From: Promethearchaeota archaeon | GTDB lineage: Archaea > Asgardarchaeota > Lokiarchaeia > Sigyniarchaeales > SOKP01 | Reading direction: 5' to 3' | Assembly (NCBI GenBank): GCA_030606485.1 | Contig: JAUWGH010000004.1 | Coordinates: 1 to 32,000 of the forward strand | DNA length: 32,000 nucleotides | Shown: piece by piece, positions 1-32,000 of the stretch | Layout of the letters: each line of letters begins with the position of its first letter | Numbering within the stretch: the first letter of the stretch is position 1 | Notes under the pieces: model-generated | The model's database searches: none | The model's input: the letters and a program-made list of their open reading frames with translations, nothing else | What the model was told of the DNA's origin: nothing | Made by a program: the position numbers and the translations under genes

Positions 1-1
1 A

Positions 2-247
2 AGCTTATATAATTTTGCTACGGAGAGATTTAAAGGTAAAGTGAATCGAAATAACAACAAGAATATAATAGATTTATCAAATCAATTAATTAGAGATGAT
101 ATTAAAGAGTTATATAAATTATATTTCTATCAAGCTAATTACTATAGATTAGCATTATGGACTCGTAATATTACTATTTATAGCATTCTTTATTTGATAA
201 TTACATTTATCACACTTATAATAGTCTTTATACCAATTCAAACCTAA
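2..247 (+). CDS. 3' end of a probable membrane protein entering from outside the window
   Basis: The frame of track ORF 41..247 is open back to base 2 (SLYNFATERFKGKV...). Hydrophobic C-terminal segment ITIYSILYLIITFITLIIVFIP. Confidence 0.4.
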   Translation, partial: SLYNFATERFKGKVNRNNNKNIIDLSNQLIRDDIKELYKLYFYQANYYRLALWTRNITIYSILYLIITFITLIIVFIPIQT

Positions 248-568
248 ATTTATTTCAATTTATTGTTTTTGCACAAGAATTATTATTTTTAATTAATGAG
301 AAAGTAAATCAATCCTACCATTTTTAAACCGACTTATCCCAATCTAAACTATGGTGTATCTGATTTTTAAGAAGAAAAGAGTTGTTATGATTTGGTATGA
401 AAATTATTTTCCATCAGTTGTAATCAAATTGATTACAGCTGAATAATCGTTTTTGGGTGGATTATATAAATTAAAGATGCTAAAAATTCAGTTGAGAAAT
501 TAAATTTCTTCTTAAAAAAATATTAAATTAAATAAAAATTATAAATATTACAATTTAAATTAAAAAAA

Positions 569-754
569 ATGATAAATAAAAAAATGATTACACGTAAAAC
601 TCCTTCAAAAGGAATATCGATGATGAAAGTTTTATTGGAAGAACGAATATTTGATGAATTATTTAAGGATAATATTGATTATATTATTAGTAAGATACCT
701 CTTGATGAACAATATATTCCTTTTGGTGAGATTATAACTATTAAAAAGAAATAG
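569..754 (+). CDS. small hypothetical protein (may be a fragment)
   Basis: 61-aa ORF, no recognisable motif, very AT-rich context. Confidence 0.25.
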   Translation: MINKKMITRKTPSKGISMMKVLLEERIFDELFKDNIDYIISKIPLDEQYIPFGEIITIKKK

Positions 755-896
755 ACAATCTTTCCCCACCTATGTGGATGATATGCTAAAAAATATCAAT
801 ATAAGAGATTTAAATCGGGTGACAACTTATCACTCGAAATAAAATATATTACAATTGATTTGATTCAATTCATGAAAAGTGTGAATTGAAAATCTA

Positions 897-1130
897 ATGA
901 TTATCTTAAATACTTCAATTCTTTACGGTATGATATCAATTGTTGATACATTATTAATAATGCCATTTTCTTACTTTTCAGAATCAATAAATAACCTCCA
1001 AGTAATTTACTTTATTCTGTTATTCTTACCCATTCTATTTTATGGAGTAAAAAAATTTCAAATTAGAAAACGTATTAAAAGTTTTCAAAAAGAACAAGCG
1101 ATTAAATTAAAAAGTCAAAATAATAATTAA
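897..1130 (+). CDS. small hypothetical membrane protein
   Basis: Two hydrophobic stretches then a Lys/Arg-rich tail. Its stop overlaps the next ATG (TAATG) at 1130. Confidence 0.35.
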   Translation: MIILNTSILYGMISIVDTLLIMPFSYFSESINNLQVIYFILLFLPILFYGVKKFQIRKRIKSFQKEQAIKLKSQNNN

Positions 1131-1620
1131 TGCCATTTTTTTGTAGTAATTTTTATTTGGAATATACCGATTTAATAGTATCTTTTAATTACGGATTAAA
1201 AAATCTTAAAGTGAGAACATTGATCGAAAAAGAATTCGGGTTTATCTATTTAGAAAAGAATGAAATTGCATATTATATAGCTAATATATGGAAAGGCGAA
1301 TTGTTTATTCAGAATTGTAAAAATGAAAAATATTCTGAAGTCGACATTAAAAACTTCCATCGTGAGTTGTGGAAATTAATTAACAGAAATTGGGATGGGA
1401 AAAGTGCATTTCGCTTAACTTGAAAAGGAAAAAAAACAGATCCAATTCTTTCACAAGTTTGTAATAAAACTGGTATTTGGTATGAGGATTTACCGAAAGA
1501 ATTCTCAGTATTCCGCCCTAAAAGTTATTCAATTGAATGGAGAAAACAACAACATCCCTGTAAAGTTCATAAAAATAATCAAGACAATTTCAATTGTTTT
1601 AAAAATATTGGAGAACCGTA
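1130..1620 (+). pseudogene. hypothetical protein, possibly interrupted after codon 97
   Basis: 97-aa ORF 1130..1423. Protein-like sequence continues in frame past the TGA (KGKKTDPILSQVCNKTGIWYEDLPKEILSIPP) and then in a shifted frame (RPKSYSIEWRKQQHPCKVH...). Confidence 0.3.
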
Positions 1621-1646
1621 AAAATTAAGAATATTAAATTTAACAT

Positions 1647-1883
1647 TCATATATCGCAATCTTCTAATATTTTGTTGATGTCTTTATCTTGTAGGAATTC
1701 TCTCGCGTCTGTATAGCGATACACCCCAAATTTTCCAAGTATCTTTTTTATCCGTCTATTAAGAGTGTTATATGAAATCTTATATTCGGACAAAAGCTCT
1801 TTAATTGTCTTCCAGTTCTTTATATCGTTTAAAAATTTCTTAACTTCTTTTTTTTTTCTCATTTTTACCTCGTAGGAAGGCAT
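1647..1883 (-). CDS. stand-alone HTH-like protein, paralog of the C-terminal domain of the GIY-YIG endonuclease at 3002..3898
   Basis: Ungapped alignment KFLNDIK...FLQDKDINKILEDCDI vs KFLEDIK...FLQDKDIDEIMEEIDK gives 30/63 identities. An identical 19-mer is at 1681-1699 and 3036-3054. An in-frame TAG lies immediately upstream of the ATG. Confidence 0.7.
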   Translation of the reverse strand: MPSYEVKMRKKKEVKKFLNDIKNWKTIKELLSEYKISYNTLNRRIKKILGKFGVYRYTDAREFLQDKDINKILEDCDI

Positions 1884-2048
1884 CTAATATGGATTAGACT
1901 AAGAAAAATGTGCGAACATCAAAAAATTTAGCCAAAAAATTAGTGATGTAAATTTTGAATCCTATACTATACTAAAATACGATGATTTCATTCAATTATT
2001 TGATAAATGGTATCCATATAAATTTTAGTTATATATTTTTTCTTTATT

Positions 2049-2711
2049 TTAAGGTATTTTATATTTTAAACTATGCCTATCGGCAATTGTTTGTAATGCT
2101 TCAAAAACGATATTCGATGTTTTTTCTGTTAGAAACTCCCTTGCTTTTTCATCTGTTCTTTCTATTGAAATGGAATGAAGTCCAAAATATGTAGTAAATA
2201 AAATTTTAATTGTTATATTTGGTTTAATACGAATATAAATTTCATAATCTCCAGAACCCATCCCTTGTTTTTCATCAAAAAATAAGTCTTCATTCCTTAT
2301 TTTTTCCCATCCGTAATAAACAATATCTATATCGAGAAGTTCCTTTTTATATTCACTTAATAAAAGTATAGAAGGTAATGGTTCATTTTGTACCTCGGAT
2401 GGAATTGAACTTTTAGGATATTTTAAGCCAAATTTACAAATTTCATTTAAAGAGTCTAAACATTTTTGATAAATTTCATGTTTTTCTCTTTCTTTTTTAT
2501 AATTTTCAAATTGTTTCATTACAAATGGCATGAAAACAGCTGAAATTATAGCTGAAAGTATAAGAAAGTTATCAAAAAAATCCTTAACTTCAAGATATAT
2601 CTCTCGATAAAAAAAGGCAACAAAAATAAAATAAAAATCCAATATCAAGAATGTAGATAACACAAAAAGTAGGATTAATAAAATCAAATACTCCTTATGA
2701 TGCATTTTCAT
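2049..2711 (-). CDS. hypothetical membrane-anchored protein (about 2 N-terminal TM helices plus a soluble domain)
   Basis: 220-aa ORF with hydrophobic segments LILLILLFVLSTFLILDFYFIFVAFF and FLILSAIISAVFMPFVM followed by a charged globular region. Confidence 0.7.
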   Translation of the reverse strand: MKMHHKEYLILLILLFVLSTFLILDFYFIFVAFFYREIYLEVKDFFDNFLILSAIISAVFMPFVMKQFENYKKEREKHEIYQKCLDSLNEICKFGLKYPKSSIPSEVQNEPLPSILLLSEYKKELLDIDIVYYGWEKIRNEDLFFDEKQGMGSGDYEIYIRIKPNITIKILFTTYFGLHSISIERTDEKAREFLTEKTSNIVFEALQTIADRHSLKYKIP

Positions 2712-3001
2712 TTTAAAAAATTTCTATTATTTTTACCTTTTAATGATTGAATTAATTATATAAAAGTTACATCGTTTTAGTCTGTTTCTGTTATCAAAAA
2801 TTTCATATTAAAGACAAATTTTGTCGGAAAGATTTTTCTTCCTGATAAAACATATCTAATTTGTTTTAAAATTATACTAAAATAGTATTAAAAAATTGAA
2901 AAATTCCTACAAAAAATAGTTTAAATGGTTAATTTCACAATGAAAATATCATCATAATATTATCAATTATCTTATCTTTCAAATCCGAAATTCAATAATA
3001 C

Positions 3002-3898
3002 TCATTTGTCGATTTCCTCCATTATTTCATCAATATCTTTATCTTGTAGGAATTTTTTCGCTTCTGTTGGATTATTTATACCGTATTTTCCAAGGATTTC
3101 CTTCACTCTCAATCTCACTGTATCTTCCGACATCTTGTATCTAACCGCAAGAGAACTTGTTTTCAGCCCAGATTTTATATCCTCTAAAAATTTACCAATA
3201 TCAGGTATTTTTATCTTTCTCCTCCTGTTTGATTCAGCAATTATTGTAGCAATTCGTTTTCTATATTTTGGATCTTTAAATTTTTCATCCATTATCTTTT
3301 TCATTGTCTCACTCCCCTTTGCTCTAAGAACCGGGTCTTTATTTCCCCGTATTAATTTATCCCTCATTCTTTTTCGAAATTCCGGATCTTCTTTGCGTAA
3401 CTTTTCTACTTCTTCGCGACCTTTTCGATTAAAATTTATCATCCATTTTCTATACTCAGCATCTTCTTGATATTTCCGTTTTAATGTATCTCTGATTTTC
3501 TTTATAACTTCTTCACTCTGACTTCCGACTCCTCCATCTGTCATATTGTATCCTTTCTCTCTATGTGTTGAATCGTACTCTTTAATCCAATGTTTTTCCT
3601 TTTCATCTAATTCTTCTTGTGAATACGCTACGTCTATCTGTTCCAATTTCCAAACAGATTCATCATACTTTGCTATAGCATTATTTAAACGAGAACCAAA
3701 TATCTTTTTATCAGGTTGTTCTATTCTAAGTCTTTTAACTGCCCTTCCCTCTGTAAGATGCTCAAGCCATCTTTTTCTTATTGGTTTTACCGTTTCACCA
3801 ATATATACCTTTCTGGTAAAGGTATTAGTTGCTAAATAAATGTATCCGAAAGGTTTTTTTGTAGAATTTTGGTTGTTCACACAATTTTTTTTACACAT
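3002..3898 (-). CDS. GIY-YIG family endonuclease (homing-endonuclease-like) with NUMOD3-like helical repeats and a C-terminal HTH-like domain
   Basis: GYIY(18-21)...YIG(32-34), R43, H47, E101 and GYN(116-118) match the GIY-YIG core. The middle has SEEVIKKIRDTLK and DAEYRK/DPEFRK/DPVLRAK/DPKYRK repeats. SD-like GAGGTG lies upstream. Confidence 0.9.
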   Translation of the reverse strand: MCKKNCVNNQNSTKKPFGYIYLATNTFTRKVYIGETVKPIRKRWLEHLTEGRAVKRLRIEQPDKKIFGSRLNNAIAKYDESVWKLEQIDVAYSQEELDEKEKHWIKEYDSTHREKGYNMTDGGVGSQSEEVIKKIRDTLKRKYQEDAEYRKWMINFNRKGREEVEKLRKEDPEFRKRMRDKLIRGNKDPVLRAKGSETMKKIMDEKFKDPKYRKRIATIIAESNRRRKIKIPDIGKFLEDIKSGLKTSSLAVRYKMSEDTVRLRVKEILGKYGINNPTEAKKFLQDKDIDEIMEEIDK

Positions 3899-3905
3899 TT
3901 TTTTG

Positions 3906-4167
3906 CATACACCTCACATTGTTTTAATTTCATGGGGCGTTGTGAGGTTTTCGACATTTATGATTTTAGGGGGGATTCTTTTTACCCCCCGACCTCGCAA
4001 GAGGGAAAATCATTAAATAGTTCGAAAACTTGCCCCATGTGAGAAATTAAAACAAAAGTAGGGTGTAATATAAGATGTGTAATTAACATTATGAACAACC
4101 CATAACATAAAATAACCTACAGGATAACTATTTTAGCAACATACACCTTACCCGAAGGGTAAAAGTG
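3906..4167 (-). ncRNA. putative structured RNA / 5' leader of the GIY-YIG gene
   Basis: Nested inverted repeats: 3919-3931/4043-4055 (13 bp perfect), 3931-3938/4032-4039 (8 bp), 3947-3954/4022-4029 (8 bp), 3956-3967/4006-4018 (12 bp, one bulge). They close two hairpins, 3969-3990 (G6/C6) and 3993-4004 (CCTC-GCAA-GAGG). Further hairpins at 4086-4108, 4109-4134 and 4148-4162. Function and transcribed strand are inferred. Confidence 0.65.
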
Positions 4168-4435
4168 AAAGAAAAAGCTTTTAAAAAAAATAACAAAACT
4201 TAAAATGACATCTAAAAAGTATTAAGGCGAAAAACTAGACAGAGAACTAAATCCACGATAATTGAAAAAATCCTTATTTTTAAGTATCTATGTTACATGG
4301 TATATGCATCTAATCTATCTATTTATTTTATAATTTATACGACAATAAACAAAAAACAAAGATTTTCTCAAATTTTTTTAAAAATTTTTTATTATAAAAC
4401 CTATCAAATAAATAATTTATAAGAACTGAGAACCG

Positions 4436-4954
4436 ATGAATGAAGAATTAGAAAAATTATCCAAGGAGGAATTGATTAAATATATTGAAGATATCTCTAA
4501 GAACTGGATCTCGATAGATGGTACATGGTTCCAGACGGTGGAAAATGACCTAGGACTTGAAAAAGCCATGGAGCTTAATATTAAACAATGGACAAGATTT
4601 ACGGTTATTGAAGCTAAGAGAATTATGAAAAGATTTAATATTCCTCCAAATGGAGGAATTCCTGCGTTGATTAAAGCTTTAAAATTCAGGGTTTATGCGA
4701 ACATAAACATACAAGAAACCATTGAAATCTCTGAAAATCGCTGTGTATTTCGAATGAACAATTGCCGCGTTCAATATGCAAGGAAACAAAGAGGGTTGCC
4801 TGATTTTCCTTGTAAAGGAGTTGGCTTGGTTGAATATGGTCTATTCGCTAAAACAATAGATCCACGCATAGAAACTAATTGCATTTGTTGTCCGCCAGAT
4901 CCTCATCCGGAAGAATATTTTTGTGCTTGGGAATTTATTCTAAAGGATAAATAA
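4436..4954 (+). CDS. DUF6125-like protein (V4R/HNOB-like small-ligand-binding fold)
   Basis: W-x-x-x-DG-x-WF motif (NWISIDGTWF) and C-terminal Cys pattern CRVQ...FPCK...CICCPPDPHPEEYFCAWEF. Confidence 0.75.
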   Translation: MNEELEKLSKEELIKYIEDISKNWISIDGTWFQTVENDLGLEKAMELNIKQWTRFTVIEAKRIMKRFNIPPNGGIPALIKALKFRVYANINIQETIEISENRCVFRMNNCRVQYARKQRGLPDFPCKGVGLVEYGLFAKTIDPRIETNCICCPPDPHPEEYFCAWEFILKDK

Positions 4955-5115
4955 TTAAATAAAAAAAAGGATATTATAGAGAAAAATTTACAAGAATAAA
5001 CTTAATATTAAACAATGGAAAAGATTTACAGTTATTGAAGCTAAGAGAATTATGAAAAGCTTTAATATTCCTCCAAACGGAGGTATTCCAGCGTTGATTA
5101 AAGGTTTAAAATTCA
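4574..5115 (+). repeat. 115-bp direct repeat (4574-4688 and 5001-5115)
   Basis: Ungapped, 7 mismatches in 115 nt. The second copy is an internal piece of the DUF6125-like gene with no start codon. Confidence 0.95.
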
Positions 5116-5570
5116 ATTTTTATGAAAAACCACGTACTCTAATGCCACTTTTATCCCTAAAAGAACGTTAAAACAGTTTTAATGAAATTGAACTAGGTTT
5201 TAATAAAAATTTGGTCTTAGAAGAGGCGAACCGATGTTTAAGATGTGATTTACGTTTTGAAATCTCACCTGTAGTGTTTCCCCCTCAAAAATGGTTGGAA
5301 TTAACCGATGAGAATATTCAAACTGTGCCTGAACTTGAAGGTGCGATTCAAGTTTTAAATGAGAATCAAGTGATAATCCTCATACAAGGAACCGCTAATT
5401 TACGTTTAACATTGGAAGAACAATTAAAGAGCAATACTAAGGCTTGTTACTTTAATTATTATGAAGACCCTATGTACACAAAAAGGGAGAGTGAATTACT
5501 TCAACAATTTATACAAGAATTTGGGAGATTCCCTGAGGGTAATGAAGATCTTGACGATGATCTATTTTAA
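5001..5570 (+). pseudogene. chimeric remnant: DUF6125 fragment fused in frame to the C-terminus of a GltD/SudA-like flavoprotein with a degenerate GIY-YIG-like tail
   Basis: One frame reads LNIKQW...GLKF-NFYEKPRTLMPLLSLKER*NSFNEIELGF...EEANRCLRCD, with an in-frame TAA at 5169-5171. ER..F.E.ELGF...EA.RCL.C is the typical GltD-family C-terminus. Track ORF 5211..5570 is its 3' part. Confidence 0.7.
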
Positions 5571-5580
5571 ATTTGGCTGA

Positions 5581-5607
5581 ATAATAAAAAAAATAATAAA
5601 AAAAAAA
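5581..5607 (-). terminator. oligo-T tract (two copies of ATAAT-A8/9 on the + strand) downstream of 5612..6235
   Basis: T-rich run on the minus strand just after the stop, between convergent ORFs, as in archaeal intrinsic terminators. Confidence 0.35.
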
Positions 5608-5611
5608 GATT

Positions 5612-6235
5612 TTAAACTTTTTCTCCAAATTTACCCGATATCCATAATATTATGAGAATTACTAATGGAATACCAAAAATTATCGAAACCCAAACAAATA
5701 CGGTTAGATAACCGTAGATGAAATAACTAAATGATAGACTACCAAATGGGGTAAGCCAATTGCCATCAATAAACACATAAATACAAACTCCAATAAATAA
5801 CAAAAATGAAAAACCGCCACCGCCACCTTCATACTTTTTTCCTCTCAATCTCTCCCATTTCTTCTTCTCCTCTTTCGATTCCTTATCTCTCTTTTTAAGC
5901 TCTTCTTTATCATCTTCCGATAAAATTTTAAACCAATATCCTCCGATTAAAATGCCAAAGAATGCTACTGTTGGAAGTACAACGAGTAAAAATTCCCATA
6001 AAATCAATAATAATACCCATACAATGGCAGTCCCCATAGAAAATTCGTCAAACGTCCATGCACCGTAACCTCCAACCTCTGAAGCTGGAATATACAATAA
6101 TAAGACTAAAATTCCTCCGATTATAGCTCCAACCACCGCAGCTCCACAGATTATAGTAATTACCCAATGTTTTCTTATGAATCGTTTCCAAAACATTTCA
6201 TCTAAGACTTTCATACTCTCTTCTTCACTACTCAT
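5612..6235 (-). CDS. hypothetical integral membrane protein (about 4 TM)
   Basis: Four hydrophobic segments, a central charged loop (KEELKKRDKESKEEKKK) and a Gly run. SD-like GAGGT upstream. Confidence 0.85.
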   Translation of the reverse strand: MSSEEESMKVLDEMFWKRFIRKHWVITIICGAAVVGAIIGGILVLLLYIPASEVGGYGAWTFDEFSMGTAIVWVLLLILWEFLLVVLPTVAFFGILIGGYWFKILSEDDKEELKKRDKESKEEKKKWERLRGKKYEGGGGGFSFLLFIGVCIYVFIDGNWLTPFGSLSFSYFIYGYLTVFVWVSIIFGIPLVILIILWISGKFGEKV

Positions 6236-6256
6236 AAATATTTCTACCTCGAAATA

Positions 6257-6378
6257 TATTTTGTTTTTAAATTAGATTATAATTTTATTTTTAAATTAAA
6301 TACGGATCTAAATATAAAGCTAATCCTTATATTTCATTTATTTGATCAAAAAATTAAAGGAGTGATATATTTTAATAG
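6257..6378 (-). promoter_or_regulatory. duplicated promoter-like segment, copy 1
   Basis: 23-nt block 6257-6279 is identical to 9746-9768. 74-nt block 6305-6378 matches 9792-9865 with 4 mismatches. TATA-like TTTATAT on the minus strand. Confidence 0.75.
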
Positions 6379-6537
6379 GCAGAAGTATAGCGATCATCAT
6401 AACCTCATTATGAAGTAATATTATGATTTACTTTCTGCTAGGAGATCTAGAGCAATTGCAGGTTTCGATCGATATGCAATTAAGAATAGGTAAGCAACGA
6501 GACCAATGAATTCAAATTATACCCGGATTGGTTTCAT

Positions 6538-7539
6538 CTAAATATAGTCTAAAGTTATTACTACATTTCCCTTTTTATGCCCTTTATCGACATAGCTATG
6601 AGCCTCGACAATTTTTTCTAAGGGATAGCGTCTATCTATGACCGATTTAAGCTTCCCCGCCTCAATAAGCTCTTTGAGGAAAATTAAATCTTCTTTTTTT
6701 TCACTTGCTCCCCCACCTATTACTTTTATTGAAGACCAAAGGCCTCGAACAAGATGTGACACCTTCATGACAGCTTCAAGATAGAATCCTTTTTTCTTTA
6801 GCGATCTTTTACAATCTGAAAACGAACTCTTGCCTACCGTGTCAAAAATAATATCATAGATCTCACCGCTTTTGCTAAAATCCTCTTTAGTGTAATCAAT
6901 TACCTTATCGGCTCCCAGAGATTTCACCATTTCTAAATTCGTGGTACTGCATACTCCGGTAACTTCTGCCCCAAAGTGCTTGGCAAGCTGTACCGCAAAA
7001 GTACCATTACTTCCAGAAGCTCCATAGATAAGGACTTTTTGTCCGCTTTGGATATTTCCTTTTCTAAGAAAATGCAATGCTGTAAGCCCCCCAATAGGAA
7101 CGGCGGCGGCCTCCTCATGGGTCATATTGGTCGGTTTTAGCGCTACCACGTTAGCTCCAAACATACCTGTGGATAAAGGCTCTTCAGGTATACATATGTA
7201 CTCGGCATAAGAACCAAAACTCAACCCAGTGGTAGTTCCGAAAATTTGGTCACCTTTCCTAAATAGTTTTACATCTTTGCCTATTGATTCAATTTCCCCG
7301 GCTAACTCCATCCCAAGTATAGTTTTTTTTGGTTTTCTGAAACCCAACATTATTCGCCCGAAGAGCCGAAGCAAGAAAGGGTAATTTTTCATGCCACTTC
7401 GAAGAGCCACGTCCCCTGCTGTTGCTGTTGTCGCGTGTATTTTTACCAGTATTTCATTGTCCTTGGGAGTAGGTTTTTCTACTTCTTTGAGCTGAAGAAC
7501 GTCGGGGGGTCCATATTTTTGACAAACTATTGCTTTCAT
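6538..7539 (-). CDS. MDR-superfamily NAD(P)-dependent oxidoreductase, Zn-independent quinone-reductase-like
   Basis: [12 protein letters not shown] start, ATTATAGD (no catalytic Zn Cys), GMELAGE, GASGSNG nucleotide-binding loop, GHKKGNVVI end. Confidence 0.93.
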
Positions 7540-7671
7540 TTGTGTAATTATTTATCACCATTTTTTAATATTTTTTATTTAATAACACTAATTTTGTCAC
7601 AGTATTAAATAGTTATAGAGACCAATATTTGTTTTTGTAAAACGAAAGAAAAAATGAAATTTGGATAAAAA

Positions 7672-8655
7672 TTAAGATTTTGTACTATTTACCACAGTTA
7701 TTACTATATTTCCCGTTTTCTGCCCTGTTTCGACATATCTATGAGCCTCGGGAATTTGTTCCAACGGATAGCGTCTATCTATGACCGATTTTATCTTCCC
7801 CTCCTCAATAAGCTCTTTGAGGAAAATTAAATCCTCAGTCTTTGGGTTTGAGCTCCCAGCTATTACTTTCATTGAGTTCCTTTGGCCTCGAACAACATGT
7901 GACAGCTTAGGGTTGGCTAAAAGAAGGAGCCCATTTTTCTTAAGCGATCTTTTATAATCTGAAAACGAACTCTTGCCTACTACATCAAATATAACATCAT
8001 AGGTCTCTCCGCTTTTGGTAAAATCCTCTTTAGTGTAATCTATTACTTTCTCGGCTCCCAGAGATTTCATCATTTCTAAACTCGTGGGATTACCTACACC
8101 GATTACTTCTGCCCCATAGTACTGGGCAAGTTGAATCGCAAAAGTACCTATAGTTCCAGAAGCACCACTGATAAGAACTTTTTGACCGCTCTGGATATTT
8201 CCTTTTCTAAGAAAATGCAATGCCTCAAGTCCCCCAATAGGAACGGCGGCGGCTTCTTCATAGGTCATATTGGTCGGTTTTATTGCCAACACCCCCATCT
8301 TACGTTCTTCACGCAGACATACGTACTCGGCATAAGATCCAAAACTCATCCCGGTAGTTCCAAAAACTTGGTCACCTTTCTTAAATAGATTTACATCTTT
8401 ACCGACTGATTCAACTTCCCCGGCTAGTTCCATCCCTAGTATGTTTTTTCTTGGTCTTCTGAAACCAAATCCTAATCGCATGAGGGATCTTAACAAGAAA
8501 GAGAATTTGAGACCTCGAAGTTCACAGTCCCCTGCTGTTACTGTTGTCGCATGTATTCTTATCAGCACTTCATTGTCCTTGGGAGTAGGGTTTTCCACCT
8601 CTTTGAGCTGAAGGACATCCGGTGATCCGTATTTTGTGCATACAATTGCTTTCAT
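7672..8655 (-). CDS. MDR-superfamily NAD(P)-dependent oxidoreductase, Zn-independent quinone-reductase-like
   Basis: [26 protein letters not shown] overlap with the upstream paralog at 8652-8655. Confidence 0.93.
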
Positions 8656-9584
8656 AAGTATTCCGCCACAATTATTACCACATTTCCCTTTTTGTGCCCT
8701 TTTTCAACGTACTTATGAGCCTCGGCAATCTGTTCCAACGGATAGCGTCTATCTATGACCGATTTTATCTTTCCCGCCTCAATAAGCTCTTTGAGGAAGA
8801 TTAGATCTTCAGTCTTTACGTCGCCTCCGCCTCCGGAATCCCTTAAAACGTTAAGATAGATTCCTGTCTTCTTTAGAGACTTTTTACCTCGTGAAGACGA
8901 AATCTTGCCTACAGCGTCAAAGATAACATCATATGTCTCACCGCTTTGGGTAAAATCCTCTTGAGTGTAATCAATTACCTTATCGGCTCCTATAGATCTC
9001 ACCATTTCTAAATTAGTTGTACTGCAAACCCCGGTGACCTCTGCCCCGAATGATTTGGCAAGTTGTACCGCATAGGTACCTACACTTCCAGAAGCGCCAT
9101 AGATCAGAACTTTTTGTCCACTCTGGATATTTGCCTTTCTAAGAGTACACAATGCTGTAATTCCCCCAGAAGCAACACCAGCAGCGGCTTCTTCAAAGGT
9201 CATATTGGTCGGTTTTAGTGCCAGCATCCCGTCTTCAGGCAGACATTTGTACTCGGCATAACCACCAAAATCCGAGAAAAAGGTAGATGCAAAAACTTGG
9301 TCACCTTTCTTGAACAGCTTTACATCTTTGCCTACTGATTCAATTTCCCCAGCTAGCTCCATCCCTAGTATAGCTCTCTTTGGTTTTCTAAGACCTAAAT
9401 ATATTCGCGCGAAGATCCATTGCCAGCGAGGAACATCGAAACTTCGCATTCTCACGTCCCCTGCTGTTACTGTTGTCGCATATACTTTTACCAGTACTTC
9501 ATTGTCCTTGGGAGTAGACTTTTCTACCTCTTTGAGCTGAAGAACATCCGGTGGTCCGTATTTTGTATATACAATCGCTTTCAT
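8652..9584 (-). CDS. MDR-superfamily NAD(P)-dependent oxidoreductase, Zn-independent quinone-reductase-like
   Basis: [33 protein letters not shown]. Confidence 0.93.
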
Positions 9585-9733
9585 AAGTATTCCTCCTTAT
9601 TTGATTTCACTTCCTCTATGGCTTTCTTGCCCGCATAAGTCTTTCTCAAATCCTTGACTTCAATAGCATTCGGATTATCGGAACCAAATATTAATCCTTT
9701 GCTAGTCTTGTCTATATTTTTTGATTTTGACAT
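9581..9733 (-). pseudogene. 50-aa ORF resembling the N-terminal stump of an ABC-transporter ATPase
   Basis: Not in the track. Reads [61 protein letters not shown] is the typical first strands of an ABC ATPase but there is no Walker A. The stop overlaps the MDR start (ATGA). Confidence 0.6.
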
Positions 9734-9745
9734 TGTTTCTATATC

Positions 9746-9865
9746 TATTTTGTTTTTAAATTAGATTAGAATTTGTTTAAAAGAGAATATAGATCTATAT
9801 ATAAAACTAATCCTTATATTTTATTTATTTGATCAAAGAATTAAAGGAGTGATATATTTTAATAG
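9746..9865 (-). promoter_or_regulatory. duplicated promoter-like segment, copy 2
   Basis: Direct repeat of 6257-6378. TATA-like TTTTATATA on the minus strand about 65 nt upstream of the ATG at 9733. Confidence 0.75.
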
Positions 9866-9962
9866 CAGATTTTTATGAAACTAATAATAATAATTATCTA
9901 AGAAATAATATTGTCATTTTTTAAAGATTAAAAAAGAATTGTTATTTATCTTAGATTTTTTT

Positions 9963-10187
9963 TTAAAATCTTTTTTCTTCTTGTAATTTTTTATTCTCTA
10001 GTCTCTTTCTAACAACACAATAAACTTCACCGTTAAACATAGTCTTATAACATGAATTACAGCTAATACAATGTGCTGGCGAGATATCACCACTCTTCCA
10101 AAGGTTTGGAAGGTCTGGTTCGTGTATAAGAGGTTTACTCATCGATATAAAATCTGTATAATTTTCGCCTTCAGGAAATTTTTTCAC
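9963..10187 (-). pseudogene. C-terminal stump of an NADH:flavin oxidoreductase (Old Yellow Enzyme family)
   Basis: DFISMSKPLIHEPDL...CISCNSC resembles the D.IS..RP...EP.L and CxxCxxC end of OYE-family enzymes. The rest of the barrel is absent and ilvE ends 9 nt upstream. Confidence 0.7.
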
Positions 10188-10196
10188 AGAAAAAAT

Positions 10197-11273
10197 TTAA
10201 TCTTTGGTTGCTTTTTGAATCCAACCAAACTTATCTTCTATTTTTCCCCATTGAATTCCAGTTATTGTATCATATAGTTTTTGAGTCAGTTTTCCAACTT
10301 TAAAATCGTTAATTGTATAATCTTTACCTTTATAGCCTAATAATCCAACAGGTGTAATTACTGCTGCAGTACCACTTCCAAATGCCTCATCTAATTTACC
10401 ATTCTCAAATGCATTAATAACCTCATCTATGGCTAGATTTCTCTCTTCAACTTTTATTCCTTCGGATTTACATAACTGTATCACAGAATCTCTTGTTATA
10501 CCAGGTAAGATTGTTCCTGTTAGAGGTGAAGTGATTACAACTCCATCTATCACAAAAAACATATTCATTGTACCCACTTCTTCTACATATTTTCTCTCTT
10601 GGGCGTCTAGCCATAATACTTGTGCATATCCCTCTTTTTCCGCTTCTTTAGTTGCAAATAAACTAGCTGCATAATTTCCACAAGTTTTTGCTTGCCCAAC
10701 ACCACCATCTGCTGCTCGGATATATTTATCTTCGACCTTAATTTTAACTGGATTAAAACCCGTAGCATAATAGGCTCCGACGGGACTTAATATTATGTAT
10801 AATATATATTGACCACTTGGATGCACACCAAGAAACGGTTCTGAAGCTATATAGGTTGGTCTTATATAGAGAGATGTTCCTTCTGAATGGGGAACCCAAT
10901 GTTTTTCAATAGTGATTAATTCTTTAAGAGCATCAAGGACAAAATCGGGATCAAACCTTGCCATTACCATCCGGTCTGCAGACATTTGAAGTCTCTCGAA
11001 ATTTTTTTCTGGTCTAAATAAATTTATTCCGTCTTCTGTTCTATAAGCTTTCATTCCCTCAAATATTGCCTGTCCGTAATGGAGAACACATGCAGCAGGA
11101 TCAAGAACTAATGGCTCATATTTTTTAATTTCTGCATCATACCAGCCTTTTCCTTCATCATAATACATTATAAACATATGATCCGTGAAAATTTTACCAA
11201 AACCTAGGGTACTCTCATCTTCTGGGAGTTTTCTTCTTTCATTTTCTGGAATTGTATTAATTTTTAATTCCAT
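10197..11273 (-). CDS. ilvE: branched-chain amino acid aminotransferase
   Basis: LHYGQAIFEGMKAY, LYIRP, AKTCGNY (PLP Lys), EEVGTMN, ILPGITR, FGSGTAAVITP. Confidence 0.97.
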   Translation of the reverse strand: MELKINTIPENERRKLPEDESTLGFGKIFTDHMFIMYYDEGKGWYDAEIKKYEPLVLDPAACVLHYGQAIFEGMKAYRTEDGINLFRPEKNFERLQMSADRMVMARFDPDFVLDALKELITIEKHWVPHSEGTSLYIRPTYIASEPFLGVHPSGQYILYIILSPVGAYYATGFNPVKIKVEDKYIRAADGGVGQAKTCGNYAASLFATKEAEKEGYAQVLWLDAQERKYVEEVGTMNMFFVIDGVVITSPLTGTILPGITRDSVIQLCKSEGIKVEERNLAIDEVINAFENGKLDEAFGSGTAAVITPVGLLGYKGKDYTINDFKVGKLTQKLYDTITGIQWGKIEDKFGWIQKATKD

Positions 11274-11456
11274 ATTCTTTTATTTCCTTTAAATTTTAAT
11301 TTTTATAAAACTTATACGCCTTGTTTAAAAAATTATTGCTATGATAATATAAAAATTTTGATAAGGGAATAACGTTTTGTGGGCTATTTTTCCCAAATTA
11401 AATTAAAACTATAAGAATTACATATTGAATAATTTCAAAAGACACCCTTCCTAATT

Positions 11457-13232
11457 CTATTGGATTGGATTTTTTGGAATAGTAAAAGTAAAGGTGCTAC
11501 CCTCTCCTAATTTACTAGTAAAATACATCTCACCTCCATGTAGATTTACTAGTTTTTTAGCAAGAGTTAATCCTAATCCTGTGCCAAGAGTTGAAGATAC
11601 GTAGAGAGATTCAACTCTTTTATATTCTTTAAAAATTAATTCATAATTTTCTTTCGCAATTCCAATACCGGTATCAATTACATTAAATTTCCAACGATTA
11701 TTATCCTCCATAATTTGAAGTGTTATCCCTCCTTTTATTGTGTATTTTATTGCATTGCTTAGTAAATTGTAGAAGATTTCCTTCAATCTTACAAGATCAG
11801 CGTATATACTTTTTGGCTCATTTAAGCCTTCTACTTGAAAATATAGACTTTTTTTTGAATATAAGGGTTTTAGAACAGATTTAATTTCATTTATCAGAGC
11901 ATTCAATTCAAAGTTTTGTACATTCAATTTTAATTCTCCAGATTCTATCTTTGATATTTCTAAGATATGATCTATAAGTTCTAGTAAATGATCGGAGGAG
12001 GATTTAATATCACTGAGAAAATCAATTTGATCTTCGTTTAAATTACCATAAGATTCGTCTAAAAGTAAATCGGAGAAACCTATAATAGCATTCAACGGTG
12101 TTCTTAAATCATGAGACATAGAGGATAGAAAATTAGTTTTAAATTGCGATGCTTTTATAATATTATCGATATATATCTTTTGTTTTGTTATATCCCTTCC
12201 AATATAAATAGTTCCTCTTAGTTCACTATTTTCATCTCTAAATAATGAGATAGATAAAGAAATAGGTATTTTTTTTCCATTATTTGTTTTAAAAAATGTT
12301 TCTATGGTAGGATTAGAATCCATACTCCCATAATTTACAAGTAATTGTTTTTTATGATTAGAAATTTCATCATTTTCTTCTGAAAATAGAATATCAACAA
12401 GATTATCAATAAGTTCATTTTCTTGATAATTAGAAAGCTTTAATGTTGTTTGATTAACTGCTTTTATTTCATCTTTAAGGTTAGTTAGAATTACCACATC
12501 TGATAAACTATTTGTTATGTTTTCTGCAACTGTCATAAAATCCAAAATAAATAATTTAAATTTCCAAATTGCATAACCTATTAAAATACTAGTTAGAGTA
12601 AAGCTGGTTGTACCGAATTCCGGAATATCTGACTCAAATATTACTGCCAAAACAAAATCAAAAATAAGATAAATAATTAGAGAAAAAAATAATCCAATTG
12701 AAAAATATTTTGCTTGTAACTTTTTTCTATGATCTGTAGTAATATAATAACAACGTACACATAAAATTATTGATAAAACTGGTAAAAGAATAACCCATAA
12801 TAAGTAAAAGTTTAGTAAGAATGAATTTTCTTGATATAAATAGGTCCAGCCCCAATTCTTTTTCTGAGGTCCCACTAAAATAAGAGGAGTTGCGAAATCT
12901 AAACAAATCAAAATACCAGTTGGGATATAGATTAACGGAAATAATATTTTTTTACTTTTATTTTTGGATATCTTTGAAAAAATAAGGCAAAAATGAAATA
13001 GAAAACTAAGTGCTAAAGGAAATAATAACGTCAATTTTAACCAGAAACAAGCTGTGGCAAAACTTTCTGCATGTCTCATAGAAAATTCTGAATAACACAC
13101 AGAACTATAAGATAAACAATATAACATGAATAAAATATTCAATGGATTTTTAGTATTTTTTGCAAATATAAAAGCACCCATAAATAAAGCAATAACAGCA
13201 GATATCAAAGGTAAAATAGTAAAAATATTCAT
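11457..13232 (-). CDS. membrane sensor histidine kinase (7TM N-terminus, PAS, HisKA, HATPase)
   Basis: About 7 hydrophobic segments, PAS-like region ending IGRDIT, H-box SHDLRTPLN, N-box NLLSNAIKYT, DTGIGI, GTGLGL. Confidence 0.95.
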   Translation of the reverse strand: MNIFTILPLISAVIALFMGAFIFAKNTKNPLNILFMLYCLSYSSVCYSEFSMRHAESFATACFWLKLTLLFPLALSFLFHFCLIFSKISKNKSKKILFPLIYIPTGILICLDFATPLILVGPQKKNWGWTYLYQENSFLLNFYLLWVILLPVLSIILCVRCYYITTDHRKKLQAKYFSIGLFFSLIIYLIFDFVLAVIFESDIPEFGTTSFTLTSILIGYAIWKFKLFILDFMTVAENITNSLSDVVILTNLKDEIKAVNQTTLKLSNYQENELIDNLVDILFSEENDEISNHKKQLLVNYGSMDSNPTIETFFKTNNGKKIPISLSISLFRDENSELRGTIYIGRDITKQKIYIDNIIKASQFKTNFLSSMSHDLRTPLNAIIGFSDLLLDESYGNLNEDQIDFLSDIKSSSDHLLELIDHILEISKIESGELKLNVQNFELNALINEIKSVLKPLYSKKSLYFQVEGLNEPKSIYADLVRLKEIFYNLLSNAIKYTIKGGITLQIMEDNNRWKFNVIDTGIGIAKENYELIFKEYKRVESLYVSSTLGTGLGLTLAKKLVNLHGGEMYFTSKLGEGSTFTFTIPKNPIQ

Positions 13233-13459
13233 TTTAAAAATCTATAGGTTTTATTTTTTTGTTTGTTTTAAATTTTTGTCTTGTAATTGAAACTAAATGG
13301 TTTAAACTAAAATTTACAATAAGAAAATGAAAACTTATGCATTTAAATCTACTTATTAGGAATTTCTCTATTCAATTGAAAAATTTCAAAAATTTTATTA
13401 CTTTTAATTAACATTTTTTTAAATCAAATATTTTTAATTTTAGGATTTGTGATATAACA

Positions 13460-13645
13460 ATGAGAAAAGTAAAATGTAAAGGTTGCGGTAAAAAATTAGA
13501 TATAAAAGATGCAGATAGTTATGGTAAATGTATGGATTGTGGAGAAATTTTTTGCAAGAAATGTTTAAGATCATGTCCTGATTGTGGTGATTCTCCATTT
13601 TGTGCTGATTGTATGGAGGCACATTTAGCTGATCATGATTTTTAA
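13460..13645 (+). CDS. Cys/His-rich multi-zinc microprotein
   Basis: Five CxxC pairs plus HxxxH in 61 aa. It fills the gap between two minus-strand genes. Confidence 0.8.
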   Translation: MRKVKCKGCGKKLDIKDADSYGKCMDCGEIFCKKCLRSCPDCGDSPFCADCMEAHLADHDF

Positions 13646-13651
13646 TATTAA

Positions 13652-14692
13652 TTAATATTGACCTAATTTTTCTATTAATGCTTTAGCAAAACCAATATTC
13701 CTGCTCGCCATTTCAAAAGGTTCCCATGGCCACTCACATCCTGCAGCATACATGAACCTTCCACCTGGTTTTCCAACTTCAATTGTATTGGAAATTTCAT
13801 TAATAACTTCCAAAGGTGAATATTTTGTGCTTCCAAGAATCATTGTATTTGTATTACCTCTAATACAATTATTTTTTCCTATTTTTTCCTTAGCCATTTT
13901 CAAATCAACTTGATAATCCAGATCCAAAATTGCTGCATTTGTACTAGAAACTAATTTTAGCATATCTCGACCTTCTCCATCGACTACTGAATTATCTCCA
14001 CAGATATGGTATAAAACAGGAACATCTTTTTGGATATAGTTAAATAATTCTCTAGTGGCATTTAAACAACATTTTTCATATCTCATAGGTCCAATTTGAG
14101 ATATTGCTGAATCGCCAGCGCCTATAATATCTGCTCCAGCTTCAATTTGTAATTTAGCGAATTTTTTTTGAACGGGTAGAATTCTATCAATTAACCCTCT
14201 AATTTCTTCAGCCCAATTTTTTTTCTTGCATAATAATAAAACATTTATTAAGTCGAATAAACAACATATCTCAGCGAATGGTGCTTCAATCCATCCAACA
14301 ATACATTGTTTTCCTCCCACTTTCTCATGAAGTTTCTTAACTGCAGCAACTCTTTTTTGTATTCTTTTATTTTCTAAAATAGTAGGAGTTTCAATGGAGT
14401 TAAAATCTTCAATTTTTATATTTTTTTTCGCAACAGGTGTGTGACTATTCCAATTGATTTCGACACCCCATGCATTTGCTTCCCTATAGGCATCAGTTGA
14501 AACATTAACATGATCAATTCCAAAAAAATTAGAACATTTAATTTGTGCATCCGCTAAAACTTTAGGATTTTGGCAATATTCGTTATAGCTTTTATGGAAT
14601 AACATTGGGGCGAGGTGCATGATGAATGGATTAAAGGGAATCTTTTCAGGGATTCCTTTAATTGCTGATAAGGTTAATTCAAGAGAATTCAT
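13652..14692 (-). CDS. uroporphyrinogen decarboxylase superfamily protein, MtaA/CmuA methyltransferase-like
   Basis: WIEAPFAE, QIEAGADIIGAGDS, Zn motif YHICGD and late AAGCE, typical of MtaA/CmuA-type enzymes. Confidence 0.85.
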   Translation of the reverse strand: MNSLELTLSAIKGIPEKIPFNPFIMHLAPMLFHKSYNEYCQNPKVLADAQIKCSNFFGIDHVNVSTDAYREANAWGVEINWNSHTPVAKKNIKIEDFNSIETPTILENKRIQKRVAAVKKLHEKVGGKQCIVGWIEAPFAEICCLFDLINVLLLCKKKNWAEEIRGLIDRILPVQKKFAKLQIEAGADIIGAGDSAISQIGPMRYEKCCLNATRELFNYIQKDVPVLYHICGDNSVVDGEGRDMLKLVSSTNAAILDLDYQVDLKMAKEKIGKNNCIRGNTNTMILGSTKYSPLEVINEISNTIEVGKPGGRFMYAAGCEWPWEPFEMASRNIGFAKALIEKLGQY

Positions 14693-15600
14693 TTAAAATC
14701 ATCATTTTTTAAGATTTTTATGAATTGATAAAAATATTTATATGCATTATTATAGTGTTTATCATTTTTTGAATATTCTATTCCGTTGGAAAATAATTTC
14801 TTGAACCCTTCCATATCTTTTGTTTTAATTGTTTTTCTATAGGATTTTAATAAGTGTTCAAATAATTCAAGGATTTTTTGAAATTGTAAATTATCCATTT
14901 GAATTTCTCCAATCATTTCCACTTCCTTTTGAATAATATTTTCAGCGAAAAGTTTTTGTAATAAAAATGTTGTTCCTGTATATTTCATTAACTCATCAAG
15001 AGGTTGATTTGATTCTTTTATTAGATTTAAAAATAGGATGTTAAACATATGTGGAACCCCCAATGTTAATGCTATCATCATATCATGAAAATCTAATGTA
15101 GTTTCAGTAATTTTAAGGCCTTCTTTTTTAAAAAGACTAAAAAGCTCATTAGTAATTGACTCATATTGATCGGTTCCGCCAATTTTTAGATATAAAATCA
15201 CAAAATTCTTTAAATCTTTTATACCAGGTCCAAACATAGGATGTAGTGAAATACAATTTATTGGATATCTTTCTTGGACTTTTCTTAATGACTTGACCAC
15301 TTCATATTTTAATGAAGTTATATCGAAAATTAAAGCATTTTCTTTTAAATATTGAGCAACTTTTTCTATCATTTCAGGTGTAGATCTAATAGGGATTGAA
15401 ACCATCACAATATCAGCATTTGAGACGCTTTTTTGGAGATTCAATTCATACTTAACACCAACTTCTTGTGATACTTTCTTTAACCTTTCTTCATTTCTTG
15501 CCATCAACGTTACATCAAATCCGTGTTTTTTAAAAAATCTAGCAAATATTCTGCCTAATCCACCCGAACCCCCAATAATTGTAATTTTTTTTCCTTTCAT
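14689..15600 (-). CDS. tyrA: prephenate dehydrogenase
   Basis: IIGGSGGLG Rossmann motif, DITSLK, SLHPMFGP, HDMMIA..LGVPH. Confidence 0.93.
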   Translation of the reverse strand: MKGKKITIIGGSGGLGRIFARFFKKHGFDVTLMARNEERLKKVSQEVGVKYELNLQKSVSNADIVMVSIPIRSTPEMIEKVAQYLKENALIFDITSLKYEVVKSLRKVQERYPINCISLHPMFGPGIKDLKNFVILYLKIGGTDQYESITNELFSLFKKEGLKITETTLDFHDMMIALTLGVPHMFNILFLNLIKESNQPLDELMKYTGTTFLLQKLFAENIIQKEVEMIGEIQMDNLQFQKILELFEHLLKSYRKTIKTKDMEGFKKLFSNGIEYSKNDKHYNNAYKYFYQFIKILKNDDFK

Positions 15601-15602
15601 TT

Positions 15603-16463
15603 TTATTTAATCTCCAAAAACTTTTTTACAGTATTCCTCATAAGTTCTTTTTTAGGAGTTTTTTCAATCCACCATTCAAATGCTAAAAATCCTTGATTTA
15701 CAAGCATATCTAACCCACCCAATGTCTTGCAACCGATATCTTCAGCATTTTTTAGTAATTTTGTTTTCAATGGATTATAAATTATATCAAAAACAAATAA
15801 GTTTTTATTTAGAAATTCTTTAGGAACTGGAGTTTCTTCAATTTTTGGATACATTCCAATCGGGGAAGTATTAATTAAGATATCTGATGTAGCACAAAAT
15901 TTTTTCAAGTTGTAATTAGAAATAGCATCGGCAAATGTTTTTACTCCAGTTCTTACATTTAATTCTTTCGCCAATAATTTTGATCTTTCTTTTCGAATAT
16001 TTAAAAATATAATCTGAGCAACATCTTCTGCTATGAAGTAGCTCAATGCTCTTGCAGCTCCACCAGCTCCTATAAATAGTACTTTTTTATCTGATAATTC
16101 ACAACCATTTTCAATTAAAGAATGTTTTCCTCCAGCACCATCAGTATTTCTTGCTTTTAAATAACCATTTTCGTTTTTAATTGTATTTATAGCCCCAATA
16201 TTCTTTGCAATGGGATCAATCTCATCTAAATATTCCATTATTGCCTCTTTATGAGGTATAGTGACACTAATTCCCTTGATATTTAATGCTCTGAAACCAT
16301 CTATTGCTTTACTTAAATCTTGAGGTTCAATATCAAAAGCTAAATACACATAATCAAGATTTAGATCATTAATTGCAATATTATGCATTATTGGACTCAT
16401 GCTGTGATCTATAGGGTGTCCAATAACTCCAAGTATCTTTGTTTTTGCGGTAATAGTGGGCAT
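15603..16463 (-). CDS. aroE: shikimate dehydrogenase
   Basis: GHPIDHSMSPIMHN, VTIPHKE, GAINT, NTD, GAGGAA, NTSPIGM, DIIYNP, GLDMLVNQG. Confidence 0.97.
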   Translation of the reverse strand: MPTITAKTKILGVIGHPIDHSMSPIMHNIAINDLNLDYVYLAFDIEPQDLSKAIDGFRALNIKGISVTIPHKEAIMEYLDEIDPIAKNIGAINTIKNENGYLKARNTDGAGGKHSLIENGCELSDKKVLFIGAGGAARALSYFIAEDVAQIIFLNIRKERSKLLAKELNVRTGVKTFADAISNYNLKKFCATSDILINTSPIGMYPKIEETPVPKEFLNKNLFVFDIIYNPLKTKLLKNAEDIGCKTLGGLDMLVNQGFLAFEWWIEKTPKKELMRNTVKKFLEIK

Positions 16464-16554
16464 AATTTATCAATAAATAGAATTTAATACTTAAATTTTT
16501 AATATATTTTTGTTTTGATATTATTTAATTTAAATGATACTTGGTAAAAAATAA

Positions 16555-17082
16555 ATGGAAAAAAAGCATTCTATAGCTTTAATTGGTTTTATGGGAACTG
16601 GAAAAACGGTTGTCGGAAAAAGTTTAGCAAATAAATTGGATAAAGACTATAAATTCATTGAGACTGACGAGATTATTGAAGAGATGGCTGGCAAATCTAT
16701 TCCAGAAATTTTTAGAGAAGATGGAGAAAATAGATTTAGAGAATTGGAAATAGCTGCCTGTAAGAAAGTTTCTCAATTAAAGAACGTTATTGTATCTTGT
16801 GGTGGCGGTGTTGTTTTAAATAAAATAAATATTGATTATATTAAGCAAGATTTTCATATCGTTTTATTAATTGCTACTCCTGAGGAAATATTGAAAAGAA
16901 TAATGAAAGAGGGTGAAAAAAAAAGACCGCTTCTAGATAGACCAGATCCAATGAAGGAAATTAAGGTTTTATTAAAATTTAGATCTTCTTTTTATGGAGC
17001 TCATGCAGTATTTACAGTAGATACAACCGGTAAGAGTATTGATGAGATTGTTTCTGAAATAATTATTAAAATCGGTATTTAA
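16555..17082 (+). CDS. aroK: shikimate kinase, bacterial P-loop type
   Basis: GFMGTGKT P-loop, IPEIF..DGE..FRELE, SCGGGVV, RPLL lid. Confidence 0.93.
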   Translation: MEKKHSIALIGFMGTGKTVVGKSLANKLDKDYKFIETDEIIEEMAGKSIPEIFREDGENRFRELEIAACKKVSQLKNVIVSCGGGVVLNKINIDYIKQDFHIVLLIATPEEILKRIMKEGEKKRPLLDRPDPMKEIKVLLKFRSSFYGAHAVFTVDTTGKSIDEIVSEIIIKIGI

Positions 17083-17113
17083 TTAGTTCATTGGAAATTA
17101 ATCTTATCTTAGA

Positions 17114-17851
17114 TTAGGAGATGTATTTTAATATTTCTCTTATTGTGGTAATTGATATTTGTCCTGGAGCTGTTTGTTCTTTATAAGACCCATAAGTAAG
17201 ATATGAACCAGCTTTTAGACAAAAGATTCGGGACAGTATTCCCAACTCACCCATACAAAAACTAATAATTTTTTGATTTTCTGTTCCCAATTCTTTACAA
17301 ATTCTTAAAGGAATAATGTTATCTTCAAAATTTTTCGCGTAAAAAATCAATTTTATTAAATAATTTGAAGGAGATTTTTCTAATTTAACAGTAAGTTTAT
17401 CAAATTTTGCTTTAAATTTTGATAATAGTTCTATAACGGTCTCATAATCAGGGGTTTTATTAAAGTTATGGTAAGAAAAGATAATTTTAACATTCTTATT
17501 AGAAGCTTTTTTAATTGCATTTTGTAGGAACTCATCATCATTATCCATTTCAATATCCACATAGGTTGGGCTTAGATTTATCACTTGATTAATTATGTCA
17601 TATCGTTTTTTATTTTCAATATCTAGCTTGCCACCTTCACTAAATTTTCTGAAAGTAAAGATCACGGGAATTTCAACTCCAATAAAAGTGAGTAGTTCTT
17701 TTAAGAAATGGGTAGTTAAGGATTCAATATCCTTAATATAATCTAATCGAAATTCAATGATATTAGGTCTTAATTTTAATAATTCTTCAATTTCTTTTTT
17801 CAATTGATGAATTTCATTTGTTTCTACTGGAACTGGAATACAAATATTCAT
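17114..17851 (-). CDS. aroD: type I 3-dehydroquinate dehydratase
   Basis: IEFRLD, IFTFR..SEGG, YVDIE, SYHNF..TP, IKL (Schiff-base Lys region), FCMGELG..SR, APGQI. Confidence 0.92.
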   Translation of the reverse strand: MNICIPVPVETNEIHQLKKEIEELLKLRPNIIEFRLDYIKDIESLTTHFLKELLTFIGVEIPVIFTFRKFSEGGKLDIENKKRYDIINQVINLSPTYVDIEMDNDDEFLQNAIKKASNKNVKIIFSYHNFNKTPDYETVIELLSKFKAKFDKLTVKLEKSPSNYLIKLIFYAKNFEDNIIPLRICKELGTENQKIISFCMGELGILSRIFCLKAGSYLTYGSYKEQTAPGQISITTIREILKYIS

Positions 17852-17927
17852 TTTCTATTTTTTTAATAGTTATTTTAATAAAAATTAAAATTGGTTTTTA
17901 AGAAAAAAAGAATAAAAAAAATACATT

Positions 17928-18569
17928 TTAATCCTGATAGCCAATAGCTCCTTTAATTTCCTCTTCAGACATTGCCAATGTATCCGTAGAATCAATTTTT
18001 TGTAGTAAATTCTTATTCTTATAATGCTCTATTATTGGTTCAGCATTTTTTTTATATACATCCAACCTGTTATTTACTGTCTCTTCAGTATCATCTGAAC
18101 GATGTTTTAATTCGGCACCACACTTATCACAAATCCCTTCCTTTTTTGGTGGTAAAGTATAGATATTATAAATCTCATTACACTTAGCGCAGGAGACCCT
18201 TCCTGTTAGCCGTTTCATGATAATATCGCGTGATACTTCCAATAATAAAAAGGCATCAATATCAGTTATTTCATCAAGGGCTTCCGCTTGTTCTATAGTG
18301 CGTGGAAAACCATCAAGTAGAAAACCATTCTCTTTTACATCATTTTGGGTTAACCTATCTTTTATCATGTCTATTACAACATCATCTGGAACAAGAGCAC
18401 CATCATCCATGTACTTTTTTGCTTTCAACCCTAATTCGGTTTTATTCCTTAAATTCTCCCGAAAAATATCCCCTGTGCTTATATGAGGTATTTTGGGTAA
18501 AATCTTTTTAATTTGTCCAGCAAATGTGCCCTTGCCACCTCCAGGGGGGCCAAATAATACATACTTCAT
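17928..18569 (-). CDS. adk: adenylate kinase, long Zn-lid bacterial type
   Basis: GPPGGGKGT, HISTGDIFR, GFLLDGFPRT..QA, lid CxxC...CxxC, RSDD. Confidence 0.96.
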   Translation of the reverse strand: MKYVLFGPPGGGKGTFAGQIKKILPKIPHISTGDIFRENLRNKTELGLKAKKYMDDGALVPDDVVIDMIKDRLTQNDVKENGFLLDGFPRTIEQAEALDEITDIDAFLLLEVSRDIIMKRLTGRVSCAKCNEIYNIYTLPPKKEGICDKCGAELKHRSDDTEETVNNRLDVYKKNAEPIIEHYKNKNLLQKIDSTDTLAMSEEEIKGAIGYQD

Positions 18570-18709
18570 ATTAAAATTTACACCAATAGCTAATATAGTT
18601 TGAATTATTAATATTTAATAATTAATATATCGTTTTTTTATAATTATTATTTACAGTTATAATAAATATTGAATATACTTTATTGCTATAAATTAAAATT
18701 AAAGAAGAA

Positions 18710-19294
18710 GTGGTTTTTTTGAGTATTGAATTAACTGAGCCAATATTTAAAGGGAGTAAAAGTCTGGAAGAGTGTATATTTGAGAGAGAAAGTGTTAGGA
18801 GTTTTAAGGATAAGGAAATTGAAAATGAAAAAATTTCCCAAATTTTATGGGCAGGTCAAGGTAAAAAAGGGTATAAAAAGACCGTCCCATCAGCGGGTGC
18901 CACTTATCCTTTAGAGTTATATATTACAATTAAAGGTAAGGGTTTTTTTCATTATAATTCTAATAAAAATCTATTGGAATTAAAAAACGATGGTGATTTT
19001 GGAAAAGATTTAGCTCAAGCATCTTTAGATCAGATGTTTATCTATGAAGCACCAATGAATATCATAATTTGTGCTGATTTCAATAGAACATGCGGTCATT
19101 ATGGTAAAAGAGGTGTGAGATACGTTTATATGGAAATTGGTCACTGCGCACAAAATATTGAATTAGAAGCGGTTGCATTGGGGTTAGCTTCCGTTCCTAT
19201 TGGTGCGTTTCATGACGATGAGGTAAAGAAAGTATTAGATTTACCTAAAAATCTTGAACCGTTATATATTATTCCTATTGGATATCAAAAATAA
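18710..19294 (+). CDS. SagB/ThcOx-family FMN-dependent dehydrogenase (nitroreductase fold)
   Basis: RESVRSF, VPSAGATYPLELY, EIGHCAQNI.LEAVALGL..VPIGAF.D. Confidence 0.9.
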   Translation: MVFLSIELTEPIFKGSKSLEECIFERESVRSFKDKEIENEKISQILWAGQGKKGYKKTVPSAGATYPLELYITIKGKGFFHYNSNKNLLELKNDGDFGKDLAQASLDQMFIYEAPMNIIICADFNRTCGHYGKRGVRYVYMEIGHCAQNIELEAVALGLASVPIGAFHDDEVKKVLDLPKNLEPLYIIPIGYQK

Positions 19295-19298
19295 AAAC

Positions 19299-19661
19299 CT
19301 ATTTCTTTAAAACCTCCTTAATTTTTTCAGCTAATTTTTCAAAATCGAAAGGTTTTTCAATAATATCAACTGCTCCAATTGAAAGTGCTTCTTCTCTAAC
19401 CGTTTTATCTGCACTAGCAAAAATAATTTTTGGGTTTTTTCCAAGACTAATAATTTCTTTTGTAGCATCAATTCCACTTTTAATCGGCATCCGATGATCC
19501 ATTAAAATAATATCTGGTTTTTCTGAAAATGATTTAAATTTCTCAACAGCTTCTTGCCCATTCTTTGCAATCCCAATAACTTGAAATCCCCAAAAACTCA
19601 ATAATTTTTGATATAGATCTCGGATTGCTCGATCATCCTCAACGATAAAAATGTTTGTTAT
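19299..19661 (-). CDS. single-domain response regulator (receiver). True start is probably a non-canonical ATA at 19661
   Basis: The frame is open upstream of the track start: ITNIFIVEDDRAIRDLYQKLL supplies the acidic pocket. Also MDHRMP (phospho-Asp), SA and KPF. An in-frame TAA lies 7 codons above the ATA with no ATG/GTG/TTG between. Confidence 0.88.
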   Translation of the reverse strand: MTNIFIVEDDRAIRDLYQKLLSFWGFQVIGIAKNGQEAVEKFKSFSEKPDIILMDHRMPIKSGIDATKEIISLGKNPKIIFASADKTVREEALSIGAVDIIEKPFDFEKLAEKIKEVLKK

Positions 19662-19665
19662 TTTC

Positions 19666-22461
19666 CTAAACCTCTGGAATTATTATAATAAAATTACTTC
19701 CTTGCGAATAATCTCCTTGAACTTTATCTTCTACCCAAATTTCTCCATTATATAGTGATATAATTTTCTTTACTAATGATAACCCCAACCCCATACCACT
19801 TGTACTCTTATCTGCTCTATAAGCCCTTTCAAAAATTATCTCTTTTTGATCATCAGAAATTCCGTAACCATTATCAATAAATTCCATTTTAAGAAATTTA
19901 CTACCCTCTTTTTTGATTTTTGAAAATTTAATGAGAATTTCAACAATGGGGCGTTCATTATATTTTACAGCATTAATTAATATGTTTTCAAATACATCTA
20001 TTAAGAGATCATTTGCTTTAATAAACAATTTTTTTTTTTCGGTCTCAATCTCTACATTAATTTTTCTCTGCTGGAAATTTTTCTTCAAAATCTCAACTGA
20101 TTCCTTTAAAATCTTACAAGCTTCTATGGGTTGTGTAAGAATTTGAGCCTTATCCAAATCAGATAGTTTTTGTACATTTGAGATCAAGGTTGCACCCCTT
20201 TTAACTTGCTCTTTTGTGGTATTAAACATACTTCTTACTTCAGGTAATATAGTTTCCTCACCTAAATAATGTGTAGCAATTTCTATTGAAGATAAGATAT
20301 TCTGAAGAATATTATTCATATCGTGAGCAATAAGATCCTTATAAAAATTAGCGCGATTATAAGCTTCGCGATAATTCTCTTGCGATTCTTTTAGTTTTTG
20401 TTCTGCTTTTTTCCTCTCTGTGATATCCTGTATTATAAATTGTATCAATGATTGATCTTCTATCTTTATTAAAGAACCATGGAGATTTGTCCATATTATA
20501 CCTCCAGTTGACCGATATAATGGAAACTCAAATGATTCTGTAGCTTCACCTCTAAGCGCTTGTTTGAACTGCTTTTCGAATAATGGTATAAGAGGTTTAT
20601 TTCTCTCATTTAATGAGAAGATTTCTCTGAAATTTCTTCCGATTAAATAATCTTTTGTATGCGTAGAAAGAAAATGATTTGTAGCAGTATTACAATCTAT
20701 AAGATTTCCTTTTAAATCCAAAAGACCTATGGAATATGGAGAACTTTCGAATAAATGACGATATTTTTCTTCGGATTCCCTTAACTTTTGTTCCCAATTT
20801 TTTCTTTCAGTAATATCCCGTATAAGACCATAAAACCCAATCTTTTTTCCTTCAGAATCACGTTTTAAATAAACAGAACTTTCAATAAATCGTTGTTGTC
20901 CATCTTTTCTAATCGGTTTAAATTCGATTATTGCTCGAGGAATATCATTTTTATAAACCATATTGAACTTCTTAAAAATGTCTTTTATATTTTCCGTATG
21001 AACCAATGTGCTATAATTCTTTCCCAATAATTCATTTTTCGTATATCCAAGATATTCAACTAATCGATTATTGAAAAATTTGAGATTTCCTTCGAGATCT
21101 ACCTCATAATATCCTTCCTGAATATTTTCAAGAATTCCTCGATATTTTTCTTCGGATTCTTTAATCTTCTGTTCCGCTAACAAACGCTCAGTAATATCAC
21201 GGCTGATTCCGAATAAGACATCTTGATCAACCCAACGGCCTTTAGTAAAAATCGTCTCAACGGGAATTATTTTCTTTTCCTTGGTAATTAATGGAATATT
21301 ACAAGAATTAATTTTACCCTCAACCAAGTCTCTGAAAATTCTAAGCGCATAATCGTGTTGTGTTGGTGGGTGAATTTTTATTATATTCATTTTTAACATT
21401 TCCTCTTCTGAATAATTTAAGGTTTTTAAAACGGAAGGATTAACACTGAGAAAGCGCCCATCGAAATTCATAACAAATATTAATTCTTGCATAGAATCGA
21501 ACAACGTTTGTAAATTTGCCTGACTTTCTCGAAAAGCTTCTTCGGTTTGCATTTTTTCTATAATTGCACCGGTCTCTTGTGCTATAGTTTGAAATATATT
21601 CTTTTCTTCGTTTGAGAAGAAATGATGATTTTTAGAGGCAATATTTATTGCTCCATAGACTTTATTTTTTACAAAAAAGGGGATACTGGCAAGGGATAAT
21701 ATTCCCCACTTTTTTGAACGCCTAGGATGAATTTTGGAATAATCATCTGTAATAAGTGGCTGCCCTTCGTTAAAAACAATATTATAAGCACCTTCGTCGA
21801 TTTTAACTCGCTTCACATCTTTAATAAAATCGGAAGGAAGCCCTTTAAAACAAGCTAATTCAGCAATCCTTGTGCTTTCATCCACTAAATAAATACCACC
21901 ACCTTCAAAATTCATCAATTCAAGGGTTGAATTTAATACATTTTCTAATAACAATGATAAATCCTTAATTTTATTTACTGTTATTATAATTCGGTTTAAA
22001 ACTTCCATCTTTCTTGCGTATTCTTTTATATTTTCTTCTGCCTTCTTGCGCTCGGTTATATCTAGAAGTGATGCTAGACTTTTTTTGGTTCTAGGAATCA
22101 TATCGATAGTTATCAATATATTCCGAATATCACCTCTTTTATTGATGAAATGAAACTCGTAACTTTTTGGAGCAATGTCAGAGGTTTTTCTGCGTGAGTA
22201 ATGATACTTTTTCATCATCTCTAAATCTTCTTTGATAACAAATTCAGTCCATTTTTTTTTCCATTCAATCTCTTCTTTTGAGTAGCCAGAGAGTTCTTCA
22301 AACTTTTCGTTTGCAAGTGAAATAGTAGTATCCTTCTCGATTATAACAGTTGCAGTTCCTGTATTTTCAAAAATAGTTCGGTATTTTTCTTCAGATTCCT
22401 TTAAATTTAGTTCCTTCTCTATTCGCTTTCTTGACTCCAAGTTTTTATCCTTTTTACTCAA
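19666..22461 (-). CDS. cytoplasmic multi-sensor histidine kinase (PAS-GAF-PAS-PAS-PAS-HisKA-HATPase)
   Basis: Repeated ESEEKYR...DITERK PAS/PAC linkers, GAF (GGGIYL...IPF...GAINIAS), H-box AHDMNNIL, NILINAVKY, DNGYGI, GMGLGL. No TM segment. Confidence 0.95.
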   Translation of the reverse strand: MSKKDKNLESRKRIEKELNLKESEEKYRTIFENTGTATVIIEKDTTISLANEKFEELSGYSKEEIEWKKKWTEFVIKEDLEMMKKYHYSRRKTSDIAPKSYEFHFINKRGDIRNILITIDMIPRTKKSLASLLDITERKKAEENIKEYARKMEVLNRIIITVNKIKDLSLLLENVLNSTLELMNFEGGGIYLVDESTRIAELACFKGLPSDFIKDVKRVKIDEGAYNIVFNEGQPLITDDYSKIHPRRSKKWGILSLASIPFFVKNKVYGAINIASKNHHFFSNEEKNIFQTIAQETGAIIEKMQTEEAFRESQANLQTLFDSMQELIFVMNFDGRFLSVNPSVLKTLNYSEEEMLKMNIIKIHPPTQHDYALRIFRDLVEGKINSCNIPLITKEKKIIPVETIFTKGRWVDQDVLFGISRDITERLLAEQKIKESEEKYRGILENIQEGYYEVDLEGNLKFFNNRLVEYLGYTKNELLGKNYSTLVHTENIKDIFKKFNMVYKNDIPRAIIEFKPIRKDGQQRFIESSVYLKRDSEGKKIGFYGLIRDITERKNWEQKLRESEEKYRHLFESSPYSIGLLDLKGNLIDCNTATNHFLSTHTKDYLIGRNFREIFSLNERNKPLIPLFEKQFKQALRGEATESFEFPLYRSTGGIIWTNLHGSLIKIEDQSLIQFIIQDITERKKAEQKLKESQENYREAYNRANFYKDLIAHDMNNILQNILSSIEIATHYLGEETILPEVRSMFNTTKEQVKRGATLISNVQKLSDLDKAQILTQPIEACKILKESVEILKKNFQQRKINVEIETEKKKLFIKANDLLIDVFENILINAVKYNERPIVEILIKFSKIKKEGSKFLKMEFIDNGYGISDDQKEIIFERAYRADKSTSGMGLGLSLVKKIISLYNGEIWVEDKVQGDYSQGSNFIIIIPEV

Positions 22462-22700
22462 TTTTAATCATCATTTTTTTATTTTAATAATACCCACATA
22501 TTAAGTTACAATTATTAAATTAAAATTTAAGTAGGAAAATAATTGAATTAGAAAATTTTGATTCTTGATCTTTATATTTAAAACAAATATTTCATATAAA
22601 GTTTAAAATTATTTTATATACGAAATTTGATTCTATTTAAAAATTTTATAAAAATTAATATAGGATATAAAGTAAGAAGAAAAAATGTAGAGATTTAAAT

Positions 22701-23492
22701 TTACATAAACAATTGCGAATATCTATCCTTTGATCCTGGTTCTTTTTGCGGTAAATGCATCTGTTGAGCTTTTTGGGCTAATTCCATCATCTTATTTTTT
22801 ATCTCTTTACCACGGTCTATCAAGTCTGAAACATCAACTCCTAATTGATATATTGTATTGAGAGCCTTAATTATTTCTGCGCCCCCTTCTGGTGTTGGAA
22901 TCTGCTGGTATGCGTCAGTAAATAAGATATATGCATCAATAGGATTATTCAAGCATTCATTTAAAATTGAGGCTTCAGGTCCTACCACTAAACCTTTAGG
23001 TATAATCTCAAAACCGAGCTTTTCAAGTTTTTCTTTTATCTCTTTCTCAGCAGCAAAAAAAACCTTAAATTTTTCGACCATTTGTAATGTTGGAATGCCT
23101 TGCAGTATTACCATTTCCTTAGCTTTTATATCTTGGGACAATGCCCAGTTGCAAATTGTCCTAGCGAGGTCAGAATAGTCTTTTGGGGTAGAAAATGGGA
23201 GATCACAAACACCAACAATTAAATTTTTATCTTCAGAATAATATAATCTAAAAGGGCGCCTTAATATCCCATCTGTAAACACTGCAATAGGCGGAAATGA
23301 ATCACTTGCAACAAACCCGATTTGTTTAATATCTTCAATTTTTTCAACTAACTCGTTAGTTACTATAGGTCCAATTAATCCAATACCTGCAAATCCCAAA
23401 ATAATTGTAGAGTTTGGCTGAATTTCTTTAGGATCAACCTCTAATACAACCCTGCTGTTTTTACCTCGCTCGCAAATATATTCCTTTGTCAT
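22701..23492 (-). CDS. PAC2-family proteasome assembly chaperone (PbaA/PbaB-like)
   Basis: GFAGIGLIGPI, P..A....G....P.RLY, GLVVGP.ASILNEC, PTPEGGAEII..L..IY.L.VDVSDL. Confidence 0.9.
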   Translation of the reverse strand: MTKEYICERGKNSRVVLEVDPKEIQPNSTIILGFAGIGLIGPIVTNELVEKIEDIKQIGFVASDSFPPIAVFTDGILRRPFRLYYSEDKNLIVGVCDLPFSTPKDYSDLARTICNWALSQDIKAKEMVILQGIPTLQMVEKFKVFFAAEKEIKEKLEKLGFEIIPKGLVVGPEASILNECLNNPIDAYILFTDAYQQIPTPEGGAEIIKALNTIYQLGVDVSDLIDRGKEIKNKMMELAQKAQQMHLPQKEPGSKDRYSQLFM

Positions 23493-23689
23493 AATATTCT
23501 CACAAAAATTTTATTTTCTAAAGAAGTAATTGTAATGAATATAATTAATTTTTTCTAATATTTCACCAAAGATGATATATAAGAATAAATTTTTATATAC
23601 TTCTTAGATGTTAAAGAAAAGGTAAATTAATTTTATTTATTAAAAAGTAATTAATATCATTAAAGTAAATAGTTGTGCTGAAAAAATAA

Positions 23690-24277
23690 ATGAATATTCC
23701 AGATATATCAAATTTAATTTATTTTATTCATTTTGGAACCCAAGAAAATATATATTTTTCTTGGAAATCAAAATATAGCCCAAAAGCTTTCATCTTTGAT
23801 TACACAATTGCAAAAGAAGCAATTAAATCCGAGATATACTTCCATTTAAATAAGGGAGATGTTAAGATCGTATATCAAAAAAAGAATAACTTTATTTATA
23901 TAATTGGGGGACATATCTCTGTTCAGTTTCAAATTCTTGAGGCATTATTGGATTATCTTTCAAAAAGATTTATGGAAATTTATGGAGATGTGCTTTTTGA
24001 TATTTTTGATATTGGTACTGATGATTTCTTTAAAGACTTTATTTTAAAAATAGAAGATACGATTAAGCAAATTCCTAATCAAGTCGGGAACGTAATTACC
24101 GCGTATTGTAGAATTTGTGGCAAATATGTAAACGTTTATGTGAAAAAAAGTATGATTGAAGATGCAGAGGATTACCCGGTCGCTTTAGTGTATATGCATC
24201 ACGGCCACTCTCTTTTGTTATATATAGATGCTGATTTCAAAGTAAGGGGTGCCGAAATTGTTTCAATTACCGGTTAA
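23690..24277 (+). CDS. Asgard-type hypothetical protein: longin-like N-terminus plus CxxC/HxxH C-terminal domain
   Basis: Beta-beta-alpha pattern IVYQKKNNFIYIIGG...QILEALLDYLSKRFMEIY. C-terminus CRICG...YPVALVYMHHGHSLLLYIDADFKVRG. Fold call is by pattern only. Confidence 0.75.
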   Translation: MNIPDISNLIYFIHFGTQENIYFSWKSKYSPKAFIFDYTIAKEAIKSEIYFHLNKGDVKIVYQKKNNFIYIIGGHISVQFQILEALLDYLSKRFMEIYGDVLFDIFDIGTDDFFKDFILKIEDTIKQIPNQVGNVITAYCRICGKYVNVYVKKSMIEDAEDYPVALVYMHHGHSLLLYIDADFKVRGAEIVSITG

Positions 24278-24776
24278 AGATTCCACCTCAGCCTTTTCCT
24301 CTAATTATTATCAATTTAGTTCCGATAAACAAGATTGGAAGATTTGGATCTTCTGCTCGAAGCATTTCAACCCATTCCTCTATTCTATAAAGTGTTTTAA
24401 TTCGAGTCAGATCAAACATTAAAAGAGCCCCGCTTGCTCCTGAAATATAAGAGTTTAATATAAATCTAAATTGCATTTCCCCTCCCAAATCCCGAAGTTG
24501 CAATTTATAAACTATCCCATCAATAATAATGTCTTCTACAAAAAATTCAACGCCAATAGTTATTCTAGTATCTGCTAAAAATTCTCCTTTTATAAATCGG
24601 TGTAAAAGTGTTGTTTTCCCAACAGCTCCCTCCCCAGCTGTAATGATTTTTTTATAAACTATTTCTTTATCTTCTATTTTAAAGATATCGGGTTGTAGTA
24701 AGGTGCCACAATTAGGACATTATTTCTTGAATTCTTTTAGTTTATGTCCGCAATTTTTACAATGTTTCAGGAACAT
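24278..24776 (-). pseudogene. double-zinc-ribbon / Rab-like small GTPase fusion, inactivated
   Basis: From the ATG at 24776: MFLKHCKNCGHKLKEFKK*CPNCGT..., G1 GEGAVGKT, G2 TIGVEF, G3 degenerate RDLGGE, G4 GTKL then an apparent frameshift to LEEKAEV. In-frame TAA at 24720-24722 and no G5. Confidence 0.85.
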
Positions 24777-24827
24777 TTTCTTACTTTATTTATCTTATTA
24801 ATATTCTTTAAGCCCATATTCAAATTA

Positions 24828-25223
24828 CTAAAAATTTAACCAGCCATATATTATGAAAATTGGTCCTATAATTACACAAAGGAGATTTATAGTTAGGTTC
24901 ATTATGGTATCACTTTTATTTGTAGTATATCCGCCTTGTTGTGCATTGAAAGATACATCTAATAAACCTAAAAATACAAGCGCGCTCCCAGAAATAATAC
25001 TGAAAAATATACCAAATCTTTCTCCCATTAAAATTCCTATAGCACTAATTATAAGAGAAGGTGTAATCCAAAATAGGTCAGGGACGGGAAAACTTCTTTC
25101 ATAGCCTAAAAATATTTCTGTTCTTTCTGGATTCCTGTTTTCTACTTTAAAAAAATAGATCCAAAACCCAATAAGTCCTACTGAAAATAAAATTTGTAGG
25201 ATTGCAATAATAATATGTATCAT
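24828..25223 (-). CDS. hypothetical membrane protein (about 4 TM)
   Basis: 131 aa, four hydrophobic segments, FLGYERSFPVPD and GLLDVSFN motifs. Confidence 0.8.
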   Translation of the reverse strand: MIHIIIAILQILFSVGLIGFWIYFFKVENRNPERTEIFLGYERSFPVPDLFWITPSLIISAIGILMGERFGIFFSIISGSALVFLGLLDVSFNAQQGGYTTNKSDTIMNLTINLLCVIIGPIFIIYGWLNF

Positions 25224-25322
25224 CTATTTAAACAACTCCAATTGAATCCTTTTTATTTAATAATTTTATAGATATAATTAAAATTAAGATTTATTTATAC
25301 TTATATACTAAAATTTTTAAAG

Positions 25323-26129
25323 GTGATAAAAATATTTGATAAATTTTTAGAAGGAAAGGGTGCCGTTATAACTGGTGCTGCTTCTGGGTTTGGAAGAGAT
25401 ATTGCCTTAAAATACGCAGAATTAGGTGCAAACTTGGTTTTAAATGACATAAATGAGGAAGGACTTGATGAAACCGCAAAAATGGTTAAATCTAAATTTG
25501 GATCCCAAGTGCTCTCTATTATAGCTGATGTGTCAATTTGGGATGAAGTAAATCAAATGAGGAAAAAAGCCTTTTCTACTTTTGATAATATATTTGTGCT
25601 AGTAAACAATGCAGGAGGAGGTGTCTCGTCTTATAAAAATATTCTTGCCAGGACAGAAGAAGATTGGCATAAAATTTTAGATATTAATTTAAAAAGTCAA
25701 TGGTTGATGGCTAAAGCGTTCTGTAGAAAAATGAAACCACAAAAATTTGAACCAATATCTGGGAAGGTAATTAATATGGCTTCAATAGCTGGTGTGCGGC
25801 CAGAAGCACAATCACCCGTGTATAGTATAGCTAAGGCTGGAATTATTGCGTTAACAAAAATATTGGCAGGACAACTCGCACCAAAAATGACGGTTAATAG
25901 TATAGCTCCTGGATACCATATAACTGGACTGTATAATGATTCAGAACAAGTATTAAAAGACGCGATGGAGGTTCAGGGTATAAAAACCCCCTTAAATAGA
26001 TTGGGAACAGTTGAAGACGTGTCAAAAGTTGCTGTATTTTTAGCTTCACCCCTCTCTGATTTCATTACAGCTGAAAATATCGTTGTAGATGGTGGCGTAA
26101 TTACAGTAGGTGTGGGAGCACATTTATAA
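25323..26129 (+). CDS. short-chain dehydrogenase/reductase (FabG-like classical SDR)
   Basis: TGAASGFG, NNAG, NMAS, YSIAK catalytic motif, VNSIAPG, VDGG. Confidence 0.93.
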   Translation: MIKIFDKFLEGKGAVITGAASGFGRDIALKYAELGANLVLNDINEEGLDETAKMVKSKFGSQVLSIIADVSIWDEVNQMRKKAFSTFDNIFVLVNNAGGGVSSYKNILARTEEDWHKILDINLKSQWLMAKAFCRKMKPQKFEPISGKVINMASIAGVRPEAQSPVYSIAKAGIIALTKILAGQLAPKMTVNSIAPGYHITGLYNDSEQVLKDAMEVQGIKTPLNRLGTVEDVSKVAVFLASPLSDFITAENIVVDGGVITVGVGAHL

Positions 26130-26379
26130 ACTAATTATAACCTAAAAATATTAATTTTTCATTTTTTCTTTTTATATAAAGGCGGAAATGAAAATTTTTT
26201 TTATCAAACGCTGGTTCTGGAAAAAAGATTCTACTTCACACTCATGAAATAATAATATATTATTGGAAATAAACAAAGGTTTAATCTGAAAAAAAATCAT
26301 CTTACATTTATTAGCTTATTCTAATAAAATATAAAAACAAATTTAAAATTTAACCTATAACTATGATTTATGAGGAAAT

Positions 26380-27162
26380 ATGTCATCAGACGTTTTACTT
26401 TCAGTTAAAGATATTTCTATTCTCTCAGAAGATAGGCAGTGTAATATTGTTGATACAATATCATTTGATGTGATGGAAGGAAGTATTCATTCGATAATTG
26501 GACCTAATGGAGCAGGAAAATCAACCTTAGGATATGCAATAATGGGAGTTTACCATCCATGTAGTGGAAAAATATTTTTTAAAGGAAAAGATATTACTGA
26601 CTTATCTATTACGGAGAGAGCAAAGAGGGGAATTACACTTGCTTGGCAGACTCCAGCTAGGTTTGATGGTTTATCGGTTTATGACTATATTGGGGTCGGT
26701 GTCAAAGATAAAAATTTAATTGAGCAAAGAGTGAGAGAAGCGTTAGAAATTGTTAATTTAGATCCAGATGTGTATATTAAGCGAAAGGTTGATGCAAATT
26801 TGAGTGGAGGGGAGAGAAAAAGGATCGAATTGGCTTCAGTAATCGCGATGCGTCCTAAGCTTGTTATTTTGGATGAAGCAGAGGCGGGAATGGATTTAAT
26901 CGTTTTAGAGTCTTTTATGGACATTTTCAATAAGATTAAAGAGCTCGGAATGACCATCTTATTAATTACTCACCGAGAAGATATTGGAATGGTTTCGGAC
27001 AATTCAACTCTGCTTTGGGAGGGTAAAGTCTTGGTAAATGGTCCCTTTCGGGAAGTTATGCTTCACTATTGTGAAAAAGCCGGGTTGAAACAGATTTGCA
27101 ATAGAACATTATTTGAGCGATTTGATCAATTCATAAATGGTATAATTAAGGATGAGACGTAG
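26380..27162 (+). CDS. sufC: SufC-type ABC ATPase of a minimal Suf-like Fe-S system (SmsC-like)
   Basis: GPNGAGKST, LAWQTPARF, LSGGERKRIELA, ILDE, ITH. Directly upstream of a SufB/D-family gene. Confidence 0.85.
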   Translation: MSSDVLLSVKDISILSEDRQCNIVDTISFDVMEGSIHSIIGPNGAGKSTLGYAIMGVYHPCSGKIFFKGKDITDLSITERAKRGITLAWQTPARFDGLSVYDYIGVGVKDKNLIEQRVREALEIVNLDPDVYIKRKVDANLSGGERKRIELASVIAMRPKLVILDEAEAGMDLIVLESFMDIFNKIKELGMTILLITHREDIGMVSDNSTLLWEGKVLVNGPFREVMLHYCEKAGLKQICNRTLFERFDQFINGIIKDET

Positions 27163-27174
27163 AGGAAGTGAAAG

Positions 27175-28125
27175 ATGAGCGATAAGATTGATTCTGGTGA
27201 AATCTTGAAAAGTCTTGGGAAATATGATCTCGATATTAGTAATTTTCTGCCAGAACACAAAGGACCTAAATTGGTCCTAAATTTTAATAAAATTTCTACC
27301 ATTAGTCAAGTTGAGGGTGTAATTCTCAAAGGTCATGAAATAGAGAATGGAGTCATAGCAGATATAATAATAAAAGAAGGAACTGTACTGGAAGATCCCA
27401 TTCATTTATGTTTCGGGGTCAATAAGGAAACTGGGCTCCAAGAAATTTTTCCAAGAATTATTGCAGAAGATAACTCAAGTGTTACTCTACAAGCCCATTG
27501 CAGTTTTCCAAATGCAAAAAATCTAATACACAAAATGTTTGGACATATTTATATTGGGAAAAATTGCAAATTCGTTTATAATGAAACACACTTTCATGGA
27601 TATACAGGCGGGGCTACCGTAGCGCCAGTATCTTATGTTTATGTAGGGGAAAATAGTTATTTCGAGAATAATTTCTTTTTAACACAGGGAACAATTGGTC
27701 GTATGAAGATTCAAATAGACATTTATGCTTTTAAGGATAGTATAATCAATTCAAATGTGAAAGCTTTTGGTAAAAACTCTTTAGATTCAATTCGTGTAAG
27801 AGATGCAGTCTTTTTGGAGGGAGAAAATGCCAGAAGCATAATTAAAATGAAAGCAGCAGCCATTGGTGGTGGCGAGGTCATGATGTTTGGTATTACAGAG
27901 GGCAATGCAGCGAATACAACAGGTCATGTGGATTGCACTGAAATCGTAAAAGACCGAGGATCTAGATGTCGAGCAATCCCCCTTATTAGGGCTACTGATG
28001 AGAGTTGTCACATAACTCATGAAGCAAGTTTAGGTAAGGTAGATTCGGCACAGTTAAATGCATTAATGGCTCGTGGTTTAGATGAAGATGAAGCAACAGA
28101 TTTAATTATAAAAAATATGCTTTAA
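27175..28125 (+). CDS. sufB: SufB/SufD-family scaffold of a minimal Suf-like system (SmsB-like)
   Basis: HLCFG, beta-helix region, GHVDCTEIV, THEASLGKVD..QL..LMARGLDEDEA. Confidence 0.88.
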   Translation: MSDKIDSGEILKSLGKYDLDISNFLPEHKGPKLVLNFNKISTISQVEGVILKGHEIENGVIADIIIKEGTVLEDPIHLCFGVNKETGLQEIFPRIIAEDNSSVTLQAHCSFPNAKNLIHKMFGHIYIGKNCKFVYNETHFHGYTGGATVAPVSYVYVGENSYFENNFFLTQGTIGRMKIQIDIYAFKDSIINSNVKAFGKNSLDSIRVRDAVFLEGENARSIIKMKAAAIGGGEVMMFGITEGNAANTTGHVDCTEIVKDRGSRCRAIPLIRATDESCHITHEASLGKVDSAQLNALMARGLDEDEATDLIIKNML

Positions 28126-28140
28126 TGGGGTGTCAAAATA

Positions 28141-28788
28141 GTGAAAGAAAATACAAAATATAATATGCATAGATTTATAGGGAAGCAAATTATAGATGAG
28201 ATTCAGCCTTGGTTTGAATTTTCTACAAGTTTACCATGGGACGAAAGAAGTCCTCCGTGGGTATTTGATAATAAGGTAAGAAGGCAAATATTAGTTACAT
28301 TATCTGAAAGTCCTTTAACTTTTGAAGAAATTATGGAACGAGTATTATTTAAACCAGCGCCATTGATAATAACAAAAGAAGAATATGAACCAAAAATAAT
28401 ATATCAATGGGATAAAAGAACGATTGAAAATCATTTATTTAATTTAGAATGGTATGGACTTGTCAGAAAGAACGTTGATAAATATGAAATTAACTTTCCA
28501 ATTCTTAATAAAGAGCAACTAGACGATGTTGAGAATTACGTTATTAAATTTGCAGAAAATTGGGTAAAAGTAATTGAGGAATCCAAGGAAGAAATTTTAA
28601 ATAAATACCAAGGATTGCATAAGAACACTCCAATAATGGATATAATTATTGAAAAAATTATTGAGAAATTATGGGAAACTCTTAAAAAGAAGGGATTAGT
28701 TCCCAATAAACCGAATCTCAAGCATCTATGGGGAGAACAGTTGAGAAAAACTAAATTCAATGAATGGGTCTCAAAAAATTTTAAATAA
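28141..28788 (+). CDS. hypothetical protein with an ArsR-like winged-helix region
   Basis: NKVRRQILVTLSESPLTFEEI and ENHLFNLEWYGLV resemble wHTH helices. Co-oriented 15 nt after the sufB-like gene. Confidence 0.65.
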   Translation: MKENTKYNMHRFIGKQIIDEIQPWFEFSTSLPWDERSPPWVFDNKVRRQILVTLSESPLTFEEIMERVLFKPAPLIITKEEYEPKIIYQWDKRTIENHLFNLEWYGLVRKNVDKYEINFPILNKEQLDDVENYVIKFAENWVKVIEESKEEILNKYQGLHKNTPIMDIIIEKIIEKLWETLKKKGLVPNKPNLKHLWGEQLRKTKFNEWVSKNFK

Positions 28789-28845
28789 TTATAAATTTCT
28801 TATTTTATGCATTCATTTTTTATTATTAAGTAAGGTGAAATTAAA

Positions 28846-29229
28846 ATGAAAATATTACACCATGGTTTAACATTTCGTTCTAAAGAAGAAAGCGATAAAT
28901 TTTTCATAGATTTTTTAGGTTTAGAAATAAAACGTTCTTTTACGGGCGAAAAATGGCTAATGAAGGAGTGTTTTGGGTTAGATCAAGACATTGAAATAAT
29001 TCACTATGGAAATGAAGAAGCCCTATTAGAAGTATTTATAAATGATAATGTTTCAGAAAAAAAAGATAAAATTGTTCATATTTGCATAGAAGTCGATGAT
29101 CGGGATTCCTTAGTAGATAAAGCAGCTGCTATGGGAATCGAATCAATAGTTATTCCAAGAAAAGATAGTGAGAAAGGTTATTACTTATTCATTCAAGATT
29201 CTTCAAATAATTTATATGAGATCAAATAA
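28846..29229 (+). CDS. VOC (glyoxalase/bleomycin-resistance) family protein
   Basis: HHGL...FF..FLGL, LEVF, HICIEV, FIQD..NN.YEI metal-ligand pattern. Confidence 0.85.
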   Translation: MKILHHGLTFRSKEESDKFFIDFLGLEIKRSFTGEKWLMKECFGLDQDIEIIHYGNEEALLEVFINDNVSEKKDKIVHICIEVDDRDSLVDKAAAMGIESIVIPRKDSEKGYYLFIQDSSNNLYEIK

Positions 29230-29263
29230 GTTTTAAATTGTTATTTGATTTTGAGAAATTATA

Positions 29264-29857
29264 ATGCAGTTGTATTTTATATCAGACAGAGGATTTTTAA
29301 TAAAAATCAATAAATACGACTTTCTAAATGAGGATGTTTATGTAACTGATGATGGCAGCACAGTTTATATCTGGTATGGCCTAAGTGCTTCGAAGGAGAA
29401 GAAAGAAGCGGCTTTGCGGACCGCACGGCATATAGTTAGAGAAAAAGTAGGTTCTGCAAAAATTCTCTTAATGAATCAAAATGATGAATATGGTGCTTTT
29501 TTAGCCATGATAGATGATTTAAGAGGTGGTATATTAGAAGATGGATCTTTTAAACCAAGACCAGAATTAGATTTGGAGGAGATCATAGAAGGGCCAGAGA
29601 AAGATATAGGTCTGGAATCTATGTTTAGAGTTGCAGCATATTATATTTCTTTAGAAAATTATACTTATGACGATTTATGTTGGCTTTTGGCCGAAAAACA
29701 CCTAATCATAATGAAGGGTAATGCAAACATAACGGAAGATGATATCAAGCAGAAAGCAGAGGAGGTATATAAATCGTCCACAACATACGATGAGTTATGT
29801 TGGTTGATGGGGGAACTTGATATATTGATTGATCAGGGCTACATTGAATTAGATTAA
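29264..29857 (+). CDS. gelsolin-domain protein with a C-terminal tandem LCW repeat (Asgard 1DGelX-like)
   Basis: DVYVTDDGSTVYIWYGLSAS.EKK.AA...A..I is a gelsolin repeat core. C-terminal repeats YTYDDLCWLLAE and TTYDELCWLMGE. Confidence 0.75.
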   Translation: MQLYFISDRGFLIKINKYDFLNEDVYVTDDGSTVYIWYGLSASKEKKEAALRTARHIVREKVGSAKILLMNQNDEYGAFLAMIDDLRGGILEDGSFKPRPELDLEEIIEGPEKDIGLESMFRVAAYYISLENYTYDDLCWLLAEKHLIIMKGNANITEDDIKQKAEEVYKSSTTYDELCWLMGELDILIDQGYIELD

Positions 29858-29977
29858 AGAATTGAACAATCTTTTTTTTCTACTTTTATAATTGATTTAT
29901 TTTTAAAGCTAGTTTAAAAAAGGAAAAATTTAACTCAAGTATATTAAAAATCTTTTATTACTTTGTTTGGCTTTATT

Positions 29978-30370
29978 TTATTCTTTGGCTATATTTAGTT
30001 CCTTCTTTTGTTTGGCTCTATAATTTTCTATTGCCTTACGTAATCCATCAGAGGCTAAGTTAGAGCAGTGCATTTTAATGGGGGGAAGACCATCTAATGA
30101 ACCTGCAATATCATCTCTTGTTATTTTCATAGCCTCATCTAATGTCTTTCCTTTAGCTAACTCCGTTATCATTGAAGAAGTAGCAATGGCTGCACCACAC
30201 CCAAAAGTCTGGAAGGAAATGTCATCAATCCGATCATCCTTTATTTTAATATAAATATACATTAAATCTCCACAAACTGGGTTTCCGACCTCTCCCACAG
30301 CATCTGCATCCTTCATTTCTCCCATATTTCGGGGGTTTCTGAAATGATCCATTACTTTTTCTGAATACAT
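29978..30370 (-). CDS. iscU: IscU/NifU-N type Fe-S scaffold (MisU-like)
   Basis: VMDHF.NPRNMG, GNPVCGD, FGCGAAIA, KMHCSNL: three Cys ligands plus Asp and His. Confidence 0.96.
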   Translation of the reverse strand: MYSEKVMDHFRNPRNMGEMKDADAVGEVGNPVCGDLMYIYIKIKDDRIDDISFQTFGCGAAIATSSMITELAKGKTLDEAMKITRDDIAGSLDGLPPIKMHCSNLASDGLRKAIENYRAKQKKELNIAKE

Positions 30371-30415
30371 TTTATTTATGCCTTATTTTTAATTTTTGAT
30401 TAATATTTTTATATT

Positions 30416-31654
30416 TTAATGGTGGTGGTCAGTTTCGTATGTTGGATCAAACATATATTTTTTCCCCTTTTTTAAGGGGGACATCTTTCTCAATTTTTCG
30501 ATAATAGGAGGGAGTTTTTCTAAAAAATAGTCAATATCTGCTTCAGTCGTATATCTTCCCATAGTAATTCTTAATGAACCATGTGCATCTTCAGGTTTTT
30601 GACCGATGGCTAATAATACATGAGAAGGTTCTAAAGATTTTGAAGAACACGCCGAACCTGTTGAGGCGGCTATACCTTCCACATCCAAACTTAAAATTAT
30701 AGATTCTCCTTCAATATATCTAAACCCTAAATTAACATTGTTTGGTAGACGCTTAGTATAGTGCCCATTAAGATAAACATCTTCAATATTTTCGGTAATT
30801 TCCTTTATAATTTTATCTCTAAATTTTATTAATTTTTCAGATTCTTCCTTCATATTCCGTTTGCATAATTCTACTGCTTTTGCAAACCCAGCAATACCTG
30901 GAACATTTTCTGTGCTTGACCTCAACCCCCTTTCATGCCCTCCGCCATGTAATAGCGGCTCTATATACTTACCCCACCCTTTTCTTACACCATGTCCCCT
31001 GATATATAATAATCCAACTCCTTTTGGTCCATATAGCTTGTGCCCCGAAGCTGAAAGCAGATCTATATTCATCTCTTCAACATCGATAGGAACTTTTCCA
31101 AAAGTTTGAACAGCGTCAGTATGAAATATAACATCGTGTTTTTTTGCGATTTCTCCAATTTCTTTTATTGGTTCGATTGTTCCTATTTCATTATTTGCAA
31201 ATATTATAGATATCAAAATTGTTTTATTGGTGATGGTCTCTTCCAATTCTTTTAAAACAATCAATCCGAATTCATCTACAGGTAAATAACTCACTTTGAA
31301 CCCTTGTTTTTCCAGATATTGACAAGTGTGTTGGACAGCATGATGTTCAATGCTTGAAGTAATTATATGATTACCACGTCCTTTATTTTTAAAAGCTACC
31401 CCTTTTATTGCTAAATTATCAGATTCGGTGCCAGATGATGTGAAAAAGATTTCATCCTTTTTAGCGTTAATCAATGAAGCCACAGTTTCTCTAGATTTTT
31501 CTAATATTTGAGCTGCATTTTGACCTATTTTATGAAAACTTGATGGATTTCCATAAGTTTCTCTATGATGTTTCTCAATTTCTTTTATAACCTCTGGATC
31601 CATGGGAGTTGTAGCAGCGTAGTCTAAATATACATTTTTCATTTCTACTTTCAC
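30416..31654 (-). CDS. iscS: class I cysteine desulfurase (MisS/IscS-like). Alternative start ATG at 31642
   Basis: YLDYAATT, GNPSS, HTDAVQ, SGHKLYGPKG (PLP Lys), STGSACSS (catalytic Cys). Confidence 0.96.
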   Translation of the reverse strand: MKVEMKNVYLDYAATTPMDPEVIKEIEKHHRETYGNPSSFHKIGQNAAQILEKSRETVASLINAKKDEIFFTSSGTESDNLAIKGVAFKNKGRGNHIITSSIEHHAVQHTCQYLEKQGFKVSYLPVDEFGLIVLKELEETITNKTILISIIFANNEIGTIEPIKEIGEIAKKHDVIFHTDAVQTFGKVPIDVEEMNIDLLSASGHKLYGPKGVGLLYIRGHGVRKGWGKYIEPLLHGGGHERGLRSSTENVPGIAGFAKAVELCKRNMKEESEKLIKFRDKIIKEITENIEDVYLNGHYTKRLPNNVNLGFRYIEGESIILSLDVEGIAASTGSACSSKSLEPSHVLLAIGQKPEDAHGSLRITMGRYTTEADIDYFLEKLPPIIEKLRKMSPLKKGKKYMFDPTYETDHHH

Positions 31655-31791
31655 TTATGATTTAATTCCTTCTCAACAATTTAATTATTTTTCTTATATT
31701 TTAAAAAATGCCTTACTATTTGTTAGAACACGAAAAAGCAAATTACGCATTTCTTTTTAGAATTTATTAATTATCTTAAGATATATATCAA

Positions 31792-32000
31792 TTATGTCGT
31801 CTTAAAAGAATTTTCAACTTTTTTCAATAAATTTTCTATAGTTCTTCTCTCTTTTATACTAAAATTAGATTCAAAATCACTTCTTATAGAAGTGCCATAA
31901 TAGGTATTACCAAAAAAAGTATTGCATTTCTTTATTGATTCTAATAATAACTTTTCATCTCCTACATGTAAATAGATTGAAATATCATTTATTATTAAAA
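31792..32000 (-). CDS. 3' end of a hypothetical protein entering from outside the window
   Basis: Open frame LIINDISIYLHVGDEKLLLES...NTYYGTS...KVENSFKTT* from 31998 to the stop at 31792-31794. Not in the track. Confidence 0.6.
   Translation of the reverse strand, partial: LIINDISIYLHVGDEKLLLESIKKCNTFFGNTYYGTSIRSDFESNFSIKERRTIENLLKKVENSFKTT

Follow-up and report, generated by a model that had tools for sequence, protein, structure and literature searches.

A conserved structured leader RNA upstream of a free-standing GIY-YIG endonuclease gene in Lokiarchaeia, with a possible role as a translational mask

The window analyzed here comprises positions 1–32,000 of contig JAUWGH010000004.1 (GCA_030606485.1) of a Promethearchaeota archaeon of the Lokiarchaeia, and its start is the end of the contig. 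It carries, directly upstream of a GIY-YIG nuclease gene, a new structured RNA family that is absent from Rfam 15 and has good covariation support. We consider it somewhat better than an even chance that this leader masks translation in cis, as an archaeal and much larger counterpart of the ribosome-binding-site (RBS) hairpin control known from phage T4. The logic would be the same as in the phage, with a nuclease masked at its ribosome-binding site, and the RNA doing so would be by far larger and more conserved. Lokiarchaeia are the archaeal lineage closest to eukaryotes. In the literature searched, free-standing homing endonuclease cassettes in archaeal chromosomes, or their control, were not described.

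Extent and mobility of the cassette

The initial annotation had joined four features, a structured region, a GIY-YIG gene, a membrane-protein ORF and an HTH-only paralog, into one module. All four are present on the minus strand at the positions given in Table 1. Comparison of neighborhoods with 12 other loci bearing the RNA, the nuclease or both revealed that the RNA and the nuclease recur, whereas the other two do not recur as their partners: the HTH-only ORF was found at none of the 12 loci and the membrane-protein ORF at one (L044). The recurring unit is two features only, the structured element and the nuclease gene, and the membrane protein and small HTH gene are bystanders or debris.

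Table 1. Features of the cassette and its surroundings in the window. Leader helices, linker repeats and the HTH domain are predicted.
Feature	Position	Strand	Remarks
AT-rich promoter-like block	4300–4360	minus	100% identical in L042, 80% in L041, 72% in L048
Upstream leader region	4071–4299	minus	moderately conserved; 57–76% identity to L041
Structured leader core	3896–4070	minus	covariance-model limits; 175 nt; rod of helices closing a three-way junction
Leader helix P1	4062–4066 with 3909–3913	minus	basal helix
Leader helix H2	4043–4055 with 3919–3931	minus	
Leader helix H3	4032–4038 with 3932–3938	minus	
Leader helix H4	about 4006–4031 with 3945–3967	minus	
Leader helix H5	4001–4004 with 3993–3996	minus	
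Leader helix H6	3985–3990 with 3969–3974	minus	
Shine-Dalgarno (SD) sequence GAGGUG	3910–3915	minus	inside the leader core
AUG of the nuclease gene	3896–3898	minus	3' end of the leader core
GIY-YIG nuclease gene	3002–3898	minus	298 aa
Catalytic domain	about residues 18–120		GIY-YIG nuclease
Helical linker with four NUMOD3-like repeats	about residues 129–227		GIY-YIG nuclease
LuxR-type HTH domain	about residues 234–297		GIY-YIG nuclease
Conserved 3' flank of cassette	2957–3001	minus	copies elsewhere diverge between 2912 and 2966
Membrane-protein ORF	2049–2711	minus	220 aa; N-terminal hydrophobic helices; outside the unit
Displaced 3' end of another nuclease allele	1543–1883	minus	HTH ORF 1647–1883 (78 aa) and downstream flank 1543–1646

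That the four parts form a joint defence or addiction cassette is contradicted by these comparative data, and we give the idea almost no credence. They do follow one another on a single strand within 2.5 kb, the succession of nuclease and membrane protein is retained in L044, and on contig C5 a nuclease 3' fragment likewise comes after a membrane-protein gene. However, the membrane proteins of the window and of C5 are unrelated to each other, the window's is missing from 11 of the 12 related loci, and the nearest copy of the cassette, L042 (97.6% identical), diverges at position 2912, ahead of the membrane-protein gene. That gene matched no family in our searches; its product has 99% amino-acid identity in L044, and its linkage to the cassette is incidental, as had been suspected from the start.

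The HTH ORF is clearly paralogous to the nuclease C-terminus, as the initial annotation had noted: the two form a direct repeat that is 75% identical over 72 nt, with 46% amino-acid identity. It is not a paralog that is catalytically empty by design. Window positions 1757–1543 match the L043 nuclease gene, at its 3' end and in the flank downstream, with 87.5% nucleotide identity, and the ORF is the displaced 3' end, with downstream flank, of another nuclease allele. The flank is common to that full-length allele, which speaks against the ORF being a fourth member of a module, and a sister stump on C5 (5050–5238) has no start codon. Contigs from four DNA runs, compared over window positions 1–7000, were largely uninformative, except for one from a metagenome in which position 1878 is linked to 3080 across 27 other letters.

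The cassette is a self-contained, sporadically distributed minus-strand unit of roughly 1.4 kb (window positions about 2957–4360) and contains the promoter-like block, the long structured 5' leader and a free-standing GIY-YIG/NUMOD-like/HTH endonuclease gene. At its 3' side, similarity ends at 2966 for L041, 2912 for L042 and 2960 for the C5 fragment. At its 5' side, the block at 4300–4360 is the limit of the sequence common to cassettes elsewhere, including L048, which has different neighboring genes, and identity falls to 37–43% in 4361–4436. The cassette is missing at the syntenic site of a same-genus genome (G001), which lacks everything left of window position 4436, so that the locus is polymorphic for presence and absence. 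The left flank of the variable region was not recovered: the window begins at the contig end, and the sole counterpart of the G001 flank gene in the rest of the genome is a distant paralog. The dS of the nuclease gene is 0.28 compared with 0.58–0.81 for flanking genes, and decayed 5' and 3' remnants of cassettes are present elsewhere. The absence at the G001 site, the low dS and the remnants are what would be expected of a mobile gene of the homing-endonuclease type, and the nuclease may promote spread of the cassette by homing. With cassettes that are intact, allelic mosaics and stumps of both the 5' and the 3' end, an Asgard genome would cleanly illustrate the life cycle of a homing endonuclease. 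No host gene is interrupted, as intergenic sequence flanks the cassette and DUF6125 is encoded on the opposite strand, and no transposase-family match was obtained among the neighboring ORFs scanned. A 9-bp inverted repeat at the cassette limits (2957–2971 with 4257–4271) was dismissed: it is not conserved in L041 or L048 and is expected by chance in AT-rich DNA.

Fold and conservation of the leader RNA

Over window positions 3899–4200 the folding energy was −83.8 kcal/mol compared with −57.7 ± 4.4 kcal/mol for shuffled sequences (z = −5.9), and none of 100 shuffles equaled it. Covariance models matched 13 loci (11 distinct sequences) at 47–213 bits. In the leader alignment 92.8% of cells were paired, and 22 pairs were altered on both sides, compared with 2–6 in slid controls. 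RNAalifold returned the same rod and three-way junction from group 1 and from group 2 when these were folded separately, and the basal helix P1, predicted independently in group 2, is 9 bp there. P1 is without covariation support because the SD and anti-SD sequences cannot covary. G–U pairs on the sense strand (17 cells) were not commoner than A–C or C–A combinations (14 cells). The fold is almost purely Watson–Crick, and the pairing pattern alone therefore cannot separate a sense RNA from an antisense RNA or a DNA hairpin.

No Rfam 15 family reached its gathering score in the window, and at E ≤ 10 only noise was obtained in 3700–4450 (TeloSII_ncR30 and ST7-OT3). The tRNA search found no tRNA. 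We also rejected a coding reading of the rod, by way of plus-strand ORFs at 3840–4016 and 3869–4042 or a 26-codon upstream ORF on the minus strand. Loop and insertion lengths vary by 4, 6 and 7 nt among members, and the AUG of the minus-strand ORF is AUA in L052 and a stop lies in its frame in L048. The L050 and L052 proteins, which have been called as starting inside the leader element, are probably over-extended.

Related nuclease genes on at least 11 further contigs, with varied gene neighborhoods, are also preceded by the element. At 12 loci with different neighbors its orientation is constant and it lies immediately 5' of the GIY-YIG ORF, and in all intact members the structure adjoins the SD sequence and start codon. 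No other part of the cassette is as well conserved, core identities being 95–98% where the coding sequence has 53–91%. Relative to L041 the core is 95.3% identical, compared with 88–91% for the CDS and 57–76% for other non-coding sequence, and the corresponding values for L044 are 97.7% against 53–75%. The core has 4.7% differences next to a gene with a dS of 0.28. Conservation is weaker upstream of the core and extends to about 4360. That upstream region has two small hairpins, at 4150–4160 and 4116–4123, the latter followed by a T-rich run, and this hairpin and T-run motif is common to group 1, group 2 and the orphan copies. The AT-rich block beyond it may, judging from its sequence, be a promoter.

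All nucleases that bear the RNA fall within one supported clade (96/97), and the RNA family is specific to one clade of homing-endonuclease-like genes in Lokiarchaeia. The initial annotation's link between the nuclease and a large conserved structure thus holds, as homologous nucleases of the clade have the same upstream element. Three others of the clade (L045, L046 and L051) are without it, and a broader model with filters off found no diverged copy upstream of them. In two genomes, orphan RNA copies occur without a nuclease; their SD sequence and start codon are lost or mutated and their 3' end is degraded. These copies are decaying, not maintained.

The GIY-YIG nuclease

The protein encoded directly downstream of the leader is an I-TevI-like GIY-YIG nuclease, probably of the homing-endonuclease type. 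It matched Pfam GIY-YIG (PF01541) at 2e-7 and 31.6 bits, compared with a cut-off of 22.6. In a phmmer alignment to the I-TevI catalytic domain (1MK0/1LN0) the Tyr, Tyr, Arg, His, Glu and Asn positions are retained within the motifs IY, YIG, RW..H, E..WIKE and GYN, and these columns are invariant in 18 homologs. An AlphaFold2 model (pLDDT 81) resembled 1LN0 in Foldseek (TM 0.70, probability 1.0). In the model the linker forms five long helices, and the C-terminal four-helix HTH resembles the NarL, LiaR and DosR domains (TM about 0.56–0.61, Foldseek). The linker coding DNA contains internal 25-nt repeats (D2/D5). The linker had no Pfam NUMOD or zinc-finger match, GerE was found at E = 0.04 only, and TIGR01453 scored under its cut-off. 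The gene matched a PHROG homing endonuclease at 1e-21, and its dN/dS against L041 is 0.27. A viral origin was considered and set aside, as IMG/VR returned only generic GIY-YIG domains at ≤42% identity; a separate pattern search there yielded nothing. Cassettes often lie among defence-type genes (TIR, OLD, NACHT, DUF4145); PADLOC matched no system and gave only a weak "homing endonuclease" match.

Like I-TevI and the Seg proteins, the nuclease begins with a GIY-YIG domain in which every catalytic residue is present, and it is predicted to continue with a long linker and to end in a DNA-binding HTH domain; like their genes it shows sporadic distribution, mosaic recombination and decayed copies. 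In contrast to them it has no intron, phage or known target site; its linker is predicted to consist of four helical basic repeats, in which a zinc finger was not noticed and Pfam NUMOD was unmatched; and its HTH is predicted to be LuxR/NarL-like.

Possible roles of the leader

We hypothesize that the leader core would be transcribed together with the nuclease gene and would fold into a very stable rod closing the three-way junction. Its basal helix would pair the SD sequence with an upstream ACACC, and the potentially toxic nuclease would therefore be untranslated by default. Translation would need a form of the RNA with the basal helix open, which a transcript that begins within the element, RNA processing or the binding of a factor to the invariant junction could provide. 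The position and pairing of the leader suggest an effect on translation in cis, exerted as RNA. P1 is predicted to pair the SD sequence in group 1 and in group 2, and in full-length leaders the SD sequence is predicted to be 82% paired (unpaired probability 0.18) and to become about 63% free once the distal anti-SD alone is removed. When the whole 5' arm is removed, the SD sequence of the window is again predicted to pair, with a local CCUCACA, and a clear ON state is not evident. A "switch" built on this local anti-SD (3941–3948) is real in the window; it is not a conserved feature because CCUCACA is absent in L048 and the pairing is realized differently in group 2.

In T-even phages, RBS-sequestering hairpins control I-TevI, I-TevII, I-TevIII, segB and mobE (PMC2988022). 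As in those leaders, the structure here lies directly 5' of a homing-endonuclease ORF and is predicted to pair an SD sequence about 8 nt before the start, and in both cases the product is the endonuclease of a selfish cassette (GIY-YIG, or HNH in some phage genes). The phage leaders keep a potentially harmful nuclease untranslated on read-through transcripts, and we propose the same role here. In T4 an internal promoter relieves the masking; TATA-like motifs inside the element offer a lead to a similar promoter. Unlike the single local hairpin of the T-even leaders, the leader here has about 175 nt, six helices and a three-way junction, forms a sequence family across many loci that is better conserved than the protein, and resides in a Lokiarchaeia chromosome, not a phage.

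Two other known arrangements resemble the locus. GIR1, the lariat-capping ribozyme of twin-ribozyme group I introns, is a junctioned RNA of about 180–190 nt that immediately precedes a homing endonuclease ORF and has its site of action at the 5' end of that mRNA. Our element, unlike GIR1, lies outside any group I intron, matches nothing in Rfam and gives no sign of catalysis, and both the organism and the endonuclease family differ; a group I intron with a homing endonuclease ORF was rejected on the same lines (no Rfam intron match, no interrupted host gene). HEARO/omega-RNA–IscB, to which the initial annotation had likened the locus, is likewise a mobile unit in which a large, highly conserved structured RNA lies immediately 5' of a co-oriented nuclease ORF. 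The analogy does not extend further. The nuclease here is GIY-YIG plus HTH, not the RuvC/HNH protein of IscB type; there is no Rfam HEARO match, and there are no IS200/605 ends or TnpA; and a guide-like variable 5' segment was not noticed by eye. The element ends in the gene's own SD sequence and start codon, so a cis-acting leader fits better.

The near-pure Watson–Crick pairing, which has no strand bias, would also suit an inverted-repeat region that acts mainly as DNA, with the RNA fold secondary, a reading that we consider unlikely. It could serve as an operator for the nuclease's own HTH/NUMOD domains, as an embedded promoter or as a recombination or cleavage site. Autorepression has a precedent in I-TevI, which binds an operator upstream of its own ORF (PMC2988022), and several family members carry at least two HTH domains. 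Moreover, the reverse strand also scores with the model (32–41 bits), and the apical helix is invariant on both strands, with an AT-rich TATA-like motif and an invariant AGGTCGG about 25–30 nt downstream. However, the distance from the TATA-like motif to the invariant block is not constant, the groups differing by 7 nt. The compensatory changes are spread over three helices and about 35 bp, and the internal loops keep their places, which is typical of a folded single strand and is a pattern that protein half-sites would not typically give. The element, with its three-way junction, is also asymmetric, the model scoring 213 bits in sense and 34 in antisense, and the SD sequence and start codon are always at its end.

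Somewhat less probable still is a trans-acting partner RNA, in which the leader or a processed piece would bind the nuclease and then guide, activate or neutralize it, by analogy with omega-RNA/IscB or an RNA antitoxin but with GIY-YIG. The RNA does lie directly 5' of a co-oriented nuclease ORF, is better conserved than the protein and co-diverges with it, and its junction is invariant, as for a protein-binding scaffold; orphan copies persist in two genomes, and cassettes are frequent among the defence-type genes named above. Those orphans are in decay, however, and neither HEARO, another Rfam family nor a PADLOC system was matched. By eye, the alignments contain no hypervariable guide-like segment beside a constant scaffold, and the protein is already predicted to have, in its linker repeats and HTH, a full DNA-recognition apparatus like that of I-TevI. 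Type III toxin–antitoxin systems (ToxIN-like) were rejected, as there are no tandem repeats in 3896–4300, in contrast to type III antitoxins, and no T-run or other terminator separates the RNA from the ORF. A specific form, in which a stable processed RNA and the basic repeat/HTH region of the nuclease would make an RNP that targets, licenses or neutralizes the enzyme, we regard as improbable; if true, Asgard archaea would harbor the first GIY-YIG system that depends on an RNA, often located among defence genes. We find it very hard to credit that the RNA is an independent conserved ncRNA gene serving as a landing site for interchangeable homing endonuclease genes, although RNAs that are 98–100% identical do precede nucleases only 53–54% identical (L043, L044). 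In two overlapping samples, each of 151 Lokiarchaeial species genomes, the RNA was detected in only 2 per sample and is therefore no housekeeping RNA of the host. Its gene contexts are unrelated, yet it is always accompanied by a nuclease of one clade, its sub-types track protein sub-clades, it contains the nuclease's own SD sequence, and nuclease-less copies are degraded at the 3' end.

A simple RBS mask takes 20–40 nt. If the leader is a translational mask, as we prefer to think, its 175-nt junctioned structure, with an invariant apical domain and conservation of both paired and unpaired positions, implies an additional function, and the large conserved leader hints at one for the junction, which might act as a sensor, bind a protein or signal processing. 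The covariance model of the leader can be used to annotate further copies.

Architecture of the putative leader RNA and its nuclease

The window is the initial 32 kb of contig C2, in a genome of 3.75 Mb in 13 contigs. The initial annotation had described a candidate module of four parts, a structured RNA, a nuclease, a membrane protein and an HTH ORF. All four lie on the minus strand at 1647-3898 and upstream, but the membrane protein and the HTH ORF are not parts of the unit; overall, the observation was partly confirmed and its interpretation partly supported. The RNA defines a new structured family, and the cassette to which it is coupled is archaeal and of the homing-endonuclease type.

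Features of the cassette and its surroundings (window coordinates)
Feature	Position	Pairs with	Strand	Remark
78-aa ORF	1647-1883		minus	
220-aa ORF	2049-2711		minus	hydrophobic N-terminal helices
298-aa ORF	3002-3898		minus	nuclease
Non-coding sequence				~540 nt upstream of the nuclease, as far as the divergent DUF6125 gene starting at 4436
P1	4062-4066	3909-3913		
H2	4043-4055	3919-3931		
H3	4032-4038	3932-3938		
H4	about 4006-4031	3945-3967		
H5, H6				two apical hairpins

The sequence from 3899 to 4200 folds at -83.8 kcal/mol (z = -5.9 against dinucleotide shuffles), and in Rfam 15 no family matched the element at the gathering score, the hits at E <= 10 being noise. Among 11 distinct sequences, the 56 pairs show standard pairing in 92.8% of cells, and both sides have changed in 22 pairs, compared with 2-6 in controls with the 3' partners shifted by 1-3 columns. 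Because that alignment was fitted to a covariance model, RNAalifold was also run on a plain MAFFT alignment of seven sequences of group 2, the RNA sub-type that has only about 60% identity to group 1, to which the window belongs. The architecture obtained was identical to that of group 1. Entire helices are rewritten between the groups while internal loops stay in place; the inner H4, for example, reads GUUUUCGA/UCGAAAAC in the window and AGAGGG.UGUCC/GGACA.CCCUCU in group 2. The element is a real structured element, a rod that closes a three-way junction; across all members there is almost no variation in the apical half of H4, in H5 and in the junction. Its pairing is almost purely Watson-Crick, so pair statistics alone do not separate a sense RNA from an antisense RNA or a DNA hairpin.

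By sequence and structural model, the 298-aa protein is predicted to be an I-TevI-type GIY-YIG endonuclease. Its Pfam GIY-YIG score exceeds the cut-off, it matches a PHROG homing-endonuclease family (1e-21), and all catalytic positions are kept in an alignment to the I-TevI catalytic domain. In the AlphaFold2 model (pLDDT 81) the N-terminal domain matches 1LN0 (TM 0.70), the linker consists of five long helices, and the C-terminal four-helix HTH resembles NarL/LiaR. The linker contains four basic repeats, visible in the DNA as 25-nt repeats, that are NUMOD3-like by eye, with no Pfam call for NUMOD3. A dN/dS of 0.27 against the 84%-identical homolog indicates that the gene is under purifying selection.

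Comparison of neighbourhoods, starting from contigs that encode nuclease homologs, revealed a similar upstream structure at seven loci. The element lies directly before the start codon in L042 (protein identity 96%), L041 (84%), L044 (54%) and L048 (42%, with different neighbour genes). Only its last 74 nt, 100% identical, are on the contig of L043 (53%), and L050 and L052 carry more divergent forms. The covariance model R1, built from four of these elements, scored 70-213 bits on these loci. A pattern drawn from the invariant junction recovered further copies in six JGI metagenome contigs and one GTDB genome, Loki_b32; in five of the contigs a GIY-YIG ORF follows the element immediately. Segment by segment, no part of the cassette is better conserved than the RNA core: identity to the window is 95.3% in L041 (CDS 88-91%, other non-coding sequence 57-76%), 97.7% in L044 (CDS 53-75%) and 79.7% in L048 (CDS 50-69%). 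Between the window and L041 the core differs by 4.7%, whereas the adjacent gene has a dS of 0.28.

Partnership with the nuclease and the proposed masking of the Shine-Dalgarno

All intact members have GAGGUGU at the end of the element, and the AUG or GUG that starts the nuclease comes 8-9 nt later. This Shine-Dalgarno (SD) forms the 3' strand of P1 by pairing with ACACC or CCUC, a motif immediately 5' of H2; P1 has 9 bp in group 2. No covariation is possible in P1, since the SD must remain an SD. Partition-function folding of the window's leader predicted an SD unpaired probability of 0.18 for transcripts from 4300, 4170 or 4075, and of 0.63 for a transcript from 4050, in which the anti-SD is gone and the rod intact. 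The predicted value was again 0.18 without the entire 5' arm, the SD then pairing with a local CCUCACA (3941-3948). That motif was rejected as a family feature, since it is not kept in L048 and takes another form in group 2.

The best-supported reading is that the element would act in cis as a leader and mask the SD of a nuclease that may be toxic. Such masking has been documented for I-TevI, I-TevII, I-TevIII, segB and mobE of T-even phages (PMC2988022). There the mask is a single hairpin, whereas here the proposed mask comprises 175 nt and six helices and, unlike the phage masks, is a conserved sequence family in an archaeal chromosome. As a lead only, an archaeal promoter might be embedded in the element, with the invariant CTATTTAA as TATA box and the invariant AGGTCGG as initiator, and would yield an unmasked transcript, as in T4; the spacing of the two motifs differs by 7 nt between the groups.

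Two other readings were weighed against the cis-acting leader. The element might be an RNA gene in its own right, with endonuclease genes landing next to it, but in a maximum-likelihood tree of catalytic domains all 12 RNA-bearing nucleases fall in one supported clade (96/97), with the group 1 and group 2 RNAs on separate protein sub-clades. The two copies with no nuclease behind them, in Loki_b32 (L055 and L069, NJBH01000005.1) and at L064 3286-3436, also argue against it, as both are decayed at the 3' end: one has GAGAUGU for its SD, with stop-riddled sequence behind it for about 620 nt, and the other has lost SD and start codon. The RNA and the nuclease are partners, and the proposed tie between a large RNA structure and the nuclease is borne out by the homologous nucleases of this clade that carry the same element upstream. 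The nuclease may bind the RNA; however, a ribonucleoprotein or guide RNA as in HEARO/IscB, the analogy drawn initially, failed every membership test run.

With a broader model and filters off, the element was not found at L045, L046 and L051, members of the RNA-bearing clade, and it was absent from all other Lokiarchaeial GIY-YIG paralogs examined. The same-clade nucleases without a leader at L045, L046 and L047 (6001-6879) lie in conserved NUDIX/GIY-YIG/tyrosine-phosphatase synteny and seem to be inherited stably; in the L046 and L047 records the annotation is Hodarchaeota. Elsewhere in the window's own genome (L010 31-2499; C6 about 11014-13482) is an 822-aa paralog without leader RNA, composed of a K/E-rich low-complexity N-terminal extension of ~480 residues, GIY-YIG, NUMOD-like repeats and HTH. 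It has a near-identical orthologue in the same-genus genome G001, and similar forms of 400-800 aa occur in many relatives, none with the leader RNA. Group-2 cassettes have an extra conserved basic ORF of 78-80 aa just upstream of the leader (L052 4509-4745; L063 693-935; also L065, L066 and L067), absent from the window. Its N-terminal region is ribbon-helix-helix-like by eye, and it had no match in Pfam, NCBIfam or PADLOC.

Probable mobility of the cassette and its flanking remnants

The RNA occurred in two of 151 relatives and again in two of 151 genomes of a class-wide sample, the two samples overlapping; BLAST with the leader found no match in 60 relatives. From 4436 rightwards G001 is 89-93% identical to the window, and window 1-4435 has no counterpart there, so the locus shows presence/absence polymorphism. 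L041 is syntenic with the window and has the cassette. Between the window and L041, dS is 0.58-0.81 for flanking genes and 0.28 for the nuclease gene, a difference that points to more recent exchange of the cassette. Similarity among copies begins near 4360, at a common AT-rich promoter-like block, and breaks off 36-90 nt past the stop codon, in the interval 2912-2966. The alleles have a mosaic make-up. In L044 the leader is 98% identical to that of the window and the 3' end with the membrane-protein gene 94%, but the catalytic domain only 75%, and the linker does not align. Overall, the cassette shows the behaviour of a mobile homing-endonuclease gene.

At the cassette position G001 (L060; C51, 9767-11364) has a TIR gene (PF10137 CAP12/Pycsar-type, 2e-22) overlapping a 287-aa gene of no family, and the site looks like a variable, defence-island-like hotspot. 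Other copies have other neighbours, an E2-like gene and UDP-glucose dehydrogenase in L048 and genes of the NACHT-LRR and OLD nuclease types in L063. The intact DUF6125 gene (4436-4954) is followed closely, at window 5001-5128, by a partial second copy of its interior (identity 91% to G001, 84% to L041), probably a rearrangement scar. Three tandem MDR/zinc-ADH-like genes (6383-9748) have no counterpart in G001, where the ~120-bp segment bracketing them is present as a single copy; window 5584-6383 and 9748-11420 map onto overlapping G001 coordinates. This difference is either an insertion or a deletion via recombination between repeats.

The linkage of the membrane protein was incidental, as had been suspected: among related loci the protein recurs only in L044, and L042, the closest copy, already diverges from the window at 2912. 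The 78-aa HTH ORF, taken initially for a catalytically empty paralog, is instead the stump of another nuclease allele: its last 37 codons and the next 104 nt match the 3' end of the L043 gene and the flank downstream of it at 87.5% identity. In one metagenome contig, 1878 is joined to 3080 through 27 other letters, and this contig is a full-length gene carrying the stump's HTH. A sister 3' fragment without start codon lies on C5 of the same genome (L011 1507-1689; C5:5050-5238); it combines both HTH types of the window in a chimera, carries the cassette 3' flank and lies flush against the stop codon of a gene for a 278-aa membrane protein. In the window the stump may be expressed, as an SD-like GAGGU precedes an AUG inside it at 1862.

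Follow-up and report, generated by a model that had tools for sequence, protein, structure and literature searches.

The insertion sequences IS200 and IS10 limit their own DNA-cutting enzyme, IS200 with a stem-loop in the tnpA leader and the art200 antisense RNA and IS10 with the RNA-IN/RNA-OUT pair. The means used are a 5′ inverted repeat that occludes the ribosome-binding site (RBS), a hairpin-shaped cis-antisense RNA across the translation start, or both. It has also been reported that RBS-sequestering hairpins regulate I-TevI, I-TevII, I-TevIII and segB of phage T4 and mobE of Aeh1 (PMC2988022). In addition, of 16 free-standing endonuclease genes from metagenomes, 15 were preceded by a hairpin, and such hairpins persisted after the endonuclease had been lost (Dassa et al. 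2009, PMC2677866).

We analyzed a stretch of 32,000 nt (hereafter the window) from a Promethearchaeota archaeon, positions 1 to 32,000 of contig JAUWGH010000004.1 in assembly GCA_030606485.1, in which a branched hairpin lies directly upstream of a nuclease gene. To our knowledge, cis-regulatory RNA structures are nearly undescribed in Asgard archaea, and we know of no account of how archaeal free-standing homing endonucleases are restrained. The element described here is a covariation-supported RNA or DNA motif with a defined anatomy, for which a covariance model has been made and which is directly testable.

The nuclease cassette and the distribution of the element

The nuclease gene occupies 3002..3898 on the minus strand and encodes a free-standing GIY-YIG homing-endonuclease-like protein of 298 aa (PF01541, E = 2.1e-07, with a score of 31.6 bits where the cut-off is 22.6). 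Homologs were found in metagenome-assembled genomes (MAGs) of Promethearchaeota and Hodarchaeota, and their distribution is patchy, with 34 of the 135 genomes of the family carrying one. The SSU rRNA marks the genome of the window as archaeal, and the names attached to these homologs place it with Asgard archaea of the Lokiarchaeia type. In a genome of the same genus (G001), the neighboring DUF6125 gene is present, the nuclease and the structured element are absent, and homology to the window stops at position 4315. The loci L012 and L013 carry both the element and the nuclease, and their similarity to the window ends just past the nuclease stop codon, with unrelated DNA downstream of approximately 2940. 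These two boundaries therefore delimit a cassette of roughly 2990-4314, and the membrane-protein gene downstream of the nuclease thus lies outside it. A four-part module of structured RNA, nuclease, membrane protein and HTH-only paralogue was considered but is not supported, given the unrelated downstream DNA in L012 and L013 and the other contexts in which L016 and the clade 2 copies are sited. A group I intron or intein context was rejected as well, as intron RNA was unmatched and the similarity between alleles stops right after the stop codon.

The upstream non-coding part of the cassette contains a second, small hairpin at 4147..4164 (UUACCC-loop-GGGUAA, or UUACCC-UUCG-GGUAA as read on the minus strand); its stem shows a compensatory change in L013 (AACA/UGUU), and the hairpin is retained in L016. 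Directly beyond the cassette, a 42-nt AT-rich block at 4315-4356 is 92-93% conserved in G001, where it stands next to DUF6125 without a nuclease, and in L016, where it stands next to the nuclease without DUF6125. This block may be flanking DNA that was transported with the cassette. Orphan ORFs or fragments homologous only to the last ~60 aa of the GIY-YIG protein were observed at 1647-1883 on the minus strand and in genome G000 (C5:5050-5238); identity to this HTH-like tail of the protein is 46-54%, and a 72-nt repeat (1641-1712 and 2996-3067) is common to the ORFs at their 3′ ends. A second GIY-YIG paralogue, 33% identical, is present at G000 C6:12484-13410 within an open frame of 824 aa that has a long Lys/Glu-rich N-terminal extension, and many homologs in the family lie in frames of 600-800 aa. 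Elsewhere in the window, approximately 615 nt at 4969-5583 are missing from G001; this segment holds an ORF (5211-5570) and a 124-nt partial duplicate of DUF6125 (5001-5124, 92% identical to 4574-4697). A tandem array of three zinc-type alcohol dehydrogenase/MDR paralogues, with a DNA identity of about 80-86%, occupies 6538-9584 and is bracketed by a duplicated promoter-like segment of 90 nt (6289-6378 and 9776-9865, 89% identical).

Copies of the element were gathered from contigs encoding nuclease homologs and by a core-pattern scan of public collections, and two covariance models were used to place the element. In this way, the element was located ahead of GIY-YIG homing-endonuclease genes in Lokiarchaeia of marine sediments and cold seeps, on eleven different contigs. 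The nuclease-linked copies are those of the window, L012, L013, L014 (partial, as the contig shows only the 3′ half of the element), L015, L016, L024 (the same as L028), L026, L027, L063, L064 and L065. In all ten nuclease-linked copies that show the whole element, it ends 9-11 nt before the start codon; in the window, the core rod ends 9 nt before the ATG of the ORF at 3002-3898(-), which agrees with the position just upstream of the nuclease start given in the preliminary description of this DNA. Two relic loci lack the nuclease ORF. In the first (L022, identical to L023, from MAG Loki_b32), the first few codons remain and the ATG has become GTG, while in the second (L025) the deletion extends into the 3′ outer arm. 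In L065, a degenerate rod stands beside an intact nuclease ORF. Both relic rods (L022:1501-1675 and L025:3286-3439) adjoin a dual-specificity phosphatase (PTP) gene, and the nuclease homologs L017 and L018, which have no rod, are also located beside a PTP gene, in the opposite orientation; the region upstream of PTP may be a recurrent insertion site.

The element is rare. It is carried by 2 of the 151 species genomes of the order, and a search for the rod next to 32 other GIY-YIG homolog loci gave no match. Closely related GIY-YIG genes without it include L017, L018, L031 and those at 28 more loci, and the upstream regions of L017 and L018 folded no better than shuffled sequences. The element is restricted to one nuclease subfamily. 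Its own genome (3.75 Mb in 13 contigs, 29% GC) contains one copy, even when searched with a word size of 7, and G069 likewise contains one. No DNA relatives were found in 60 related genomes, where the matches were low-complexity noise only, and the core pattern was unmatched in viral contigs. DNA matching the stretch occurs in cold-seep and marine-sediment metagenomes, and no run recorded as RNA was listed among those that contain it. A segment of 37 nt (3893-3929), which spans the start codon and the outer arm, was found in two of the runs (X2 and X3) at higher depth and with unrelated flanks, and there may be further variants of the element in those cold-seep samples. A scar of a MITE or insertion sequence, which the preliminary description had named as the finding that would reclassify the structure, is excluded by the single copy of the element, by the lack of DNA relatives in the 60 genomes and by the lack of a match in Rfam; a MITE or an IS terminal inverted repeat would require multiple dispersed copies, and there is one in 3.75 Mb.

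Fold, covariation and conservation

The preliminary description had claimed a rod with a three-way junction at 3908-4067, and RNAfold recovered this structure on both strands. The minimum free energy (MFE) of 3908-4067 was -67.1 kcal/mol on the plus strand and -62.8 on the minus strand, with z scores of -8.26 and -8.43, respectively (about -8.3 on both), and none of 200 dinucleotide shuffles matched either value. The core rod, which is read here on the minus strand, consists of stacked helices separated by defined bulges, namely a helix of 13 bp, a GGGGC helix of 7-8 bp, a GUUUUCGA helix of 8 bp and a helix of 12-13 bp with an internal mismatch, and an imperfect outer helix closes its base. 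Two hairpins complete the apical junction, both of them predicted on either strand. The first, a G6/C6 hairpin at 3969..3990, is replaced by GGC-UGUC-GCC in clade 2 and is partly broken in L013. The second, CCTC-GCAA-GAGG at 3993..4004, has on the plus strand the loop GCAA, or GUAA in L016, and clade 2 has a longer CCUU..AAGG hairpin in its place. The segment had been described as far more GC-rich than its flanks; enrichment is present but modest, at 0.36-0.37 against ~0.29 for the genome. Searches with Rfam release 15 (4227 models) gave nothing over the whole window at gathering thresholds and nothing within 3871-4100 at E values up to 10. Membership in a curated RNA family was therefore dropped for want of covariance-model matches at either level, in agreement with the earlier statement that no known family could be recognized.

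The earlier limits hold for the core, but the structure does not end there, since three more helices extend it to 3871-4100. This extended hairpin of ~230 nt is again read on the minus strand. When 235 nt were folded, the MFE was -85.9 kcal/mol (z = -10.05) for the sense, or minus, strand and -90.4 (z = -10.41) for the antisense strand; control windows of equal length had a mean MFE of -34.6 and a minimum of -61.8, against the -85.9 of the element. The innermost of the outer helices pairs the start codon and codons 2-3 (AUGUGUAA, 3891..3898 on the minus strand) with 4075-4082 (UUACACAU). The middle one, seen when the element is folded with its flanks, joins 3884-3886 to 4085-4087, and in the outermost one codons 7-10 of the nuclease ORF (3871..3881) pair with 4090-4100. 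The extended architecture is common to L013, L015, L016, L024, L026, L027, L063 and L064.

Comparison of the copies revealed that the pairing is preserved while the sequence changes. Across 12 copies, 18 of the 49 pairs of the rod have changed on both sides with pairing kept, which none of 500 shuffles equaled, and the covariation score was 0.275 compared with at most 0.114 in controls in which the partner strand was slid. Analyses of nine and of five sequences agreed with the result for 12 copies. Whole helices have been replaced between clades; for example, GUUUUCGA/UCGAAAAC has become AUAAUCGA/UCGAUUAU in L016, and in clade 2 the same helix reads AGAGGG-UGUCC/GGACACCCUCU. The compensatory pairs, together with conservation above that of the adjacent protein, bear out the earlier suggestion of a selected RNA or single-stranded DNA fold.

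The conservation of the element exceeds that of the gene it precedes. In L016, the apical domain is 93% identical to that of the window, compared with 42% for the protein, and among the clade 1 copies the apical junction hardly varies, a constancy that extends in part across clades. In L015, identity to the window is 100% for the rod, 95% for the first 60 nt of the ORF and 48-75% for the nuclease body, and the downstream flank of this locus (2100-3060) is 97-100% identical to the window and thus provides a near-identical background. The divergent stretch corresponds to 3061-3840 of the window and L015:320-1080, and it is enclosed by the conserved 5′ rod and the conserved last ~60 nt of the ORF, as though nuclease bodies had been swapped like cassettes between ends that stay conserved. 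In the DNA contigs of four runs, no well-supported variant at 3815-4083 appeared among the differences listed, beyond which there were 442 more, and this is a weak hint.

The most conserved block is CCUAAAA-N-CAUAAAUG at 3955..3970 on the minus strand, which forms the 3′ arm of the helix under the junction. It is invariant in all nine aligned copies, and this helix shows one covarying pair only. The block lies 56 nt before the ATG and is A-rich and TATA-like, and it is therefore a candidate internal promoter. A promoter consensus could not be derived from the upstream regions of the 15 tRNAs that were called, as these regions are too AT-rich.

Two further features were examined and rejected. 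A switch-like alternative in which the internal loop ACCUCACA would pair with UGUGAGGU, in the arm that holds the Shine-Dalgarno-like motif, is not conserved; all 8 bp can form in the window, L013 and L015, but the pairing has been lost from L016 and is weak in clade 2. An upstream AUG (CCAUGAAA), as a true start or an upstream ORF, is not conserved either. Its frame is open and in register with the ORF in L026, L027, L063 and L064, whereas a stop interrupts it in L024 and in clade 1 the register differs. Gene callers sometimes place ORF starts inside the hairpin, which annotators should bear in mind. At L063:167 and L064:2501 (proteins P0009 and P0011), the called nuclease start is the AUG inside the 3′ arm of the rod (MKITN...), and it adds 11-20 spurious-looking residues in a frame that is closed in L024 and shifted in clade 1.

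Pairing of the translation start and its interpretation

The base of the hairpin coincides with the translation-initiation region of the nuclease. A Shine-Dalgarno (SD)-like GAGGUG lies at 3910..3915 on the minus strand, in the 3′ arm of the basal rod helix and 11 nt before the ATG. The genome uses SD sequences, as 4-mers resembling SD are strongly enriched before ORF starts with a peak at -16 to -10. The GAGGUG motif is retained in 9 of the 10 nuclease-linked copies sequenced through the start codon; it is weakened to AAGGUC in the degenerate L065 and appears as a degenerate GAGAUG in the relic L022. In the window, the mean predicted probability of being unpaired was 0.18 for the motif and 0.04 for the AUG. 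Among the nine well-folded nuclease-linked copies, these predicted probabilities never exceeded 0.34 for the motif and 0.36 for the start codon, and both limits were reached by just 17 of 109 control genes from the same genome, for which the means were 0.44 and 0.42.

The outer helices also bear on the coding sequence. Across clades, the ORF begins with Met-Cys (AUGUGU) and a CACAU motif is kept upstream; pairing between the two in the outer helices explains this start, and the helices also explain the unusual nucleotide conservation of the first codons. The early-codon sequences differ by clade, each being complementary to its own 5′ flank. When heads and tails were swapped between copies, native and same-clade combinations mostly added -15 to -23 kcal/mol (range -11.9 to -23.5), while cross-clade chimeras mostly added -4 to -12 kcal/mol, with the L063 and L013 heads as exceptions.

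Because the hairpin encloses the SD-like motif, the ATG and the first codons, we place it in the class of translation-masking leaders of selfish nuclease genes. Three properties of such leaders, of the kind known from I-TevI and segB of T4 and mobE of Aeh1, were found here. First, the element occupies an upstream position at a fixed distance. Second, the SD and the start codon are paired within a stem, as judged from the predicted unpaired probabilities. Third, the pairing is upheld by selection, as the compensatory pairs and the swap test illustrate. The reading that we favor, with a probability of roughly 0.55, is that the element acts in cis as an mRNA leader and keeps the translation-initiation region of a selfish GIY-YIG nuclease sequestered. 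The fold, the covariation, the fixed distance to the start codon, the conservation above that of the protein and the masking of SD and AUG in every well-folded copy are established; transcription of the minus strand, translational repression and the mode of relief are what we infer.

Under this masking-leader model, the 5′ leader of the nuclease transcript would fold during transcription of the minus strand, and its ~230 nt would form one long branched hairpin. In the three basal helices, the 5′ arm would pair with the SD-like GAGGUG, with the AUG and codons 2-3, and with codons 7-10; with these segments paired, ribosomes would therefore be unable to load. The nuclease, selfish and potentially toxic, would then be made rarely or only under special conditions. 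Release might take place in three ways: through a transcript beginning inside the 3′ arm, as in phage T4, through a factor binding the highly conserved apical three-way junction, or through rare breathing of the helices. For the first of these, the block at 3955-3970 could be an internal promoter giving an open, translatable leader. The relics L022 and L025, which keep the rod after loss of the nuclease, resemble published hairpins in this respect and speak for the masking leader. Against it stand the decayed rod of L065 next to an intact nuclease ORF and the closely related GIY-YIG genes that have no element.

The opposite strand, which folds equally well or better, poses a further difficulty for the masking leader. 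In all nine copies, the core rod gains 4-20 kcal/mol in stability on the plus strand of the window (for example, -60.5 against -50.5 in L026 and -59.9 against -50.1 in L024), and the extended structure is better on that strand in seven of eight. The relic L022 gave -53.1 on the plus strand against -33.4 on the minus strand, with 7 G.U pairs. Wobble pairs show no preference for the sense strand either, which again counts against a sense leader. In the sense reading there are 20 G.U cells at 8 positions and 25 A.C cells at 16 positions, approximately 8 of the A.C cells (2 positions) being a register artefact, and among intact copies, with the relics and the degenerate L065 set aside, roughly 6 G.U events stand against 8 A.C events. 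The wobble test was thus rejected as a means of deciding the strand, since it becomes symmetric after removal of register artefacts and relics. The strand had been called ambiguous in the preliminary description, and it is still so after the energy and wobble tests; therefore, an antisense RNA, a dual module and a DNA palindrome stand as rivals.

In the first of these, a functional RNA would be transcribed divergently from the plus strand, starting within or next to the first nuclease codons, and would carry in its 5′ arm the antisense of the SD and the start region. Such an RNA would be a cis-antisense repressor similar to RNA-OUT of IS10 or to type I antitoxins, acting alone or with a sense leader. 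The greater stability of the core rod on the plus strand in all nine copies is in line with this, and so are the junction loops, as the GNRA sequences GCAA and GUAA and the tandem G-A mismatches of the clade 2 internal loop read correctly on that strand only. In addition, the rod persists and folds on the plus strand where the nuclease has been lost (L022 and L025), although a C-to-T mutational bias on one strand would imitate the signal of the relics, and T-rich, TATA-like runs in the first codons lie upstream of the rod in this direction. However, the wobble asymmetry vanishes without the relics and L065, the outer helices are richer in G.U on the sense strand (7 against 1 in L016 and 6 against 2 in L024), and no oligo-T terminator follows the rod on the plus strand. 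We consider an antisense RNA unlikely.

A hairpin of 30-40 nt would suffice to cover an RBS, and masking alone leaves the size, the branch and the near-invariant apex of the element unexplained. A more speculative reading, which we hold to be rather improbable, is that the near-invariant junction senses or binds a partner, which might be the nuclease, a host protein or a small molecule, and would open the basal helices on demand, possibly together with an antisense transcript from the same palindrome. A riboswitch or protein-binding sensor leader would join a conserved aptamer-like core to an expression platform with alternative pairings; the junction might be such a core, while the alternative pairing of the internal loop seen in the window is lost in L016 and weak in clade 2. 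If so, the element would represent a new class of structured riboregulator, the first for a mobile nuclease gene in Asgard archaea.

The palindrome could instead act as DNA, in the form of a cruciform or single-stranded hairpin recognized by the GIY-YIG protein or by host factors. Possible roles at this level are an operator for autorepression, a landmark for recombination or homing, and a cassette boundary for the exchange of nuclease bodies. I-TevI binds an operator at its own promoter. Both strands fold nearly equally well, G.U and A.C mismatches are about equally numerous, as expected where both strands must pair, the almost invariant helix under the junction suggests sequence-specific recognition, and in L015 the nuclease body has been exchanged between the conserved 5′ rod and 3′ end. 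The clade 2 copies L024 and L027 also contain GCGAAGC, which we take to be an unusually stable DNA mini-hairpin. However, homing enzymes of the GIY-YIG family that resemble I-TevI act as monomers on long sites without symmetry, and a role as DNA leaves unexplained why, in every clade, the 3′ arm of the palindrome falls exactly on the SD, the ATG and the first codons. On balance, we think it quite improbable that the element acts chiefly in this way. Finally, a non-functional remnant, either a MITE or IS-end scar or a chance palindrome hitch-hiking with the nuclease, would fit the rarity of the element (2 of 151 species genomes of the order) and its decay beside the intact nuclease of L065, but it is hardly credible for a single-copy structure without related repeats in 60 relatives, with compensatory changes in 18 pairs and with conservation above that of the neighboring coding sequence.

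Comparison with described hairpins

The element is real, selected and previously uncatalogued, and we would class it best among regulators of a known kind, as a large variant from archaea. The systems of IS200 and IS10 differ from it in that their enzymes are bacterial transposases, their hairpins measure 30-70 nt and the elements are multi-copy with terminal repeats, whereas the element described here is single-copy.

The conserved hairpins of the 'fractured gene' loci also precede free-standing GIY-YIG or Vsr-like ORFs, have complementary conserved motifs in their arms and outlast the endonuclease (PMC2677866), as the rod has done in L022 and L025. Unlike the present element, those loci are marine and phage- or bacteria-like and lie between the halves of split-intein genes, and their hairpins, which we compared by their description, are small and carry a T4-type late promoter motif (PMC2677866).

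The phage hairpins are similar to the element in that they lie directly upstream of a selfish endonuclease ORF and hold the Shine-Dalgarno sequence in their stem (PMC2988022). They are thought to silence the nuclease on read-through transcripts, and they have a promoter-like element inside (PMC2988022); an internal promoter in our element is a guess. In contrast to these short, simple stem-loops, the element is ~230 nt long and branched, with a near-invariant three-way junction; its pairing takes in the AUG and about 10 codons as well, and it resides in an Asgard archaeal chromosome. If the masking-leader reading is true, it is an unusually large archaeal variant of the hairpins of T4 homing endonucleases and IS200, which suggests that archaea, like phages and bacterial insertion sequences, have come to mask the translation start of a selfish nuclease.

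Follow-up and report, generated by a model that had tools for sequence, protein, structure and literature searches.

Masking of the ribosome-binding site (RBS) is the classic means by which phage homing endonucleases are kept nearly silent. RBS-sequestering hairpins are described for homing-endonuclease genes of the T-even phages and Aeh1, namely I-TevI, I-TevII, I-TevIII, segB and mobE (Edgell, Gibb and Belfort 2010, PMC2988022). In the T4 arrangement, long transcripts are masked and a promoter lying just upstream of the ORF gives translatable RNA (PMC2988022). One further system can be set beside the locus described here. In the RNA-IN/RNA-OUT pair of IS10/Tn10, a transposase gene is under cis-antisense control. 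The papers on Asgard mobile elements that were consulted describe no GIY-YIG cassettes. The window analyzed here is a stretch of 32,000 nucleotides, the first 32 kb of contig C2 in a 3.75-Mb Asgard archaeal genome of 13 contigs and 29% G+C. A preliminary description of this DNA had pointed to the RBS hairpins of T4 intron endonucleases, a precedent that it cites correctly (PMC2988022), and had proposed that mutually exclusive folds of a leader gate the translation of a nuclease gene.

The gene in question is free-standing and carries a weak SegE_GIY-YIG match besides its GIY-YIG domain (Table 1). In a 12-sequence alignment the catalytic-core columns of the nuclease are invariant. Its N-terminus is nearly identical among homologs down to ~50% overall identity (P0001-P0006) and the same in P0003, P0004 and P0006, which supports the ATG at 3898 as the nuclease start; the closest homologs by protein identity are P0001 (96%) and P0002 (84%). 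As judged from this alignment, the gene encodes an intact GIY-YIG nuclease of the homing type, with a putative homing activity. Two short ORFs, one in the window (1647-1883, minus strand) and one elsewhere (G000:C5:5050-5238), resemble the C-terminal HTH-like tail of the nuclease alone, at 46-54% identity over ~65 aa, and relatives possess long GIY-YIG proteins with several repeats of this tail.

A non-coding stretch of 537 nt separates the nuclease from a divergent DUF6125 gene (4436-4954). Synteny with a genome of the same genus (G001) takes in the DUF6125 gene and ~120 nt of its promoter region and ends near 4315, so that all DNA to the left of this point, leader and nuclease included, is strain-specific. 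Downstream of the DUF6125 gene, a 126-nt segment (4999-5124) is 91% identical to an internal part of the G001 DUF6125 gene, and appears to be a partial duplicate. The leader has a relative in L135, a marine-sediment metagenome contig in which it precedes a GIY-YIG gene 36% identical in protein. A coding region on the rod-shaped part of the leader was rejected for both strands, as no ORF of at least 50 aa lying there is conserved in L135.

Table 1. Features of the nuclease gene and its leader, with positions in the window unless another source is named.
Feature	Position	Strand	Basis
GIY-YIG homing-endonuclease-like gene, free-standing, 298 aa	3002..3898	-	Pfam PF01541, E 2e-7
SD region, GAGGUG at 3915-3910, 11 nt before ATG 3898-3896	3908..3918	-	16S complementarity
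Main rod with three-way tip (hairpins 3993-4004 and 3969-3990)	3919..4055	-	MFE and centroid agree
Local SD complement, exact 8 nt, in 3′-arm internal loop	3941..3948	-	Watson-Crick match
Invariant A-rich 16-mer of 3′ arm, candidate internal TATA-like box	3955..3970	-	Conservation
SD-flank complement, exact 7 nt, overlapping 5′-arm bulge (4-nt)	4037..4043	-	Watson-Crick match
Long-range anti-SD partner, 5′ strand of second closing helix	4058..4067	-	Fold, P 0.88-1.0
Partner of start codon and codon 2, 5′ strand of outermost helix	4075..4082	-	P 0.71-0.95
Candidate upstream TATA-like box for full-length leader	4107..4114	-	Block conserved between window and L135
Upstream second copy of SD-plus-AUG 9-mer	4140..4148	-	Repeat family D4
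ORF-less rod copy	L215 5034-5239 = G065:C37:93033-93238	-	Covariance model

The SD-like GAGGUG region ahead of the nuclease is complementary to the 3′ end of the same genome's 16S rRNA. Genome-wide, GAGG and GGTG are enriched at starts, with start positions that peak near -14 and -12, and by the evidence of these start regions the genome uses SD-led initiation. In the nuclease leader the two words begin at -17 (GAGG) and -15 (GGTG), on the long edge of the genome's observed range, the spacing being ~3 nt longer than the mode. The preliminary description had assigned three partners to the SD region, and the coordinates and sequences of all three proved correct; as it had stated, the local and SD-flank complements overlap segments left unpaired in the rod, in the 3′-arm internal loop and the 5′-arm bulge respectively. 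The long-range partner contains an exact 6-nt complement (4062-4067), which the fold extends to nine pairs with one bulge, reaching 4058. The 9-mer said to occur twice (3906-3914 and 4140-4148) does so, with 11 of 12 positions identical when the repeat is extended to 12 nt. Each copy opens a tiny ORF that is out of frame, 5 and 4 codons long respectively (3890-3907 and 4122-4142, minus strand), with an SD-to-AUG spacing of only 1 nt; these are not conserved in L135. In 5000 dinucleotide-preserving shuffles of the 252-nt leader, an SD complement of at least 7 nt arose in 5.2% and one of at least 8 nt in 1.0%, the 8-mer and 7-mer came together in 0.02%, and no shuffle had all three. The rarity of the combined 8-mer and 7-mer argues that the SD complements did not arise by chance.

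The rod itself folds at -84.3 kcal/mol (z = -6.5), far more stably than its shuffles. In the equilibrium ensemble, the SD region (3917-3908) pairs with 4058-4067, most bases with P 0.88-1.0, the AUG pairs with 4075-4077 (P 0.85-0.95; the range is the same for the AUG and codon 2 together, on 4075-4080), and 3898-3891 pairs with 4075-4082 (P 0.71-0.95), while none of the other SD partners reaches P 0.02 in the full-leader ensemble. On transcripts that carry the 5′ arm, both the SD and the start codon are thereby predicted to be buried by the base of the rod. The predicted cost of opening 3918-3886 in the full leader is 17-20 kcal/mol. De Smit and van Duin reportedly established a relation between start-site structure and initiation, by which a cost of this size would reduce translation by orders of magnitude. 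When 18 Asgard GIY-YIG loci were folded from -200 to +20, only the window (z -8.5) and L135 (-5.9) were structured, the rest lying at ~0; the structure is therefore a property of the cassette and not a product of base composition.

An nhmmer search with the leader over the collected loci gave L135 as the sole homolog among the matches listed. The L135 leader folds into the same rod (z -4.1), with its SD held by a 5′ ACACC-containing partner (P ~0.95), its AUG held by a CACAU partner and an opening cost of 21-23 kcal/mol. Between the window and L135, the ACACC core of 4058-4067 is invariant and the CACAU core of 4075-4082 is conserved, both amid diverged flanks. A covariance model built from these two sequences found one further copy, in a genome of the same family (G065), at 117 bits. 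No nuclease gene follows this copy. Mutations have altered its SD and AUG and degraded its 5′ partners, the equivalent of 4058-4067 included, and its sense fold reaches a z of only -2.25, but the upper rod persists. In G065, the rod and the start of a conserved phosphatase-like gene are ~160 nt apart, and the neighboring DNA encodes a 384-aa leucine-rich-repeat protein. Across 21 genomes of the genus of G065, synteny spans only the phosphatase-like gene, and the rod is again found at the edge of strain-specific DNA.

In the alignment of the three copies (window, L135 and G065), paired cells make up 95.5% and two-sided changes are seen at 13 pairs; slid controls, whose partners were moved by one to three columns, give 34-59% paired cells and 1-5 such pairs. 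Most of this covariation lies in the rod; in the closing helices one of ten pairs has changed on both sides, and this in the ORF-less copy alone. Since the two ORF-bearing copies hardly differ in the closing helices, pairing there rests on conservation and energy, not on covariation. The three-way tip is partly conserved, and 11 of the 13 pairs in a central 13-bp helix never vary. By these comparisons, the ~190-nt rod is a conserved element. It is also a very rare one. The covariance model detected nothing beyond its two source sequences in 45 sources (Asgard GIY-YIG loci, related loci and the window), and order- and class-level searches (151 genomes each, in overlapping samples) added G065 alone, giving two in ~160 genomes of the class. 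Searches of IMG/VR returned no matches to a two-part motif, and a protein scan there gave distant phage GIY-YIG genes alone. Within the 3.75-Mb host genome the rod is single-copy.

Further sequence blocks were observed around these loci. A 48-nt block with a small hairpin, 83% identical, is common to L135 (523-569) and L215 (5347-5394) upstream of the rod, at a distance of ~425 nt with an 80-aa ORF in L135 and ~70 nt in G065; it may mark the true left end of the element. A second subfamily of Asgard GIY-YIG genes (L055, L057-L061, L064, L133, L136, L137) carries a conserved cassette of its own in the 60 nt before the ATG. This cassette has a TTTAAATA-type box at ~-50 to -42, no SD and no structure (z ~0), is found across different genomes, and looks like a portable promoter. 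Known classes of element were also considered for the rod. Rfam 15 gave no match at gathering scores over the whole window, and one chance sub-threshold match, outside the rod, when an E-value threshold was applied. A group I intron or other Rfam family was rejected as no covariance model matched, a bulge-helix-bulge intron as the central helix has 7 bp with unequal loops, not 3-4-3, and a dispersed hairpin repeat of the MITE, REP or Ssn-target type as the element is single-copy in the genome.

Whether the leader is a switch or a fixed mask can be judged from its alternative pairings. Of the earlier proposal, the sequestration of the RBS agrees with the pairing probabilities of the SD and AUG given above; the switching does not survive, as the alternatives lie 9.6-18.1 kcal/mol above the MFE. 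Forcing 3941-3948 onto the SD costs 18.1 kcal/mol and needs melting of the lower rod, and forcing 4037-4043 onto the SD flank costs 9.6 kcal/mol and needs a register shift of the lower rod. Capture of 4062-4067 by the upstream 9-mer in place of the SD, which would make the 9-mer an anti-sequestor, costs 17.1 kcal/mol. Each of these, the last included, has P <0.02 in the partition-function ensemble, contrary to the claim of mutually exclusive folds of like energy. A pseudoknot joining 3941-3948 to the SD on an intact rod was rejected, since we judge it sterically excluded: it would have to bridge ~20 stacked pairs without a linker. Kinetics would favor the masked state too, since the closing helices merely extend a rod that forms before the SD is transcribed.

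The conservation expected of the three motifs is likewise divided. The long-range partner is kept in L135, while the bulge partner at 4037-4043 has no counterpart there and the upstream 9-mer is absent from both L135 and G065; of the local complement, just a CCUC core is kept in L135 and G065. Alternative folds of comparable energy and conserved alternative pairings, the marks of a conformational switch, are thus both lacking, the latter in L135 and G065. No ligand-binding or other trigger element is evident in the leader. From modeling, the leader looks like a fixed translational mask, not a conformational switch.

The additional complements find a different role when RNAs with progressively shorter 5′ ends are folded (window and L135). 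With a 5′ end at or beyond 4070, the SD is masked by its long-range partner. At ~4056 the SD is half free and its opening costs just 2.7 kcal/mol, and from ~4030 to 3950 the local complement becomes the dominant mask, with an opening cost of 9-13 kcal/mol. At ~3940 the SD is still mostly paired (7.5 kcal/mol), and from ~3932 and shorter it is free (mean P(unpaired) 0.78; 3.9 kcal/mol). Masking is lost once the 5′ end passes ~3935 in the window or ~1185 in L135, which shows the same behavior with a different local partner. As the masks replace one another along the series, the complements look like layered masks and not like switch states; that is, the extra SD complements look like redundant masks for transcripts with different 5′ ends.

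Candidate promoters can be placed for both a masked and an unmasked transcript. The TATA-like box at 4107-4114 sits 23-27 nt before the first closing helix, and its 7-mers are enriched 1.6-1.7 fold in the genome's promoter zone; it would start a full-length leader at the rod base. The A-rich 16-mer at 3955-3970 is identical in all three copies save one A/T position. An archaeal-type start ~26 nt downstream of it would fall at ~3932, where the SD becomes free, and its 7-mers are weakly enriched in the promoter zone (1.1-1.3 fold). This 16-mer is a candidate internal promoter that would give translatable RNA. A search for it in 400 genomes, with one mismatch allowed, gave mostly noise, and three other exact matches were not the rod element.

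Taken together, these data are best explained by a conserved ~190-nt rod leader that would travel, among Asgard archaea, with a single subfamily of free-standing GIY-YIG homing-endonuclease genes. On sense transcripts carrying the 5′ arm, two extra helices would close the rod, one formed by the anti-SD mimic 4058-4067 with the SD and the other by 4075-4082 with the AUG and codon 2. With the SD and AUG closed in helices, ribosome access would be blocked by default and the nuclease made at a trickle, and the other SD complements would serve as back-up masks in RNAs without the 5′ arm. If productive translation is regulated at all, its simplest source would be a shorter transcript that begins downstream of ~3935, for which the A-rich box in the 3′ arm is the candidate promoter; this would be the two-transcript logic of T4 I-TevI, segB and Aeh1 mobE. 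The analysis establishes the pairings with their energies and conservation, and the covariation of the rod; the existence of the sense RNA, its start site and the repression of its translation are what we infer here. A fixed rod-shaped translational mask on an Asgard GIY-YIG nuclease, possibly bypassed by an internal promoter, is a reading that we hold at roughly even strength. Several findings count against it. A mask would need far less than 140 nt of rod and a three-way tip, the rod is equally stable on the antisense strand and exists in an ORF-less copy, the SD spacing lies beyond the genome's mode, and the internal box is a weak promoter match.

Because the rod folds equally well on the opposite strand, and because an ORF-less copy exists, there is room for an antisense RNA or a DNA-level role. 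The selected fold could lie on the plus strand, as a stable cis-antisense RNA over the SD and start that represses the nuclease in trans or in cis in the manner of RNA-OUT. In the three copies, the plus-strand fold equals or exceeds the sense fold in stability (-78 vs -71, -66 vs -59 and -53 vs -33 kcal/mol, antisense vs sense), its z is equal or better (-6.45 vs -6.53 in the window, -4.82 vs -4.07 in L135), and the three-sequence consensus fold is stronger (-53 vs -34 kcal/mol). A strand test on the consensus counts 16 G-U cells vs 3 A-C cells, which would lean toward antisense. However, most of this asymmetry traces to the decay of the G065 copy and to consensus pairs that are mis-registered, and G-U counts in single-sequence folds (9 sense, 13 antisense) favor neither strand. 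On the plus strand, one tip hairpin of the window has a GNRA tetraloop, but this is not conserved in L135 or G065. A T-rich TATA-like run ~26 nt before the rod base could serve as a plus-strand promoter, but T7 and T8 runs (3884-3904) at the proposed start would be archaeal terminators, and no terminator follows the rod on that strand. The better retention of the antisense fold in the ORF-less copy argues in its favor. On balance, we consider an antisense RNA of this kind unlikely.

Alternatively, the palindrome may act as DNA, as a binding site, operator or cleavage site for the nuclease, as a cassette end or insertion hot-spot, or as back-to-back promoters, with its RNA folding incidental. 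The equal foldability of the strands and the ORF-less copy suit this reading as well, as does the position of the rod, which in both the window and G065 lies at the margin of strain-specific DNA, next to conserved host genes. Moreover, binding of I-TevI to an operator at its own promoter has been described (PMC2988022). The central 13-bp helix is near-invariant in both of its arms (4002-4020 and 3955-3970), which contain A-rich BRE/TATA-like words in opposite directions; in the plus-strand reading of the 5′ arm, these words are enriched 2.2-2.7 fold in the genome's promoter zone. The two arms may form a back-to-back promoter pair. Against a role as DNA, the 13 compensatory pairs outside the invariant helix and the three-way junction of the tip, formed by two local hairpins, fit a single-stranded fold better than a duplex bound by protein, the single-copy rod cannot be a MITE, a REP-like repeat or an Ssn-type target repeat, and a search for a target-site duplication and terminal repeats found none. 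We regard a DNA-level function as improbable.

The solo copy in G065 suggests that the rod may move and persist with or without the ORF. It is conceivable, though rather doubtful, that the rod is an autonomous partner of the cassette, either an antisense or guide-like RNA or a DNA recognized by the GIY-YIG protein, in which case Asgard archaea would possess a GIY-YIG mobile element associated with an RNA or a hairpin. Doubtful to a greater degree is a stable structured RNA that acts outside translation, for instance in processing, in stability or in the binding of a protein or of the nuclease, with the SD overlap secondary. The excess size of the rod, its partly conserved three-way tip and the retention of the upper rod in the ORF-less copy would fit such a role, but in each of the ORF-bearing copies the fold reaches precisely across the SD and AUG, members of the family are very scarce in the class, and Rfam has no match. 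Very unlikely, finally, is a conditional on/off switch of nuclease translation built from three or four mutually exclusive pairings: in the window copy the set of three complements departs statistically from chance, a CCUC-containing stretch is retained in the 3′ arm of all three copies, and with a TSS upstream of 4148 the upstream 9-mer could be an anti-sequestor while the RNA is being made, but the energies, the probable kinetics and the loss of the bulge partner and 9-mer discussed above all speak against it, and neither an aptamer-like conserved pocket nor an Rfam match was found.

Should the rod prove to be a mask, it would extend the RBS-masking strategy to Archaea, in the form of a much larger covarying rod on an Asgard cassette, and would add an uncatalogued structured element without an Rfam family. 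To our knowledge, almost nothing is known experimentally of SD-dependent initiation in Asgard archaea, and the leader offers a concrete test bed for both such initiation and its occlusion. Compared with IS10/Tn10, the locus shares a long, imperfect and antisense-foldable stem-loop over the RBS and start of a nuclease or transposase gene of a mobile element. Here, however, the fold takes in ~140 nt upstream of the gene overlap, and the enzyme is a GIY-YIG nuclease where that of IS10/Tn10 is a transposase. Functionally, the hairpin-regulated genes of T-even phages and Aeh1 come closest to the present locus, but they differ from it in residing in phages and not on an Asgard archaeal chromosome, in masking the SD with a short hairpin where a ~190-nt rod with a three-way tip is found here, and in their sigma-dependent late promoters, whereas a putative TATA/BRE promoter logic would operate here; the AUG and codon 2 are buried here besides the SD, and there is no sequence similarity between the systems. 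What they have in common is, first, that the SD of a homing-type nuclease gene is enclosed in a highly stable RNA structure, here a predicted one, that needs upstream sequence to form, such that a transcript starting inside or after it would be translatable, and, second, that the cassette brings its own control region.
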